Assembly: GCF_006345805.1 (NCBI RefSeq) | Contig: NC_043015.1 | Coordinates: 33,666,001-33,730,000, forward strand | Direction of reading: 5' to 3' | From: Octopus sinensis | Lineage: Eukaryota | Length of the DNA: 64,000 bases | Shown here: positions 1 to 64,000 of the stretch, in pieces | Layout: each line of letters opens with the position of its first letter | How positions within the stretch are numbered: the first letter of the stretch is position 1 | Translations under genes and position numbers: made by a program | Notes under the pieces: model-generated | What the model saw: the letters and a program-made list of their open reading frames with translations, nothing else | Told to the model about the DNA's origin: nothing | Databases searched by the model: none

Positions 1-123
1 CTTGTGAGCCTATTAGTCTATCAGTCTCTTTTGCTGAACCGCTAAGTTATGGGGATGTAAACACACCAACATTAGTTGTCAAGCAATGGTGGGGGGGACA
101 AACACAGACACACGAATATACAC

Positions 124-154
<31 letters not shown>

Positions 155-245
155 ACTAAATCCACTCACAAAGCTTTGGTCGGCCCAAAGCTATAGTGGA
201 AGACACTTGCCCAAGGTGCCACGCAGTGGGACTGAACCCAGAACT
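1..245 (-). mobile_element. tRNA-derived SINE, partial, with internal (CA)n/(TA)n
   Basis: Reverse complement of the SINE at 5760-6200 (gaagacacttgcccaaggtgccacgcagtgggactgaacc; gaaccgctaagtta). Confidence 0.85.
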
Positions 246-450
246 TGTTTCAATCATTAGACAGAGGCAGTGCCTTGAAGAAGTTTTAATCAAATGAATT
301 TATTCCAGTCCTTATTTTTTAAAGCTAGGCACTTATTCTATCAATCTCTTTTGCCAAACTGCTGAGTTACACAGATGTAAACACCAATACTAGTTGTCGT
401 GGGGTGCTTGCAGTAGGATGGAACCTGGAACTAAGTGGTTGGGAAACGAC
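246..450 (-). mobile_element. Degenerate SINE fragment of the same family
   Basis: cttgtttcaatcatt...acttattctatcaatctcttttgccaaactgctgagttac matches the SINE 3' half. Confidence 0.65.
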
Positions 451-960
451 AATAGTGTACTTATATACTCATCTATGGTACCATTATTATAAGAGTTACC
501 TCTTATTAAGCGCTAGTTGGTTTGGTTTCCACCATGAAAGTGGTACAGAGCATGCAGAGAAATAAAACCAGGTAGCGCCACATTAGAGACAAGATTACAA
601 GATGAAATCACTTCCTATCCTTCTCTACATTAACTCCAGCACATAAATCATACATCCATACACCATTTATGCACAAAGAATGTTGGCTGTTAAATTCATC
701 ATGGGTAATTGCATTGCAGTAAATATATTGTTTGATAATTTCATTATAAGCTAATTACATCATGAGCAAATACATCGTCAATAAATTCATAACAATGTGT
801 TTTATCTGCAAAGTAAATACATCAGTAAACATTCTTTAAATTTGTTTATTATCACAATTTTCCTTTCTCTTGTTTTTTCTTGTAGGGAAAATATGTCATA
901 TTTAATTATGTATTTGGTATTACAATGGAATAAATTCAGAATATAGTTCATAAATCAGGG

Positions 961-990
961 AAGGGGAGAGAGAGAGAGAGAGAGAGAGAG
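961..990. repeat. (AG)n microsatellite abutting the 3' end of the Tx1 element
   Basis: Directly visible. Confidence 0.95.
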
Positions 991-1218
991 AATTTCCTTA
1001 TTCACCATAAGGTTGAGAAAAAGAGGGGATGATACAAGGACAGACAAAACAAACATTGGGGCCAGGGTATCGAATGAGACAAAACGTATGAATAAACAAA
1101 CAATTAAAATATATACAATTAAATGAGAATGAGTGATTAACAAAAATGAAGCGGAGGACGTAGTTGACCCCACAAACTCACACTGAAGACTTTGCTTTCT
1201 CCTTTTTTACATTCTCGT

Positions 1219-4200
1219 TTAAACAGGTTCTTTCACTCGCAACATACTTGCTATAGACTTCCATCTTTTACGAAACACACTTTGCGACAGGCATTTCTTC
1301 TCCAGCCTTATTTTCCGTTTCATGTGGAAAACGAAAAAGTCGATTAGCTCGAGACTGGAGATAAACATACCTGTTGCAATTCCTTTCACTCTCGTCTTCC
1401 ATACTACTTCTTTCGCCACAGCAACTACTGAAAGAAAACAGGCTCGCTCCTCCCTATTCAGGGAGGTTGACGGAACTATCTTAATTATAGATTCGCTCGA
1501 CAGTTGTACTTTTCTCGAATGCGACAGCAGGTGTTCGACATAAGCCCAGAGTTCAGTCACCTTGGGGCATTGCACAATCGCGTGCAGGACAGTTTCACTG
1601 TCCCTCTTACATCTTGCACAAACCGGCGAAGGTGCACACCCATGTTGAACCATTAAAGCTCCTCTGTAACATTGCCAGGCCAGGGACTTTTGGTAATTAT
1701 CCATAGGCCCCGGACCGAATGTTCTTTGGAACAGGCTGGCCAGTTGATTTTCGTCGAAGCCCAGGGTTTCTCCCAGGACATCGTCACACTTAAACTCTAC
1801 TAACCCTCTATAGAAGAACGAGGTAGTACTCCCGCCACCAGCGTTGCCCGACTGGGAGAGAAGCACGAGTGCCTAATGGCACTCTACATGCCACACGCCC
1901 AACCTCGGTCTACACTTGATCCATGGGTTCAGTTTAATAAACAATGTGAACTGTGGAAATAACAGCCTGACGAACGGAGACCACACCAGCTCACCGTCCA
2001 GGTAAAGCCAGAGGTGCATAAGCCTGAGCACATGTCTACACATTTTTAGCCACGGCATCCCTAACCCACCCTTCAGCGGCTTTTGGCAGCAAATAGAGCA
2101 CCTTAAAAGAGGTCTGCTGCCCCCCACAAAAAGCGAAAGAGCATGCATTCCAGCTTGTTCAGCCACGAATCAGGGCAAGGCAAGACGGTCAGGCGGTAAG
2201 TGATTACAGAGGCGATACACACCTCTGCAAACCTCCGCCCTCCCTTTCAAGGACAGCTTCCGCTCAGACCAGGTCTGAGTTAGGAGAGCCACCTTTCTCG
2301 CCACCTAGCTCCAATTCTTCTCTATCTGGAGATCTGGACCTAACCAGATTCCAAGCATTTTCACTGGCCCTTCCATCCAACGTCCCCACGATGCTGTTGG
2401 AAGACATCGACTTATCCCGGTTGACTTTTGCTCCTGCCACCACTTCGTAGTCCCTTAAGGCCTCACCCACCCACTGTAGGTGCTCCACTCGGGATATGAT
2501 GACGGTGATGTCATCCGCATATGCCGAAGCTGACTTTCCGCACCCTAGATCTTGTGGAGTGCTCCTCATAGTTTCCAACCTCCTCAGCAATGGCTCGAGG
2601 GCCAAAACGTAGAGAAGCGGAGAGAGAGGACACCCATGACGTACTGAACATTCAATGCGGAACGGCTCCGAAAAGAAACCATTCACCCGAACTACCGATT
2701 CAATGTTGCTGTATAAAACGTTGATCTACCCGTGGAAGGTTGGGCCGAAGCCAGCTGCCGCCAGATACTGATGGTCCACCCTATCGAACGCTTTCAATTA
2801 GTCCAAGTGGACCATAGCTCCACCCTTGCCAGGAATCCTATTTTACCCTTTCTAAGGCATAGCGTAGAAAGTGGAGATTGTCGTGGATGGTCCTTCCAGA
2901 GATGGCACAAGTTTGCGCCTTGCCAACAAGTTCACCCACAACCCGCACCGACCTTTTTGCTAAGACCTTGGCCAAAATCTTCAACTCTGAGTTAAGCAGA
3001 GTGATGGGCCAAAAATTATCAATTAAATCCCTCTTGTTTGGGTCCTTTCTTAACAGCGCTGCCACCCCTCGGCTCACAGACTTAGGAATTCTCCCGTTCT
3101 GCTGCCAGTTGGTGTACCCGCATGCAAGTAGGTGCCCAAACAAGTCTGGCATGCTACTATAGAGTTCTTAAGGCACACCATCAAGTCCCAGCAATTTGTC
3201 CCCGCTGCAGTCTGCCAACACATCCTCGGCTTCCTCGATAGACGTGGCGAACCAGCTAGGAAGTCTGCGAGCTTCTCCCCGTGCTCCAGTCCGCCGCTCC
3301 TCCCAAATAGCTGGGCAAAATGATCGTGAAACACCTTGCACATCTCAACGGGTTCGTTTACTGATCGACCATTTGAGTCTGTCAAAGATCGAATGGTTGA
3401 GTTGTTGCCACGCTGGCCCTCTACCACCTGGCCCATCTGGTTGCGTTGATCCCTTCCTGTCTCATTGCATGGATCTTAGCCCTGACAATGCACCCTTCAT
3501 GTTTAGCTTTGAGATGTTGGTCGAGTGCCAACCTCGCCGCTAACACTTTCGATGCACTGCCTGCCCTCATTACCTCATCTATTGCCTTAACTAGTTCCTT
3601 TTCTACTTTGTTTCTAGCACTAGCTAATTCTTTGCTAAACTTAATTGACTCAAATTTGATGGCTCTTTTCAGGGTGTACCACCGTTTGTTGTTGATAATG
3701 GATCCAGTTAACGCCCTCATTACTAATTGTTTAATCTGATTCCTGTAGGCTTCACAGTCCAATAGTGACTTGTTTAGCTTCCAGTAACCAGTACCTCGTC
3801 TACACATGCTATCTATGTTGAGTGTACAGGTCACTAATTTGTGATCGCTGTAGCTGATGATATGGTGTTGTGGAAATCTAAGTAATTTCTTATCTTTCCT
3901 TCTAGTTATGATTCTATCTATGTAACATCTGGACAACCCGTCGTTTCTTGCCCAGGTCCACACTGGAGTGTCTGGGTGGTCCAGTCTGAATCGATCTGCC
4001 AACTCGAAACGACTTAGCAGATCGTTGAGGTGAGGTAATCCCCTCCTATTCTTTCTCGAGCCAACATAATCTACACGTGCATCGCAAATTATGTTGAAGT
4101 CACCTAGCAATACTAACATGTTCGACGTGCCAAGAAAATTTTCTAGGCTTTTGAAGTAATCTTTCTGCCCGGCTTTTCCTTCGCAGGGAGCATAGACAGC

Positions 4201-4534
4201 GACCAGCCTGAACACTTTACCACTGCTGTGCGTCACATCCAAAATTACCAACCTGCCTTCCGGATCTATAAAGACAGTTCTAATCTCTAAATCCAGGTTT
4301 TTTCTGACCAGCACTGCCACTCCTCCGCCCCCTTCAAGTCGACAGGGAGAAACGTATTTCTCGTAGCCGTTTAGAAGGGGCGAAAAAGCCTGCAGCCCAC
4401 TCAGTTTGCATTCGGTAATTACAACTACATCCAAACGATGCGACCCAAGGTCGTTAAAGGAGGTAGCCTTGCTTCCAATACAACCCCAGGCCACAAATAT
4501 TTAAACAACCGAGTTTAAACGAGAATGTGAAAAA
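1219..4534 (-). pseudogene. Tx1 ORF2 (APE endonuclease + reverse transcriptase + zf-RVT), disrupted
   Basis: APE motifs FKLGCLNICGL (adjacent frame), VVITE, LLGDFN, YIDRI, SDHK. RT motifs NFWPITLLNSELKILAKVLA, HGCPLSPLLY, AYADDIT. C-terminal CARC-x7-H-x4-C. Stop TAA at 1219-1221. Confidence 0.92.
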
Positions 4535-5759
4535 TTAGTCGAATGTTTAAAACTTACTGTTTTAACGGGAGAGAGGGTGTAGTTTCACCCTCCTCTTTTC
4601 TGTCTGTGAGTGTTGTGGCCTGCGAGGTCATTTTTTTCGCTAATTGCCTGTACAGATGGCTCGAAAAGTTCACCTGTAACGGGCCTCCGCAAAAGATTTT
4701 TTTAGTTCAAAATAGTCAGAGTTATCTATAGTATAAAATTCGACATTTTCAAGAATAGTATTATTTACATCTGTTGCGATATATTTTTTCGCCGATTTCA
4801 TTAAAACAATTTTGTCTCTTAATAGTTTATTATTTTTGTTTATCGCCGTGAAGGTGTTTCTCTTTGTTATATTAGGCGATTGTGGAGGGGTGCTTGTGGG
4901 TGTGTGTGTGTGCTTGTAGAAGCATGGGTGTTTGTAGGTGTGTGTGTGTGCTTTTTCCAATGTGTGTGTTTTTTTGGCTATATGTGTGTTTGCGACTGTA
5001 TTTGTGGGTGTGGGTGTGCTTTTCTGTGTCGGAGCATAGTCCTGGGTATCCAAAGAGGGTGGATTTTTCCGTTTCCGTCTTCTTTTTGAAGGTTCCATGT
5101 TGACCCACTCCTGGATGTTGTTGTTTTCTCCTGCTGTCTACTGTACTTTGGCAATTGGGGTGCGCGATGTGGCTGCTATTTCTAGCGGTGTGGTCGTTGT
5201 CTTCGGCGTCGTGCTTGCCTCTTCTGCTGCGTTTCCTTTGGCTGTCTTCTTCTTACAGCTCAACCTTATGTGGCCTTTCTCGCCACATTTGTAACACCTG
5301 GGCTTTCTCCCCTCGACTACCACCATCATGCTGTATTTTCTCCAATTGTAAGGGAACTGGGCAATTTTTCTAAGTCTGAGGGGTTTGCTTGGATGACAAG
5401 CTCTAAATCTTGTCCAAACCAGTTTGTGTGGTGGTATCTCTTAGATTGAAGAATTGAAATTTCTTCTTCTTTGCCTATGAGAATCGCGGCTATGACAAAG
5501 GCCACATCTATTTCGGGTCGTATATCCGTGACTGTGATTTTTGAAGTTCTCTTTCCTAAGTCGGCAGGAGAACTACTCCTTCCGACTTCAATGTCCTTGT
5601 TCAATGTTCCCTAGCTTTTTCTTCGCTAGGGTGACGCACCTCTACCGTGCCAAAGCGATTACCCCACGTTATGTAGCTTGTTTGTTGCCATATCGGCCTC
5701 AAGCATTTTTTTATGGCTTCCCTCGGTACAAAATCGATTTTTTTATTTTTGACATTATA

Positions 5760-5924
5760 GGCGCAGGAGTGGCTGTGTGGTAAGTAGCTTGCTTACCAAC
5801 CACATGGTTCCAGGTTCAGTCCCACTGTGTGGCATCTTAGGCAAGTGTCTTCTACTATAGCCTCAGGCCGACCAATGCCTTGTGAGTGGATTTGGTAGAC
5901 GGAAACTGAAAGAAGCCTGTCGTA

Positions 5925-5975
<51 letters not shown>

Positions 5976-6200
5976 ATGTATATGTATTTGTGTGTATGTT
6001 TGTGTGTCTGTGTTTGTCTCCCTAGCATTGCTTGACAACCGATGCTGGTATGTTTACGTCCCCGTCACTTAGCGGTTCGGCAAAAGAGACCGATAGAATA
6101 AGTACTGGGCTTACAAAGAATAAATCCCGGGGTCGATTTGCTCGACTAAAGGCGGTGCTCCAGCATGGCCGCAGTCAAATGACTGAAACAAGTAAAAGAG
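5760..6200 (+). mobile_element. Full-length tRNA-derived SINE nested in Tx1 ORF1
   Basis: A-box tggctgtgtggt, B-box ggttcagtccc, central (TA)n, tail gactgaaacaagtaaaagag; tata duplicated at 5756-5759 and 6201-6204. Confidence 0.93.
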
Positions 6201-6439
6201 TATATGTTTTGTATATCACCGTCTTTCTCTCCGTCGCGTAAATTAATTTCACTGGAAGGGAGCAACTTCACATTATCACCTTCTCTCTTTTAGTAAACCT
6301 TAGTATTTCTTCAATTCTTCTTTGTTAATAATTATATTTTCGCAGGGGCGAGTTGCTGCAATCGCAAAAGTTTCCATTTTTCCTCTTTTTTAGCCTCGCA
6401 CGACATCTTGTCGTCTGCTTTTGTAACGCTCGCGTGAGA

Positions 6440-6511
6440 CGCCTCTTTACTTTTACCTTCCTCCACCCACATTTTCGCCTCTTTACTTTTACCTTCCTCC
6501 ACCCACATATT
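6440..6511. repeat. 36-bp tandem duplication in ORF1 (MWVEEGKSKEA twice)
   Basis: cgcctctttacttttaccttcctccacccacat repeated at 6440 and 6476. Confidence 0.9.
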
Positions 6512-6729
6512 CGCCTTGAAACAAATTTTCAAAGTTTTCCTCTGACTCGGAAGAAATTGGTGGCAAATTCATGTTTTTCGTCGCTTCCCCCTTGAAACAT
6601 GGGGGAAAGAACAGCAAAACTCTGTTGCAAGAGCAGAAAAGAAGTCGTCTCGATGACCAAAACAGCAAATTTTCACAATTTTCAGCACAAAAACGATCTT
6701 TCACGGCGCAGCAAAGAATAACACGACCG

Positions 6730-6732
<3 letters not shown>

Positions 6733-6779
<47 letters not shown>

Positions 6780-6780
6780 G

Positions 6781-6814
<34 letters not shown>

Positions 6815-7037
6815 AGGAGGGAGAGAGAGAGAGAGAGAGGAGGGAGAGAGACAGAGAGATAGACAGCGAGATAGAGAGAGAGAGATAGGAGGGGGGAGAG
6901 GGACAGAGAGAAAGAGAGAGTGTGGGGAGAGAGGCAAGACAGAGTGAGACAAGCAGAGAATGAGAGAGAGTGAGAGACAGAAGGAAAGAGACCGAGAGAT
7001 AGATAGATAGAGAGAGCGCGAGAGAGAGAGAGAGAGA
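6733..7037. repeat. Compound (AG)n purine tract abutting the Tx1 5' end
   Basis: Directly visible. Confidence 0.95.
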
Positions 7038-7399
7038 CTATGTGCGTGTGTGTGTAACTATCAGTGTAAAATGTGTAGAGTGAGGAAATCCTTTGATATT
7101 TTTTCTGAAAATTAATTCTTCTTGCCAGAAGATTTATCAAAGATAAGTAGCACAGATGATGACATCATGTCATGATAATTTAGATAATTTTTATATGAAG
7201 AAGAGTTATATTCGAATGTATGTGTGTGTGACTATTCTGTGACACAGAAGTATTTTTGACTACTATTTTTAGCGATGTAGGTGCTCATGTGGTGCCTTCG
7301 TGTGTTTGTGTATGTAGATATATATATGTATGTGTGTGTGTGTGTGTTTGTGTAAATATATATATATATGTGTGTGTAGATATATGTGTGTGTGTGTAT

Positions 7400-7576
7400 C
7401 TCGTCTGCCGTTACGTTCTGAGTTCAAATTCCCCCGAGGTCAACTTTGCCTTTCATCCTTTCGGGGTCGATAAATTAAGTACCAGTTACGCACTGGGGTC
7501 GATGTAATCGACTTAATCCCTTTGTCTGTCCTTGTTTGTCCCCTCTGTGTTTAGCCCCTTCTGGGTAATAAAGAAA
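7400..7576 (+). mobile_element. SINE, 5'-truncated (second family)
   Basis: ttctgagttcaaatt...caactttgcctttcatcctttcggggtcgataaattaagtaccagtt; related copies at 21748, 48790 and 57375. Confidence 0.8.
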
Positions 7577-7791
7577 TATATATATATATTGTCAATAATA
7601 AAGGGTAAAATTAATTAATTAATTTTACCAAGTAGTGTTCAGTATGTAAAACGACCATTTACGGTATAATTGAAATATTACTTTTTTAAAGTACATATAT
7701 TCCATTAATTTGCCTGTACGGCTGATAAACTCGCTCGCCACACGTGGCGGTATTTTCCAAATAATATTTTCCTTCTCATAATTATTTATAA

Positions 7792-8426
7792 CTAGCAGTA
7801 TCGCCCGGCGTTGCTCGGATTTGTAAGGGAAATAACTATATAAGCATTTTTAGTGAGTTATAGCAAAAAAGTAGCAAAAAAATGCATTAAAAATGGGAAA
7901 AAATGATGGTAAATTTTTTTTTAAATCGTTGACTCATCGTAGACATTTTTAGAGAGTTACTTCCCTTATATAATAGCGAAAAAATGCATTAAAAACAACA
8001 ACACCGTATTTTCCGATTTTGTAGAATTTGCTTTCGGGCTTTCTTAGCCATTTCTGTTTTGGTGTCTTCAAGCCATGAAGTCGTTGTTCTAAAAGAACGC
8101 TGGTCTCCTTGACAACGCTTTACGACGTTGATTTCTTTACACTCCCTTCCCCACAGCTTCACGAGGGAGGGAAGAAGGGGGAGAAGCAAACATGCCGCCA
8201 TCGACACACGAAAAATTATGCATTAAAATGGAATAAAAAATGATGTTAAATTATTTTTAAAATCGTAGACTCATCGTAGACGCGCGCTAATAGCCAGACG
8301 GGCTCGATATGAATCACGACTATAAGATACCCGAATTTGGTTAAACTGCACCGCAAAATGTGGGAGTAGTTAGGAATCTAAATCGAAGGGGACAGACACT
8401 CACAACTACAGTTTTATATATATAGA
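7792..8426 (-). mobile_element. Non-autonomous Helitron, complete
   Basis: Minus strand reads A|TCTATATATATAAAA ... CCGAGCAACGCCGGGCGATACTGCTAG|T: 5' TC, subterminal hairpin, 3' CTAG, AT insertion site, no TSD. Confidence 0.85.
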
Positions 8427-8642
8427 TTTCATGCATTTCACTCGTGTTTGGTGACTTCTTCAAACAAACTTTTGCAGGCATGGTGTGGGGAAATTTTAGT
8501 AGAAGGAAGCTGGCAGACTTTGGCTGAAGAGAAACAGGTAACCATTTGATGCCAAGTTCGAAACCAGTTCCAAGTTGACCAGGAATAGCAAAGGTAAGAC
8601 GGTTTTATTATGTTCACTGGGATTTTTCACAACCATGCCTGT

Positions 8643-9024
8643 GGAAGCACTCCGTCGGTTACGACGACGAGGGTTTCGGTTGATCCGATCAACGGAACAG
8701 CCTGCTCGTGAAATTAACGTGTAAGTGGCTGAGCACTCCACAGACACGTGCACCCTTACCGTAGTTCTCCGGGATATTCAGCGTGACACTGAGAGTGACA
8801 AGGCCGGCCCCTTCAAATACAGGTACAACAGAAACAGGAAGTAAGAGTGAGAGAAAGTTGTGGTGAAAGAGTACAGCAGGGATCACCACCATCCCCTGCC
8901 GGAGCCGCGTGGAGCTTTAGGTGCTTTCGCTCAATAAACACTCACAACGCCCGGTCTGGGAATCGAAACCGCGATCCTATGACCGCGAGTCCGCTGCCCT
9001 AACCACTGGGCCAGTGCGCCTCCA
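8643..9024 (-). mobile_element. Full-length young tRNA-derived SINE (third family) with TSD
   Basis: Head ggcgcactggcccagtggttagggcagcggactcgcggtcataggatcgcggtttcgattccc; TSD cacaaccat(g/a)cctgt at 8628-8642 and 9025-9039; CpGs retained. Confidence 0.9.
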
Positions 9025-9123
9025 CACAACCATACCTGTAGTAGATTTGTGACTATTCTGTGATACAGAAGAATTTTTGACTTTTATTTTTAGCAATGGA
9101 GGTGCTCATGTGGTGCCATCATG

Positions 9124-9173
<50 letters not shown>

Positions 9174-9308
9174 TACATACATACATACATACATACATTA
9201 TTTTATATTGTATGAATATATTTAATTAATTTGCCTGTACGGCTGATAACTCACTTGCCACATGTGATGGTATTTTAATAATACCATCCCTTCTTAAATT
9301 TAAATATA

Positions 9309-10073
9309 TATCATCATCATCATCGTTTAACGTCCGTCTTCCATGCTAGCATGGGTTGGACGAGATATATGTGTGTGTGTGTGTGTGTGTCAGTGTGTAT
9401 GGTTCAAACTTATACAAAAAGAACAGAAGACAAGGACAGGTAAGGAAACACCAAGCAGGTCTGTTAGCTTGATGCTCAGGGAAATTGAAAGAGTCTTTGA
9501 TGTTTTTGAGCCTAGGCTTTTCTACAGAAAGGAATGAGGGAAGAAGACAACAGAGAAAAGAAAGAAAACAGAGGGAAAAAAACAACGCCTGGATTGATGG
9601 TTTCACATGTTGAATTGATCAGAAGGAAATGGTTGGTGGAAAGGGAGACATCAGTGACATGACTAAAGTTGTATGGGTGGAGCATATGAAGGACTACGTG
9701 AATGTATGTATATTTAGGGGGGTATGCATGTGTATGTGTGTGAGTAAACAAGTACATGTATGTGTAGAATGGTGTGTGAGGCTATCAGATGTGTGTTGAA
9801 ATGCATGTGTGTGGAAGGAGGGCAGTGGAATGTGTGTGTATGAAGAGATGGAAGCAGAAGGTGACTGAGTCACCTCCGTGCAAGGTCAGTCCAAACACAG
9901 ACAGATATTCAAAGACTCTTTCAATTTCCCTGAGCATCAGGCTAGCAGACCTGCTTGTTGTTTCCTTACTTGTCTTTTGTTCTTTTTGAACCACACACAC
10001 TGACACACACATATATCTCATCCAACCCATTAGCATGGAAGACGGACGTTAAACGATGATGATGATGATGATA
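9309..10073. repeat. Long inverted repeat (arms 9309-9500 and 9909-10073), probably Penelope-derived
   Basis: Arms are near reverse complements. Spacer encodes YLSVFGLTLHGGD (minus), resembling a PLE endonuclease C-terminus. Confidence 0.8.
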
Positions 10074-10520
10074 TTATTTACATTATTCACACTTGACGGA
10101 TATTTGTCCTCATCTTATTTGTTGTTAACATGTTTCAGCTGATATACCCTCCAGCCTTCATCAGGTGTCCTGGGCGAAATTTCGAACCCCAGAATCTAGG
10201 GGTTAGTAGCCCACACTCTTAACCACTGCGCCTTATACCCGTGGGCAATTATGAAGTAATTTTTAGGGCTTATAAATCTAATATTTTCCTATCCTTCCTT
10301 GATACCGGTTCTCACATCTGCACTCGGTCTGCTTAGGAGGTTGTTGTGTCCTAGCATATGTGCTGCTGCTTTTAGGTTTCGTAATTTCCAGTGGTGTTCT
10401 CTGTCTATTATTTTAACTTCATCCCACAGGGGGAGGTGGTCTCCATTTTTCCCATACATGATCACCTATACCCAATTTATCAATATCTCCTCGTGTCACA
10501 GCTTTGCGCTGTTTGTCTAC
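10074..10520 (-). mobile_element. Penelope-like 3' fragment/pLTR with tRNA-like box and hammerhead motif
   Basis: Minus strand GACAC-CTGATGA-AGGCTG...CAGCT-GAAAC; homologous to both arms of 35612-36112. Confidence 0.65.
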
Positions 10521-11727
10521 CCATATTTTGAGGGGGGCGGCATGTTTTGCAGTTTTCAGTTCAATCCCACTGGTATTGTGCTCTCAGCCCCAGGCTGTGC
10601 AATGCCCAGGGAGTGAAACTGAAAAGGAGCTAAACTAAGTAATGACAAGTTTTGAAGATACAAAATATTTAAGAGATGACGACGATGATGCAATGACAAT
10701 GCTGATACTTTCATTTCATTTTATTATCGTTTCCAATACATTGAAGTAAGACAAATACATTTGACATTATCGACAGCAGAGGTACACAAAGATGCATAGA
10801 TTCACAACAGTATTGATTGCTGGTGTTTGTGTTTATATTTGTAGCAGTTTTACTATACCAGTCAATGACACACACATGGGTTTGGTAATACAAGCAGGAA
10901 AATGGAATAGGGTCCTTAAAAATGGAAAACCCACCTAATTGGAAGCTAGTTTGATAAGTACTAACACATGAAACTTTCAGCGCTTGAGTCACTGTAACGT
11001 CTGCTAATCATATATATATATACATATATACACACACAGACACACGTCAATATGTACACATACATGCACACATACACATATCACAGTAGTGCACTTATTG
11101 CATTTGTGGATGATACAGATGTTTCCCTCAATACACTTTGTAAACTATTTGCAGCAGTAATTGCACCACACCATGGGACCGATTTGCTGTTAGCTGGACT
11201 GAGTCAATGAGAAATATCAAGAACACAAGTACAACTGGTAGCAGAATCTGAAGCAGCAACACTTCAATTGTAACAAGACTGGCACTAAGCCAACTAAACA
11301 ACCAACTAAACGTCACCAGCTATTCATATATAGTTGTTATATATGGTTATAGATTCCGCACTGTTAAAACAAACCACTATCCTCAAGGCTGCTTTATTCA
11401 TGAATATTTTATACACCTATCACTAGCCTTGCATGACCATGTCGCATTTAAGCATAGAAACAGGTGAAATGCAACAATTGGTCACCAAAGCTCTGTTGAG
11501 ACTTGCCTGCTCAGTCGAAAGTAGAGTTGCATAAACCAGTAACCTGAATGGAAATGGTGGTATGCTCTGAAAAACATTTCTATTAAATGTGATTACATCA
11601 AGGGATAGAATAATGTTCAAGTGAATGTTGCATCAGTTTTGATAAATGACTATGCCGTTTGTTCAGTCATTGGAACTACCTGCTCAGTGCACGGATTATT
11701 AAGGAAGTGGTTGAGAATTCCAGAGAC

Positions 11728-12193
11728 ACTTTAGCATTCAGATTAGTCTATCAAATGTAATGCTTATTTGTACACATCTTTTTGAGCTAATCATGCATTA
11801 TCTCATAGCTTCCAGATTTCCATGATGTGATTGCCTATTTTTAGAATGACATTACAGGGTAGGCATGATATACCAGATATGGGCAGTTTGAACGGCACGT
11901 AAAATGCACCAATCCGACCATGGCCGTTGCCAGCCTCGCCTGGCACCTGTGCAGGTGGCACATAAAAAGCACCCACTACACTCACGGAGTGGTTGGCGTT
12001 AGGAAGAGCATCCAGCTGTAGAAACACTGCCAGATCAGACTGGAGCCTGGTGCAGCCTTCTGGCTTCCCAGATCCCCGGTCTAACCGTCCAACCCATGCT
12101 AGCATGGAGAACGGACGTTAAACGATGATGATGATGATGATGATGAACAGAATATTTGGACTGGATATGGATAGTTTAAATGCTAAAGGGTCA
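11728..12193 (+). mobile_element. piggyBac-like MITE interrupted by an RTE 3' tail (11894-12145)
   Basis: ctttagcatt...aatgctaaagggtcaa termini; related copies at 41908, 54110 and 62664; inserted piece ends in (GAT)n. Confidence 0.7.
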
Positions 12194-13417
12194 ATTTAAA
12201 CTTTATGTAGATACTATATTGCTGTGTGTGTGTGTGTGTGTGTGTGCGCGCGAGAGAGAGAGAGGGGGGTAAGATTATTCATTTGCACAGTGAATGCAAC
12301 ACGGCCAAATAATTTAAACTTCCCAATTATGAGCTCTCGTGTTCACTTCAACTTCCATGTCTTCAGGTCAACCCAAGCCTTGTGACTGAAATTAGCAAGA
12401 TGGAATTAATAAGGAAGCCTGCTGAATGGATGGTGTATATAATTCAAAAGTACAGCTTTGTCATTTATTGTATTATACCGATTCTGTCCAAAAGTTGCAT
12501 ATGTCTATGGAATACTCAGTCACCAGCTCAATGAGCTGGATATTCAGTTAATTGAATAAATGAATACTCGTTATCAAAACTGATGGAAATTTATTATTTC
12601 TAAGTTTGGGTTATAGAGTCTGTGAACGACTGTGCGTGTGTTATAATCTTTTTAATATTTATTTTTCATGCTTGTAGGGGTCAGACAAGATTCACTGAGG
12701 TAGAATTTCTACAGCAGGATGCCCTTACTGTCACCAACCTCCCAAGCAAGGTAATATATTTTTTCTTGGTCCAGGCATAGAAAACTGCAAACAAACCCGT
12801 GTGAAAAAGCAAATTTTGTTCAGAATTAGCATGCAATGCCAATTCAAACACACACACATACAACTGGCTTATTTTCAATTTCCATCAATCAGATTTACTC
12901 ACAAGGTCCTGGTCAACTCAAGATGCTGCATGGTGGGACTGAACCCAGAACTATATGGTTGATAAGTAAACTCATTAATACACAGCCATGCCTCTGCCTA
13001 GTCACATGTGTGTGTGTGTGCATATGCACATGTGTGTATGTGTGTGCATATGCACATGTGTGTATGTGTGCATATGCATGTATGAACATATATCAATGTG
13101 TGACCTCGTAAATTATATTCTGAGAACAAACTTAACAGACTGACCTATAAAAAGAAATAGAATAACCTGAATTCTTGGACAAATATAAAAACAAAACATC
13201 CCCTTCAAAACCTGTGACATTTCTTTGAAAATATTTTTTTTTTTAGTTTTTCTTTCAGAAAATAAAACAAAATAAAATACTTTGCAAAAAGATGGCTGAG
13301 AAGAAAATACACCACAGAGCATTCCACACACTAAATACATATATTGTAAGGTTTCACATATTTAATATTGTCAAATGATCAACACTGCTTAATTGAGATT
13401 ATCCACAACAGGATATG

Positions 13418-13547
13418 GCTTACGGCCATATCACGTTGAAAATCACGTTGAAAGCACCGGTTCTCGTCCAATCACCGAAGTTAAGCAATGTTGAGCCTAG
13501 TTAGTACTTAGATGGGTGACTGCTTGGGAAACCTAGGTGCTGTAAGT
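13418..13547 (+). pseudogene. 5S rRNA pseudogene
   Basis: gcttacggccatatcacgttgaaa...gaagttaagc...ttagtacttagatgggtgactgcttgggaaacctaggtgctgtaag. 12-bp tandem duplication (13430-13441, 13442-13453), apparent CpG-decay changes, solitary copy. Confidence 0.92.
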
Positions 13548-13559
13548 GTCACACATTTT

Positions 13560-13920
13560 TATAGGCGCAGGAGTGGCTGTGTCGTAAGTAGCTTGCTTAC
13601 GAACCACATGGTTCCAGGTTCAGTCCCACTGCGTGGCACCTTGGGCAAGTGTCTTCTACTATAGCCTCGAGCCGACCAAAGCTTTGTGAATGGATTTGGT
13701 AGACAGAAACTGAAAGAAGCCCATCGTATATATGTATATATATATATATGTTTATCTCCCCAACATCGCTTGACAACTGATGCTGGTGTGTTTACGTCCC
13801 CATAACTTAACGGTTCGGCAAAAGAGACCGATAGAATAAGTACTGGGGTCGATTTGCTCAATTAAAGGTGGTGTTCCAGCATGGCCACAGTCAAATGACT
13901 GAAACAAGTAAAAGAGTAAA
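13560..13920 (+). mobile_element. tRNA-derived SINE (family of 5760-6200)
   Basis: Near-identical head and tail. Confidence 0.92.
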
Positions 13921-16422
13921 TATTAGCCAAAATATTCTCCTAGTTTTAATTCATGATAATTAACTCAGCCAATGATGCAAGATCCTCAATAATTCACTCA
14001 TTCATCCACAGATACAAGTCTTTCAATATTCCAATGCTCAACTGAAATTTCCTCAAACTTCAGGGAAAATAAATGCAAAATTGGGTTCCTTTTTGAAAAA
14101 TGGAATGAGTATTTTCAGCACTGGGATGATTGCTTGATATCTTTGCAGAGAGAAAAGATCTTTCATTCAGTTGACTTATTAACTTATTTAAGGGTACTAG
14201 ACATTTTGGAGTTGTAAATGTTTGCTAAATTAGTCTGTGTGTTGTAACTGAAATAGCAACACAGTGTAAGATTTATTTTGGTTATGTCAGGACACATAAA
14301 AACTGGTATTTTCACTTTTTTTTTTCAAATACTACTGTAATATTATGAAGTGTAACCTGGTCATAGATAGAATTCTACATGGAACCTGATATACAATAGA
14401 ATTGTAATTTGTGTTACTTAACCCCAGGTTAGTCCACATTGAATGCACCAATCATCAAAGACAGTAGCAGCCTGTCTTTTAATTAGATAGTGCAGCTAGT
14501 ATTATGTTATAAAATGTGGCATATCTTTTAAAATGTACCAAGGTGTAAGTTGAGGGAGCTTTGGTTGCTATTTCTTGCTTGTTCATTAATGAAGTCCATT
14601 TGCCACCCTCTTGGCCCTTAGGAGAGGAGAGTTTTGAGTTAAGAAAAGACAAGTGACTAAAATTATATTAAGCACAGAGTTCAGAAGCTTGAGGGAAGAG
14701 GTGATCAAATTTGCATATCATTTTAGTCATTTTTGAAGTATGGATAAGGGAAGAAAAATAAACTATGCCATCAAATTCGATTATATTTTAATAGATTAAA
14801 TGTTTTTCTTTTGTACTTTAAAACAGTTTGGTTCAAAAATATATGCTTCAGTTAAAATCAGAGTCCTTTCTTTGCACTAACACCCAAAAATCACTGATGT
14901 ACAAATAGTCTTTTTGTGCACCGGTGTAGGGTGTGTACAAGCAGTAGCCTAGCCTGATGTCATTTTGATCTTTATCAGTTGACAGGTTTTCAGGGAACTT
15001 GCTACACCACCCAATTAGTTTCAGCCTATTATTGTTTCGTTCAATCACAGGCAGCTTGGCAACACTAGTTAAAAAATATTAAACTTGGTCTTCAAAAGAG
15101 TGGATAGTCCTTGCAGTAACTGGATAGTAAACCACCACATGACTCAAACTGACAAATTTTCAGAAAAATCCAGCTGTAGAAACAAGCCTTTCAAAACCTG
15201 AATTTCTACAAATAGCAACCCTATATCGGAACTTCTAGTGGGTGCAATTCATATGGAGTGTTTGCTGTTAGTCACTCAAGCTTTGCACCTGTGTGTGTGT
15301 GGAAGATAGCTACTAAACAACACACACAAAAATTCATCACAAACAAGGTAAGTAAAGTATTTAATTGCAAATTTTCTCCCATGGAATCTTCAAAAACCTT
15401 AGCACAGATGTCAGGCTTTTGAAGAAAATAACTTCATTTTAAGCCTACTTAAATTGATGTTCACTCTTGCTCATTAAAACGTGCTTGAGTTGTTTTTTAA
15501 CTTTAAGTTTAGATAGCAATGCACTCCCTTTTTATTTCTCTTACAAAGAATATTTTTAAAAAATGATAATTAAAATATGGAAAACTGCCATTTCATTTAA
15601 TTTTTCATTTTGGTGGGAATGAAAAATAAAAAGAGGGAAATTTTTTTTCAATAAAGAACCTGCATTTGCACATTTTGAATAATTTTTGATAGTTGATGAT
15701 TTTTGCCAGAGAAGAACATGCTGATAAAAATATCCTGTTTCTGTTAAAATACATTGTTTTCTTGTTGTTCTTTCAACAAACAAATCATTTTAAACTATGC
15801 ATTTAATTATTTTTTTTGCTTTTTGTACAAATAGTTAAAGCTACTTAGTTACCTCATCTTATTTGATCAACCATTTAAACAAAGTATCAAGAACAGAGAA
15901 AAAAAAACATATATAAAAAAAAAGGTTACAGCCCATTACATAGTGTAATTCAATTAAAATTCTGCCACATTAAGTACTATTAATTACATATTTTATTTTT
16001 CATAATACTGATAATGCAAAACGCTTTTGCTTTTAAATTTTAGATTTTTCCTATCATTATAAGCAAGTAGAAATATACGATGAAAATCATTCAAGTAGCT
16101 CTGCCAATAACAAAAAAGAGAAAAAGAATAAAACCAACGTTTACCAATATTATGTAAACTGCCTGCAATACGGATTTGCTGCTCTATCTTTCAGATAACC
16201 TATGTGCCTTTATTTCCAAAAATTGTTTTCTCAAATCAAGCTCTAAAAGAGCACTTTTAGAGAAAACACCCAGAAAGATGTTCAATATGATGTTTTACAG
16301 CCACAAAAAAGATAAAGGAGACATTTGAAAGAGGCCCCAAAACTTGACAACTGTCATATTGCTTCATACAAGATATCACAACTAATAGCTAAATGTGGAA
16401 AACTAAACATAGTTGGTGAGAC

Positions 16423-16695
16423 ATTAACAACACTAGGAAGTAATATTTATCCCCACATAAACATGAATGCTCTGTTAGGACAAACGATACTGCAGTAGAT
16501 ACCCTGAGAAAACCCCTCATATTGGTTTTTGGTGCCAAATGCACTCTTGGTTATATTGCTAGCAATATAAATGAGTGCATTTTGCACCAAAAGCCAATTA
16601 TGTGAATTTCTCTCATGGTATCTCCTGCAGAATATTTTGTTCTAATAGAACATCCACATTTAAGTGGGGATAAATATTATTTCTCGGTATTAATA
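16423..16695. repeat. ~270-bp imperfect palindrome (MITE-like)
   Basis: Perfect centre ttatattgct|agcaatataa (16551-16570); outer arms aatatttatccccac / gtggggataaatatt. Confidence 0.85.
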
Positions 16696-16789
16696 CAGCC
16701 TCTGTCACTAATATATATTTACTAATAACACTTTCAGCTTCTGAAACTTTTATCAGGATACACATATCTTAAAACTGTTTTCTTTCTGC

Positions 16790-18307
16790 AATAATTCTGG
16801 TTCTCAACGGATTGATGAAATAGATAAGGATATTGAAACTTAAGAGGACAGAATTTGGAAGACAACCTGACCAATCAACAGTACGGTGGAACAAAGCTTC
16901 ATTGGTGCCTTACGTGTGTTTTGTTAAAAAAGAAAATTATGGAAAAATACTTTTCTGCAAATCGTTGAAAACGGATACAAAGGGAGAAATAAGTTTCAGA
17001 CTTTTAACAGTTACTTTGAAGAAAAATGCAAACCCTTTTGAAGCAGAAGGATATCATGCAATTGATGGTGCACCAAATATTGACAGGTCGCCAAGCTGAT
17101 CTGGTGTCATATGAGAAAGGAAGTGAAAGGAAGAGCCTGGTTTATTTGCAGTTCACTGTGTAATTTAATAGCAACATCCTGTGATTAAAAAGCTTGGTAA
17201 GCAACTGCCTTCAATCCTGGCCTTAGTAATAGCTACTCTTAACAAAACCAAAGTTTGGACCTTAAATGGTAAGCTGTTTTGTCAATTATATGAAGAGAAT
17301 AGTGAAAATTTCAAAACAATTTCTTGACAGTGAAGTTTGATGGAGCCTCAAAAGGAACCTGTTTGAAATACGTCTTTTTTTACCTTTATGACACAATAGT
17401 TGAATTCTTACTTATAAATCACAATGAAACTAGCAAAAAAAAAAAGACACTGACTTTATTTATGGAGATATTGAGTTATTTAGCTGATATTTAAGACAAG
17501 ATGAACAACCTCAATTTGCAAATGCAAGGAAACAATTTTAATCTGATTCACACAAAGAATGCTGTCAAACATTTTATAAGTAAAATTGAATTTTACAAGC
17601 GAAACCTTGGTAGGATGGCAATCTGTTAGTTGCCATCAATGGAAAGCCTTTCACAATTATTTACAGACAAAGATCCTTTAAAAGACCTTTAAAAGAACCG
17701 ATGGAAGATACTGAGGCAAGACTTAATAACTTGATTAAAGAAAGAATTCCTGACTGGGTAAAAAACTTATTTGCATACAAAATAGAAGAACAAAAACATT
17801 ATCTACAAACTAGAATAACAATTTTTGAAAATCAAAGCTTATGTAAAATGTGATTGCAACGTAGTCTATATTGTGGAATGCAGTCAAGATATTTTAAATG
17901 CTTTTTGATCCTCTGATGTGGTGGGAAACGGTTTTAGTGCAGTAAATCAAATTTTGACCATGAATAGTAGAGTAACTTAACGACTCATCAAATTTGAAAA
18001 CCAAATATCACAAAAATTGCTGATGGCCATCAATCACAGGGATCACATGAAGAATGTGTGTTGTTTTAATTATTCCTATACTAATCACATCAATACATAA
18101 TTAATACATAATTAATAATCCTTCATTTCTATTTTTCTTTGATAGAAATGTACATTTATGTGTAATAAAATTGTTTAGATTTATTTTAAATTCAATCAAA
18201 AACACTAAATTTATTACAAAAGGAAAGCATTTGACGCAGAAGTGGTGGTGTGCATCCAAATGCTTTTTAGGGAAACATTTGTGAAAAACAGTTGGGGAAC
18301 ACTACTG
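16790..18307 (+). mobile_element. hAT (Buster/Charlie; ZBED8/SCAND3-like) transposase remnant with right TIR
   Basis: Fragments LFCKSLKTDTKGE, AIDGAP, AVHCVI, YLADI.DKMNNLNLQMQG, terminal HQSQGSH; end aaaaacagttggggaacactactg. Confidence 0.82.
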
Positions 18308-18664
18308 CAATGGTGCCTTTGATGGCTCATATACAGGAGCTCTCAATAAATCCAATGAACAGGATAACTCGCAGGATAATCACAAAGAATCAGACCCAAT
18401 AATTTACCAATTCCTTGGAGAAGTTTTCATCAACTTTTGTTCAAGTGATGACCCATACTTCATAAAGCACCACTTCACCAATTTTTCTCACACACGCACA
18501 TCTCTTTATGGCGGTTACTATCTCCTCACCTCTTCACACACATATCTCCTTGGTGGTGGTCACTATCTTACTACCTCTCTTCACACATACACACCTCTCA
18601 TAAAAAGACGAATGATTTAATAATGTCTGCTCTTGACAAATACTGTATTGTGTATTCACAAATC

Positions 18665-19035
18665 TGGTGGTGGTGGTGGTGGTGGTGGTGGTGGTGGTGG
18701 TGGTAGAAATGGTTATAGTAGTAGCAGTAACACCATTTTAATCTCAGGTTAGTTTTTCTTTTGCCTTCTGTGGTGGAGGAGTGAAAGTGAGGTGGAATTG
18801 TAGGGGGGGAGTGGTGGAAGATGGGGGTTGGGGGAGTGGCAGTGAAATGGGTGCATGTGTGGTGGTTGTTCAGTGTTTGGTGAGAGGATAGGTTGTTGGC
18901 AGAGGTGGGAAAATGGGTTGGCAATGAAGTATAATGGTGGGGGGGGGTGCTTGTTGCATTAGTAGTAGTGGTGGTGGAGGTGTTTGATGGGAGAGTATGG
19001 TGGCTGAGTGAGTGTGGGTGATTGTGTGTGCGCAT
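18665..19035. repeat. (GGT)n and G/T-rich low-complexity tract
   Basis: Directly visible. Confidence 0.85.
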
Positions 19036-21362
19036 GTGTGGAGAATTTATATTTTTCTAAAGCTCTAAATTAGTTTTTACATCATTATGGATATAAAATC
19101 AATATTAATAAAAGATTACAGTCTGATTGGCAATTCAATAAACTGTATATGACACATTGATTAAACCAATAGGCAATGTGGACATAGAACAGCAACAACA
19201 ACTGCAATACCAGATGTAATAGGGTGGTGTATGCCTACATAGAGAAAGAGAGAGTTAGGGGGAGAGGAAAAGGGTGAGGTGGACCAAAGACCATAAAAAT
19301 AGTAAAATAAATGTTTTTTAACTACAAAGACTTGAAAGAATCAGAAATAATGTGTTAGCAACTGAAGAACAAACCAGAGCAAACCATTGTTGATTTGCAA
19401 CAACAACTAAAACAACATAAACAATAACAAGAATAACAATAATAACAATAATAATAATAATAATATAATAATAATAATAATAATAATAATATTCGGTATT
19501 TCTACATTTCAATGAATTCTACAACTAGGGCAGATTATTATCCGAGCTTCTTCCACACCCCTACCTTTATTCGATCATGGTAAAGCCTACAATCTACTGC
19601 ATATATACGTGTGTGTGTGTGTGTATACTTACACACTTGTATATATTGGTTCTCTATTATTAAGGCTCTTTCTCTTTCTCTAGATATGTGTAAAGAGTGG
19701 TGGAGGAGCCGTGACAGTGTATGGTGGTGATGCAGAGCGAGCGACGTGTGGGGAGATGCGTGGCGAGGTTGAAACAACGGAATGATTTCTGTAGGATCCA
19801 TTAAATGTGTAACAATTAATTTACATAAAATATTGAACAGAGGGGAATGGAAGACAGTTGTTGAGTACTGGAGGAGGGTGAGAGAGAGAGAGATGGGCAG
19901 AGAGGAGGAAGGAAGGGAGGGAAATAGAGCATGGTGGAGAGATGGTGAAGGAGAAGGGAACAGAGCATGGGGGAGAAACAGTGAGAGAGAGGCAAACTGA
20001 ATATAGGGGGGAAATGGGGAAGAGATAGAGCACGGTGGAAAGAGCAGAAGAAGAGACAAAGAGAGGAAGAGTTAACTATGGAAGAAAGAGGCAACATGAG
20101 AGAGAGAGAGAGAGAGGACTAGAAAGTGGGAGAAAGATGGGAGTGACATATTATTGGGTTATAGAGTACTGTTACAGTTTAGCCTCCAAGCCAGTCTTGA
20201 TAGACAAACTTATGATCAGAGGCATTCCAGACATGACCATCAATCAAGAAAAGTATGAAAAGGCTTGCTGAAAGCAATGAGATTATGCCTGAGAATATTG
20301 GGGTTCACTGTTGATACAAGGCAGTATTGATTGTTTAGTCGAAGAAGAATGGAGATATTTAATGTTGCAGATATATCCAAACCATACCAATATGAGATTG
20401 TTTATGGAAGATGAGCAATCGCCCATGCATACCAGCATCCCCTCTCCATGTCACTGATATGAACCCAGGCAAAGGCTGATACAGCTTGGCACCAGTGATG
20501 TCGCAACTCACTTCTACAGCTGAGGGAACTGGAGCAACATGAAATAAAGTGCATTGCTCAAGAACACAACAAACAGCCTAGTCCAGGAATTGAACTCACT
20601 AACATATGATTATGAGCCCAACACTAACTACTGAGCTATGCGCCTTCACAATTGTACAAAATGTTGTGAGGCATTTTGTCCAGCATGCTAACAATTCTGC
20701 CAGTGACGCTGGTATGCATGGGCGACTTCTGGTCTTCTATAAAAACAACTTTGCCCAGACTTGTGCCTTGGAGAGGAACCTTCTAGGTGCAATTCCATGG
20801 TCATTCATAACCAAAGGGTGTCTTTTACCAGCATGAGAAACACCATTAAAGCAATTATACTATTGGTGGTATTGAGAAAGATGAATGGTTTAATCAAGGG
20901 ATGGTGGCTGGCCAATCCAAAGAGAACCTCTCTTCAAGATCAAACTGTAAACCTGTTGATGCCAGACCTAGGGGGAAAGGGAAAATAGTTATGATATCAG
21001 GAAGTAAGAGAAATACAGTTTCAAGATGGTACCATGGGATCAATTTGAAAGTTTTGGAATGCTATTTCAAAGTAAAAAGTATTTAACCCTTTTGTTTTAA
21101 ATTCCTAACTAAAATACACTTTACTCTACATTTCAATAAAATTCTTAAAGAAAAACAGTAATAATAAATTAATAATCCTTGTTTAATCAAACAACTGCAG
21201 TTGAGAATCTCTTATATGAAATTCCTGGAAGTGAAATTAATGCAGAGTTTGGAGAAGGGATTTTTTTTTTTTTTTTTTTAAATATTAATTTTGGAATATT
21301 TTTATATTTGCAACTGTAAAATGGGACAGCTTGGCGGAGTCTAAACACAATATCCATTTACA

Positions 21363-21420
<58 letters not shown>

Positions 21421-21530
21421 ACATTTAAATAAGTTTATATTTCAGATTCTATTTGTACTTTCATTAGGAGTGGTTATGAGACAAATTCCATTCTACATTT
21501 CTTTCAGAACTCTTGTTGAGCTTGAAATGA

Positions 21531-21568
<38 letters not shown>

Positions 21569-22064
21569 TCATTCAGTTCCCATCTACCAAATCCACTCAC
21601 TCCGAGGCATTGGTTAGACTGAGGCTATAGAAGACATTTGCCCATGTTGCCACACAGAGGGACTGAACCTGGAACCATGTGGTTGGGAAGCAAACTTCTT
21701 ACCACACAGCCACGTATATTTTATTTATTAATAAGTTAAAGTCATGTAAGGTGGGAAGTGATGCATGCTGGGAAAAAGTATTTCATCCGTCTTTATGTCC
21801 TGAGTTCAAATTCTGCTGGGGTTGATTTTCCTTTTCATCCTTTCAGGGTTGATAAAATAAGTACCAGTTGAGCACCGGGTCAATGTAATTGACTTATCCT
21901 GTACATCAGAATTGCTGGCCTTGTGCCAAAATTTGAAACCAAAATGTTAAAGTCATGTTTCATGCTTAACAAGAGTTCTGACAGAAATGTATAATGAAAT
22001 TTGTCTCAAAACCACTCCTAATGAAAGTACAAATAAAATCTGAAATATAAACTTATTTAAATGT
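21421..22064. repeat. Inverted repeat with ~110-bp arms (21421-21535, 21955-22064) separated by two SINE insertions
   Basis: acatttaaataagtttatatttcagatt... pairs with ...aatctgaaatataaacttatttaaatgt. Confidence 0.88.
21748..21945 (+). mobile_element. SINE with 13-bp TSD
   Basis: gttaaagtcatgt at 21735-21747 and 21946-21958; same family as 7400-7576. Confidence 0.85.
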
Positions 22065-22644
22065 ACAAATACAGAACAGAAGCCATTAGCTAATATATTT
22101 AATTAGCTTTCTGTATGTATCTTGGTTTTTAGAATATTTTCAAATTATCTCTGCAAGCTGTAAGATGTGAAAGGATTGACACCAGGAAGCAGGGGAATAT
22201 CTGATTAATAAAAAAACTCCCTCAAAAAGTTTCATCCAATTTATGCCAACATAGAAAAGTGGGCATAAAAATGGTGAGATGATGATGAACTTATTAAAGG
22301 CTCACTAACACATTTATGGCAAAAATACCCAAATTTCATTTATTTTATCTTCAATTTTCATTTATTTACATTTTGGATAGCAATTAGTTTCTGCCAATAT
22401 TATATTGAACAACCAGATTGAAATAAGCAAAAGTAAATACTCAACGGGTTTAATGACTGAGTGAGTCCAACATCTGAAGATTATCCATTATCTCACTAGA
22501 AACCATTGCCTTCACTACAGCTGTCTCTACACACTCAGAAAAAAATGAAACAACTGCTTCAATGCCTCCTGCCATGTTACAATTGAGGCTGCCCCACCAC
22601 TGGATTCGAAAAGCCATTGAAACTTAGAGTTTCAGTTACCACTT

Positions 22645-23032
22645 AGGTGCCATGTAGTTAAGAAACACACTATGCAACCATGTGGCTCTGGGTTCAATCC
22701 CACTGAATGCCACTTTGGGCAAGTGTCTTCTACTATAACCCTGGACCAATCAATGATTTGTGAGTGAAGTTGATTGCCAGAATCAGCGGAATCCCCTCAT
22801 GTGTGTGTGCGTGTGCATGTGTGTGTGTCTATGCCTGTGTTCACTCCCACCTCACTGTTTAACCGGTGTTGGTTTGTTTATGCCTCCATAACTTAGCAGT
22901 TTGGTAAAACAAACCAATAGATTAAGTGCCAGATTTATAAAACTCTATCCTGGGGGCAATTTATTTGACTAAACCCTTCAAGATGGTGCCCCCTCATGGC
23001 CACAGTCCAATGACTGAAACAAGTAAAAGATA
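22645..23032 (+). mobile_element. Diverged tRNA-derived SINE
   Basis: gggttcaatcccactg...gggcaagtgtcttctactata...gactgaaacaagtaaaagataa. Confidence 0.8.
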
Positions 23033-24056
23033 AATCTGAAGATTGTATAATTTTACGTAATAAAAAAAAGTGGGAGTATTTATAGTAATATGGAAAAAAT
23101 GTCAGTGAAATTAGGAAAACACAAAATTCATGTCTAAAAATGTTAGATGATGTGATGTAATGCTAGTGTTTATGTAAAGAAATTATATGTTATTACCAAA
23201 GAAATAATGAGATTTACGGCACAGAAATCCTCATTATCATGGCAATTATCATATCCAACACCAACATCATATGTAAACATTCAATCCCACAAGAATGAAA
23301 ATCAAAACAATTCACACACATTCATACACACACACACACACATATCAAACTGTCTGATATACACAAAATTAGAATTGTTTCACTCATCTACACACACACA
23401 CACACACAAACATACACACAATGAGTTAACAATACACAACCATTAGCTGATAGAAACCTATAACCTCTCAGTTCATAGACACACACACACCTCCAATTCA
23501 CTTCATATTTTTATCTCTCTAAATTATTTATAAAGTTGAACTTTTACTGCAAACATTTTTGTTTAATTCCCACTGAAGATGCTGTATATCAAGAGATAAA
23601 CTTGATTGATTGATTTAGATCAATAATGTATAATTAGTAAATGTTCATTGATGAAAACAACTTTCAAAGAACTCTACTACAATATATATTTCCACAAAGA
23701 TCCCTTCTTTAAATATATTTCTGTCAAAGTCACTAATTTAATCTGTATTTCTATCAAGACCCCCTACTATATATTCTTATCAAAGTCCCTACTATATAAT
23801 ACATATTTCTATCAGTATTACTACTATAATATACCAGCTTGCCCATTTCGCTAAAAATGCTGACAGCATCATTAATGATAGAAAATGGTACTTTAACACA
23901 ATGGCAAAAACCATTAATAAATATCATCCATCTAATAAATAGATTTGCAACATACAAAATTAAAGCACTTGAAGAATCAGATACAAGGGGAACATCTTGG
24001 TTGAAAATAGCGTCCACATAATGTATGTGTATGTATATACACACAAACACACACAT

Positions 24057-24108
<52 letters not shown>

Positions 24109-25170
24109 GCTTACACACACACACACATATATACATACATACAGACACACACATACATGCAGACACACACACATACATGCACATACACACACATACATGC
24201 ACATACACACACACACACATACATAAGTATCAGAGGCAACTCCAGGTCATCAGTGTCGCTCAGGATCATCACAGATTTCACATAAGAGACATGCCTGCTC
24301 AAAGAATTTCATGTTTTCCTGCTTTATTTCTAACCCCAAATGGCTTGGGTCTTTTTTTCTACCTAGCACTATGTCTTTCTCCATTTCTAAGTTAAGGTAA
24401 AAATAAAGCAACCCTGCAAAACACAACTGCCCTTTACACACAGTCGCACAGAGTAACAGCGATCAAATAACGACATCGGAGTGTGCAGCAAACATCAGCG
24501 ATCTGACTGTTACCTGTACTCTTGACAAGTGATGCCAGTTAGTCTTTTACACCTGCCAGGCTCATTCGTATTAGCCTGAGTTGCTGGGATAATTTTCCGT
24601 TCCTTTAAGAATATTGTAGAACGGAAACTTTTCATCGATTGGCATTTAAATCTTGATCTCTATAGAAATTTATGGTTTCAAGAAAACACTGAATTTGAAT
24701 TACTTTTAATTTTTATGTTTATAGGTAACAACGTGGGCTGTAACTTCTGAGCCTGAGTCAGTCACGTGTGAACGATGTCGAGAGAACGTCGCTACGAATG
24801 ATATTTTTTGACACAGGGCACCCCTAAGATGACTACCAGAAGCTGAACGAAAATAAATGAATTGTGACCAGGCTCAATAAAAGGAACCCAAGTTACTGGT
24901 TGCAGTTATATTCTTGAAGTCAGTGTTGGCAGAAATTAAATCAGTTTGCAAATGCACGGTCACTTTACTAAATTTATACTCAGGCTAAGAACAAACAGCC
25001 CAAGTGCCGGAGTCGCCACAGATATATATATATATATATATATACATTTATATATATATACATTTATATATAGAGAGATAAATATATAGGTAGATAGATA
25101 TATATACTTTCATAGATATATGTGTGCACATATATATATATACATTTATTTGTAGATATATCTCTCCACC

Positions 25171-25239
<69 letters not shown>

Positions 25240-25746
25240 TTCATACATACATTTTTATTTGCACTTATTGCATATGCATACATATGCATGTTGTATGCAT
25301 GTGAATGTGAGTGCACGTGTGTATGTTTGTTTACATTATTTTAGATTGATGAAATCAGTAAAATATGCTATCTTTTACTTGGAAAAGGAAACTAGGGTTT
25401 GGATCAGAAAGGGCAAGTATAGAAAAATGGACAAAAACATATTTTGAAAACAAAAGTGTTTAACGTCATGTGTGTGTGCGTGTATACACACAGACTTATA
25501 TTTATGTGTGTGCTTCTGTGTGTGTTGGAAACTGATAAAGTAAATACAATTTACAATAAAAATTTGCAGTTTTATTTCTAAATATCAGCATTTTCAAAGC
25601 AAAAGCTTTGAAAGCTGTTCAACTACTTTTCAGCACCTCTCTCTCACTGTCACTCACTCCCACTCCATTTGTTGTTTTACTCTTCTTTCCCTCTTGTGTG
25701 ATCAACGGGTCACACTTTGCATTTTATTAGATGTAAGATAAGATAT

Positions 25747-25884
25747 CGGGCATAGGCAACCTGTGTCCTATGGGGCTCTCTGAATGGCACACCTAATGAA
25801 AAATTACCTTCAATTCGTTTTTTAACAGTGTGTCCCAGCTGATGAGTGCAACCCACTTCTCAAAGAAAGGGTTGCCCATGCCTG
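25747..25884. mobile_element. Short hAT-like MITE
   Basis: TIRs cgggcataggcaacc / ggttgcccatgcctg; 8-bp TSD not evident. Confidence 0.6.
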
Positions 25885-26098
25885 ATATACATATTTCTAT
25901 AAAGGTCCTTATATGTGTCATATAAAGAGAATATGTAAGAAAGCAAAATAAATTAAAGTCTCGGTGTGTGTTCTCCGCCCCATGCTGAGCTTGGGCTGGA
26001 TATCATTACTAACCAAACCATGATGACCTTTTGAGAGCCTGTACATAGTTACGGGATTCTCTTAAAATACTTGGTACATTTCTTTCAAATTACACTTG

Positions 26099-26392
26099 AT
26101 CATCATCATCATCATCATCATTTAGCATCTGCTTTCCATGCAGGCATGGGTTGCATGGTCTGAACAAGGTTGGTATGCTGGAGGGCTGCACCAGCTTCCA
26201 GTCTGATTTGGCACGATTTCTACAGCTGGATGCCCTTCATAATGCCAACCACTCCAAGAGTGCAATGGGTGCTTTCTACGTGCCCGTTACGTGACACTGG
26301 CATCAGCCACAACTAAAACTTCACTTGGCTCCACGGGTCTTCTCAAGTACAGTATATCACTAAAGGTCTTGATCGCTTATTATTGCCTCTGA
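26099..26392 (-). mobile_element. RTE LINE 3'UTR fragment with (CAT)n tail
   Basis: Matches the 3'UTR attached to the RTE ORF at 49322-50070. Confidence 0.75.
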
Positions 26393-27022
26393 GTAAAAGT
26401 GACAATAGAACATCTTTGAAATTTGTACAGAATAAATACAACAGGATATTCTTGTTTGAAAGTACCATTTTTGCCATTAATATGAACTGGTTTAAAATTT
26501 TGGCACAATTCCAACAATTTGGGGGAGGGGATAAGTTAATTACATTGCCCCCAATACTCAACTGGTACTTCTTTTATTGACCTCAAAAGGATGAAAGGCA
26601 AAGTTGGCGGAATTTGAACTCAGAATGTAAATGCAGAAGAAATGTCACCAAGTCTGACAAGGTAACGATTCTGTTAGCTCACCACCTTGCCATTAACATA
26701 TTCTTTATATTTTTTTACTTATTTGAATTTAATTGCAGTCATGCTGGAGCACCGCCTTTATGTTGGCAAAATATAATTACAATATACACAAACATGCACA
26801 CACAGGCAATTGGTTTCTAGGATTTCCCATGAACCAAATTTCACTCACAAAGCACTGGTCAACCCAAGATAGCAGTAAAGACTCTTACTCAAGCTTTCTA
26901 CACATTGACCTTGAACCCAGAACCTAAGGACTGTGAGGTGAACTTCTTAAGCACATGGCTATGCTTCCATACGCATAACTGATATACCAGCAAAGTATTT
27001 TACAGAGCTCTACAAGTAAACT

Positions 27023-27234
27023 CTAACCTCTTTTGATTCCAGCCCACCTGATTTTCTGACAAACATCTTGTTTTTAAAATGGTCTAACTTGAAGTCTTTC
27101 TTCAAAACTCCATGATAGGTTTCAAAAACCAGCTTAATAATGGTAAAGTTATTTTCCTAAATTCTCATTATTTTGAAAATTAATTCAAACAAAGACAGTG
27201 TATTTTAACAGAAATACGGTAACTAAAGGGTTAA
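27023..27234. mobile_element. piggyBac-like MITE, diverged
   Basis: ctaacctctttt ... aactaaagggttaa termini. Confidence 0.45.
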
Positions 27235-29615
27235 GAAAATGTAAACACACAAAAGTGAGCTTGCCACAAGATGGAAACAAATGCTAGACTAGTCTATCAA
27301 ATATATTAAAACAGTTTACAATTCCCACCCTCCCCCTGAAAATCATCCCCTTCCAGGAATCTCTGATAAAGATATCCAAATAATCTAGGTTTAATCAGAG
27401 CCACCCAAAGGGAATTTAAGAATAGCAATCTCAGACAATGATTTTGCCATAACAACCCAGGGGTTTTAGAAATCCTTGAGAATATTATCAGATTAGCTCC
27501 AAATTTACATCCTTTTAAATGCAAGTAATTTAAATTTTATCTTTGATAACATTCTTACCAATTCTAAATTCTAAGAATTCATATAAAATCAACGAGAAGC
27601 CTGATTGCTGTGTTGTCTGCTCAGACAATTTTATCAAAGATTTCATCTCTAAGTTAAACCCTTTTTGTGATGCACTTCAAATCCTCTTCATTACACACAA
27701 ACACATACATACACACACATTTACACACATGCACCTACTTTAATACCACCTTCTTGAGTGTCTTTAGAAGAGTTTACACTGTTGCAAGTATCCAAATTAG
27801 GCCTCTGGCTTTGGGATTTCTTTGAGCTATCATGCAGCATCATCCTCGATGCTTCCTTATGATGTCAAAGTCAGAGTGAAAGCCAATTCCCTCTTCAAAC
27901 ACCTGAGGACAAATTCTCTCTCTCTCCCTTCCCCCCTCTCTCTCTCTCTCTCTCTCTCTCACTCACTCTCTAGAAATGACTGCCAAACTTATTCTTCCTG
28001 TCACATGTTTGCAGTGGTCATTACTCAATTTGTCCAACTGCAGGACCAATACCTGTCTCCACATGATGACAAACTATATGCCATGTCAAAATACAGCATA
28101 CATAATCATGTCTAGAATCTAATGTGAGAAAAAAAAACCCTCCAATTACCAGAGTTGCATACAACAGAGCCTGCCCTATGGTAAGATTTAAGACTATAAA
28201 TTTAGCTATGCAACTACTTTAACATAGGACTTTATTATGGATATATCCAAGTAACCACTCCACTATAACATGGACCTTATATATGGTTAGGTAACCACTC
28301 TATCATTAGGTCCTTATATGTAACTATATAACCACTCCAAATGTAATCACTTCTATAACGATCTTATATCATCATCATTATTTAATGCCCATTTTTCATG
28401 CTGGTATGGGTTGGATAGTTTGACAGGAGCTGGCAAGCCAAAAGATTGCACCAGGCTTCACTACCCACCTTGGTATGGTTTTTGTGGCTAGATGCCCTTC
28501 AAAATGTCAATTACTTTACAAAGTGGACTGAGTATTTTTTACACAGCACCAGCAAGGCCTGTTTTGGCATGGTTTTTAAAGCTAGATACCCTTCCTATAT
28601 GGTTAATTATTTCTTGATCAAGTCAAAAGAAAAATTTGAAAAACAATAGGCATGGCCCTTCTTCAGACTGAGATACACCTGTAACAGTATGTGTAATGGT
28701 ATATGCTGGAGTCGGCAGTTACCAATTGTAACAGGTGTTGATGTTGCAGATGTGTAAGGTGAAAGAAGAACAGTGATCGAAGTTGCAAACAAACATTTAT
28801 TTACCATTACATATTGTTGTAGCCAAAACCATGATGGGTTGGTAAGTATAATTTGTAAAGCAAGCGAGGTAAAGAGAGATATCATAGATTTTTCTTGTAT
28901 AGGTGTGTTTGTGTTCTCGACATAGTGCAGTAGTAAACCACAGACAGAGACAGGGTAACGTTGTAGAGAAAAGAAAGCGAGCGAGTGAGAGCGAGAGTGG
29001 TGGAACGAAACAACTGCTTTGTTGGTGAGTTACCATAGTTGTCTCTCTGTGCTTTTTCATTCAGAGACAGAGTTTCATTTAGCCGGTCAGCCAGACTCGG
29101 TTCTCACTAACTGACTTTGGCTTATGGAGTTCTTGTATTTATAACTTTGCAAAACTAGATAGAAAAGTAGATATACTGCAAAGACAATGGATATACTTTG
29201 GGGGTCCACTGTTATCTCAATTCCATTCTCCACTGCATAGAAGAGATTAGAAGGGTCAAGTGGCAAAGACATAAATCAGATTGGCAAAGCCATATGTTAA
29301 ATGTGACTTGCTGTCAACCATTGTTCCTCTGTCAGAAAAGTGCTGTTGAAATATTATGGGAAATCAGCCGATTCAGGTTCGAATCTACTCTATACCTAAA
29401 TGAAGTCACTACACACTGAATGTAAACCTGCTTGTTACTACTACTACTACTACCACCACTGCTAGTACCCCCAACTCCACTACCACCGCAACAATCAGAG
29501 GACAACAACACCACCATTAGCATTATCAACATAAACATCTCGTGATATTACCAAAAACAAAAGAAATAATGAAATCAGACAAGAATAGAACCAGACATTC
29601 TGAAACTCTTTGATC

Positions 29616-29652
<37 letters not shown>

Positions 29653-30609
29653 TACAACCACCACCACTATCAGCATCACCATAACTACCATCACCGTCAT
29701 CATCATCATCACCATTATCACTACCACCATTTCACCACTATCATCATCACCACCATCATCATCATCACTAAATTCATAATCAATTGAATAAACAATATCA
29801 GTTATTAAAATTGTTCTGGCTTTGTTTCCATTAAGTCTTAACCCCCCACCCGCCCACCCTCCAATACTTCTATGGTTTCTCTATGATTTGATCCAAAGAA
29901 AACATTACTACCTTTAAGTCATCTCCATCATCATCATGATCATCATCATCAAATGTTATGACCATTACAATCATCATCATCACTATTATCAACGTCATTG
30001 TCTTCATTATCACTTATCTTTAAGACCATTACCATTCCTCTTCATCGTTATCTCTATCCCCATCCTCTTCACCATCACCAGTTCATCATTTTCCTTACCC
30101 TGTTCCTCTTCCTTTTTATCACAAACGTTAAGAGTCAAGCTGGACCAACAATAACAACTTACAAGAAATATCCTGCCACAAACCTAATTGATGCCAGGTT
30201 CACTGATTACCAAAAGAGAAACGGTTCGTTAGACAAACTGAAATGAAAATATATCTGGATTGTGAATGTTTCTGGGATTTCAATGATAAACGGTATAAAT
30301 GTATGTGTGTGTGTGTGTGTGTGTGATCATGTTCTTTTATTCTTTTATTTTAGTCATTTGAGTGCAGCCATGCTGGAGCACAATGTTTTAGTTGAAACAA
30401 ATTGACCTCAGCATTTATTCTTTGTAAGCCTAGTACTTATTCTATCGGTCATTTTCAACAAACCGCTAAGTTACGGGGATGTAAACACACCACCATCGGT
30501 TGTCAATACTATATATATTTATATATTTACATGTATTTATATTTGTATATATTCATATTTATATATATTTATACATATATACACGTGCACACATGTACAT
30601 ACACACACA

Positions 30610-30770
30610 TATGTACATGTATCTATGTACAAGTATATATGTAAAATTATATATGTAAAAGTATATATGTGAAACTATATATGTAAAAGTATATATGTAA
30701 AGGTATATATGTGAAAGTATATATGTAAAAGTATATATGTAAAGGAATATATGTGAAAGTATATATGTAT
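30610..30770. repeat. 14-bp minisatellite (atatatgtaaaagt)n
   Basis: Directly visible. Confidence 0.85.
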
Positions 30771-30779
30771 ATGTATGCA

Positions 30780-31465
30780 TTCATTATTTTTCTCTTTACC
30801 TGCATCAGTTGAGAGTTACTGTCTGGGAGATATCTTATGGAAGTGGAATAGTATTTCACTGCTATTTCAAAATTTCGGTATGTGGTGAAGCAATTTTTGC
30901 TGAACCCCAATTATAATTATGCTTATAATTATAGAATTTTTGTATAAGGTTAATGAACTTGGTAAAATTATTAATTGATTAATTAATTTTACCCTTTACC
31001 ATTATTGATAATATAATTCACTCCTTGATAGTAAACTGCAGATTCTGCAGAATAACACATGGCACACGTGGGTGGTTGAGGAAGAATGCAAGATCTCATT
31101 CATCTGTTCGAATTCAGAAGAACTGGTTTTTGGATATAGGCTGTTCAATGGCACTTGGTCAACTACGTATATTAATTATCAGTGCTCTCAAATTTAAAAC
31201 TGAAATACTATATTGACGACAGGAATAAGTGAGTAGAAATAGGATTTTACATCTCTTTAACCCAGAAACGTGTATATAGTTAATCAAAGCTGGGTGGATT
31301 CGTTATTTTTCTCTTTATCTGCGTTAGTTGAGAGTATTACTGTCTGGGAGATATCTTATGGTTGTGGAATAGTATTTAACTGCTATTTCTAAATTTCGGT
31401 ATGTGGTGAAGCAATATTTGCTGAACCCTAATTATAATTCTGATTATAATTATATAATTTTTGTG
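30780..31465. mobile_element. Partial-tandem ~165-bp direct repeat, PLE pLTR-like
   Basis: 30780-30944 resembles 31299-31465; includes the ggtaaaatta...taattttacc palindrome also seen at 7602-7630; sits in (TA)n. Confidence 0.6.
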
Positions 31466-32479
31466 TGTGTGTATATACATATATATATATATATTTACTT
31501 CTAATATAGGATAAATTTTTTTTCAAAAAAAATTTCATCCAAGTGGCAGCATATTAAAATACCTTTAAAGGTGAAAATCATAAACAATTATAAACAATGG
31601 CAAAAGAAAAAAGATTTCTATGCCAATATGCTGAGAATCGTTAATCAACACATTACAACATATATTCACCATGAATACATGTCATGTTGGAATCGAGGAA
31701 GGCAAGGCAACAGAATTTTTTTTTTAATTCGTTATCTCTATATTGAATCAATTTCAGGATTAATTCCACGGATTTTTCCCTCTTCAGTAGAGAATACGAT
31801 GAATAAATGAAATACTTACAAGCACCCATGGAAAAAAGCAGAAGCAAGAGTCATGAGTACACATAAATACCCCAGTTATATCTAAATGTAAAATAATATT
31901 ATATAATTATATATCTATCTATCTAGCTATATATATACATATATAATTATATATCTATATATATATATATATATAATTATAGATATAGATATATAATTAT
32001 ATATATCTATATATATATACATATATAATTATATATCTATCTATATATATATACATATATAATTATATATCTATCTATCTATCTCTCTCTCTCTATATAT
32101 ATATACATATAGAAACATAAATATATATATACATACATACATGTATAAGCCAAATAAGAGAATGGAGAGGATAAATAATCGACAAACATCAGACTGTAAT
32201 CTTTCTATTTATTAATTGATTACAATCATGTGTAAGTGATCCAAGGAAACAACTGAAATAAGCCAATAAATACGTAAATAAATATATAAATAGAGACGAA
32301 TAAGAATAGATGAGTGTACAAATACTAAACTCTTGCAGTCGCTTCTACCATGGGGCTGCCAAAACATCCAAGTTATCCTCATCACGCCAGTAATAGAACA
32401 CACATTGGACAGGGATGGGACAATGGTTGAGCCCCAAGGCTTCATCAGAGAGACCAAATGTTAGGAGACTAACATGTGG

Positions 32480-33450
32480 AAAAATAAGTTAAAATAAAGC
32501 AGTAAAATAAAAATAAAAATAATATAACAGAATTAGTAAGGAATGTTAAGAACTTCATTTTAAGGTGCTCTTATAATCCATGGTATTACATCTTAAGGTA
32601 AATAAAGTCACATTCAGGAGAAATTCCTGCAGGCTGTGGGTTCCATCATGTTTCAACGATACTGAGGGAAATAGCGAGAGTAAAATGATGTGTAGTGAGT
32701 TAAATGGTAAGGTCCATGTCACAGGGGTCAGAAGTCAGAGGCTAATTGCTATTTAATAGATACAGCATTATAAAAGGAACTGGGAGAATTAAATTAACTT
32801 GGAGCAATTCAATCCATAAGTATATCAATGAAAGAAAACAATGAGTAAAACCTTAGTGTGATGTTATTATTTGTTACTTATTAACAGAAACCTAATCCCA
32901 ATACCCCTAAGTGTGGTAGGGTGAGGTGAAAATGAAGCCAACAACTTAATTGGTCAACTAATATTTGAAAACAATGGTATTGTTCAGGTCCGTTAAAACT
33001 ATCAATAAATTACAAGTAAAAACAAAAAAATAAATTTTTAATTCAGAAATGGATATTCTAGGGGTCGTTACTAAAAGCACTTATAGATATGGATATAGTG
33101 TTTTATATGAATATATCTGAGATATATATCAAATTAACAAGTAATTTTCTAAATGAGATAAGTAATGGACAAAACAATTACTGGAAAAGTAAACAAGCTA
33201 TAAATAAAAGCTACGAGGCTCTATCAGGGGAAAGTAGCTGGTTAGTATATTATCATATTAAAATGCAGAGATAAATTATACACTAAATTAGTATTTAGGA
33301 AGTGTTATTACATTACGGGGAGGTCTGAGTCATAATTTCAAGCTTACGAGAAAGTGTCCAAACAAAAAGGCAAAGGTGAAAATGTCCCAGTTAAAATATT
33401 TCTAGACTTCTAGACTACAATTGCAGGGAGGGGCTGACTGTGTATTTCAT
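32480..33450 (-). mobile_element. Highly decayed LINE 3' remnant (CR1/Jockey-like)
   Basis: Weak minus-strand peptides HHTKVLLIVFFH*YTYG and TSFYSRYFP resemble RT C-terminal motifs. Confidence 0.3.
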
Positions 33451-33554
33451 TTCAATGCTGGTGTGTAAACATATATTTAGAACTATATATGTAGGTATAC
33501 ACCCAGTAGTATATTGGATATTCAATATCCCTTTGATGGTTACTTAACATCTAA

Positions 33555-33587
<33 letters not shown>

Positions 33588-33588
<1 letters not shown>

Positions 33589-33734
33589 GCATAGGAGTGG
33601 CTGTGTGGTAAGTAGCTTGCTTACCAACCACATGGTTCCAGGTTCACCTTCGGCAAGTGTCTTCTATTATAGCCTCGGGCTGAACAAAGCCTTGTGAGTG
33701 GATTTGGTAGATGGAAACTGAAGGAAGCCTGTCG

Positions 33735-33765
<31 letters not shown>

Positions 33766-34000
33766 ATGTATGTATGTGTGTGTGTATATGTCTGTGTGTC
33801 TGTGTTTGTCCCCCCAACATCAGTTGACAACCGATGCTGGTGTGTTTACATCCCTGTAACTTAGCGGTTCGGCAAAAGAGACTGATAGAATAAGTACTTG
33901 GCTTACAAACAATAAGACCTGGGGTCAATTTGCTCTACTAAAGGTGGTGCTCCAGCATGGCTACAGTCACATGACTGAAACAAGTAAAAGAGTAAAAAGT
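33588..34000 (+). mobile_element. tRNA-derived SINE (family of 5760-6200)
   Basis: Same head and tail. Confidence 0.92.
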
Positions 34001-34230
34001 ATAGATATAAATATATAAGCAAAAATAAATCTCTGAGCGAGGTATAAACAGTAGCTGCAACACATCGTGAAGTATATTTGCCATTTAAATATGGCTAACC
34101 CCTAAGGGTGGATGCTACTGTAGCTTGTAGCCCCAGGAGGACACCTCCTCCAGCAGGCTATAGACACACTTTCTGTGCCCTATCAGTATTTGCAAAGGGA
34201 AGCCATCCTTCCCGTCTTCAACCTATGATA

Positions 34231-34275
34231 CACACGGACTCGAGTTTCTGGGTATTGACCCGTCATCAGCATGTG
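34231..34275 (-). ncRNA. Minimal type I hammerhead ribozyme (PLE pLTR type)
   Basis: CACAUG-CUGAUGA-C-GGGU caau ACCC-A-GAAAC-UCGA-GUC-CGUGUG; stems I and II pair, stem III is the palindrome ACUCGAGU. Confidence 0.8.
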
Positions 34276-35611
34276 ACAATCATGGCTGTCACTAAAAAGT
34301 AGGCCTTCCTCTGCAAATATATATCCTTACTAATATTCTTAACTAAATTCTTAAACACTACGGGGGTGGGTTGGCAGGAACCTACATTAATATAATTAAG
34401 TCTATTGTTGGGCTTTCCATAGGATTTGTAAATTTTCTTTTGTAAATCTAGAAATATGTCAAGGAAATTGACAACCATCAGATTGGTATCATTATGCTAA
34501 GATCAAACGTTTTCAAAAGATGGATAATATCCTTCCTTAAGTGATCTTGCACTGGTCCATTGGTCTTCTTAGCTGAAGCTAGAGCATCGTTCCTATAAAT
34601 AGTGAAATATACACCAGGAAAAGCTTTTCCTAACGTGTCAAGCAGGAACAGCCCAATGAGATCATATATGCCTGCTCCATATGACCCCATGCTCACATCG
34701 AAAGAACCCACTGAGTCTGCTGTCTTGACCCACTCTGTGTTCTCGTTGAAGAGTAAGGTCTTTCTAGCATGGAGGATTATATCCTTATCTTGTTCACTAA
34801 TCTCTGTGAAATCGCTTGCAAAAGTGAGGGCTTTATCTAGCAGTTTTCTAGAAATAGATGCACAGAAATCTACAATATCAAATTCTGTAAATCTTGCTTT
34901 ATTCTTATTTCTAATTGCTTTAAATCAGTTAACTTCTGTACTATTGAACCATTCTACTAAATCAGTTGCCCTTCTAACTTTAACATTGATTTTTATTAAA
35001 ATTTCCTTACAAATTATACCAATTTCTGATTTTGCAGGGTTCATTAGTCTGCATTGAGGATTAGTTAGGAACTTTTTACGGTCCTTAATAGTTATAAAGG
35101 CCTTCTTTTTTTGGGGGGATTTCTATTTTTTTTTTTATTTAAACCTAGTGGCAATGATACTAGCTTTTTTATTAATGTCGTTATAAACTTGCAGTCTAGC
35201 TTTAGTCAAATTACTAATAACATTGTTATGTAGGAGTTGTGAGTATGTGCTGTTGTCTACAAGTTATAAGTTCTTGGTTTTATCAGAAAAAAGTGCTGTT
35301 TTTTTTTTTAGTTTTTAATGTCTTTTTTCAGTTTCTGTTGTAAAGTGTTAAAGGACTTATGAAATTTGGTTTTGTTTATAAGCTTCAGTAGATCTGTTTC
35401 GAAGTCTTCTGAGTCCTTGATTTTGGGAGGGAATCTCTTTGATTTAATTTCATGGTGTATCTTCTCTGTGATAGTCTCTTCAGTGTTGTAATGGAAGGCC
35501 TTTTATCTCATATGTTTAATAAGATCTGTAATTTTCTCCAGTAGTTTTTTAGACTATAGTTCCTTGGATGGTATGTTTTTCATTAAGTAATCAATATTGT
35601 AAGGATCTACA

Positions 35612-36112
35612 TTATTTACAAGTGACAAATATTTGTCCTTATCTTGCTTGTTGTTATACACTACGTTTCGGCCGATATACCCTCCACCCTTCAACAGGTG
35701 TCTTGAGAAAATTTTGAACCTGGATTCTCATTCTTAAGGTATTTTTCGATGTTGTTGCTGTTGTTGTTGTTGTTCAGGTCACTGCCTGGAATTGAACTCG
35801 GAATGTTGGAATTAGTAGCCCGCGCTCATAATCACTAGGTCATATGCCCATGGGAATATGACGTAGTGGTTAAGAGTGCAGACTACTAACCCCAAGATTT
35901 CGAGTTCGATTCCAGGCAGTGACCTGAATAATAACATCAAAAAATACCTTAGGAATGAGAACCCATGTTCGAAATTTCCCCAAGACACCCGATGAAGGCT
36001 GGAGGGTATATCAGCCAAAACGTTGTGTTAACAACAAACAAGATGAGGACAAATATCTGTCAATTGTAAATAATGTACATAATTCCTCATCTCTTAAATA
36101 TAGAACAGTATT
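35612..36112. mobile_element. Fold-back insertion: inverted pair of tRNA-like + hammerhead modules, with TSD
   Basis: Arms 35612-35845 and 35855-36078, centre gcccatggg; flanking duplicate tgtaaggatcta(c/t)atta at 35598-35614 and 36114-36130. Confidence 0.78.
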
Positions 36113-38548
36113 ATGTAAGGATCTATATTAGATTCTTCTGTGGGAGAAAGTCCTCAACCGATTAATAGCAACTATTCAATACAGTCTGTACTAGCCTCTT
36201 AGAGAGAATGCTCCAGGCGTACAGGAGGTAATTTGATAATAAAAAGTAACAACAAAAGAATGAGACTTTGATATTAGATAAATAGATGATATTTATATAT
36301 ATTATAATTTATAACAAACAGTAAAAAGTTGTCATTATAGTACTCGGAGTTTCGAATGTCAGAGCGAAGAGCTACGATGCATTTTTGCCGGCTATTAATG
36401 GCAACAGATGCTATGAAAGACCGGTGAATAAAAGGGAAGTTACTCTAATAGATAGGAAAAGAAAAAAAAGAAAAGATAAAAAATACACACAACCATATTC
36501 TCACAATACATAGACATAAACCTCCTGCGTTCATGTCTACATACATACACACACAAACATGTATACATACATGCACATACACACACACAAATATGTGTAT
36601 GTACGTAACTTCATCCTCATATAGACATAGGTGTTTATATGCATACACGTAATATAATACATATATATTTAGACACTTATATAACTATACATGTATACAT
36701 ATGTGTGTGTGTGTATATATATATACACACATTCACACTCCCGCATATATATATATACTGTTGTATCTGGGGAGAATCATTCTCTTTTAGTGCCTTATAT
36801 AATTTAATACACTCACCCATAAAATTTGGGAATCGAACCCACTATCTTGCAATCATGAATGCAACACCCTAACCACTAAGCCATGCACTTTCACTACATA
36901 TATATTTAATTTATTGTTATATATATATCTATGTACATGTATATAGATATGTGTGTGTACAGATATATGTATATATGTGTACCTGTATCTATAGATATGT
37001 ATGCATATATACATATATATACTGTATGTATGTATGTATGCGTGTGCATACATATGTATACATAAGTACAGGAGCAAGAAAAATAGCAACCAGAAATGAA
37101 AATAAAGAAACGTAAAGAATTATAATTAATATTACCATTTTGAAAAAGATGAAAATATTTATAAATATAAATTTTAATTACATTCTGATAATTAAAATTG
37201 TCAGCTAAAAAAAAAAAAAGAGAGTGAAAGTGGAGTAGAAGATTAATTTTTAAAAAATGGCTTTGTGGAGAATTGTAGCAAGGAGTTTACCAAATATGAC
37301 AGATGCTTCAAACATTCTATATTGGTGAATTAGTAAAAAGGGTAAAGAACTGTTTTGGTCATGAATGACCATGGGATTGCACCTAGAAAGTTACCCTCTG
37401 AGGCACAAGTCTGGGTAGGTTGTTTGTGGAAGACCAGCCCATGCATACAGCTTGGCACCAGTGACGTTACTCAAGACCACAACACAGAGTCAGGTCCAGC
37501 AATCTAAGTCACTACCTCATGATTGTGAGTGACACTCTAACCACTGAGCCACGCATCTTCACCAGTGAATTAGTAGCAAATTATAATATTTGATTACTAA
37601 TAGGACCCGTGGAAATTCTACGATTATTTTGAAAATAGTATGATGAAACTGTATATTTTTCTGAAACCTTTGATTCTAAAAGATGTAAAAATTCACCCAG
37701 GCAATATTGAAGGGGCCGTCACTCAATCTCTTTCTATATGTACCTTCTTATCTATCATATTATACTTTAAAAAAAAACCTAAATAATTGCGGTGCCCCAG
37801 CATGGACTCAGCCTTTGGGCTGCTACACGTAAAAAAGGTAAAAGTAACAATAACAGCTATTTACTAAGGTTATTTCACTTTGATTTAACTTGAAACAACA
37901 ACTGTTGGATTCCTATAGTTTCCATTTTCCTTTCTTTTACTTTCTCTTTACTTCTTTGTTCTTTGCCCTTTTTTTATTTTCCTATCTTTTACCTTCAAGG
38001 TTATTACCATAAACCTATATGAAAGCTTAGTTACCACCAACCTGTCTTTTACTTACGAAATATCTACAACGTATAGAAATGGTTGAACATTAAAACCTGT
38101 AAAAAACAACTAAACTTTTATTTTTATTGCCTGTCACAATATTCTGTTATACTACATATAAATTCATGAAACTGTTCTCCATTCCCGGGCTCCTTTCAGT
38201 TGACACTCTCTCTCTTTACCTCTCACTTCAACTATACCACATGCCCCTGCATTTAACATGTTTATATCTCTCTCTACTTTCTAGTTCTTTCTCCAACTAA
38301 GTAACCACACAATGTAACAGCAATACCTTTTCCTTTGCCTCTCAGTACTAGCACACACACACACACAATCTCTCTCTCTCTCTCTCTCTCTCTGTTTCCC
38401 TTTTGAACTAACCACTTGACAGCATTTTAGCATAATAACTTTCTTTTTACCTCACATTATTAACACTTATCTCTCCTTATTTTTCTCTCGCTCTTTGCTA
38501 ACCAGATGACAGCATATGCATCTGGCCAAAACATATTAATATATATAT

Positions 38549-38842
38549 CAGGCTGAGTAAAAAGTAACCAACATTTTCAAGCATGAAATTCATCACAATA
38601 TCTTTCAACAATGTGGATATTTTATTCACCAAAGTAAGTACCATTACAATCAACACATTTTTGCCAATGAGTTACAAGTTTGTTTGTTCTGGTTATATAA
38701 AAATCTGGAGTTTTGGAGCTGATGAACTCTTTGAATGCACTTTCAGCATTGGTTTGATTTTTGAACTCCTTCCCTGGCAAGAAACCTTCAAAGTGCTTGA
38801 AAAAGTGGTTATCGGTAGGAGAAAGGTCTGGAGAATAAGCTG
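38549..38842 (-). mobile_element. mariner transposase C-terminal fragment with 3' TIR
   Basis: AYSPDLSPTDNHFFKHFEGFLPGKEFKNQ...WQKCVDCNGTYFGE*; terminus caggctgagtaaaaagtaa next to (TA)n. Confidence 0.9.
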
Positions 38843-38869
38843 CTCTAGTGTTATCAGAGATTAAAAAAT

Positions 38870-39045
38870 GTCTACCTGCTTTATAGCTTTAACCTAGGTT
38901 TAACTAACATGTCAAACTGCTCTCTGGAGTTAATTTATGTTAACTAATGACCTATCCAAATGTTCTATAGCATTACACTAGGTTAATTAATGACATGTCT
39001 AATTAGTGCTATAGTGTTATTCTAGGTTTGCAAATGACATTAACT
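38870..39045. repeat. Degenerate ~40-bp tandem repeat
   Basis: Recurrent ctatag...ctaggtttaactaatgacatgtc units. Confidence 0.55.
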
Positions 39046-40829
39046 GCCAACACACACCATCACCAGTTTTCCCAGAATAAATCTTTCTGCTCATCAAATG
39101 GTACATCAAAATGTTTTAAGGTGTTTTTCTAAGAGATAAGCAATGACATAACTGGCTGTTCCACTCTGTTATCTTAGGTTAATGAAGCCAAGCGTTGTTG
39201 CTAGTCATAGATAATGTATTAGCGGTTGTATTTTCAGTTGTGAAAGAACAGAAAAATTTAAGCCTAAGAGAATGAATCTGAAAGAATACCAGCATTAAGT
39301 TAGTTTGGCATTTTCAACAACATGGAGCAGGATAAAATAATGTAGTTCTTGAGTTGGGTAAAATAAATAAATAAATAAATAAAATGTCTAAATATATCTA
39401 AATGTTTTCTTGTGGAATATTCTTACTGGAAATACATACAAAAGGCCAATTTTGGCATTTCAAGAGATCAAAGAATTTCGGCTTTGAACTATGAGAATAT
39501 TACTTCTGAAACAAATGAAAGAATAAGGACATTATACTTAAAACTTCACCATTATTGGAGTGTATGTGGAAGGGGAGGTGATATGGAAAAATGACTCAAA
39601 CAGATTAACAATAGAAAGCAGGAAGGATACAAAGGTGTTAGCAAGATTTCTACATGGCAACTAATTAGAAACCATTCTGTTGAAGTGTAGTTTGGATACG
39701 TAATAATCACCGGAACACTAAATCCTCCGGTTTGTTCTTCTGCAATTCCACAGAACCAAATTGTTTGTTAATAGTTTTTAATTACATAGAGTAAATATAA
39801 AATTAAAAATCAAAAGTGTCCTGCTGGAATTGTTGAGGTCCTACTACAAATAAATGTTGCACGTGATTGAGTCCCTACTGCAAATAAACACTGCATGCGA
39901 CGGTTAAAGTGTATCAGTCCGTTGCACACGGAAACTCTCTCTCTCTCTTTCCCTCCCTCCCTACCTTTATTTCTCTTTCTCACACACACACACATGCACC
40001 CATAGTGTATAACACATCAACAGGTGCAACAACGGCCAAAGCAGGCCTTAAATAGCAAGATTAATATCTACAGTGGTCATCGATAATGACTACAATTGGT
40101 AGGTTCTCAGCAAAATGTATGTAATTAACGACAACCACAATTTCTTCACAAGATGACTGTAATTAAATCGACATTTTAAATTCTTTTGTGTGTTCTTTCT
40201 AAACTGAGGACATTAGATAATGACCGAGGTAGGACTGTTGCAGCTTAATCGTTGCCGCTTTACATATGCTGCACGTTATTTAAGTTAAATCTTTAAAACA
40301 AGCAACACCACCCTTTGATTGCTGGAGAACTTTGGGAGAATATTCCAGAAGAAATAAAAGAGAAACACCTCAAAACAACAATAACTACACCAACAATAAG
40401 GGCCCCAGTTGGAGCCAACAAACTGGTTTCTAGGTACTCTCCTAAGCTGCTAGAAACAGCAGTCAGATCTCCCTTAAACCACATCTTATCTTAAAAGACG
40501 AAGCAGACATTGAATAATATAGTCCTAGATACACTGTCTGCAATATGAAAAATGATAGAATAGTTATGGTGGGGGATGTTCTTGACCAAATGCCCGCTGG
40601 CTTAAGGATAACCAGAAGCTAAACAATAGCTACTATCTCACATTACTATTAAAAAAAAAGATTATACAGTAGTTCATGTTGTTCTAGATACACTATATCT
40701 TAATGAGACAGGATGGTCATAGTTGGAACATCTTTGACTATAGGTCTACAGGGTCAGGATTAGTGTAGGGCTACAGAACAAGGAAAAACAAGATGACCAT
40801 AAGCGGAAGTGACCATCACAATAGCAACA

Positions 40830-41245
40830 AGGCATGGATGTGTGGTAAGAAACTTGCTTCCCAAGCACAAGGTTCCAGGTTCAGTCTCACTGCATGACAC
40901 CTTGGAAAAGCCTCAAGCCAACTAAAGCCTTCTAAGTGGATTTGGTAGATGGAAACTGAAAGAAGCCTGTCATAAATGTGTGTGTGTGTGTGTGCACGTG
41001 TGAGAAAGAGAGTCTTTGTGTCTGTGTTTGGCCCCCACCTCACCGTTTAACCAGTGTTGGTGTGTTTACATTCTTGTAACTTAGTGGTTCAGCAATAAAG
41101 GCTGATAAAATAAGTACTAGGCTTTAAAAAAAAAGAGAGAGAGAGAAAAGAGAAGTACTGGGGTTGATTCATTTGACTGGAAATTCTTGAGGGGAGTATC
41201 CCAGCATGGCCACAGTCTAATGACTGAAACAAATAACAGATAAAA
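40830..41245 (+). mobile_element. Diverged tRNA-derived SINE
   Basis: gtgtggtaagaaacttgcttccc...ggttcagtctcactg...gactgaaacaaataacagataa. Confidence 0.82.
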
Positions 41246-41907
41246 GACGGCAACCAAGAAAGAAGACTCAATCAATAAAAGTTCATTTATCTTAAAAAGA
41301 ATGGAAACCAATCTGTGTTCTCCAGCCAATTTGTTCTAATAGCTCTCCGACCTTCCAGTGCTAATAGTTCTTAGCCGACCAGTTCTAATGACCCTACAGA
41401 TCAATATTTCATATCAGCATGCCACAACAGCTACTTCTCTACTGTTTCAATGTCTGACTTTATATCAGAAACCTACCCGAACAAGTGAAGGACAGACAGA
41501 CAGAACTTGATTTTAATGGCACAATAAAACAATGTCTTCCAGTTAAATTATAGCACAATAAAAATACCTGAGGTTTATCTTTTAATCTGTTATACCAACA
41601 AAACATTCCTCAACTTGTTACACTCAGCCTAGGACACAGCTTCACATGAGACACCGCTGCTCCCAAGACATATTTTTAAATAAAACACACATCCCAAGAT
41701 ATATTAAATGACAGGTGGAGATATAAAATTAATTGAGTTAAAATTTATGAGTTTGAATATAAAATATTGATTCTTTTCATGAAAGTCAACTTCAAATAAA
41801 CATTAAAACTGCACTGACATAACAAAACAGAAACTTTGTGTTTGAGTCCATAGATCAGACGATATACATTTAAATAGTATGCGAGTATAGGTGGACCAGT
41901 TGGCATA

Positions 41908-42270
41908 TATAACCTCTAGCATTCAGATTACTCTGTCAACTGTTATGTTTGTTTATTCACTTTGTTTTGAATTATTCATTCATTACCTTGTAGCTTTGAG
42001 ATTTCAATGACGTGACTGATTATTTGTAAGATTGACTTCTTGGGATAGGTGTGAGACCAGTTTGAACATAAGAAGGACTCCCTTCAGTCATGAATGACCA
42101 TGGGATTGCACCTAGAAAGTTCCCCTCATTTCATTCACATTGTTTTCAATTAAACATACAACACCTCATAGTTTCGAGATTTTGATGATGGGATAGTTTA
42201 TTTTTGGAATGACAATGTAGAGTAAGTGTGAGAGGCTAGATGTGGCCAGTTTAAATGCTAAAGGGTTGAA
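41908..42270 (+). mobile_element. piggyBac-like MITE, composite of two partial copies
   Basis: taacctctagcattcagattactctgtcaa ... tttaaatgctaaagggttgaa. Confidence 0.65.
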
Positions 42271-43269
42271 TAATGTGTGCACGTGTAGATGAACAAGTTG
42301 AGAGAGAGAAAGAACAAATTGATGTATTTGAATAGGGGGGTATAGAGGAAGATATAGAGGAAGTATTTGATGTATTTAATCTGTGTGTATATCTTGTGTA
42401 TACAAAGATTAATTGACATATAGTTAACTCAAATGTATTCCACTCAATTGCATAACTTTTCAAAATTCAGCACATTTACATCAAATCTATGTAAAACCAG
42501 TTCGTTTAATGCATATACAAATCATTAATTTTGGTTAAATGTGTGTGATTCTATTTCTTATAAAGCAAAATTGGTGAAATATAGCATAAATTCGTTCATT
42601 TGATTAAGTATGCATAAAATGATTCTAGAAAGATTCCATTTGTATAACCATTATTATTTTGTATCTATATCAGATGCTGCCATTATTTCTCAGATCATCC
42701 AAACACAGAGGCTGGGATTCTGAGATTTTAAGCTGAGAGACTAGAAAATATTCTAAGAGTAAAAAGCATTAACACAGTTCCCTGAGAATTTCTAATTGGA
42801 GTCAGAATGGGATCACTTTTGCTGTGAATCCTCTTAAAATGACAGTAGTCAGTACTTCATGCTTACAAACAACTTTAGTCAACAAAATCAAATGTATTTG
42901 GGTTTGTTTTATCATTTAGGGAATAGAATCTAATGGAGTTTAGTTCTAAATGCAGAATTGAGATGTCTAGAGGTAAACTTAGCAAGGATTTAGTAAATAG
43001 AAAAGAAAACAGGAGCACCTGGTATCTTCAGGGAAATGGCCTTACTCAATGTGTAGGCAAGCAATAGGTATAAACTCCATATGCAGAACCCAGCATAAGC
43101 AATAGATATGCCGGATACACAATGGAGACAGAAACAGACTAAAACAGAACATAAGTTTCATATGTAATAGATACACAGGAGCAGTAGGTATGTGGACACA
43201 GGGTCACTTAAGTGCCCAGGTCACTCACTAGAAGTAGCCGATGACAGGGGAAGCGGTGGTTCTGAAAGT

Positions 43270-43775
43270 ATAGGAACCAAGGAAAGAACAGGACGGAGAA
43301 GATTCAGGAAGTTACTATCACTGCTGGTAAGAAAGGTTTTTTTCTCTCAGAGTGAAAGACAGATTGTGTGTACGACACTTGCATTAGAACTGTGATACTG
43401 TATGGGATTAAGGCATGGGCCTTCCATGTAGAGGACTCGAGGAAACTAGAAAGAAATGAAGTAAACATGCTCTGTTCAATGTACAATGTTTGTCTGCATA
43501 AACAACAAAGTACAAATGATTTTAAGAGAAAAACTGGGTATAAGAGGAATCAGGTGCAAGAGGACTGTGTTGGTATGGACAGGGGTTGCATATGGATGAG
43601 GAGAGCAGTATAGTAAAACAAAATCTGATCAGCACTTAATGTGGGCAGATCCTGAGGAAGCAGGAGACCCAAGGAGACATGGGACAAAGAGGTGGAGGCT
43701 GATCTCAGAACCTTGAACCTCACAAATGACAAAGGACTGAGATGATTGGCAACATGCAGTTCCCGAGAAGACTTG
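43270..43775 (+). mobile_element. RTE-clade LINE C-terminal fragment
   Basis: RRFRKLLSLL; YDTCIRTVILYGIKAW...RKLERNEVNML; GRPKETW. Confidence 0.8.
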
Positions 43776-46700
43776 AAGACTTGCCTACCTCAACGAAACT
43801 AAGTTTTGGAACTGGTGTGTGTGTGTGTGTACACAACTGGGTCATTCACCCAATTTCCTCCCTCACCACCCATCATCTCTTAACTGCAGCTTTTCCTTAA
43901 TACCACTTATCTTGACCATGAAATCATTTCACTTGATGTCCATCGTTCATCTTTAATACTGTCCTTTCCATCCACCAAACCCTTTATCCTTCTCTATTAC
44001 AATGTCTCATATTTCTTCCCATGCACTCTGCCAGTCTCTCTCCACACCCCACCCCACACTCTTGCAACCTACTCCACTATACATCGTCTCTTTCTCTCTC
44101 TCTTTCATCCTTCACCTCATTGGTCACCCTAACCCACCATTCACTGCATTCACCCTTCAAGTTGGGCTGGTGAACAATACAAACAAAGAATTGAATACTC
44201 TTAAAATTCATCAAACAACACACAGACATGGATGCATAGAAATATGCCAACATGAAATATATATTTTAGTCATGTTTTATTATATAATACATACATACGT
44301 ATGTAACGTAGCCATAATAGCTTACTACATACACAACATAAGTGAAGCCTCGTAATTTATCACCTATAATGTGAGTTTGATTAATTACAGAGATATTTCA
44401 TTCACTGACACTATGCAATTAAATGAAATAGACTATATTTAAACAGAGAGAGGGGGGAAGAGTGTATGTACTTGCATATGGTGTGTGAGTGTGTGTGTGT
44501 GTGTGTGTGGTGTGTGTGCATATAGATGTTTTAGTTGACATATTTTAACAGTATGTATCCGTCAATTGACAGGTTAATGTGTATTTAAACATGTAGTGAG
44601 ACTATGTAAATGAACCAGTTGACACAAAAAGTTCTGTGGATATTAAGTGAAGATGCATTGAATGACATATTTAGCAAGGTGTGTATGTGTGTGCAGACAG
44701 ACCTGTCAATATATACAAAGTGAGAGTGTATGTGTGTGTTTCTCTGCACTAGCTGGCATACGCAGAGGAGTCACTTAGTATAAAATGAACACAAGAATAT
44801 ACTGGTAATTAACTGTTAATTATTTCTATTTACTTAATCAAATACAATTGAAATTATATATGATCAAAAGAAAATTTTTTACTCTTTTAAATGCCGTAGG
44901 TGTAAACACGACAATTTTAATCTGCATATTACAATTACTGAGAGTATTAACGAAGCCACAAAAATGAACATCAGTTTAAGAACATTATAGGAGAAAAAAT
45001 GTATTTTAATTTTGGATAATACTTTGTGTATGACAAACTATTAATAACAATTTGATAATATCTGATGAAGGTTCTGAGTGACGAGTAAATAGAAATGCGT
45101 CTCATCAGAGATGAACTCAAGAGATTTCCAACTGCATAAACTGAAATGGACTTTCTCTAGTCATACCTAACGGAATTGAATTCTTGATAAATTACTGCTC
45201 ACCATAGTGTGGACATCTTCGGTGGAACTGGTAGTTAGACTGTCCTCAATCAGAGGAAAATGACTATTGTTGACATTCTCAATGATATCTGACAGAAATA
45301 TCACATGTATACTGGTGTCACCGCTATAAAAACTTGACAAATGCAAGTTGAATTTGGGGGAAATGTTGCACATAAAAACTAGAAACCAATGTCCATGCAT
45401 TCAAGTTTATTAAGGAAGATAAAAACTGTACATAGTCTAACTGGTCAAAAATACTGTAATCGAATGACTCAAATTTGTTCAGTTCTTAAGGCGAAGTGCA
45501 AATCTAGCAATGTATAGAATTTTATAAAGTACCAGAATCCAATAGTTAAGTGAGATGATGACAGCTTGGGGCTGGATATCTTTAAAAGGATATTAATTCC
45601 ATACATCACATCAGGGCATCAAAGACAGTATATCCTATCTGGAGATCTTGGTTAAGACCACTAATAGATATTATTTTTGTTAGTAGAGCAAAGTATATGG
45701 CAAGAAATTCATCAAAAGCTTGAAAAAGTGATTGTTGCAAAGGTCAACAGAATCTTCAAATTTATATCCAGTTAAAGAAAACTTACGTTCAGAGGAATAT
45801 TCAATAAATACAAAAAAAACAAAAAACAAAATCCAGAAAATTGAAAGAAATTGGAGCCTGGTGCAACTGCTGGCTCTCCAGACCTCAATGAAACCGTCCA
45901 ACCCATGCCAGCATGGAAAGCGGACGTGATGATGATGATGATGATGATGGGTGCCACAATTATTATGAATAGAACAGGGAGCACAAAACAAGGGGAATAA
46001 CAAATAAAGGCATTGAATGACAGGTAGAAGAGTTACTTCCTAAACACAAAAGTGTAATGTGTAAATTCAGTTAGTATTATCAAAATTTAAGAGTTGTCCA
46101 TTTTGATAATTGGTTTTGGTTCCGCAATATGGAATGACAGTTACTGGACATTTTGAAGGTTTGTCAAATATTAAATTTCAGGTCTACATATACAGTAGAC
46201 TTTAATTGAAGGTATTTGAGCCAACTAGGGAAGTTTACCTCTATATTTATTCTGAAATAAACAAAATCACAACGTGCAGGAACTCCTTTCGATGGCCAAA
46301 TCAGATATTCTACAAACAACCAAAATTTCTGTTTATTAGAAAGTAACCATATAGTTTAATGTCTACAATTGTTTTGACCATTTAAGTTAAATTTGCTTTT
46401 ATCAATAGATTGCACCTTAATGAGATGATTGGAATTATGATTCCCAATGTTTTTGTGAATCAAAGACAATTCAATGCCACAACTGACTGTACCTAATTAT
46501 AGTGCCAAAAAGAAATTTCCACTCAAGTAGTCAAGGGGCACGACACTGATGATATGACATTTTCGCACTGTGTCCCATCAACTTACAATTAAGACACCAT
46601 TTATGAACATGGCATTCTCTATGATAGTGTAAGGTTCTTGAGCCACATCAAGAGAAAGGTGTTGTTGTTACAGTTAATGACTGTTTCCATCACCTTTGAG

Positions 46701-48787
46701 ATGATGGAAGCATGATGAAACAGTAATTGGCAGAATCAGGGCAGTTGCAGATTTTGCAGAATGGGACACAGAGCAACATTTTTCTCTTATGACCAGGACA
46801 TCTTTGGAAATATGCTACAATGACGAGGAAGAGCAATGTGAGGAGAGCAACTAAAGAACTTAGTGAATAGGGAGATTATTTATGAGTGGCAGGAGTACCC
46901 GGCATTGCTCGGGTATTAAATACTCGGCAATGGTCTTAACAGGTTCGACCATTTCTTTTCATTGTATATTTGAATATTTCTTGCATTTAGTTGCAAACAT
47001 TGACGTTGAGAAAGAAATGATTTTTCCCACAGACAAGTATTTTCTACTTTAGCCCCTGGATGAATAGAAAACACTAGCCTTGTAGGTGGACAGAAACTGT
47101 AAGCAAGTGTGTGTGTGAGTGAATAAATGTGTATGTGAAAACGAGTCTGTTTATATCTTCTTGTCTTTATATTGCATGATAGTTGTAAATGAATAACACT
47201 GTTTGTCATGCATTCATTTCCAATATTCTGTAGAAACAATATCTGGCCATGAGGTAATTATTAAGCTTATTTGGAAACAGGCGAGGGTTGGCAATAAGAG
47301 AGCATTCAGTCAAACCACTCCCGAGATTCCAGTGGATGAGAGAGAAACATCATTGCTGCCTAAGTAGCATCAATGCAAATACACATACAAACACATACAT
47401 GCACACACACACACACACACACATGCAATTGGCTACATCACAATGTCTATCTAACAAACCTCACTAACAAGGCATTAGTCAAATGGGGGTTTTAATAGAA
47501 GACACTTGCCCAAGGCACTACACCTTAGAATTGAACCTGCGACTAAGCGGTTGTAAAGTGAACATCTTAACTGCATGGCCATGCTCAAGCCTCTTGTGGC
47601 CTGTTTATACAAATGTTTTGGTAGATTCTTTGCAGTAATCCTTCACACAACAGGAATTACCAGAAATGATGGCAACAGTGGTGGCGATGGTGACAGATGC
47701 GCAGAGGATAAAGGAAATAGGAAAATAACGAACATTATTGAATTAGTGTCAAAGACATTCATCTTTGAATGAAAATGGAACCAAAATGGAAAGAAAGAAG
47801 AATAAAAAGAGAAACAAACAAATGAAAGAACGAGAGAGAGAGAAAGGTGGGTTGGCAGAAAGAGAAGCCATATGAACGAAAGAGAAAATGGCTAGAAGAG
47901 ACGATGGATGAATAGAAGCAAATCAGTGATGGGCGGCCAAGCTGCTTTTGACAGTCAAAAGAGCTGGGATATATTTGATGTATGAATCTCTGTGGGTCAT
48001 TTTAAGGATAGAATCAATCATTTACCAATTTCTTCTTTCCATGTATCTCTTAGCTATAGTCAAGTGAGATATATTGTGTAAGAAATAGTGTGATAAGTGA
48101 TATAATAGATATATAGATATAGAGATAGATATACTATCAAGAATTAATGACAATTGTTGGAGGATGTGATAAAAATAAATAGCTTCATTTGATAACTATA
48201 GGCAGGTGAGAGCTGGATAAAATGGGAATGATGTACATTTGAACAGAAGATGCAAGTGTGTAGGGTTGTTGTGTGCATGTGTCAGAATTAGGTGGACAGG
48301 CATTTACATGAGTCTATAGAATAAGTACACATGATTATTTAGAACTAAAAGCAGAAAGACTTAAATGTAATGTCCATTTTTCCAAGCTTGTATGTTGTGC
48401 TAGGTGTAATCTGTTGAGGCAGATTTTCTACAGTCAGATACCCTTCCTATCACCAACCTTTACCTGTTTCCAAGCAAGGAGATATTTTCCCCATAGCCTG
48501 ATAAATTTTTCACAGAGAACTGGAAACAAACAAAATAGATTGTATGACAAGCACGTCAAGACAAGCACCTACAAATACACACACACACACACACACAATG
48601 GGAGTCTTTTAGTTTCTGTCTATCAAGTCCATTTACAATGTTTTGGTCAACTCAGCACTTGAGAGGAAGACACTTGCCCTAAGTACAATGCTGAAGGACT
48701 GAACCAAGACCACGTATTTGGGAAAGAAGCTTCTTAATTCCACAGCCATGCCTACACCCCTGCACTTATTATTATTATTATTATTAT

Positions 48788-49315
48788 AAGGTGGTGAGCT
48801 GGCAGAATCGTTAGCGTGCCAGGCAAAATGCTTAGTGGAATTTCATCCGTCTTTGCATTTTGAGTTCAAATACCACCAAGATCAACATTGCCTTTCATCC
48901 TTCCAGAGTCAATAAAATAAGTACCAATTGAATACTGGAACCAATATAATTGACTTACACTTCCCCAACACGCTGAAACTGCTGGCCTTGTGCCAAAATT
49001 TTGAATCATTATTATTGTCGAGATTGATTTTGCCTTTCATCCTCTCAGGGTTGCTAAAATAAGTTCCAGGTTGAGGAAGTGATACCTTGGGGAAGTGTTT
49101 TCTACCATAGCCTCGGACTGACCATAGCCTTGTGAGTGGATTTGGTAGACAGTGCATCTGTGCCTGTCCTCCAGTACTACTGGTTATTTCCCTGTAACTT
49201 AGCAGTTTGGCAAAAGTGACCAACAGAATAAGTACAAGACTTAAAACAAACAAAGCACTGGGGTTGATTTGTTCAACTAAATCCTCCAAGGTGGTATCCC
49301 AGAATGACTGCAGTC
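48788..49315 (+). mobile_element. Cluster of SINE copies (two families)
   Basis: aaggtggtgagctggcagaatcgttag head followed by fragments of the 5760-6200 family. Confidence 0.8.
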
Positions 49316-49321
49316 TACTCA

Positions 49322-50070
49322 CCATCATCATCGTTTCATGTCCGCTTTCCATGCTGGCATGGATTGGACGGTTCGACCGGGGTCTGACAAGCCAGAAGTC
49401 TGCACCAGGCTCCAATCTAATCTGGCAATGTTTCTATAGCTGGATGCCCTTCCTGAAACCAACTACTCAGAGTGTAGTGGGTGATTTTTACGTTCCACTG
49501 GCACAAGGGCCAGTCAGTTGGTACTGCCATCAGCCATGCTTGAATGGTGCTTTTTATGTGCCACCGGCAAAGGACCAGTCAGGCTGCACTGGCATCGACC
49601 ACACTCGAATGGTGCTTCTTATATGCCACCAGCATGGGTGCCAATCAGGCAGTACTGTCATCGGCCATGACAACGACTTCACTTGCCTCAACAGTTTACT
49701 GCCCAATGATTGAAGAGTACTCTTAAATGGGCTGGTTATGCTGCACTGGTATAGGTCATGGTTGTGGTCTCACTTGGCTTGCTGAGTCTTCTCAAGCACA
49801 GGATACTTTCAAAGGTCTCGGTCACATGTCATCACCTTGGTGAAGCCCAACGTTGGAGAGTCATACTTCATCACCTCATCCCAGGTCATCCTGGGTCTAC
49901 CTCTTCCCCAAGTTCCCTCTACTGCCAGGGTGTGACACTTTTCCATGCAGCTGTCCTCGTCCATTCGCAACACATGACCAAACCAGTACAGCCGTCTCTC
50001 TTGCACACAACACCTCATGCTTCTTATGTCCAACTTATCTCTCAGGGTGCTACACTCTGTCATGTATGCA
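49322..50070 (-). mobile_element. 5'-truncated RTE LINE (ORF end + 3'UTR + (GAT)n tail)
   Basis: LRDKLDIRSMRCCVQERRLYWFGHVLRMDEDSCMEKCHTLAVEGTWGRGRPRMTWDEV continuous with the abundant tail. Confidence 0.88.
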
Positions 50071-50074
50071 CTAC

Positions 50075-50132
<58 letters not shown>

Positions 50133-50953
50133 ATTAGACAGACAGACAAACTGATAGTTATCTCATTATACAAATGATACAATTGCAAATGAACAACCAA
50201 AATTCATTCAAAGAACAGAATATTTCCTCATAACTTGGCAGCCATTCCACATCAGATGATTTGGGCAGTGTCTTGCAACACATCACATAAATGTAGCAGA
50301 AATCATTTTCATAAATTAATATTTTAACAAATAAAAGCCTGCAGTTTACAAAATAAATTGAACCTCTTCCTCCTGACCTCTGTTCCAAGGCAGATAACTC
50401 CTTGCCAAAACGTGGGCCTCAGTAAGATATTGTGTCTGATATAATATATTTATCTTAATATCGACCTCACTTGATTCATGGGTGCAGCACTCGTTGCATG
50501 CTAAACTTCAATATAACACTCTATGTACCATACATAAGACATATATAAATATTATTATTGTTATTGCTGTTGTTATTTTTATTATTATCGTCTTCATTGT
50601 ATACTGCAATGAGTAATAGGTTTTTCGGAACAGGATTTGTCAGACAAAATGATGTTTTTGCTTAATATCTATTGATTTGTGCTTTTTTTTGTGTGTATGT
50701 GTGTTTTGTATTGTGTTTATGTTTTGTGAGTGAGAGTAATAAGCAAAGCAGATACATCACTCCATCACTTTTTGGGAGCCTCTCAGTTTTTCTTCTTCCA
50801 TTCAGCCAACAACTAGATACTTCTCAATCACATGAATAAACAAACAAAAAAGTGTAAAACTTGGGAGTAAAACTGGAATAAAACCTCGACTTTCAATAAT
50901 TATATTACTCTCTATTAAATGTTTCAAGTACTCTTTCTCCTAACTTAATACTG

Positions 50954-51001
<48 letters not shown>

Positions 51002-51011
51002 TATATATATC

Positions 51012-51325
51012 ATATATCATCATTGTCAAGGGTTGGACAGTTCGACTGAGGGCTAGCAAGCCAGAAGGCTGCACCAGGCTACAATCCAATCTAGCAAAGT
51101 ATCTACAGCTGGATGCCCTTCCTAACACCAACCACTCCAACAGTGTAGTGGGTGCTTTTTACGTGCCACCAGCACAGGAGCTGGTCAGGCAATGATCATG
51201 CTCGAGTCCCACCTGACTGGCTCCCATGCCAGTAGCACATAAAAAGCATCACACAGACACAGACGCATGTAGTCCAACCTATGCCTGCATGGAAAACAGA
51301 AATTCAGTAACAATGATGATGATAT
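51012..51325. mobile_element. Two RTE 3' tails in inverted orientation
   Basis: Minus-oriented tail at left, plus-oriented tail ending in (GAT)n at right; internal inverted match 51152-51188 / 51213-51250. Confidence 0.6.
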
Positions 51326-51336
51326 ATATATATATA

Positions 51337-51385
<49 letters not shown>

Positions 51386-53925
51386 TAGATATGTATATAT
51401 ATATATATATACGTAGATATATCACTGTTTCAACGAGACCACTGAATGATGATATCATTATGCCTGCTACTTACCCCTCTGCCCTGGTTTCACAAACTAC
51501 CCAATCACACCATATCTCTGCTGTTCTCCCCACCACTCTTTTGCATCCGTCCATCTTCCCCAACTCAACATTTCGTTTCCGCCACTCTTTAAAACCTACT
51601 CATTCTGTCAGTCTGCCTCCCCATCCCTCATCCCCTTTCCCATACAATCTTGCAAAACAACCCACTCACCCACTTCTACACGGTGGGTGCCTTGTAGGGC
51701 CACCTGGCATCTTATTGCAATTATATCATGCATCTCCTACCAATCATTCTCTCTCTTGCTTTTCCCCTGCTAGACGTGAGTAGCCATTCAGATCTCTCTC
51801 TCGCCTCTCATAACATGAAACTGACCCCAGGGCTCATAGTCCTGTGAACTGCATGGCAACCTCGTTTGTGCACGTGGCATGAAAAGTGTACCCACTACAC
51901 TCTGGTTGGCACTAGGAAGGACAGCCAACTATAAAACCAGGACAAAGCAGACACTGGAGCTTGATGCAAGTCTTGGACATATTGGATCTTATCAAACCAT
52001 CCAACCCATGCCAGCATGAAGCATGGACATCAAACGCATGACAATAATCTTGCAAACATGAGTGCAACACTGCAACCACTAAGCCATGCACCTTTGAGGG
52101 TCCTGAATCAGTTCCCTACAGTGGTTGTAGTGCAGACTATTGCATTATAACAGATGCATAAGTAAACAAGAAGTTATAGTTTGTCTAATGCTGCAGATGT
52201 GACACAACCGGTTGCATACAGGCGTTTTGGTTTATAGCAGGCCTGTCTAGGTTAGTAGTAACTGATGCAGAAACAGTAGAGGTGCAGCATTAATTGAGGT
52301 GCAATAGCAGTCAGGTGTGCAACAGTTATAGTCTACAGCAGCAGCAATTTAGTGTGCACTTGCCATTGTGTGCAGCAAATTATATTCTAGTTCAGAAAAG
52401 TTGCCATGTGCACCAAAACTCATGGTATGCAGCTGCAGTTGTGGTGTGCAACAGTTATAGTCTAGTTCAGCAGATGCTACTTCAAAAGGATAATTTTGCA
52501 GTCATGAGTGTAACACCATAATCACTGGGTCATGCACCTGCAGTAGCCTGTAACTGTTGCACATCGCGCCTTTTGGCATGATGTGCAGAAGTTGTTATAT
52601 GCATCAGCAGTTGTGGACTGAAGCTACAGTTGTGATGTGCAATAGTTATGATCTAGCAAACTTGTTATGGTCCAGTGTTGCATCATTTGCTGTGCACAGT
52701 AGCAGTTATGATGCAGCAATAATGCCACATGCCATTACACTGGTGTGTGTGTGTGTGTGTGTGATATGATTTGAAGTGTTTTCACTGTTTGTATATAATT
52801 TAGTTTTCCTCTTTGTTTTTGCCTGACTCATCCATGACTCAGCTCATTTCCCCTGTAGAGAAGAGACAGGAGGAGGAGGAGAAGTGGGTACATTATCCAA
52901 TTAAAGTTCAGATGATACAGATACGGAGCATATCAATTATCCAATCAGAATGCAGATAGCACTGATAGACAGCACATTAATTAGCGAATCAGAGTTCAGA
53001 CAGCATAGATATAGACCACATCAAAGGAACAACTTGAAGATAAGAGATGGAGTAAGAAGAGGGTGAAGGAAGAGGATAAAGGATCTATTATATCACACAC
53101 ACACAAATAACTATGTGAGATAAGACTCAATTATATCACACACACACACGTCTATCAATGTAAAATAAAGAGTAGAATATTTGTGAGAATTTCTAACTTT
53201 ATAATGAGGAAAACCATAATCTTGTAGTTAAGTTTCTGGTTAGTGAGGTAATTGGAGTTATAGGAATGGTAAATTAACTTCATTTACAACTACCAATACC
53301 AAAGCCACAATGGCCCCATTCAACAGTTAACATTACCCATTCCATAATACGGTAACATACTAGCATCTAAATGTTTATCAAGACATGGTTCATTCAACTA
53401 ACACTTATCTATAGTAACTAGGTATACTTATTATCGAGAACTGGTCCATTCATGTAACTTTTATCTATAGTAAATGGTTCTTTTGAAGTACTTAACAAAG
53501 TAGCCGTATTACCTGGGACATTCGTTCTGTTAGCAGTTATCTAAAGTGACCATGTCAGTAATTAGCTGAGCAGAAAGCTTCGAAACGACACTATGCGAAC
53601 AATATATTCCAGCCATTACATGTCCACAACTATTAGAAACAGAATCACTAATGGCGGTCAATGTGGGTGACATATTGACCATCTGGTCATAATTTCAGAT
53701 TTTACTACTGCCATCATTTTGTCCTTTTCCAAGGTACATAGTGATGCTGACTGCAAGTTGCCTTGCTGACTGAAAATAAACAAACACACACACATATATA
53801 AAACATGCATACACACACATATACATGCATGTATATACAAACACACATACATACATACACATATACACATACATGTACTTTATACACACATACACTTTGA
53901 CACATATACATGCATGCATGTATAT

Positions 53926-53966
<41 letters not shown>

Positions 53967-54109
53967 CCCAGACATGTCTATATAGATTATATGTGTATCA
54001 TCATCATTGTCATTTTAACATCTCTCTCTTCCATGCTGTCATGGGTTGGACAGTTGGACAGAATCCTACAAGGCAATGAACTGCATTAAACACCAACAGT
54101 TCAATTCAC

Positions 54110-54322
54110 TGCAACCCTTCAGCATTTAAACAGGAAACATCGAGCAACTCAAATATTCTTCCTGTTTGATATTCAAACTGGCCAAACCCAACTTTTCAAA
54201 CTTAAACCAACAATGTCAATTACACTCGTGAAATCTCAAAGCTATGAGACAATGCAGGAGTAATTCAAAACAGGGAAAAATAAACAGGACGTTGGACAGA
54301 GTAATCTGAATCCTAAAGGATT
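54110..54322 (-). mobile_element. piggyBac-like MITE
   Basis: aacccttcagcatttaaac ... gacagagtaatctgaatcctaaagg, reverse complement of the 62664 family. Confidence 0.65.
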
Positions 54323-54328
54323 GTGTGT

Positions 54329-54362
<34 letters not shown>

Positions 54363-54367
54363 TGTGT

Positions 54368-54423
<56 letters not shown>

Positions 54424-54899
54424 GCGCGTGTGTGCTCATACACATAAATGCGTGCATGTGTTTGAGTGAGTGAGTTTGTATTTTTCTCTCATGTAATGGT
54501 TTGTAAATTATGGTTCCAGCAATATAGAGGTTGTCTCGACCTTACAAGACTTAAAGAGTCCCTCAAACTTGGCACTGTTTCGGCTTAATTTGCCAACCAC
54601 ACACACACACACACCACACACACACACATAGGATATGAGAGAAAGAGAAAGAAAATGGAATTCACATGCATAGGTTGGGGGAGATTCTGTACAAATATTT
54701 GTGGTGCATCATTCGTTGCAGATGTGTCTCGTCGGGTACCGCGTTCACTTATTTGCCTGTGGTTAGTGGCATGCAGGAGAAAGCACGAATTCGAATGAAG
54801 AACAGCTCTCTTAGAAGCAATAAGCCTACTTGCAAAGAATCATAAATAAAATAAGTATACAAGAATCAAAAATTTAAAAAAAGGGATTCTTGTATACTT

Positions 54900-55259
54900 A
54901 CATTCAGATTCGTCCAAAGACAAATCACTGTTAGTTTTCGCTTATATTTTGTACATCATCAAGAATAAAACCTTCAAAATTGGAATTGCTACTTGCTGAC
55001 GCCATATCGTTATAAACTAAGATGTGCACTTCTCTTCAAACATTGATAAAACCAAAAAAGACTCGAAAATTTCATGGTATTTTCACTTGAAAGGCTTTAT
55101 CTCACATTATACAAAGCTACGGGAATTCAATCACATGATTTGTTTACTTGTTTGCACCAGCCAAATCCGGTCATATCTGATTCCTGCATGAAATCACTAA
55201 AAAAATAAAGGGGAATTATTTTTGGCCCGTTTTGGCTGGTTTGAACACCAGAGGGTTAA
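54900..55259 (-). mobile_element. piggyBac left-end remnant
   Basis: Minus strand TTAA-CCCTCTGGTG terminus followed by an acidic N-terminus MASASSNSNFEGFILDDV. Confidence 0.45.
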
Positions 55260-57989
55260 AGAGATTTCTTTTGTTAGATCACTAAAAAATACTAAGTTTG
55301 TTTAGTAAGGGGAGAGGCTTTGACTCAGTTGAATTAGTCTCAATATATTAGTGACCTATAAAATGAAGGGTCAAATCTCTTAGACTCTCCCCTCTTACCC
55401 TAAACCTTTTTAAACTGAGACCCCAAGATTAGTGAGTAAATACTGACAATAATTTACTGAAGAACCCCAGTGTCTGCATTATGCACACCTCAGATGGGAG
55501 GGAAAGGTGGTGCCCGTGAATTGTTTCAAGATGTCTAAGACTGGTGAGAAGGAGGCAAGGCAGTATCTTCCAACGAGAGATTTAGCCTGAATGCTTGCAT
55601 CAAAATGAAATCTGCTTAAGACATCCAGGGGTCAGATGGTGGTGTTAAAACCAAATGATGGATTAAGTCGGCCACCCCAGTAGGCCACGACAACATTTGA
55701 GCCCAAGGACCCATCTGATACTATCAATACTATCAGTTCACCACCCAGGACCAGTACTTACTTTAGTGACCACCACCACACACAAAAGATGAAAGGTAAA
55801 AGTGATCTCAACAAGGATTTGAACTCAAAACAGAGAACCAGAATAAATACTCGAAGGCATCACTCTAGCAACTAGCAGCTCACTCCAACCTTCTACGCCA
55901 GTTATATAATAATTATAGGAGTAGAGAGTATCGAAGGGACATTTAGGGGAGAAAAGGGAAGCAATTTTCTGAAATTTGAGAGATCCTAATGACATTGTAT
56001 GTAACTTCAGCATCTCCACCAAGGGTTATTATATCAGCTCCTTTCATTAACCGATATGAACTAGTCCAACTGATGTAGATTGGTAGCTATGGTGACTACA
56101 GAAAGTGCATATTTTCATGTACTGTGTTTATAATCTCAGTTCTACCAACTGATTTGTAGACTCTGCCACCTGCCAAGTAATGGAGTCAGTTCTGTTATTT
56201 CCACTTTTTTTTTTGTATTTTTTTTTTGTTTTTTTTGAGCAGTTCAGTTGGTGGTTATGTTTGCTCCAATAAGTTTTAGCATAAATTGGAGATAGTAGAA
56301 CAATATCAGTGTGAAGCAGTATCTTTCATTCATTGACAAAGAATGACTTTCATACTGAAATTAGGGAGAAGATTAATCAAGATGAAAATCAAATATTTTC
56401 TCCATTAATAAATGGCGCTAACATCAAATTTTCATAACAGCAATTTAAAATTCAATAATTTACTGAAGCATCCTATTTTATCAGAGAATATTGCGATGGA
56501 ATCAGAATAGCAATCAATACTAATATTTTACCAACTAGAACTGAAATCAATCAATTCATTTAGTTGAAAACTGGGGTTCTTAAAAATCTAAATATATCAT
56601 CATCATCATCACCACCATAATCAATCTCACATCAACTTTTCTATGGCAATATTGATTAAAAACATATATGGAATAGACTGCTACCATCTCCAGATATCAT
56701 CAATTCTTTACTACTGCAAGCCGTGACCTGCCACCAAGCTGCACATCTTGCCTCACAAGTCTCTTCGACTCCTTTGATCTTGCCGATTACATATTCCATC
56801 ATCCCGCTGCCCCTATCACATTCACTATACTCTCTCTTCAACTCTTTTTAAACCTCTGAGACTCCATACTAAAATCAGTCCTTGGGGGGGGGGCTAGTTT
56901 TCACTACTTACTAATTAGGTCATCTAATTAGAGATCAATTAAAACTTCTTTTTATATCTTTGGGGCTTCTGTTACATCAGAGAACTTTGTCAACACAAAT
57001 ACTAAGTTTCCATCAGAATCCATCTGATAAAATCATGCACGTGCACTGGCGTGCGCACACACGCAAACACAGATGATTATTGTCTTACTCACCATACAGA
57101 GGCACTGACATCTAAAACATAGACAATTACGTTGGTCTTAGTATTTGACTGGTACTTATTTTTTTATTTCATCAATCTCAGAACACTGGAAACTCAAGCA
57201 GTGCAAGATTTGAACCTAAAGGAACATAACCAAATACTACAAAATATTTCATCAAACACTATTAATTCTGTTCTCCACTGCTATTGCATAGAATGTCAGA
57301 GAAATACCATCGCTGTGAGGCCAAAGTGCTGAGGTATTTGTCATAGAATTAGTTTCTTTAACCAACACTCTAATAATCCTTTCTACTAAAGGCTCAAGGC
57401 CGGAAATTTGGGGGGGGGGGGGGAGGATCAGTTGATTACATGAACCCCAGTGTTTCACTGATACTTAATTTATCAACCCTGAAAAGATGGAAGGCAAAAT
57501 TGACTTCAGCAGAGACAGACAAAATACCACAAAGCATTTCACTCGGTGTGCTAATGATTCTGCCAGCTCACTACCTTAACTAACATTCTAATAATGAAAA
57601 CTATAGACCTGAGACAAGGTTATTGTTATAATAAATAAAACCTCTTACTATGCCAAGTAACATTCATAAAAAGTTTCTGTTGGTTTGCACAACTGAAGTT
57701 CCTTCTACAACCTACAAGAAAACTCATACAGCTTGAAAGATGGAGCGGTTGTGGGTTTTCCACTTGAAAGTACATTTACATGACTAATGTGGAAATCCAA
57801 AACATGTGACCGTGACCCTCATTTACAACTATCAAATGATGTCAAGGAGGCACACATACATCTCTATAAATGCACACAAACACACACAATGAGTGGGAGG
57901 AGGAGAGTCTGCCAAATGTTGACCCAATTAAGGGACCAGCAACCCAAATTGACAGTTCCATGGTAAATAAAGCAATTAAGGATATGAAG

Positions 57990-58472
57990 ACAGGAAAAGC
58001 CCCCAGAGGAAATGATAGTGACCAAGACCTTTGACGATGCGCTGTGCTTAAGAGGACCTGTGCTGGTGAAATGTAAAGAACACCTTTCGAGCATTGGGCC
58101 TCACAGAGGCAAAGTGATTGAGTTCCTTTCAAGCGTTGGACCTCATGGAGGCAATGACTAAGACCTTTGGCATTATGTCACGCTGGAGAAGCCCCATCAA
58201 GCTGAGCAAAATTGCAGTCATGGCAGATAATGGTGTCATGCAAGTTGGCATGTAAAAACACTCTGGTGTCACTCAAATGGCACCCATGCCAGTGGCACGT
58301 AAAATCACCCATTACACTATCAGAGCGGTTGGCATTAGCAAGGGCATCCAGCCATAGAAAACCATGCCAAATCAGACTTGAGTCTGGTGCAGTCTTCTAG
58401 TGTGCCAGCCCAGTCAAACCATCCAACCCATGCCAGCATGGACAATGGACATTAAATGATGATGATGATGAT
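57990..58472 (+). mobile_element. RTE LINE 3' fragment
   Basis: Ends ccatccaacccatgccagcatggacaatggacattaaatgatgatgatg. Confidence 0.75.
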
Positions 58473-60075
58473 ATATCTATCCAAACAAGTGGAGGAACAG
58501 AAGAAATGAAGTTGAAAATGCTGGAAATTAATTAGAGTTTAATTATATTTTAAAATATAGGAAATTCACTTTACTGGTTTCACATAAGATCTTCAAAAGT
58601 TTATGGAGCTGTGCTCTGATGGAATTCTATTATTATAAAGATAGTTTGTTTTTGAAGTAGGAATGTGGATCAGAATGTTATCTGTTAACATACAAATTGA
58701 TTGGTCAATGATCATGTCACACACACACAAATGGTTTCTTTTGGTTTCTGTTTACCAAATTCACTCACAAAGCTTTGATTTTTAGAAGATACTTTCTCAA
58801 GGTGTCATGTAGTGAGACTCCACCCAAAATCATATTGTTTGAAAAGAAACTTCTTAACCATACAGTCATACTTTTTTTATTAAAAAAAAAACCAAAACAC
58901 AGAACACAATCTATACTACACACAACTACAAATGCATGGTTAAAATATATTACAATAACACCAGAATTTCATCATCAATGTGAAACTGCAAATTATCAAA
59001 CTACTGAATGTATCTCAGACAATCAATGTAATATATAAGTTTCAATGGAAGCACAAAAAATTGTAAACTTCAAGACTGGAACTGTTATATTGGGACAGAC
59101 AAATATGAGACTTTCTCATTGGTTGATGAAATATTTACAATAAAGAGATATTAGAATATGTAACAAGACTAAATAGACTAAAAAAAAAAAGCTTTAGTTG
59201 ATAACACTGCCTTATCTGTATAAAGTTCCTCAAAAATGACATTAAGTATGGGAACTTTACTCACTGTCAAATACAAATCAAAAATCAATACTCAGATAGA
59301 GCACCCAGGAAATAAACCTTGAATGCAACCAAGAGTTTGCTGAACAAATTTTATCAAGTTATAACATTATCCTTGTGATCCTTTGCAACCTACTGCAAAG
59401 TGTGTGAAAAATATGCCCCTTACTGCTATTATTTCATGAAGAAGATGATGCCAAGAAGGTCTTAAAATAGTAGGAGACATGAATTAGAAAGATTACCATA
59501 GAGTATATCAATTAGAAAGATTAAATTTGAATACAGATGGGTCTTTGGTAGAAGACGACTGAAAGAGAAGACATTCCCTATTTACACAAATACATGTGTA
59601 CGTGTGTGTTTGTATGCGTTGATTTATGTGAGATAAACAGATTTCATTTGTCATTCAATTACTTTTCCAGCACAGTCGGCATATGTGGACAGCTAACCTA
59701 ATAAAACAATCCAACAGTAGAAACCCCTCTCTTAAACCCACACATAAATTCAAATATATCAAGCTTTATGCATTTTCAATATAAAGTTGGATTGAGCACT
59801 TCATGCTTTTTTCACCAAAACTATGTATGAGGACGCATGAGTATATACCTATGTATATATGTACATACAAACAGCCAATTGTCTGTGTGTGTGTGTTTGC
59901 CCCCACCACTGTTTGACAGCTGGTGTTGGCTTGTTCATGTCCCTGCAGCTCTGTAGGATAAGTACCAGGCTTAGAAATAAAGAACTACTGGGATTGGTTC
60001 ATTTGACTAAAAATTCTTCAAGGCAGTGCCCCAGCATGACTGCAGTCTCATGACCGAAACAAGCAAAAGGTAAAA

Positions 60076-60109
<34 letters not shown>

Positions 60110-60117
<8 letters not shown>

Positions 60118-60305
60118 TACTTACATATAAGAGAGAGGGTACGTACGCCGCTATATATATATATATATACATATGTATAAAAAATACAAACTGGGACAAG
60201 AACGCAAAACATTTTGAAGACGATACAAAAAACACGGACGGGACATTCGAAGCCTTCAATCTTCAGTCAAGAACCGGATCATCCTCGCAATTTCGACTGA
60301 TTATT
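60110..60305. mobile_element. CpG-retaining PLE pLTR-like fragment within (TA)n
   Basis: Short CpG-rich insert between TA repeats; family assignment from general resemblance only. Confidence 0.35.
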
Positions 60306-60310
60306 TATAG

Positions 60311-60344
<34 letters not shown>

Positions 60345-60475
60345 CTTTTACCTTTTTATTTTTCAATCACTTTTGGAATTACAACAATTAGTGGCTTGGA
60401 GTTTAACTGCTCTTTCTAGTGAGTCAGATATCCTATTCTTTGGGTATCTCTTTTGTGTTTGAATGTACACTGTAT

Positions 60476-60517
<42 letters not shown>

Positions 60518-61022
60518 AATATTATGAAATGGATGGTAATATTTTTTATGCAAAAGAATAGTCAAAAGTTTCTGCAATATTAATTCTTTCAAGTGCTGCT
60601 TTTAAAACAGCTGAGAAAGATTGGTTATTTACCCTTAGAAGATCAAAATTAAAATTGCCTCCAGGCAGTGCTGGCAACTTGTTTCCATCTTCTAAGGGTA
60701 AATACCCAATCTTTCTTGATTACCTTCACAGCTATACTCTATTCAAAATTTACTTTCTTGTCTGTAAATTAGCAACACATTCAGCACTTCTAAAGTTTGT
60801 TCATCAACTGTTCCCATTAATTCTTAATTTGTGTCAATGGACAAGAAGTGTGTGTGTGTGTGTGTGTTTGTGTGCTTGTGTTTGTCAGTATGCTTGTATG
60901 TCCCTCTATCCATGAACATTAAAGTGTTGGGACTAAGTGCCATATCCAACACCAAGCATTCTCTGGAAATTCAGCTGTTGGACAAAAATCAACAAACAAT
61001 GTCTTAAGCAAAACCCACTTAC

Positions 61023-61154
61023 CTAATAGGGCTTGAAACAAACGGCTTTTAAAAATCCTGATGACCCTCTCTATAGCATTTTTTAGAGCTTTGTCTTGTG
61101 GCTTGGTCAAGCGACTGTGGTAATCCTCAAGTAATTCTAATGCCCTGTGGGCAT
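61023..61154 (-). CDS. dlg1: Internal coding exon of discs large 1 (DLG1/SAP97), L27 domain
   Basis: ttttgcag|AT GCC CAC ... CTA TTA G|gtaagt; 132 bp, phase 1-1. Encodes (D)AHRALELLEDYHSRLTKPQDKALKNAIERVIRIFKSRLFQALL, closely matching the Dlg S97/L27 N-terminus. Confidence 0.95.
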
Positions 61155-62663
61155 CTGCAAAACAACAGAAAAGAATTTTAATACATACTGGAAGCAATTA
61201 AGAAATGGAAGAATGCATTTTGGTAAATATACGAATGCAACACACATGTAGATCAACTTACCAGAAGCACTGAACGCTTCCCCAAAGACCTCACTCAACT
61301 AATGTAGGACTGAGATGGATGCCTTGTATGGGGTAAAAATGTTCAAGAAAGCTCAATGAGATAATGATGATAAAATAACCTGTCCTATTTTGGATCTAAC
61401 AACTAATTTCTGACTATTATAAACCCAAAATATAACACAAAGAGAGAGCAACTTCATATAAATCCCCCCAACAAACAAGTAGGATATGCATCTCCAAGGA
61501 GCAATGGGAAACCAAAAGTGATAAATGTGTAGGATATGAAATTATTTCTACTTAATTAAAGATTCCAGGAGGGGTGAGAAGGGTGCTTATATATGTCATG
61601 TTTGTAACATGAAGGAGATGAGAGGCGAAAGTTTACCCGAATATTAAGTGAAGTCCAAATTAGATAACTTTTTCCACAGACAGAATTAAACTTGACACCA
61701 CAAACCAATGAAACACTCATCAATTTTATAGTGTTGCCACTAATTACAGCTGTGAATTATATTACTGTGGTACTAACTCAAACAACCGAGGAACCTTCTA
61801 CACGGGTAACTGATCTGTTAAAAATAACAGCTGAATCTCCATGAAGTAATCGCCTACTGTTTTAAAAAAGTGTTTCATTGGATAATGTAGTCCAGGATAC
61901 ATTTTGACCAGGTTAGAATGAGGGACTGGAATGGCTTTGACCGTATGTCAGCTGAATCAGATTTGACTTGAAGCTAAACAATATCTAACTTCAAACGAGT
62001 CAGACTCAGCAACTCAAAATCTTAATATTTTGGCCAGGGATGCAAGACAGCATCAACAGCTTGATTTAAAGCACTAACATGCTTGCAACAATGTCCAACG
62101 AACTCAATGGAATGGTTAATTTTGGTAAATCTGTTCCCCACAACAATACATATAGAACCAGAACAGTTACGACTATAAATCTAACTCCATATATTTCCAC
62201 TCAGTGCAAGAGCCACAAAGATGAGACGGTTGTGGGGAGAGGGTAAACATTTATGAGTGATTGTAGAGTAATAACATGTTTCTGTGATGCCACAGTGCAT
62301 GCTACACTAGCTTTAGTCCCTACTAATTGGTACAAATCATATCACAAAATAACTCTTGTACAGGGCATCGACCATTCTGTCTATTTTCATTGCTTTGTTC
62401 ATAAGCTTTTTATCTAGTTTTACATTAATTCTCTACAGCTTTCCAAAACACAGATATTACAGATATCTTAAATATCATAGTGAAGACTCTTTTAGTCTTG
62501 CAGGGAACAAAGCAACCCCTCTAGGATTGGTGCTATGATAAAGTATATCCAGTACATTCTGCAAACAGGTTGATAACAAACAATATCCTGCAGTAGTATT
62601 CGTGCCAAAATGGAATGTACAAGCAACATGTGGGTCTCTGACTCACCTACAAGGACAGTAAAT

Positions 62664-62832
62664 TTGACCCTTCAGCATTCAGATTATGTGGTCAAATCTA
62701 ATAATGTGATTATCTATTTTTGGAATGACATTGTAGGGAAGGTGAAAGTGACTAGTTTCAAAGCCAGCTTGAACATAAAACAGGTAGGATATTTGGGCTG
62801 GATATGACCGGTTTAAATGATAAAAGGTTAAA
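62664..62832 (+). mobile_element. piggyBac-like MITE, internally deleted
   Basis: ttgacccttcagcattcagatt ... tttaaatgataaaaggttaa. Confidence 0.65.
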
Positions 62833-63899
62833 TAAGGACTTGGACAACCTATCCAACCAATGCCAGCAGAGGAAAAACGAACATAAATGATTGTTTTTAC
62901 ACATGGATGATGCTCTTCCAAGTGTTAATGTATGCTTCAGCTAAAAAGTAGAGAGAAAGGACTCCGTTCATCAGCCAAGCAGTTCCAGCTAAGCAGGAAA
63001 GACAAAGCATAGACATTAGCACTAAGAAGGTCAAAGTACTTGTCCCTGTACTCACTAATCCAACACAAATGACCTCACAACCATTGTATATCCTATTGAG
63101 ATCAAATGAAAAAAATGGGGGGGGGCTCATCTGCAAAATTAAAATGCTATCAATTCTACAGAAATACACTTTTAGATTCAATAGAATAAAATGTCAGAAT
63201 TTATAGATTTTTATTGTTAAATTATTTATTTATATTGACTGTCTTTTGTGGTAATTACTGTATAGGAGAGAGGGAGAGAGAGAGAGAGTGGTGAGCAAGA
63301 GAAAGAAAGAGAAAAGATAAAGAGAGACAAGAAGTCATGAAAACAAGATGTATAATTCAAAGGAAAATCCAGGAGGAGAGAGAGGGGGGAAAGAGAAAGG
63401 GAGAATCTGAGACGAACTAAGAAGGAACAATTTAAACCAGTTTTCAATATTCTAACTGTTCCACTTCTGTATTAGACTTTCGATCAGAAGAGAATATCTT
63501 GTAAGCATTTATAAAAAAATATGGCAAAACAATAAAAAGTATAAAACTAAACTAAAAATAAACAATGTTATGGTTAAAATATTGAAATTTTCTTTATTTT
63601 GGTTGATATCTATTAGTACGATATGGCAGGAAAGATGTTCCAAAGAGCAGGGTGCTGTTTGGGGAAGAATAGGTTGAACAAAGTGTTTCATGTAGAGATG
63701 ACAAAAGCAGATGCAGGTGAATTAGTTGGGGTGGTACTGCTTTCCTGGCCTTCAATTCCTGATGGCATCATAGGGAACACCATAATGTCAGACAGCATGC
63801 TTTGGGCCTCTCCAAGTCTGAACATAACTGACTGCTTCTAAAGAGAAACAGAAACTGATACAGGCATTTTATCTATTGACCTCAAAGAAAAGAAAAATG

Positions 63900-64000
63900 G
63901 TGCAGGCGTGGCTATGTGGTAAGAAACTTGCTTACCAACCACATGGTTCTAGGTTCAGTCCCACTGCATAGAACTTTGGGCAAGTGACTTCTACAATAGC
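63900..64000 (+). mobile_element. tRNA-derived SINE head, cut by the window end
   Basis: gtggctatgtggtaag...ggttcagtcccactg. Confidence 0.88.

Follow-up and report, generated by a model that had tools for sequence, protein, structure and literature searches.

Does the RNA of an octopus LINE fold the end of its second open reading frame (ORF2) back onto its own start and, if so, what would such a fold do for the element? How ORF2 of a LINE is translated from a two-gene RNA, why its product is scarce and how it comes to act in cis are described as still-open questions in passages of PMC11485995 and PMC5381506. The window, a 64,000-nucleotide stretch of Octopus sinensis DNA, holds a full-length Tx1-clade LINE in which a preliminary description had pointed to a 22-nt inverted repeat. 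One arm was said to lie at the start of an endonuclease frame without an AUG and the other at the ORF2 stop, and a long-range helix laying the end of ORF2 on its start was proposed. The element belongs to what we call family A, and its parts, in window coordinates, are the following.

991..6731, minus strand: full-length Tx1-clade LINE of family A, bordered on both sides by (TC)n tracts; the frames of this copy are interrupted by frameshifts and stops.
4554..6572, minus strand: ORF1 with a CCHC knuckle, about 540 aa in intact copies; stop TAA at 4554-4556.
4602..4610, minus strand: 3' end of ORF1, predicted in three family-A copies to form an outer pairing with 3'UTR positions 1177-1190.
4573..4592, minus strand: local hairpin predicted within the final ORF1 codons.
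4545..4566, minus strand: local hairpin, as predicted, whose loop contains the ORF1 stop.
4552..4557, minus strand: hexamer that resembles a 5' splice site and overlaps the ORF1 stop; conserved in A, B, D, E1 and E2.
4535..4553, minus strand: inter-ORF spacer of 19 nt, with two TAA in the ORF2 frame and no AUG.
4507..4534, minus strand: upstream arm, the first codons of the ORF2 frame (4513-4534 as first described, with an extension to 4507).
4520..4522, minus strand: UCG codon at the position of the ORF2 AUG of families C, D and E.
1219..4534, minus strand: ORF2 frame encoding endonuclease, reverse transcriptase and zf-RVT; broken in this copy.
1203..1229, minus strand: downstream arm, comprising the last ORF2 codons, the stop at 1219-1221 and the first 16 nt of the 3'UTR.
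991..1218, minus strand: 3'UTR, with a poly(A)-signal-like motif and the (TC)n target at its end.

The ORF2 frame is +1 relative to ORF1. In the window copy ORF1 is broken by an insertion at about 5760-6200, and the intact state of the second frame is seen in the copies L013, L019 and L029, where ORF2 is a single open frame of 1117-1138 aa. Pfam finds Exo_endo_phos, RVT_1 and zf-RVT in L013, and the element has the AP-like endonuclease, reverse transcriptase and C-terminal zinc region of the Tx1/L1 group, together with an upstream ORF1, a poly(A) signal, 5'-truncated copies and no LTRs. Among named proteins, the closest to it comes from Argonauta hians (61%). The 3' ends of family A run into (TC)n in 28 of the 28 copies in which they could be located (out of 30), and the sister families introduced below use (ATT)n in B and (TATC)n in C-E (one or two representatives each).

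The inverted repeat in the window copy is as it was described. Plus-strand 1203-1224 is reverse-complementary to 4513-4534 at 21 of 22 positions, 16 of them contiguous; an in-frame TAA immediately precedes the upstream arm, with which the endonuclease frame starts and which holds no AUG, and the downstream arm holds the ORF2 stop, TAA at 1219-1221. The arms are separated by about 3.3-3.4 kb in the element RNA, and the complementarity reaches beyond those first outlined (4507-4512 with 1225-1229). Between 1031 and 5755 the 16-nt inverted match is the longest exact one, with a runner-up of 11 nt, and a match of at least 16 nt arose in 1, 4 and 4 of 1500 Markov simulations of orders 1, 2 and 3, respectively (P about 0.001-0.003). 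Eight of the 16 bases in the run are palindromic in the window copy, so a local hairpin is also possible at its upstream arm. Terminal inverted repeats of a DNA transposon were considered and rejected, because the arms are internal and 30 copies share flanks past both of them. At gathering score, Rfam covariance models gave 0 matches in window positions 950-5800, such local models being blind to a pairing over 3.3 kb, and no relative was found among viral contigs.

The pairing is a property of the family, and the length of its perfect run is not. Our family-A sample is the best 30 of 45 genome-search matches, and all 30 copies pair at 16-21 of the 22 positions (16 in 1 copy, 17 in 3, 18 in 11, 19 in 8, 20 in 5 and 21 in 2). 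The 16-bp run holds for the window copy but, taken as a family figure, overstates most copies: among the 30 it occurs in the window copy only, and the base that completes it, a minus-strand A at 1218, reads T in each of the other near-full-length copies (29 of 29). With the T allele in the majority, most copies have a U.U mismatch at 1218. Genome-wide, the exact 22-mer is found at 33 places with A (window included) versus 140 with T, and none of the 32 other A-allele places extends to the upstream arm. The better-pairing A allele is probably the older one, since its copies that are long enough to compare are 94.5% alike (n = 7, window included), compared with 97.6% for the T form (n = 29, chosen as the best full-length matches). 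Several pair-breaking changes are common to many young family-A copies, without compensation.

Homologous-protein searches recovered four sister families, B to E, with 62-65% protein identity to A (the P0002 and P0011 searches returned mostly families already found), and each of the four shows its own start-to-stop complementarity in different sequences. Start windows matched to stop windows beat 1000 dinucleotide shuffles at P<=0.012 in 11 of 12 own-genome rows, with 0.036 for family D, whose outer stem reaches P=0.0005 in a wider window with mononucleotide shuffles. When windows are swapped between families, each start window scores highest with the stop window of its own family. The inner helix, formed by the start-codon region and the last ORF2 codons, lies in one 14-pair register across families, in which 77 of 84 cells are paired over six lineages, the register having been chosen by eye with four anchorless loci dropped and the window copy left out. 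Two-sided change is seen in 8 of the 14 columns; the cognate assignment of arms is the best of 120 permutations, and slid registers pair at 21-43%. Because the register was chosen by eye, we repeated the count by letting a program pick the best of 28 registers in 153 loci, of which 119 had both ends found and some represent the same genomic place. At least 12 of 14 positions pair in 27 of 34 haplotypes versus 33 of 3000 shuffles, and the window copy and the later-found lineage L352 each score 13/14. The locus pair L319/L352 was also considered as an ORF2-deleted chimera and rejected as a nested insertion.

The two-sided changes include the start codon itself. The AUG pairs with CAU in C, D and E1, and family A has UCG at this position (4520..4522) opposite CGA; between E1 and E2, compensatory changes adjoin the AUG and also alter the ORF2 C-terminus. 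Could such a pattern be chance, a U-rich spacer matching an A-rich 3'UTR, or an old accident, namely an ancestral inverted duplication that decays passively? Both regions are biased in composition, the window copy owes part of its score to the palindrome and the minority allele, and the young subfamily pairs less well. However, the composition-preserving shuffles, the cross-family swaps, the slid registers and the two-sided changes are all contrary to this reading, and four-fold third positions are mostly 30-50% identical between A and B-E, which is near saturation and makes passive inheritance of the pairing unlikely. We regard chance as very improbable and this reading as already largely refuted. 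Conversely, selection on the start-stop pairing is highly probable, with the five related families counting as few independent tests of covariation.

For these five own-genome families the pairing predicted from the sequence is firm. A sister clade at ~40% identity, whose sequences are host DNA within a bacterial genome bin, pairs more weakly (P 0.025-0.115), with the pairing moved into the ORF1 end in 5 of 6 rows, one compensatory pair and a net binding of -5 to -9 kcal/mol, like that of distant controls. Among 18 more distant L1/Tx1 elements, P is at least 0.26 in 17 and 0.055 in one.

Once local folds are allowed for, net binding amounts to -17 to -41 kcal/mol in 12 rows, and 0 of the 31-32 ORF2 control windows equal it in 7 of 7 elements. 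Wide-window duplex energies, which omit local competition, separate C and D poorly, and alignment scores and net binding do so better. Whole-RNA minimum-energy folding forms the helix in family E1 (1/1) and in 0 of 2 family-A copies (window included). The sense strand outbinds the antisense strand in 6 of 6 copies in B-E and in only 2 of 6 in A, so that in most A copies the sense strand is not favoured. From the complementarity and its covariation across families, a long-range RNA helix between the ORF1/ORF2 junction and the ORF2 stop region likely forms. The helix of the preliminary description is thus family-wide, present in the sisters and covarying, but it is not tied to the missing AUG: B-E keep their ORF2 AUG, and keep it inside the helix. 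With helix and AUG both present in four sisters, the helix is independent of AUG loss.

The absence of the AUG is nevertheless a property of family A. No AUG precedes the catalytic Asn in any of the 30 copies; an ATG lies 45 nt into the ORF2 frame in one of them, and in the reference copy the first Met is codon 172. In a quick maximum-likelihood tree (built without Kibi) the relatives among which family A nests have an AUG, which makes the loss a derived state. Variants found in at least 3 family-A copies comprise 56 synonymous, 46 replacement and 1 stop, versus 235, 517 and 30 among singletons (P=2e-6), and the sole shared indel in ORF2 is in frame. Codons 1-171 alone give 9:7 for shared versus 46:71 for singleton variants, which are small counts. 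Codons 5-171 have 53-59% protein identity to the sisters and retain Asn12, Tyr114 and the GDFN, IDR and SDH motifs; the catalytic Glu pattern has no match in the reference copy. Judged from these variants and this conservation, family-A ORF2, including the 171 codons before its first Met, has stayed under purifying selection, which implies non-AUG initiation.

Other routes into the frame were considered. A frameshift or read-through fusion of ORF1 and ORF2 is ruled out by the two ORF2-frame stops in the spacer. A spliced-in AUG is rejected too, since no AG lies from the in-frame stop to the catalytic Asn codon in the window copy and nearly all others. A-to-I editing of an AUA before the Asn into AUG is unlikely, both because the window copy has UUA there and because the first endonuclease strand would presumably be lost. 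The first codon of the frame is the near-cognate AUU in 18 of 30 copies. What remains as a candidate for family-A ORF2 is non-AUG re-initiation. AUG-independent ORF2 translation is reported for L1 in a passage of PMC11485995, and part of PMC11165317 offers a precedent for structure-assisted non-AUG initiation. Where annotation demands an AUG start, AUG-less ORF2s get mis-annotated.

What would the helix do? We favour, with a probability of about 0.5, a reading in which it hides the ORF2 start and acts as a translational gate, because in four families the AUG lies within it and because its beginning coincides with the ORF1 stop or is close by. That the helix lies over the AUG in the sisters is more in keeping with occlusion of the start than with stimulation. 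While closed, the helix would keep ribosomes from scanning freely to ORF2 or entering there internally. A ribosome that ends translation at the ORF1 stop, at most ~20 nt from the end of the helix, would melt the upstream arm, and the same ribosome would re-initiate, coupling ORF2 to ORF1. The helix would then re-close behind it, leaving few ribosomes on ORF2, and would reopen as the ribosome reaches the ORF2 stop, so that new ORF2p is released beside its own 3'UTR. In family A, the stem may hold the post-termination subunit over the first codons for long enough to allow non-AUG initiation. It is possible, although we would sooner doubt it than rely on it, that the helix amounts to a self-resetting clasp that admits one ribosome at a time, delivers the enzyme to its own 3' end and makes the AUG dispensable. 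If so, the initiation site would be so fixed that one family could drop its AUG and keep transposing. Repression, stimulation, splice control and a role in reverse transcription are all compatible with the data, which do not tell them apart.

Foremost among the alternatives, and still unlikely, is that the helix stimulates ORF2. Its outer stem would tether a ribosome terminating at the ORF2 or ORF1 stop beside the start, in a kind of closed-loop recycling that tolerates non-AUG codons. Start and stop lie in close register, and family A continued to amplify after losing its AUG. In B-E the outer stems also use 3'UTR positions to about +50, past the footprint of a terminating ribosome, which falls short of that point. 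However, the first round must still open a helix that covers the start, and LINEs probably require little ORF2p. Calicivirus tethered re-initiation tolerates non-AUG codons, as described in part of PMC5972666, but the UGGGA core that calicivirus TURBS carry 40-90 nt before the upstream stop, according to the same source, is absent on inspection from the ~100 nt that precede the ORF1 stop in the window copy.

Control of splicing ranks next and is likewise improbable; the helix would mask or position the hexamer at the ORF1 stop, or loop ORF2 out as an intron to give an ORF1-only mRNA. We take this hexamer to resemble a 5' splice site from the general splice consensus. It stands at the ORF1 end in 5 of 6 lineages (A, B, D, E1 and E2) and in the ~40% clade, turns up just twice in 17.1 kb of sense-strand ORF2, and is covered by the outer stem in D and E. 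A pyrimidine tract and a YAG follow the downstream arm in B, C, D and E, with C/T at -3 in E. The candidate AG is, however, absent from family A and subfamily B2, and lies inside a predicted hairpin in C-E. ORF2-skipping contig joints number 0 in 4 runs on B and 4 on E1, the two families covered, where the runs are contigs of guessed RNA status with rare forms dropped and are uninformative on expression level. Genomic junction copies, sought as three exact patterns, number 0 for B, E and A, and the centring of the inner helix on the start codon goes unexplained by splicing.

After splicing, and with a poor chance in our view, comes a platform for replication similar to the tombusvirus UL-DL interaction. 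The helix would give the RNP its shape or offer the 3'UTR to ORF2p so that target-primed reverse transcription can begin, and its overlap with the start codon would be incidental. The downstream arm is suitably placed, ~200-430 nt from the 3' end of the element and right before a 3'UTR hairpin conserved in C-E, and part of PMC2648310 describes the 3,000-nt TBSV pairing as serving replicase assembly, not translation. Yet a platform gives no reason for start-codon pairing across five families that constrains both ends of the protein, and an exact-pattern search of the genome found no ORF2-deleted family-A copy joined across the helix.

This lineage supplies a specific cis element, for which nature provides compensatory pairs as well as an AUG-less family under selection, and its natural variants make the question of LINE ORF2 control approachable with few point mutations. 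Regulatory pairings that span several kilobases have been described in RNA viruses, and none was found for a LINE in the literature searched. L1 keeps its ORF2 AUG in nature; unlike L1, family A has lost the AUG naturally, and the pairing partner lies 3.4 kb away. A start-stop helix or an AUG-less ORF2 in a LINE, Tx1 included, did not appear in the full-text literature searched, a scope that ends short of subscription journals, Repbase notes and supplements, and passages of PMC5972666, PMC5381506, PMC4494074, PMC13282606 and PMC11485995 hold nothing on such pairing.

Passages of PMC5972666, PMC11485995 and PMC5381506 give mammalian L1 a bicistronic RNA, a short spacer and AUG-independent ORF2 translation in common with family A, and in one survey, as part of PMC5381506 has it, vertebrate L1 spacers folded alone showed no shared structure. 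Kibi/Koshi-type Tx1 elements share two ORFs, an endonuclease with a reverse transcriptase and a microsatellite target, going by passages of PMC4494074. The Kibi target (TC)n is that of family A, a likeness in target, and unlike the teleost Kibi of that source, family A lives in an invertebrate host. SART1 ORF2 translation needs an RNA structure downstream of the ORF1 stop, according to part of PMC5972666; there, however, stop and start codons overlap, whereas family A has a 19-nt spacer, no AUG and a long-range partner. In the tombusvirus UL-DL interaction, as excerpted from PMC2648310, RNA-RNA pairing over ~3,000 nt brings a distant region to the 3' part, but in an RNA virus and for replicase assembly rather than translation. 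The steps of the gate proposed here are drawn by analogy with structure-assisted non-AUG initiation and with the Min Jou interaction of phage MS2, in which, according to passages of PMC11339067, long-distance pairing shuts the downstream polymerase start until upstream translation opens it. Both cover a downstream start, by a pairing that here is predicted and covarying. Min Jou belongs to a bacterial phage and spans 7 bp over ~300 nt with its partner in the upstream gene (PMC11339067, same passages), whereas the partner here is the end of the regulated ORF2 itself together with the 3'UTR.

Tx1 LINEs recur at a spacing of about 6.5 kb in the CAXXMW01 contigs (L184-L223, L226 and L227) that are the source of the sister clade at about 40% identity, and these LINE-bearing contigs, binned under the bacterial label Arenicella, are likely to be animal host DNA within that bin. 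Five elements of this clade (L185, L186, L192, L195 and L199) carry a splice-donor-like motif 3' of the ORF1 stop, and a second such motif lies in the early 3'UTR, after the ORF2 stop, in the same five and in L221; the variants are GTAAGT and GTGAGT. Family A, the (TC)n-targeting family of the window, has a hexamer resembling this motif 40 nt past its ORF2 stop, and the motifs of both groups are possible U1 sites. At the ORF1/ORF2 junction of L221, the ORF2 ATG is overlapped by a TGA that may be the end of ORF1, and a 14-bp stretch just upstream of this overlap pairs with the final codons of ORF2.

Among family A copies (L300-L331) with the probably older form of the downstream arm, the segment spanning the ORF2 stop, 18 of 32 end at most about 140 nt upstream of that arm, compared with 3 of 20 with the younger form (L332-L351); some of these short copies may be interrupted, not truncated. 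At L352:2204-3400, a C-like element has a 5'-truncated family A copy nested in its upstream arm, which is rich in TC; this host element also has a large internal deletion in ORF2 and a downstream arm expanded by (GA)n. Copies in head-to-tail tandem occur in family A (L005/L022) and family C (L049/L050). In the window, a short repeat interrupts ORF1 at 5760-6200, and related pieces in inverted orientation are present close to the start of the window (13-244).

The target microsatellite differs among families, with (TC)n, (ATT)n and (TATC)n represented (L005, L031, L050, L048 and L091). A 3'UTR hairpin with a pyrimidine-rich loop is conserved among elements of sister families C-E (L050, L048, L091 and L092), with a compensatory pair in family D and no evident counterpart in family A, and is a candidate recognition element for reverse transcription.
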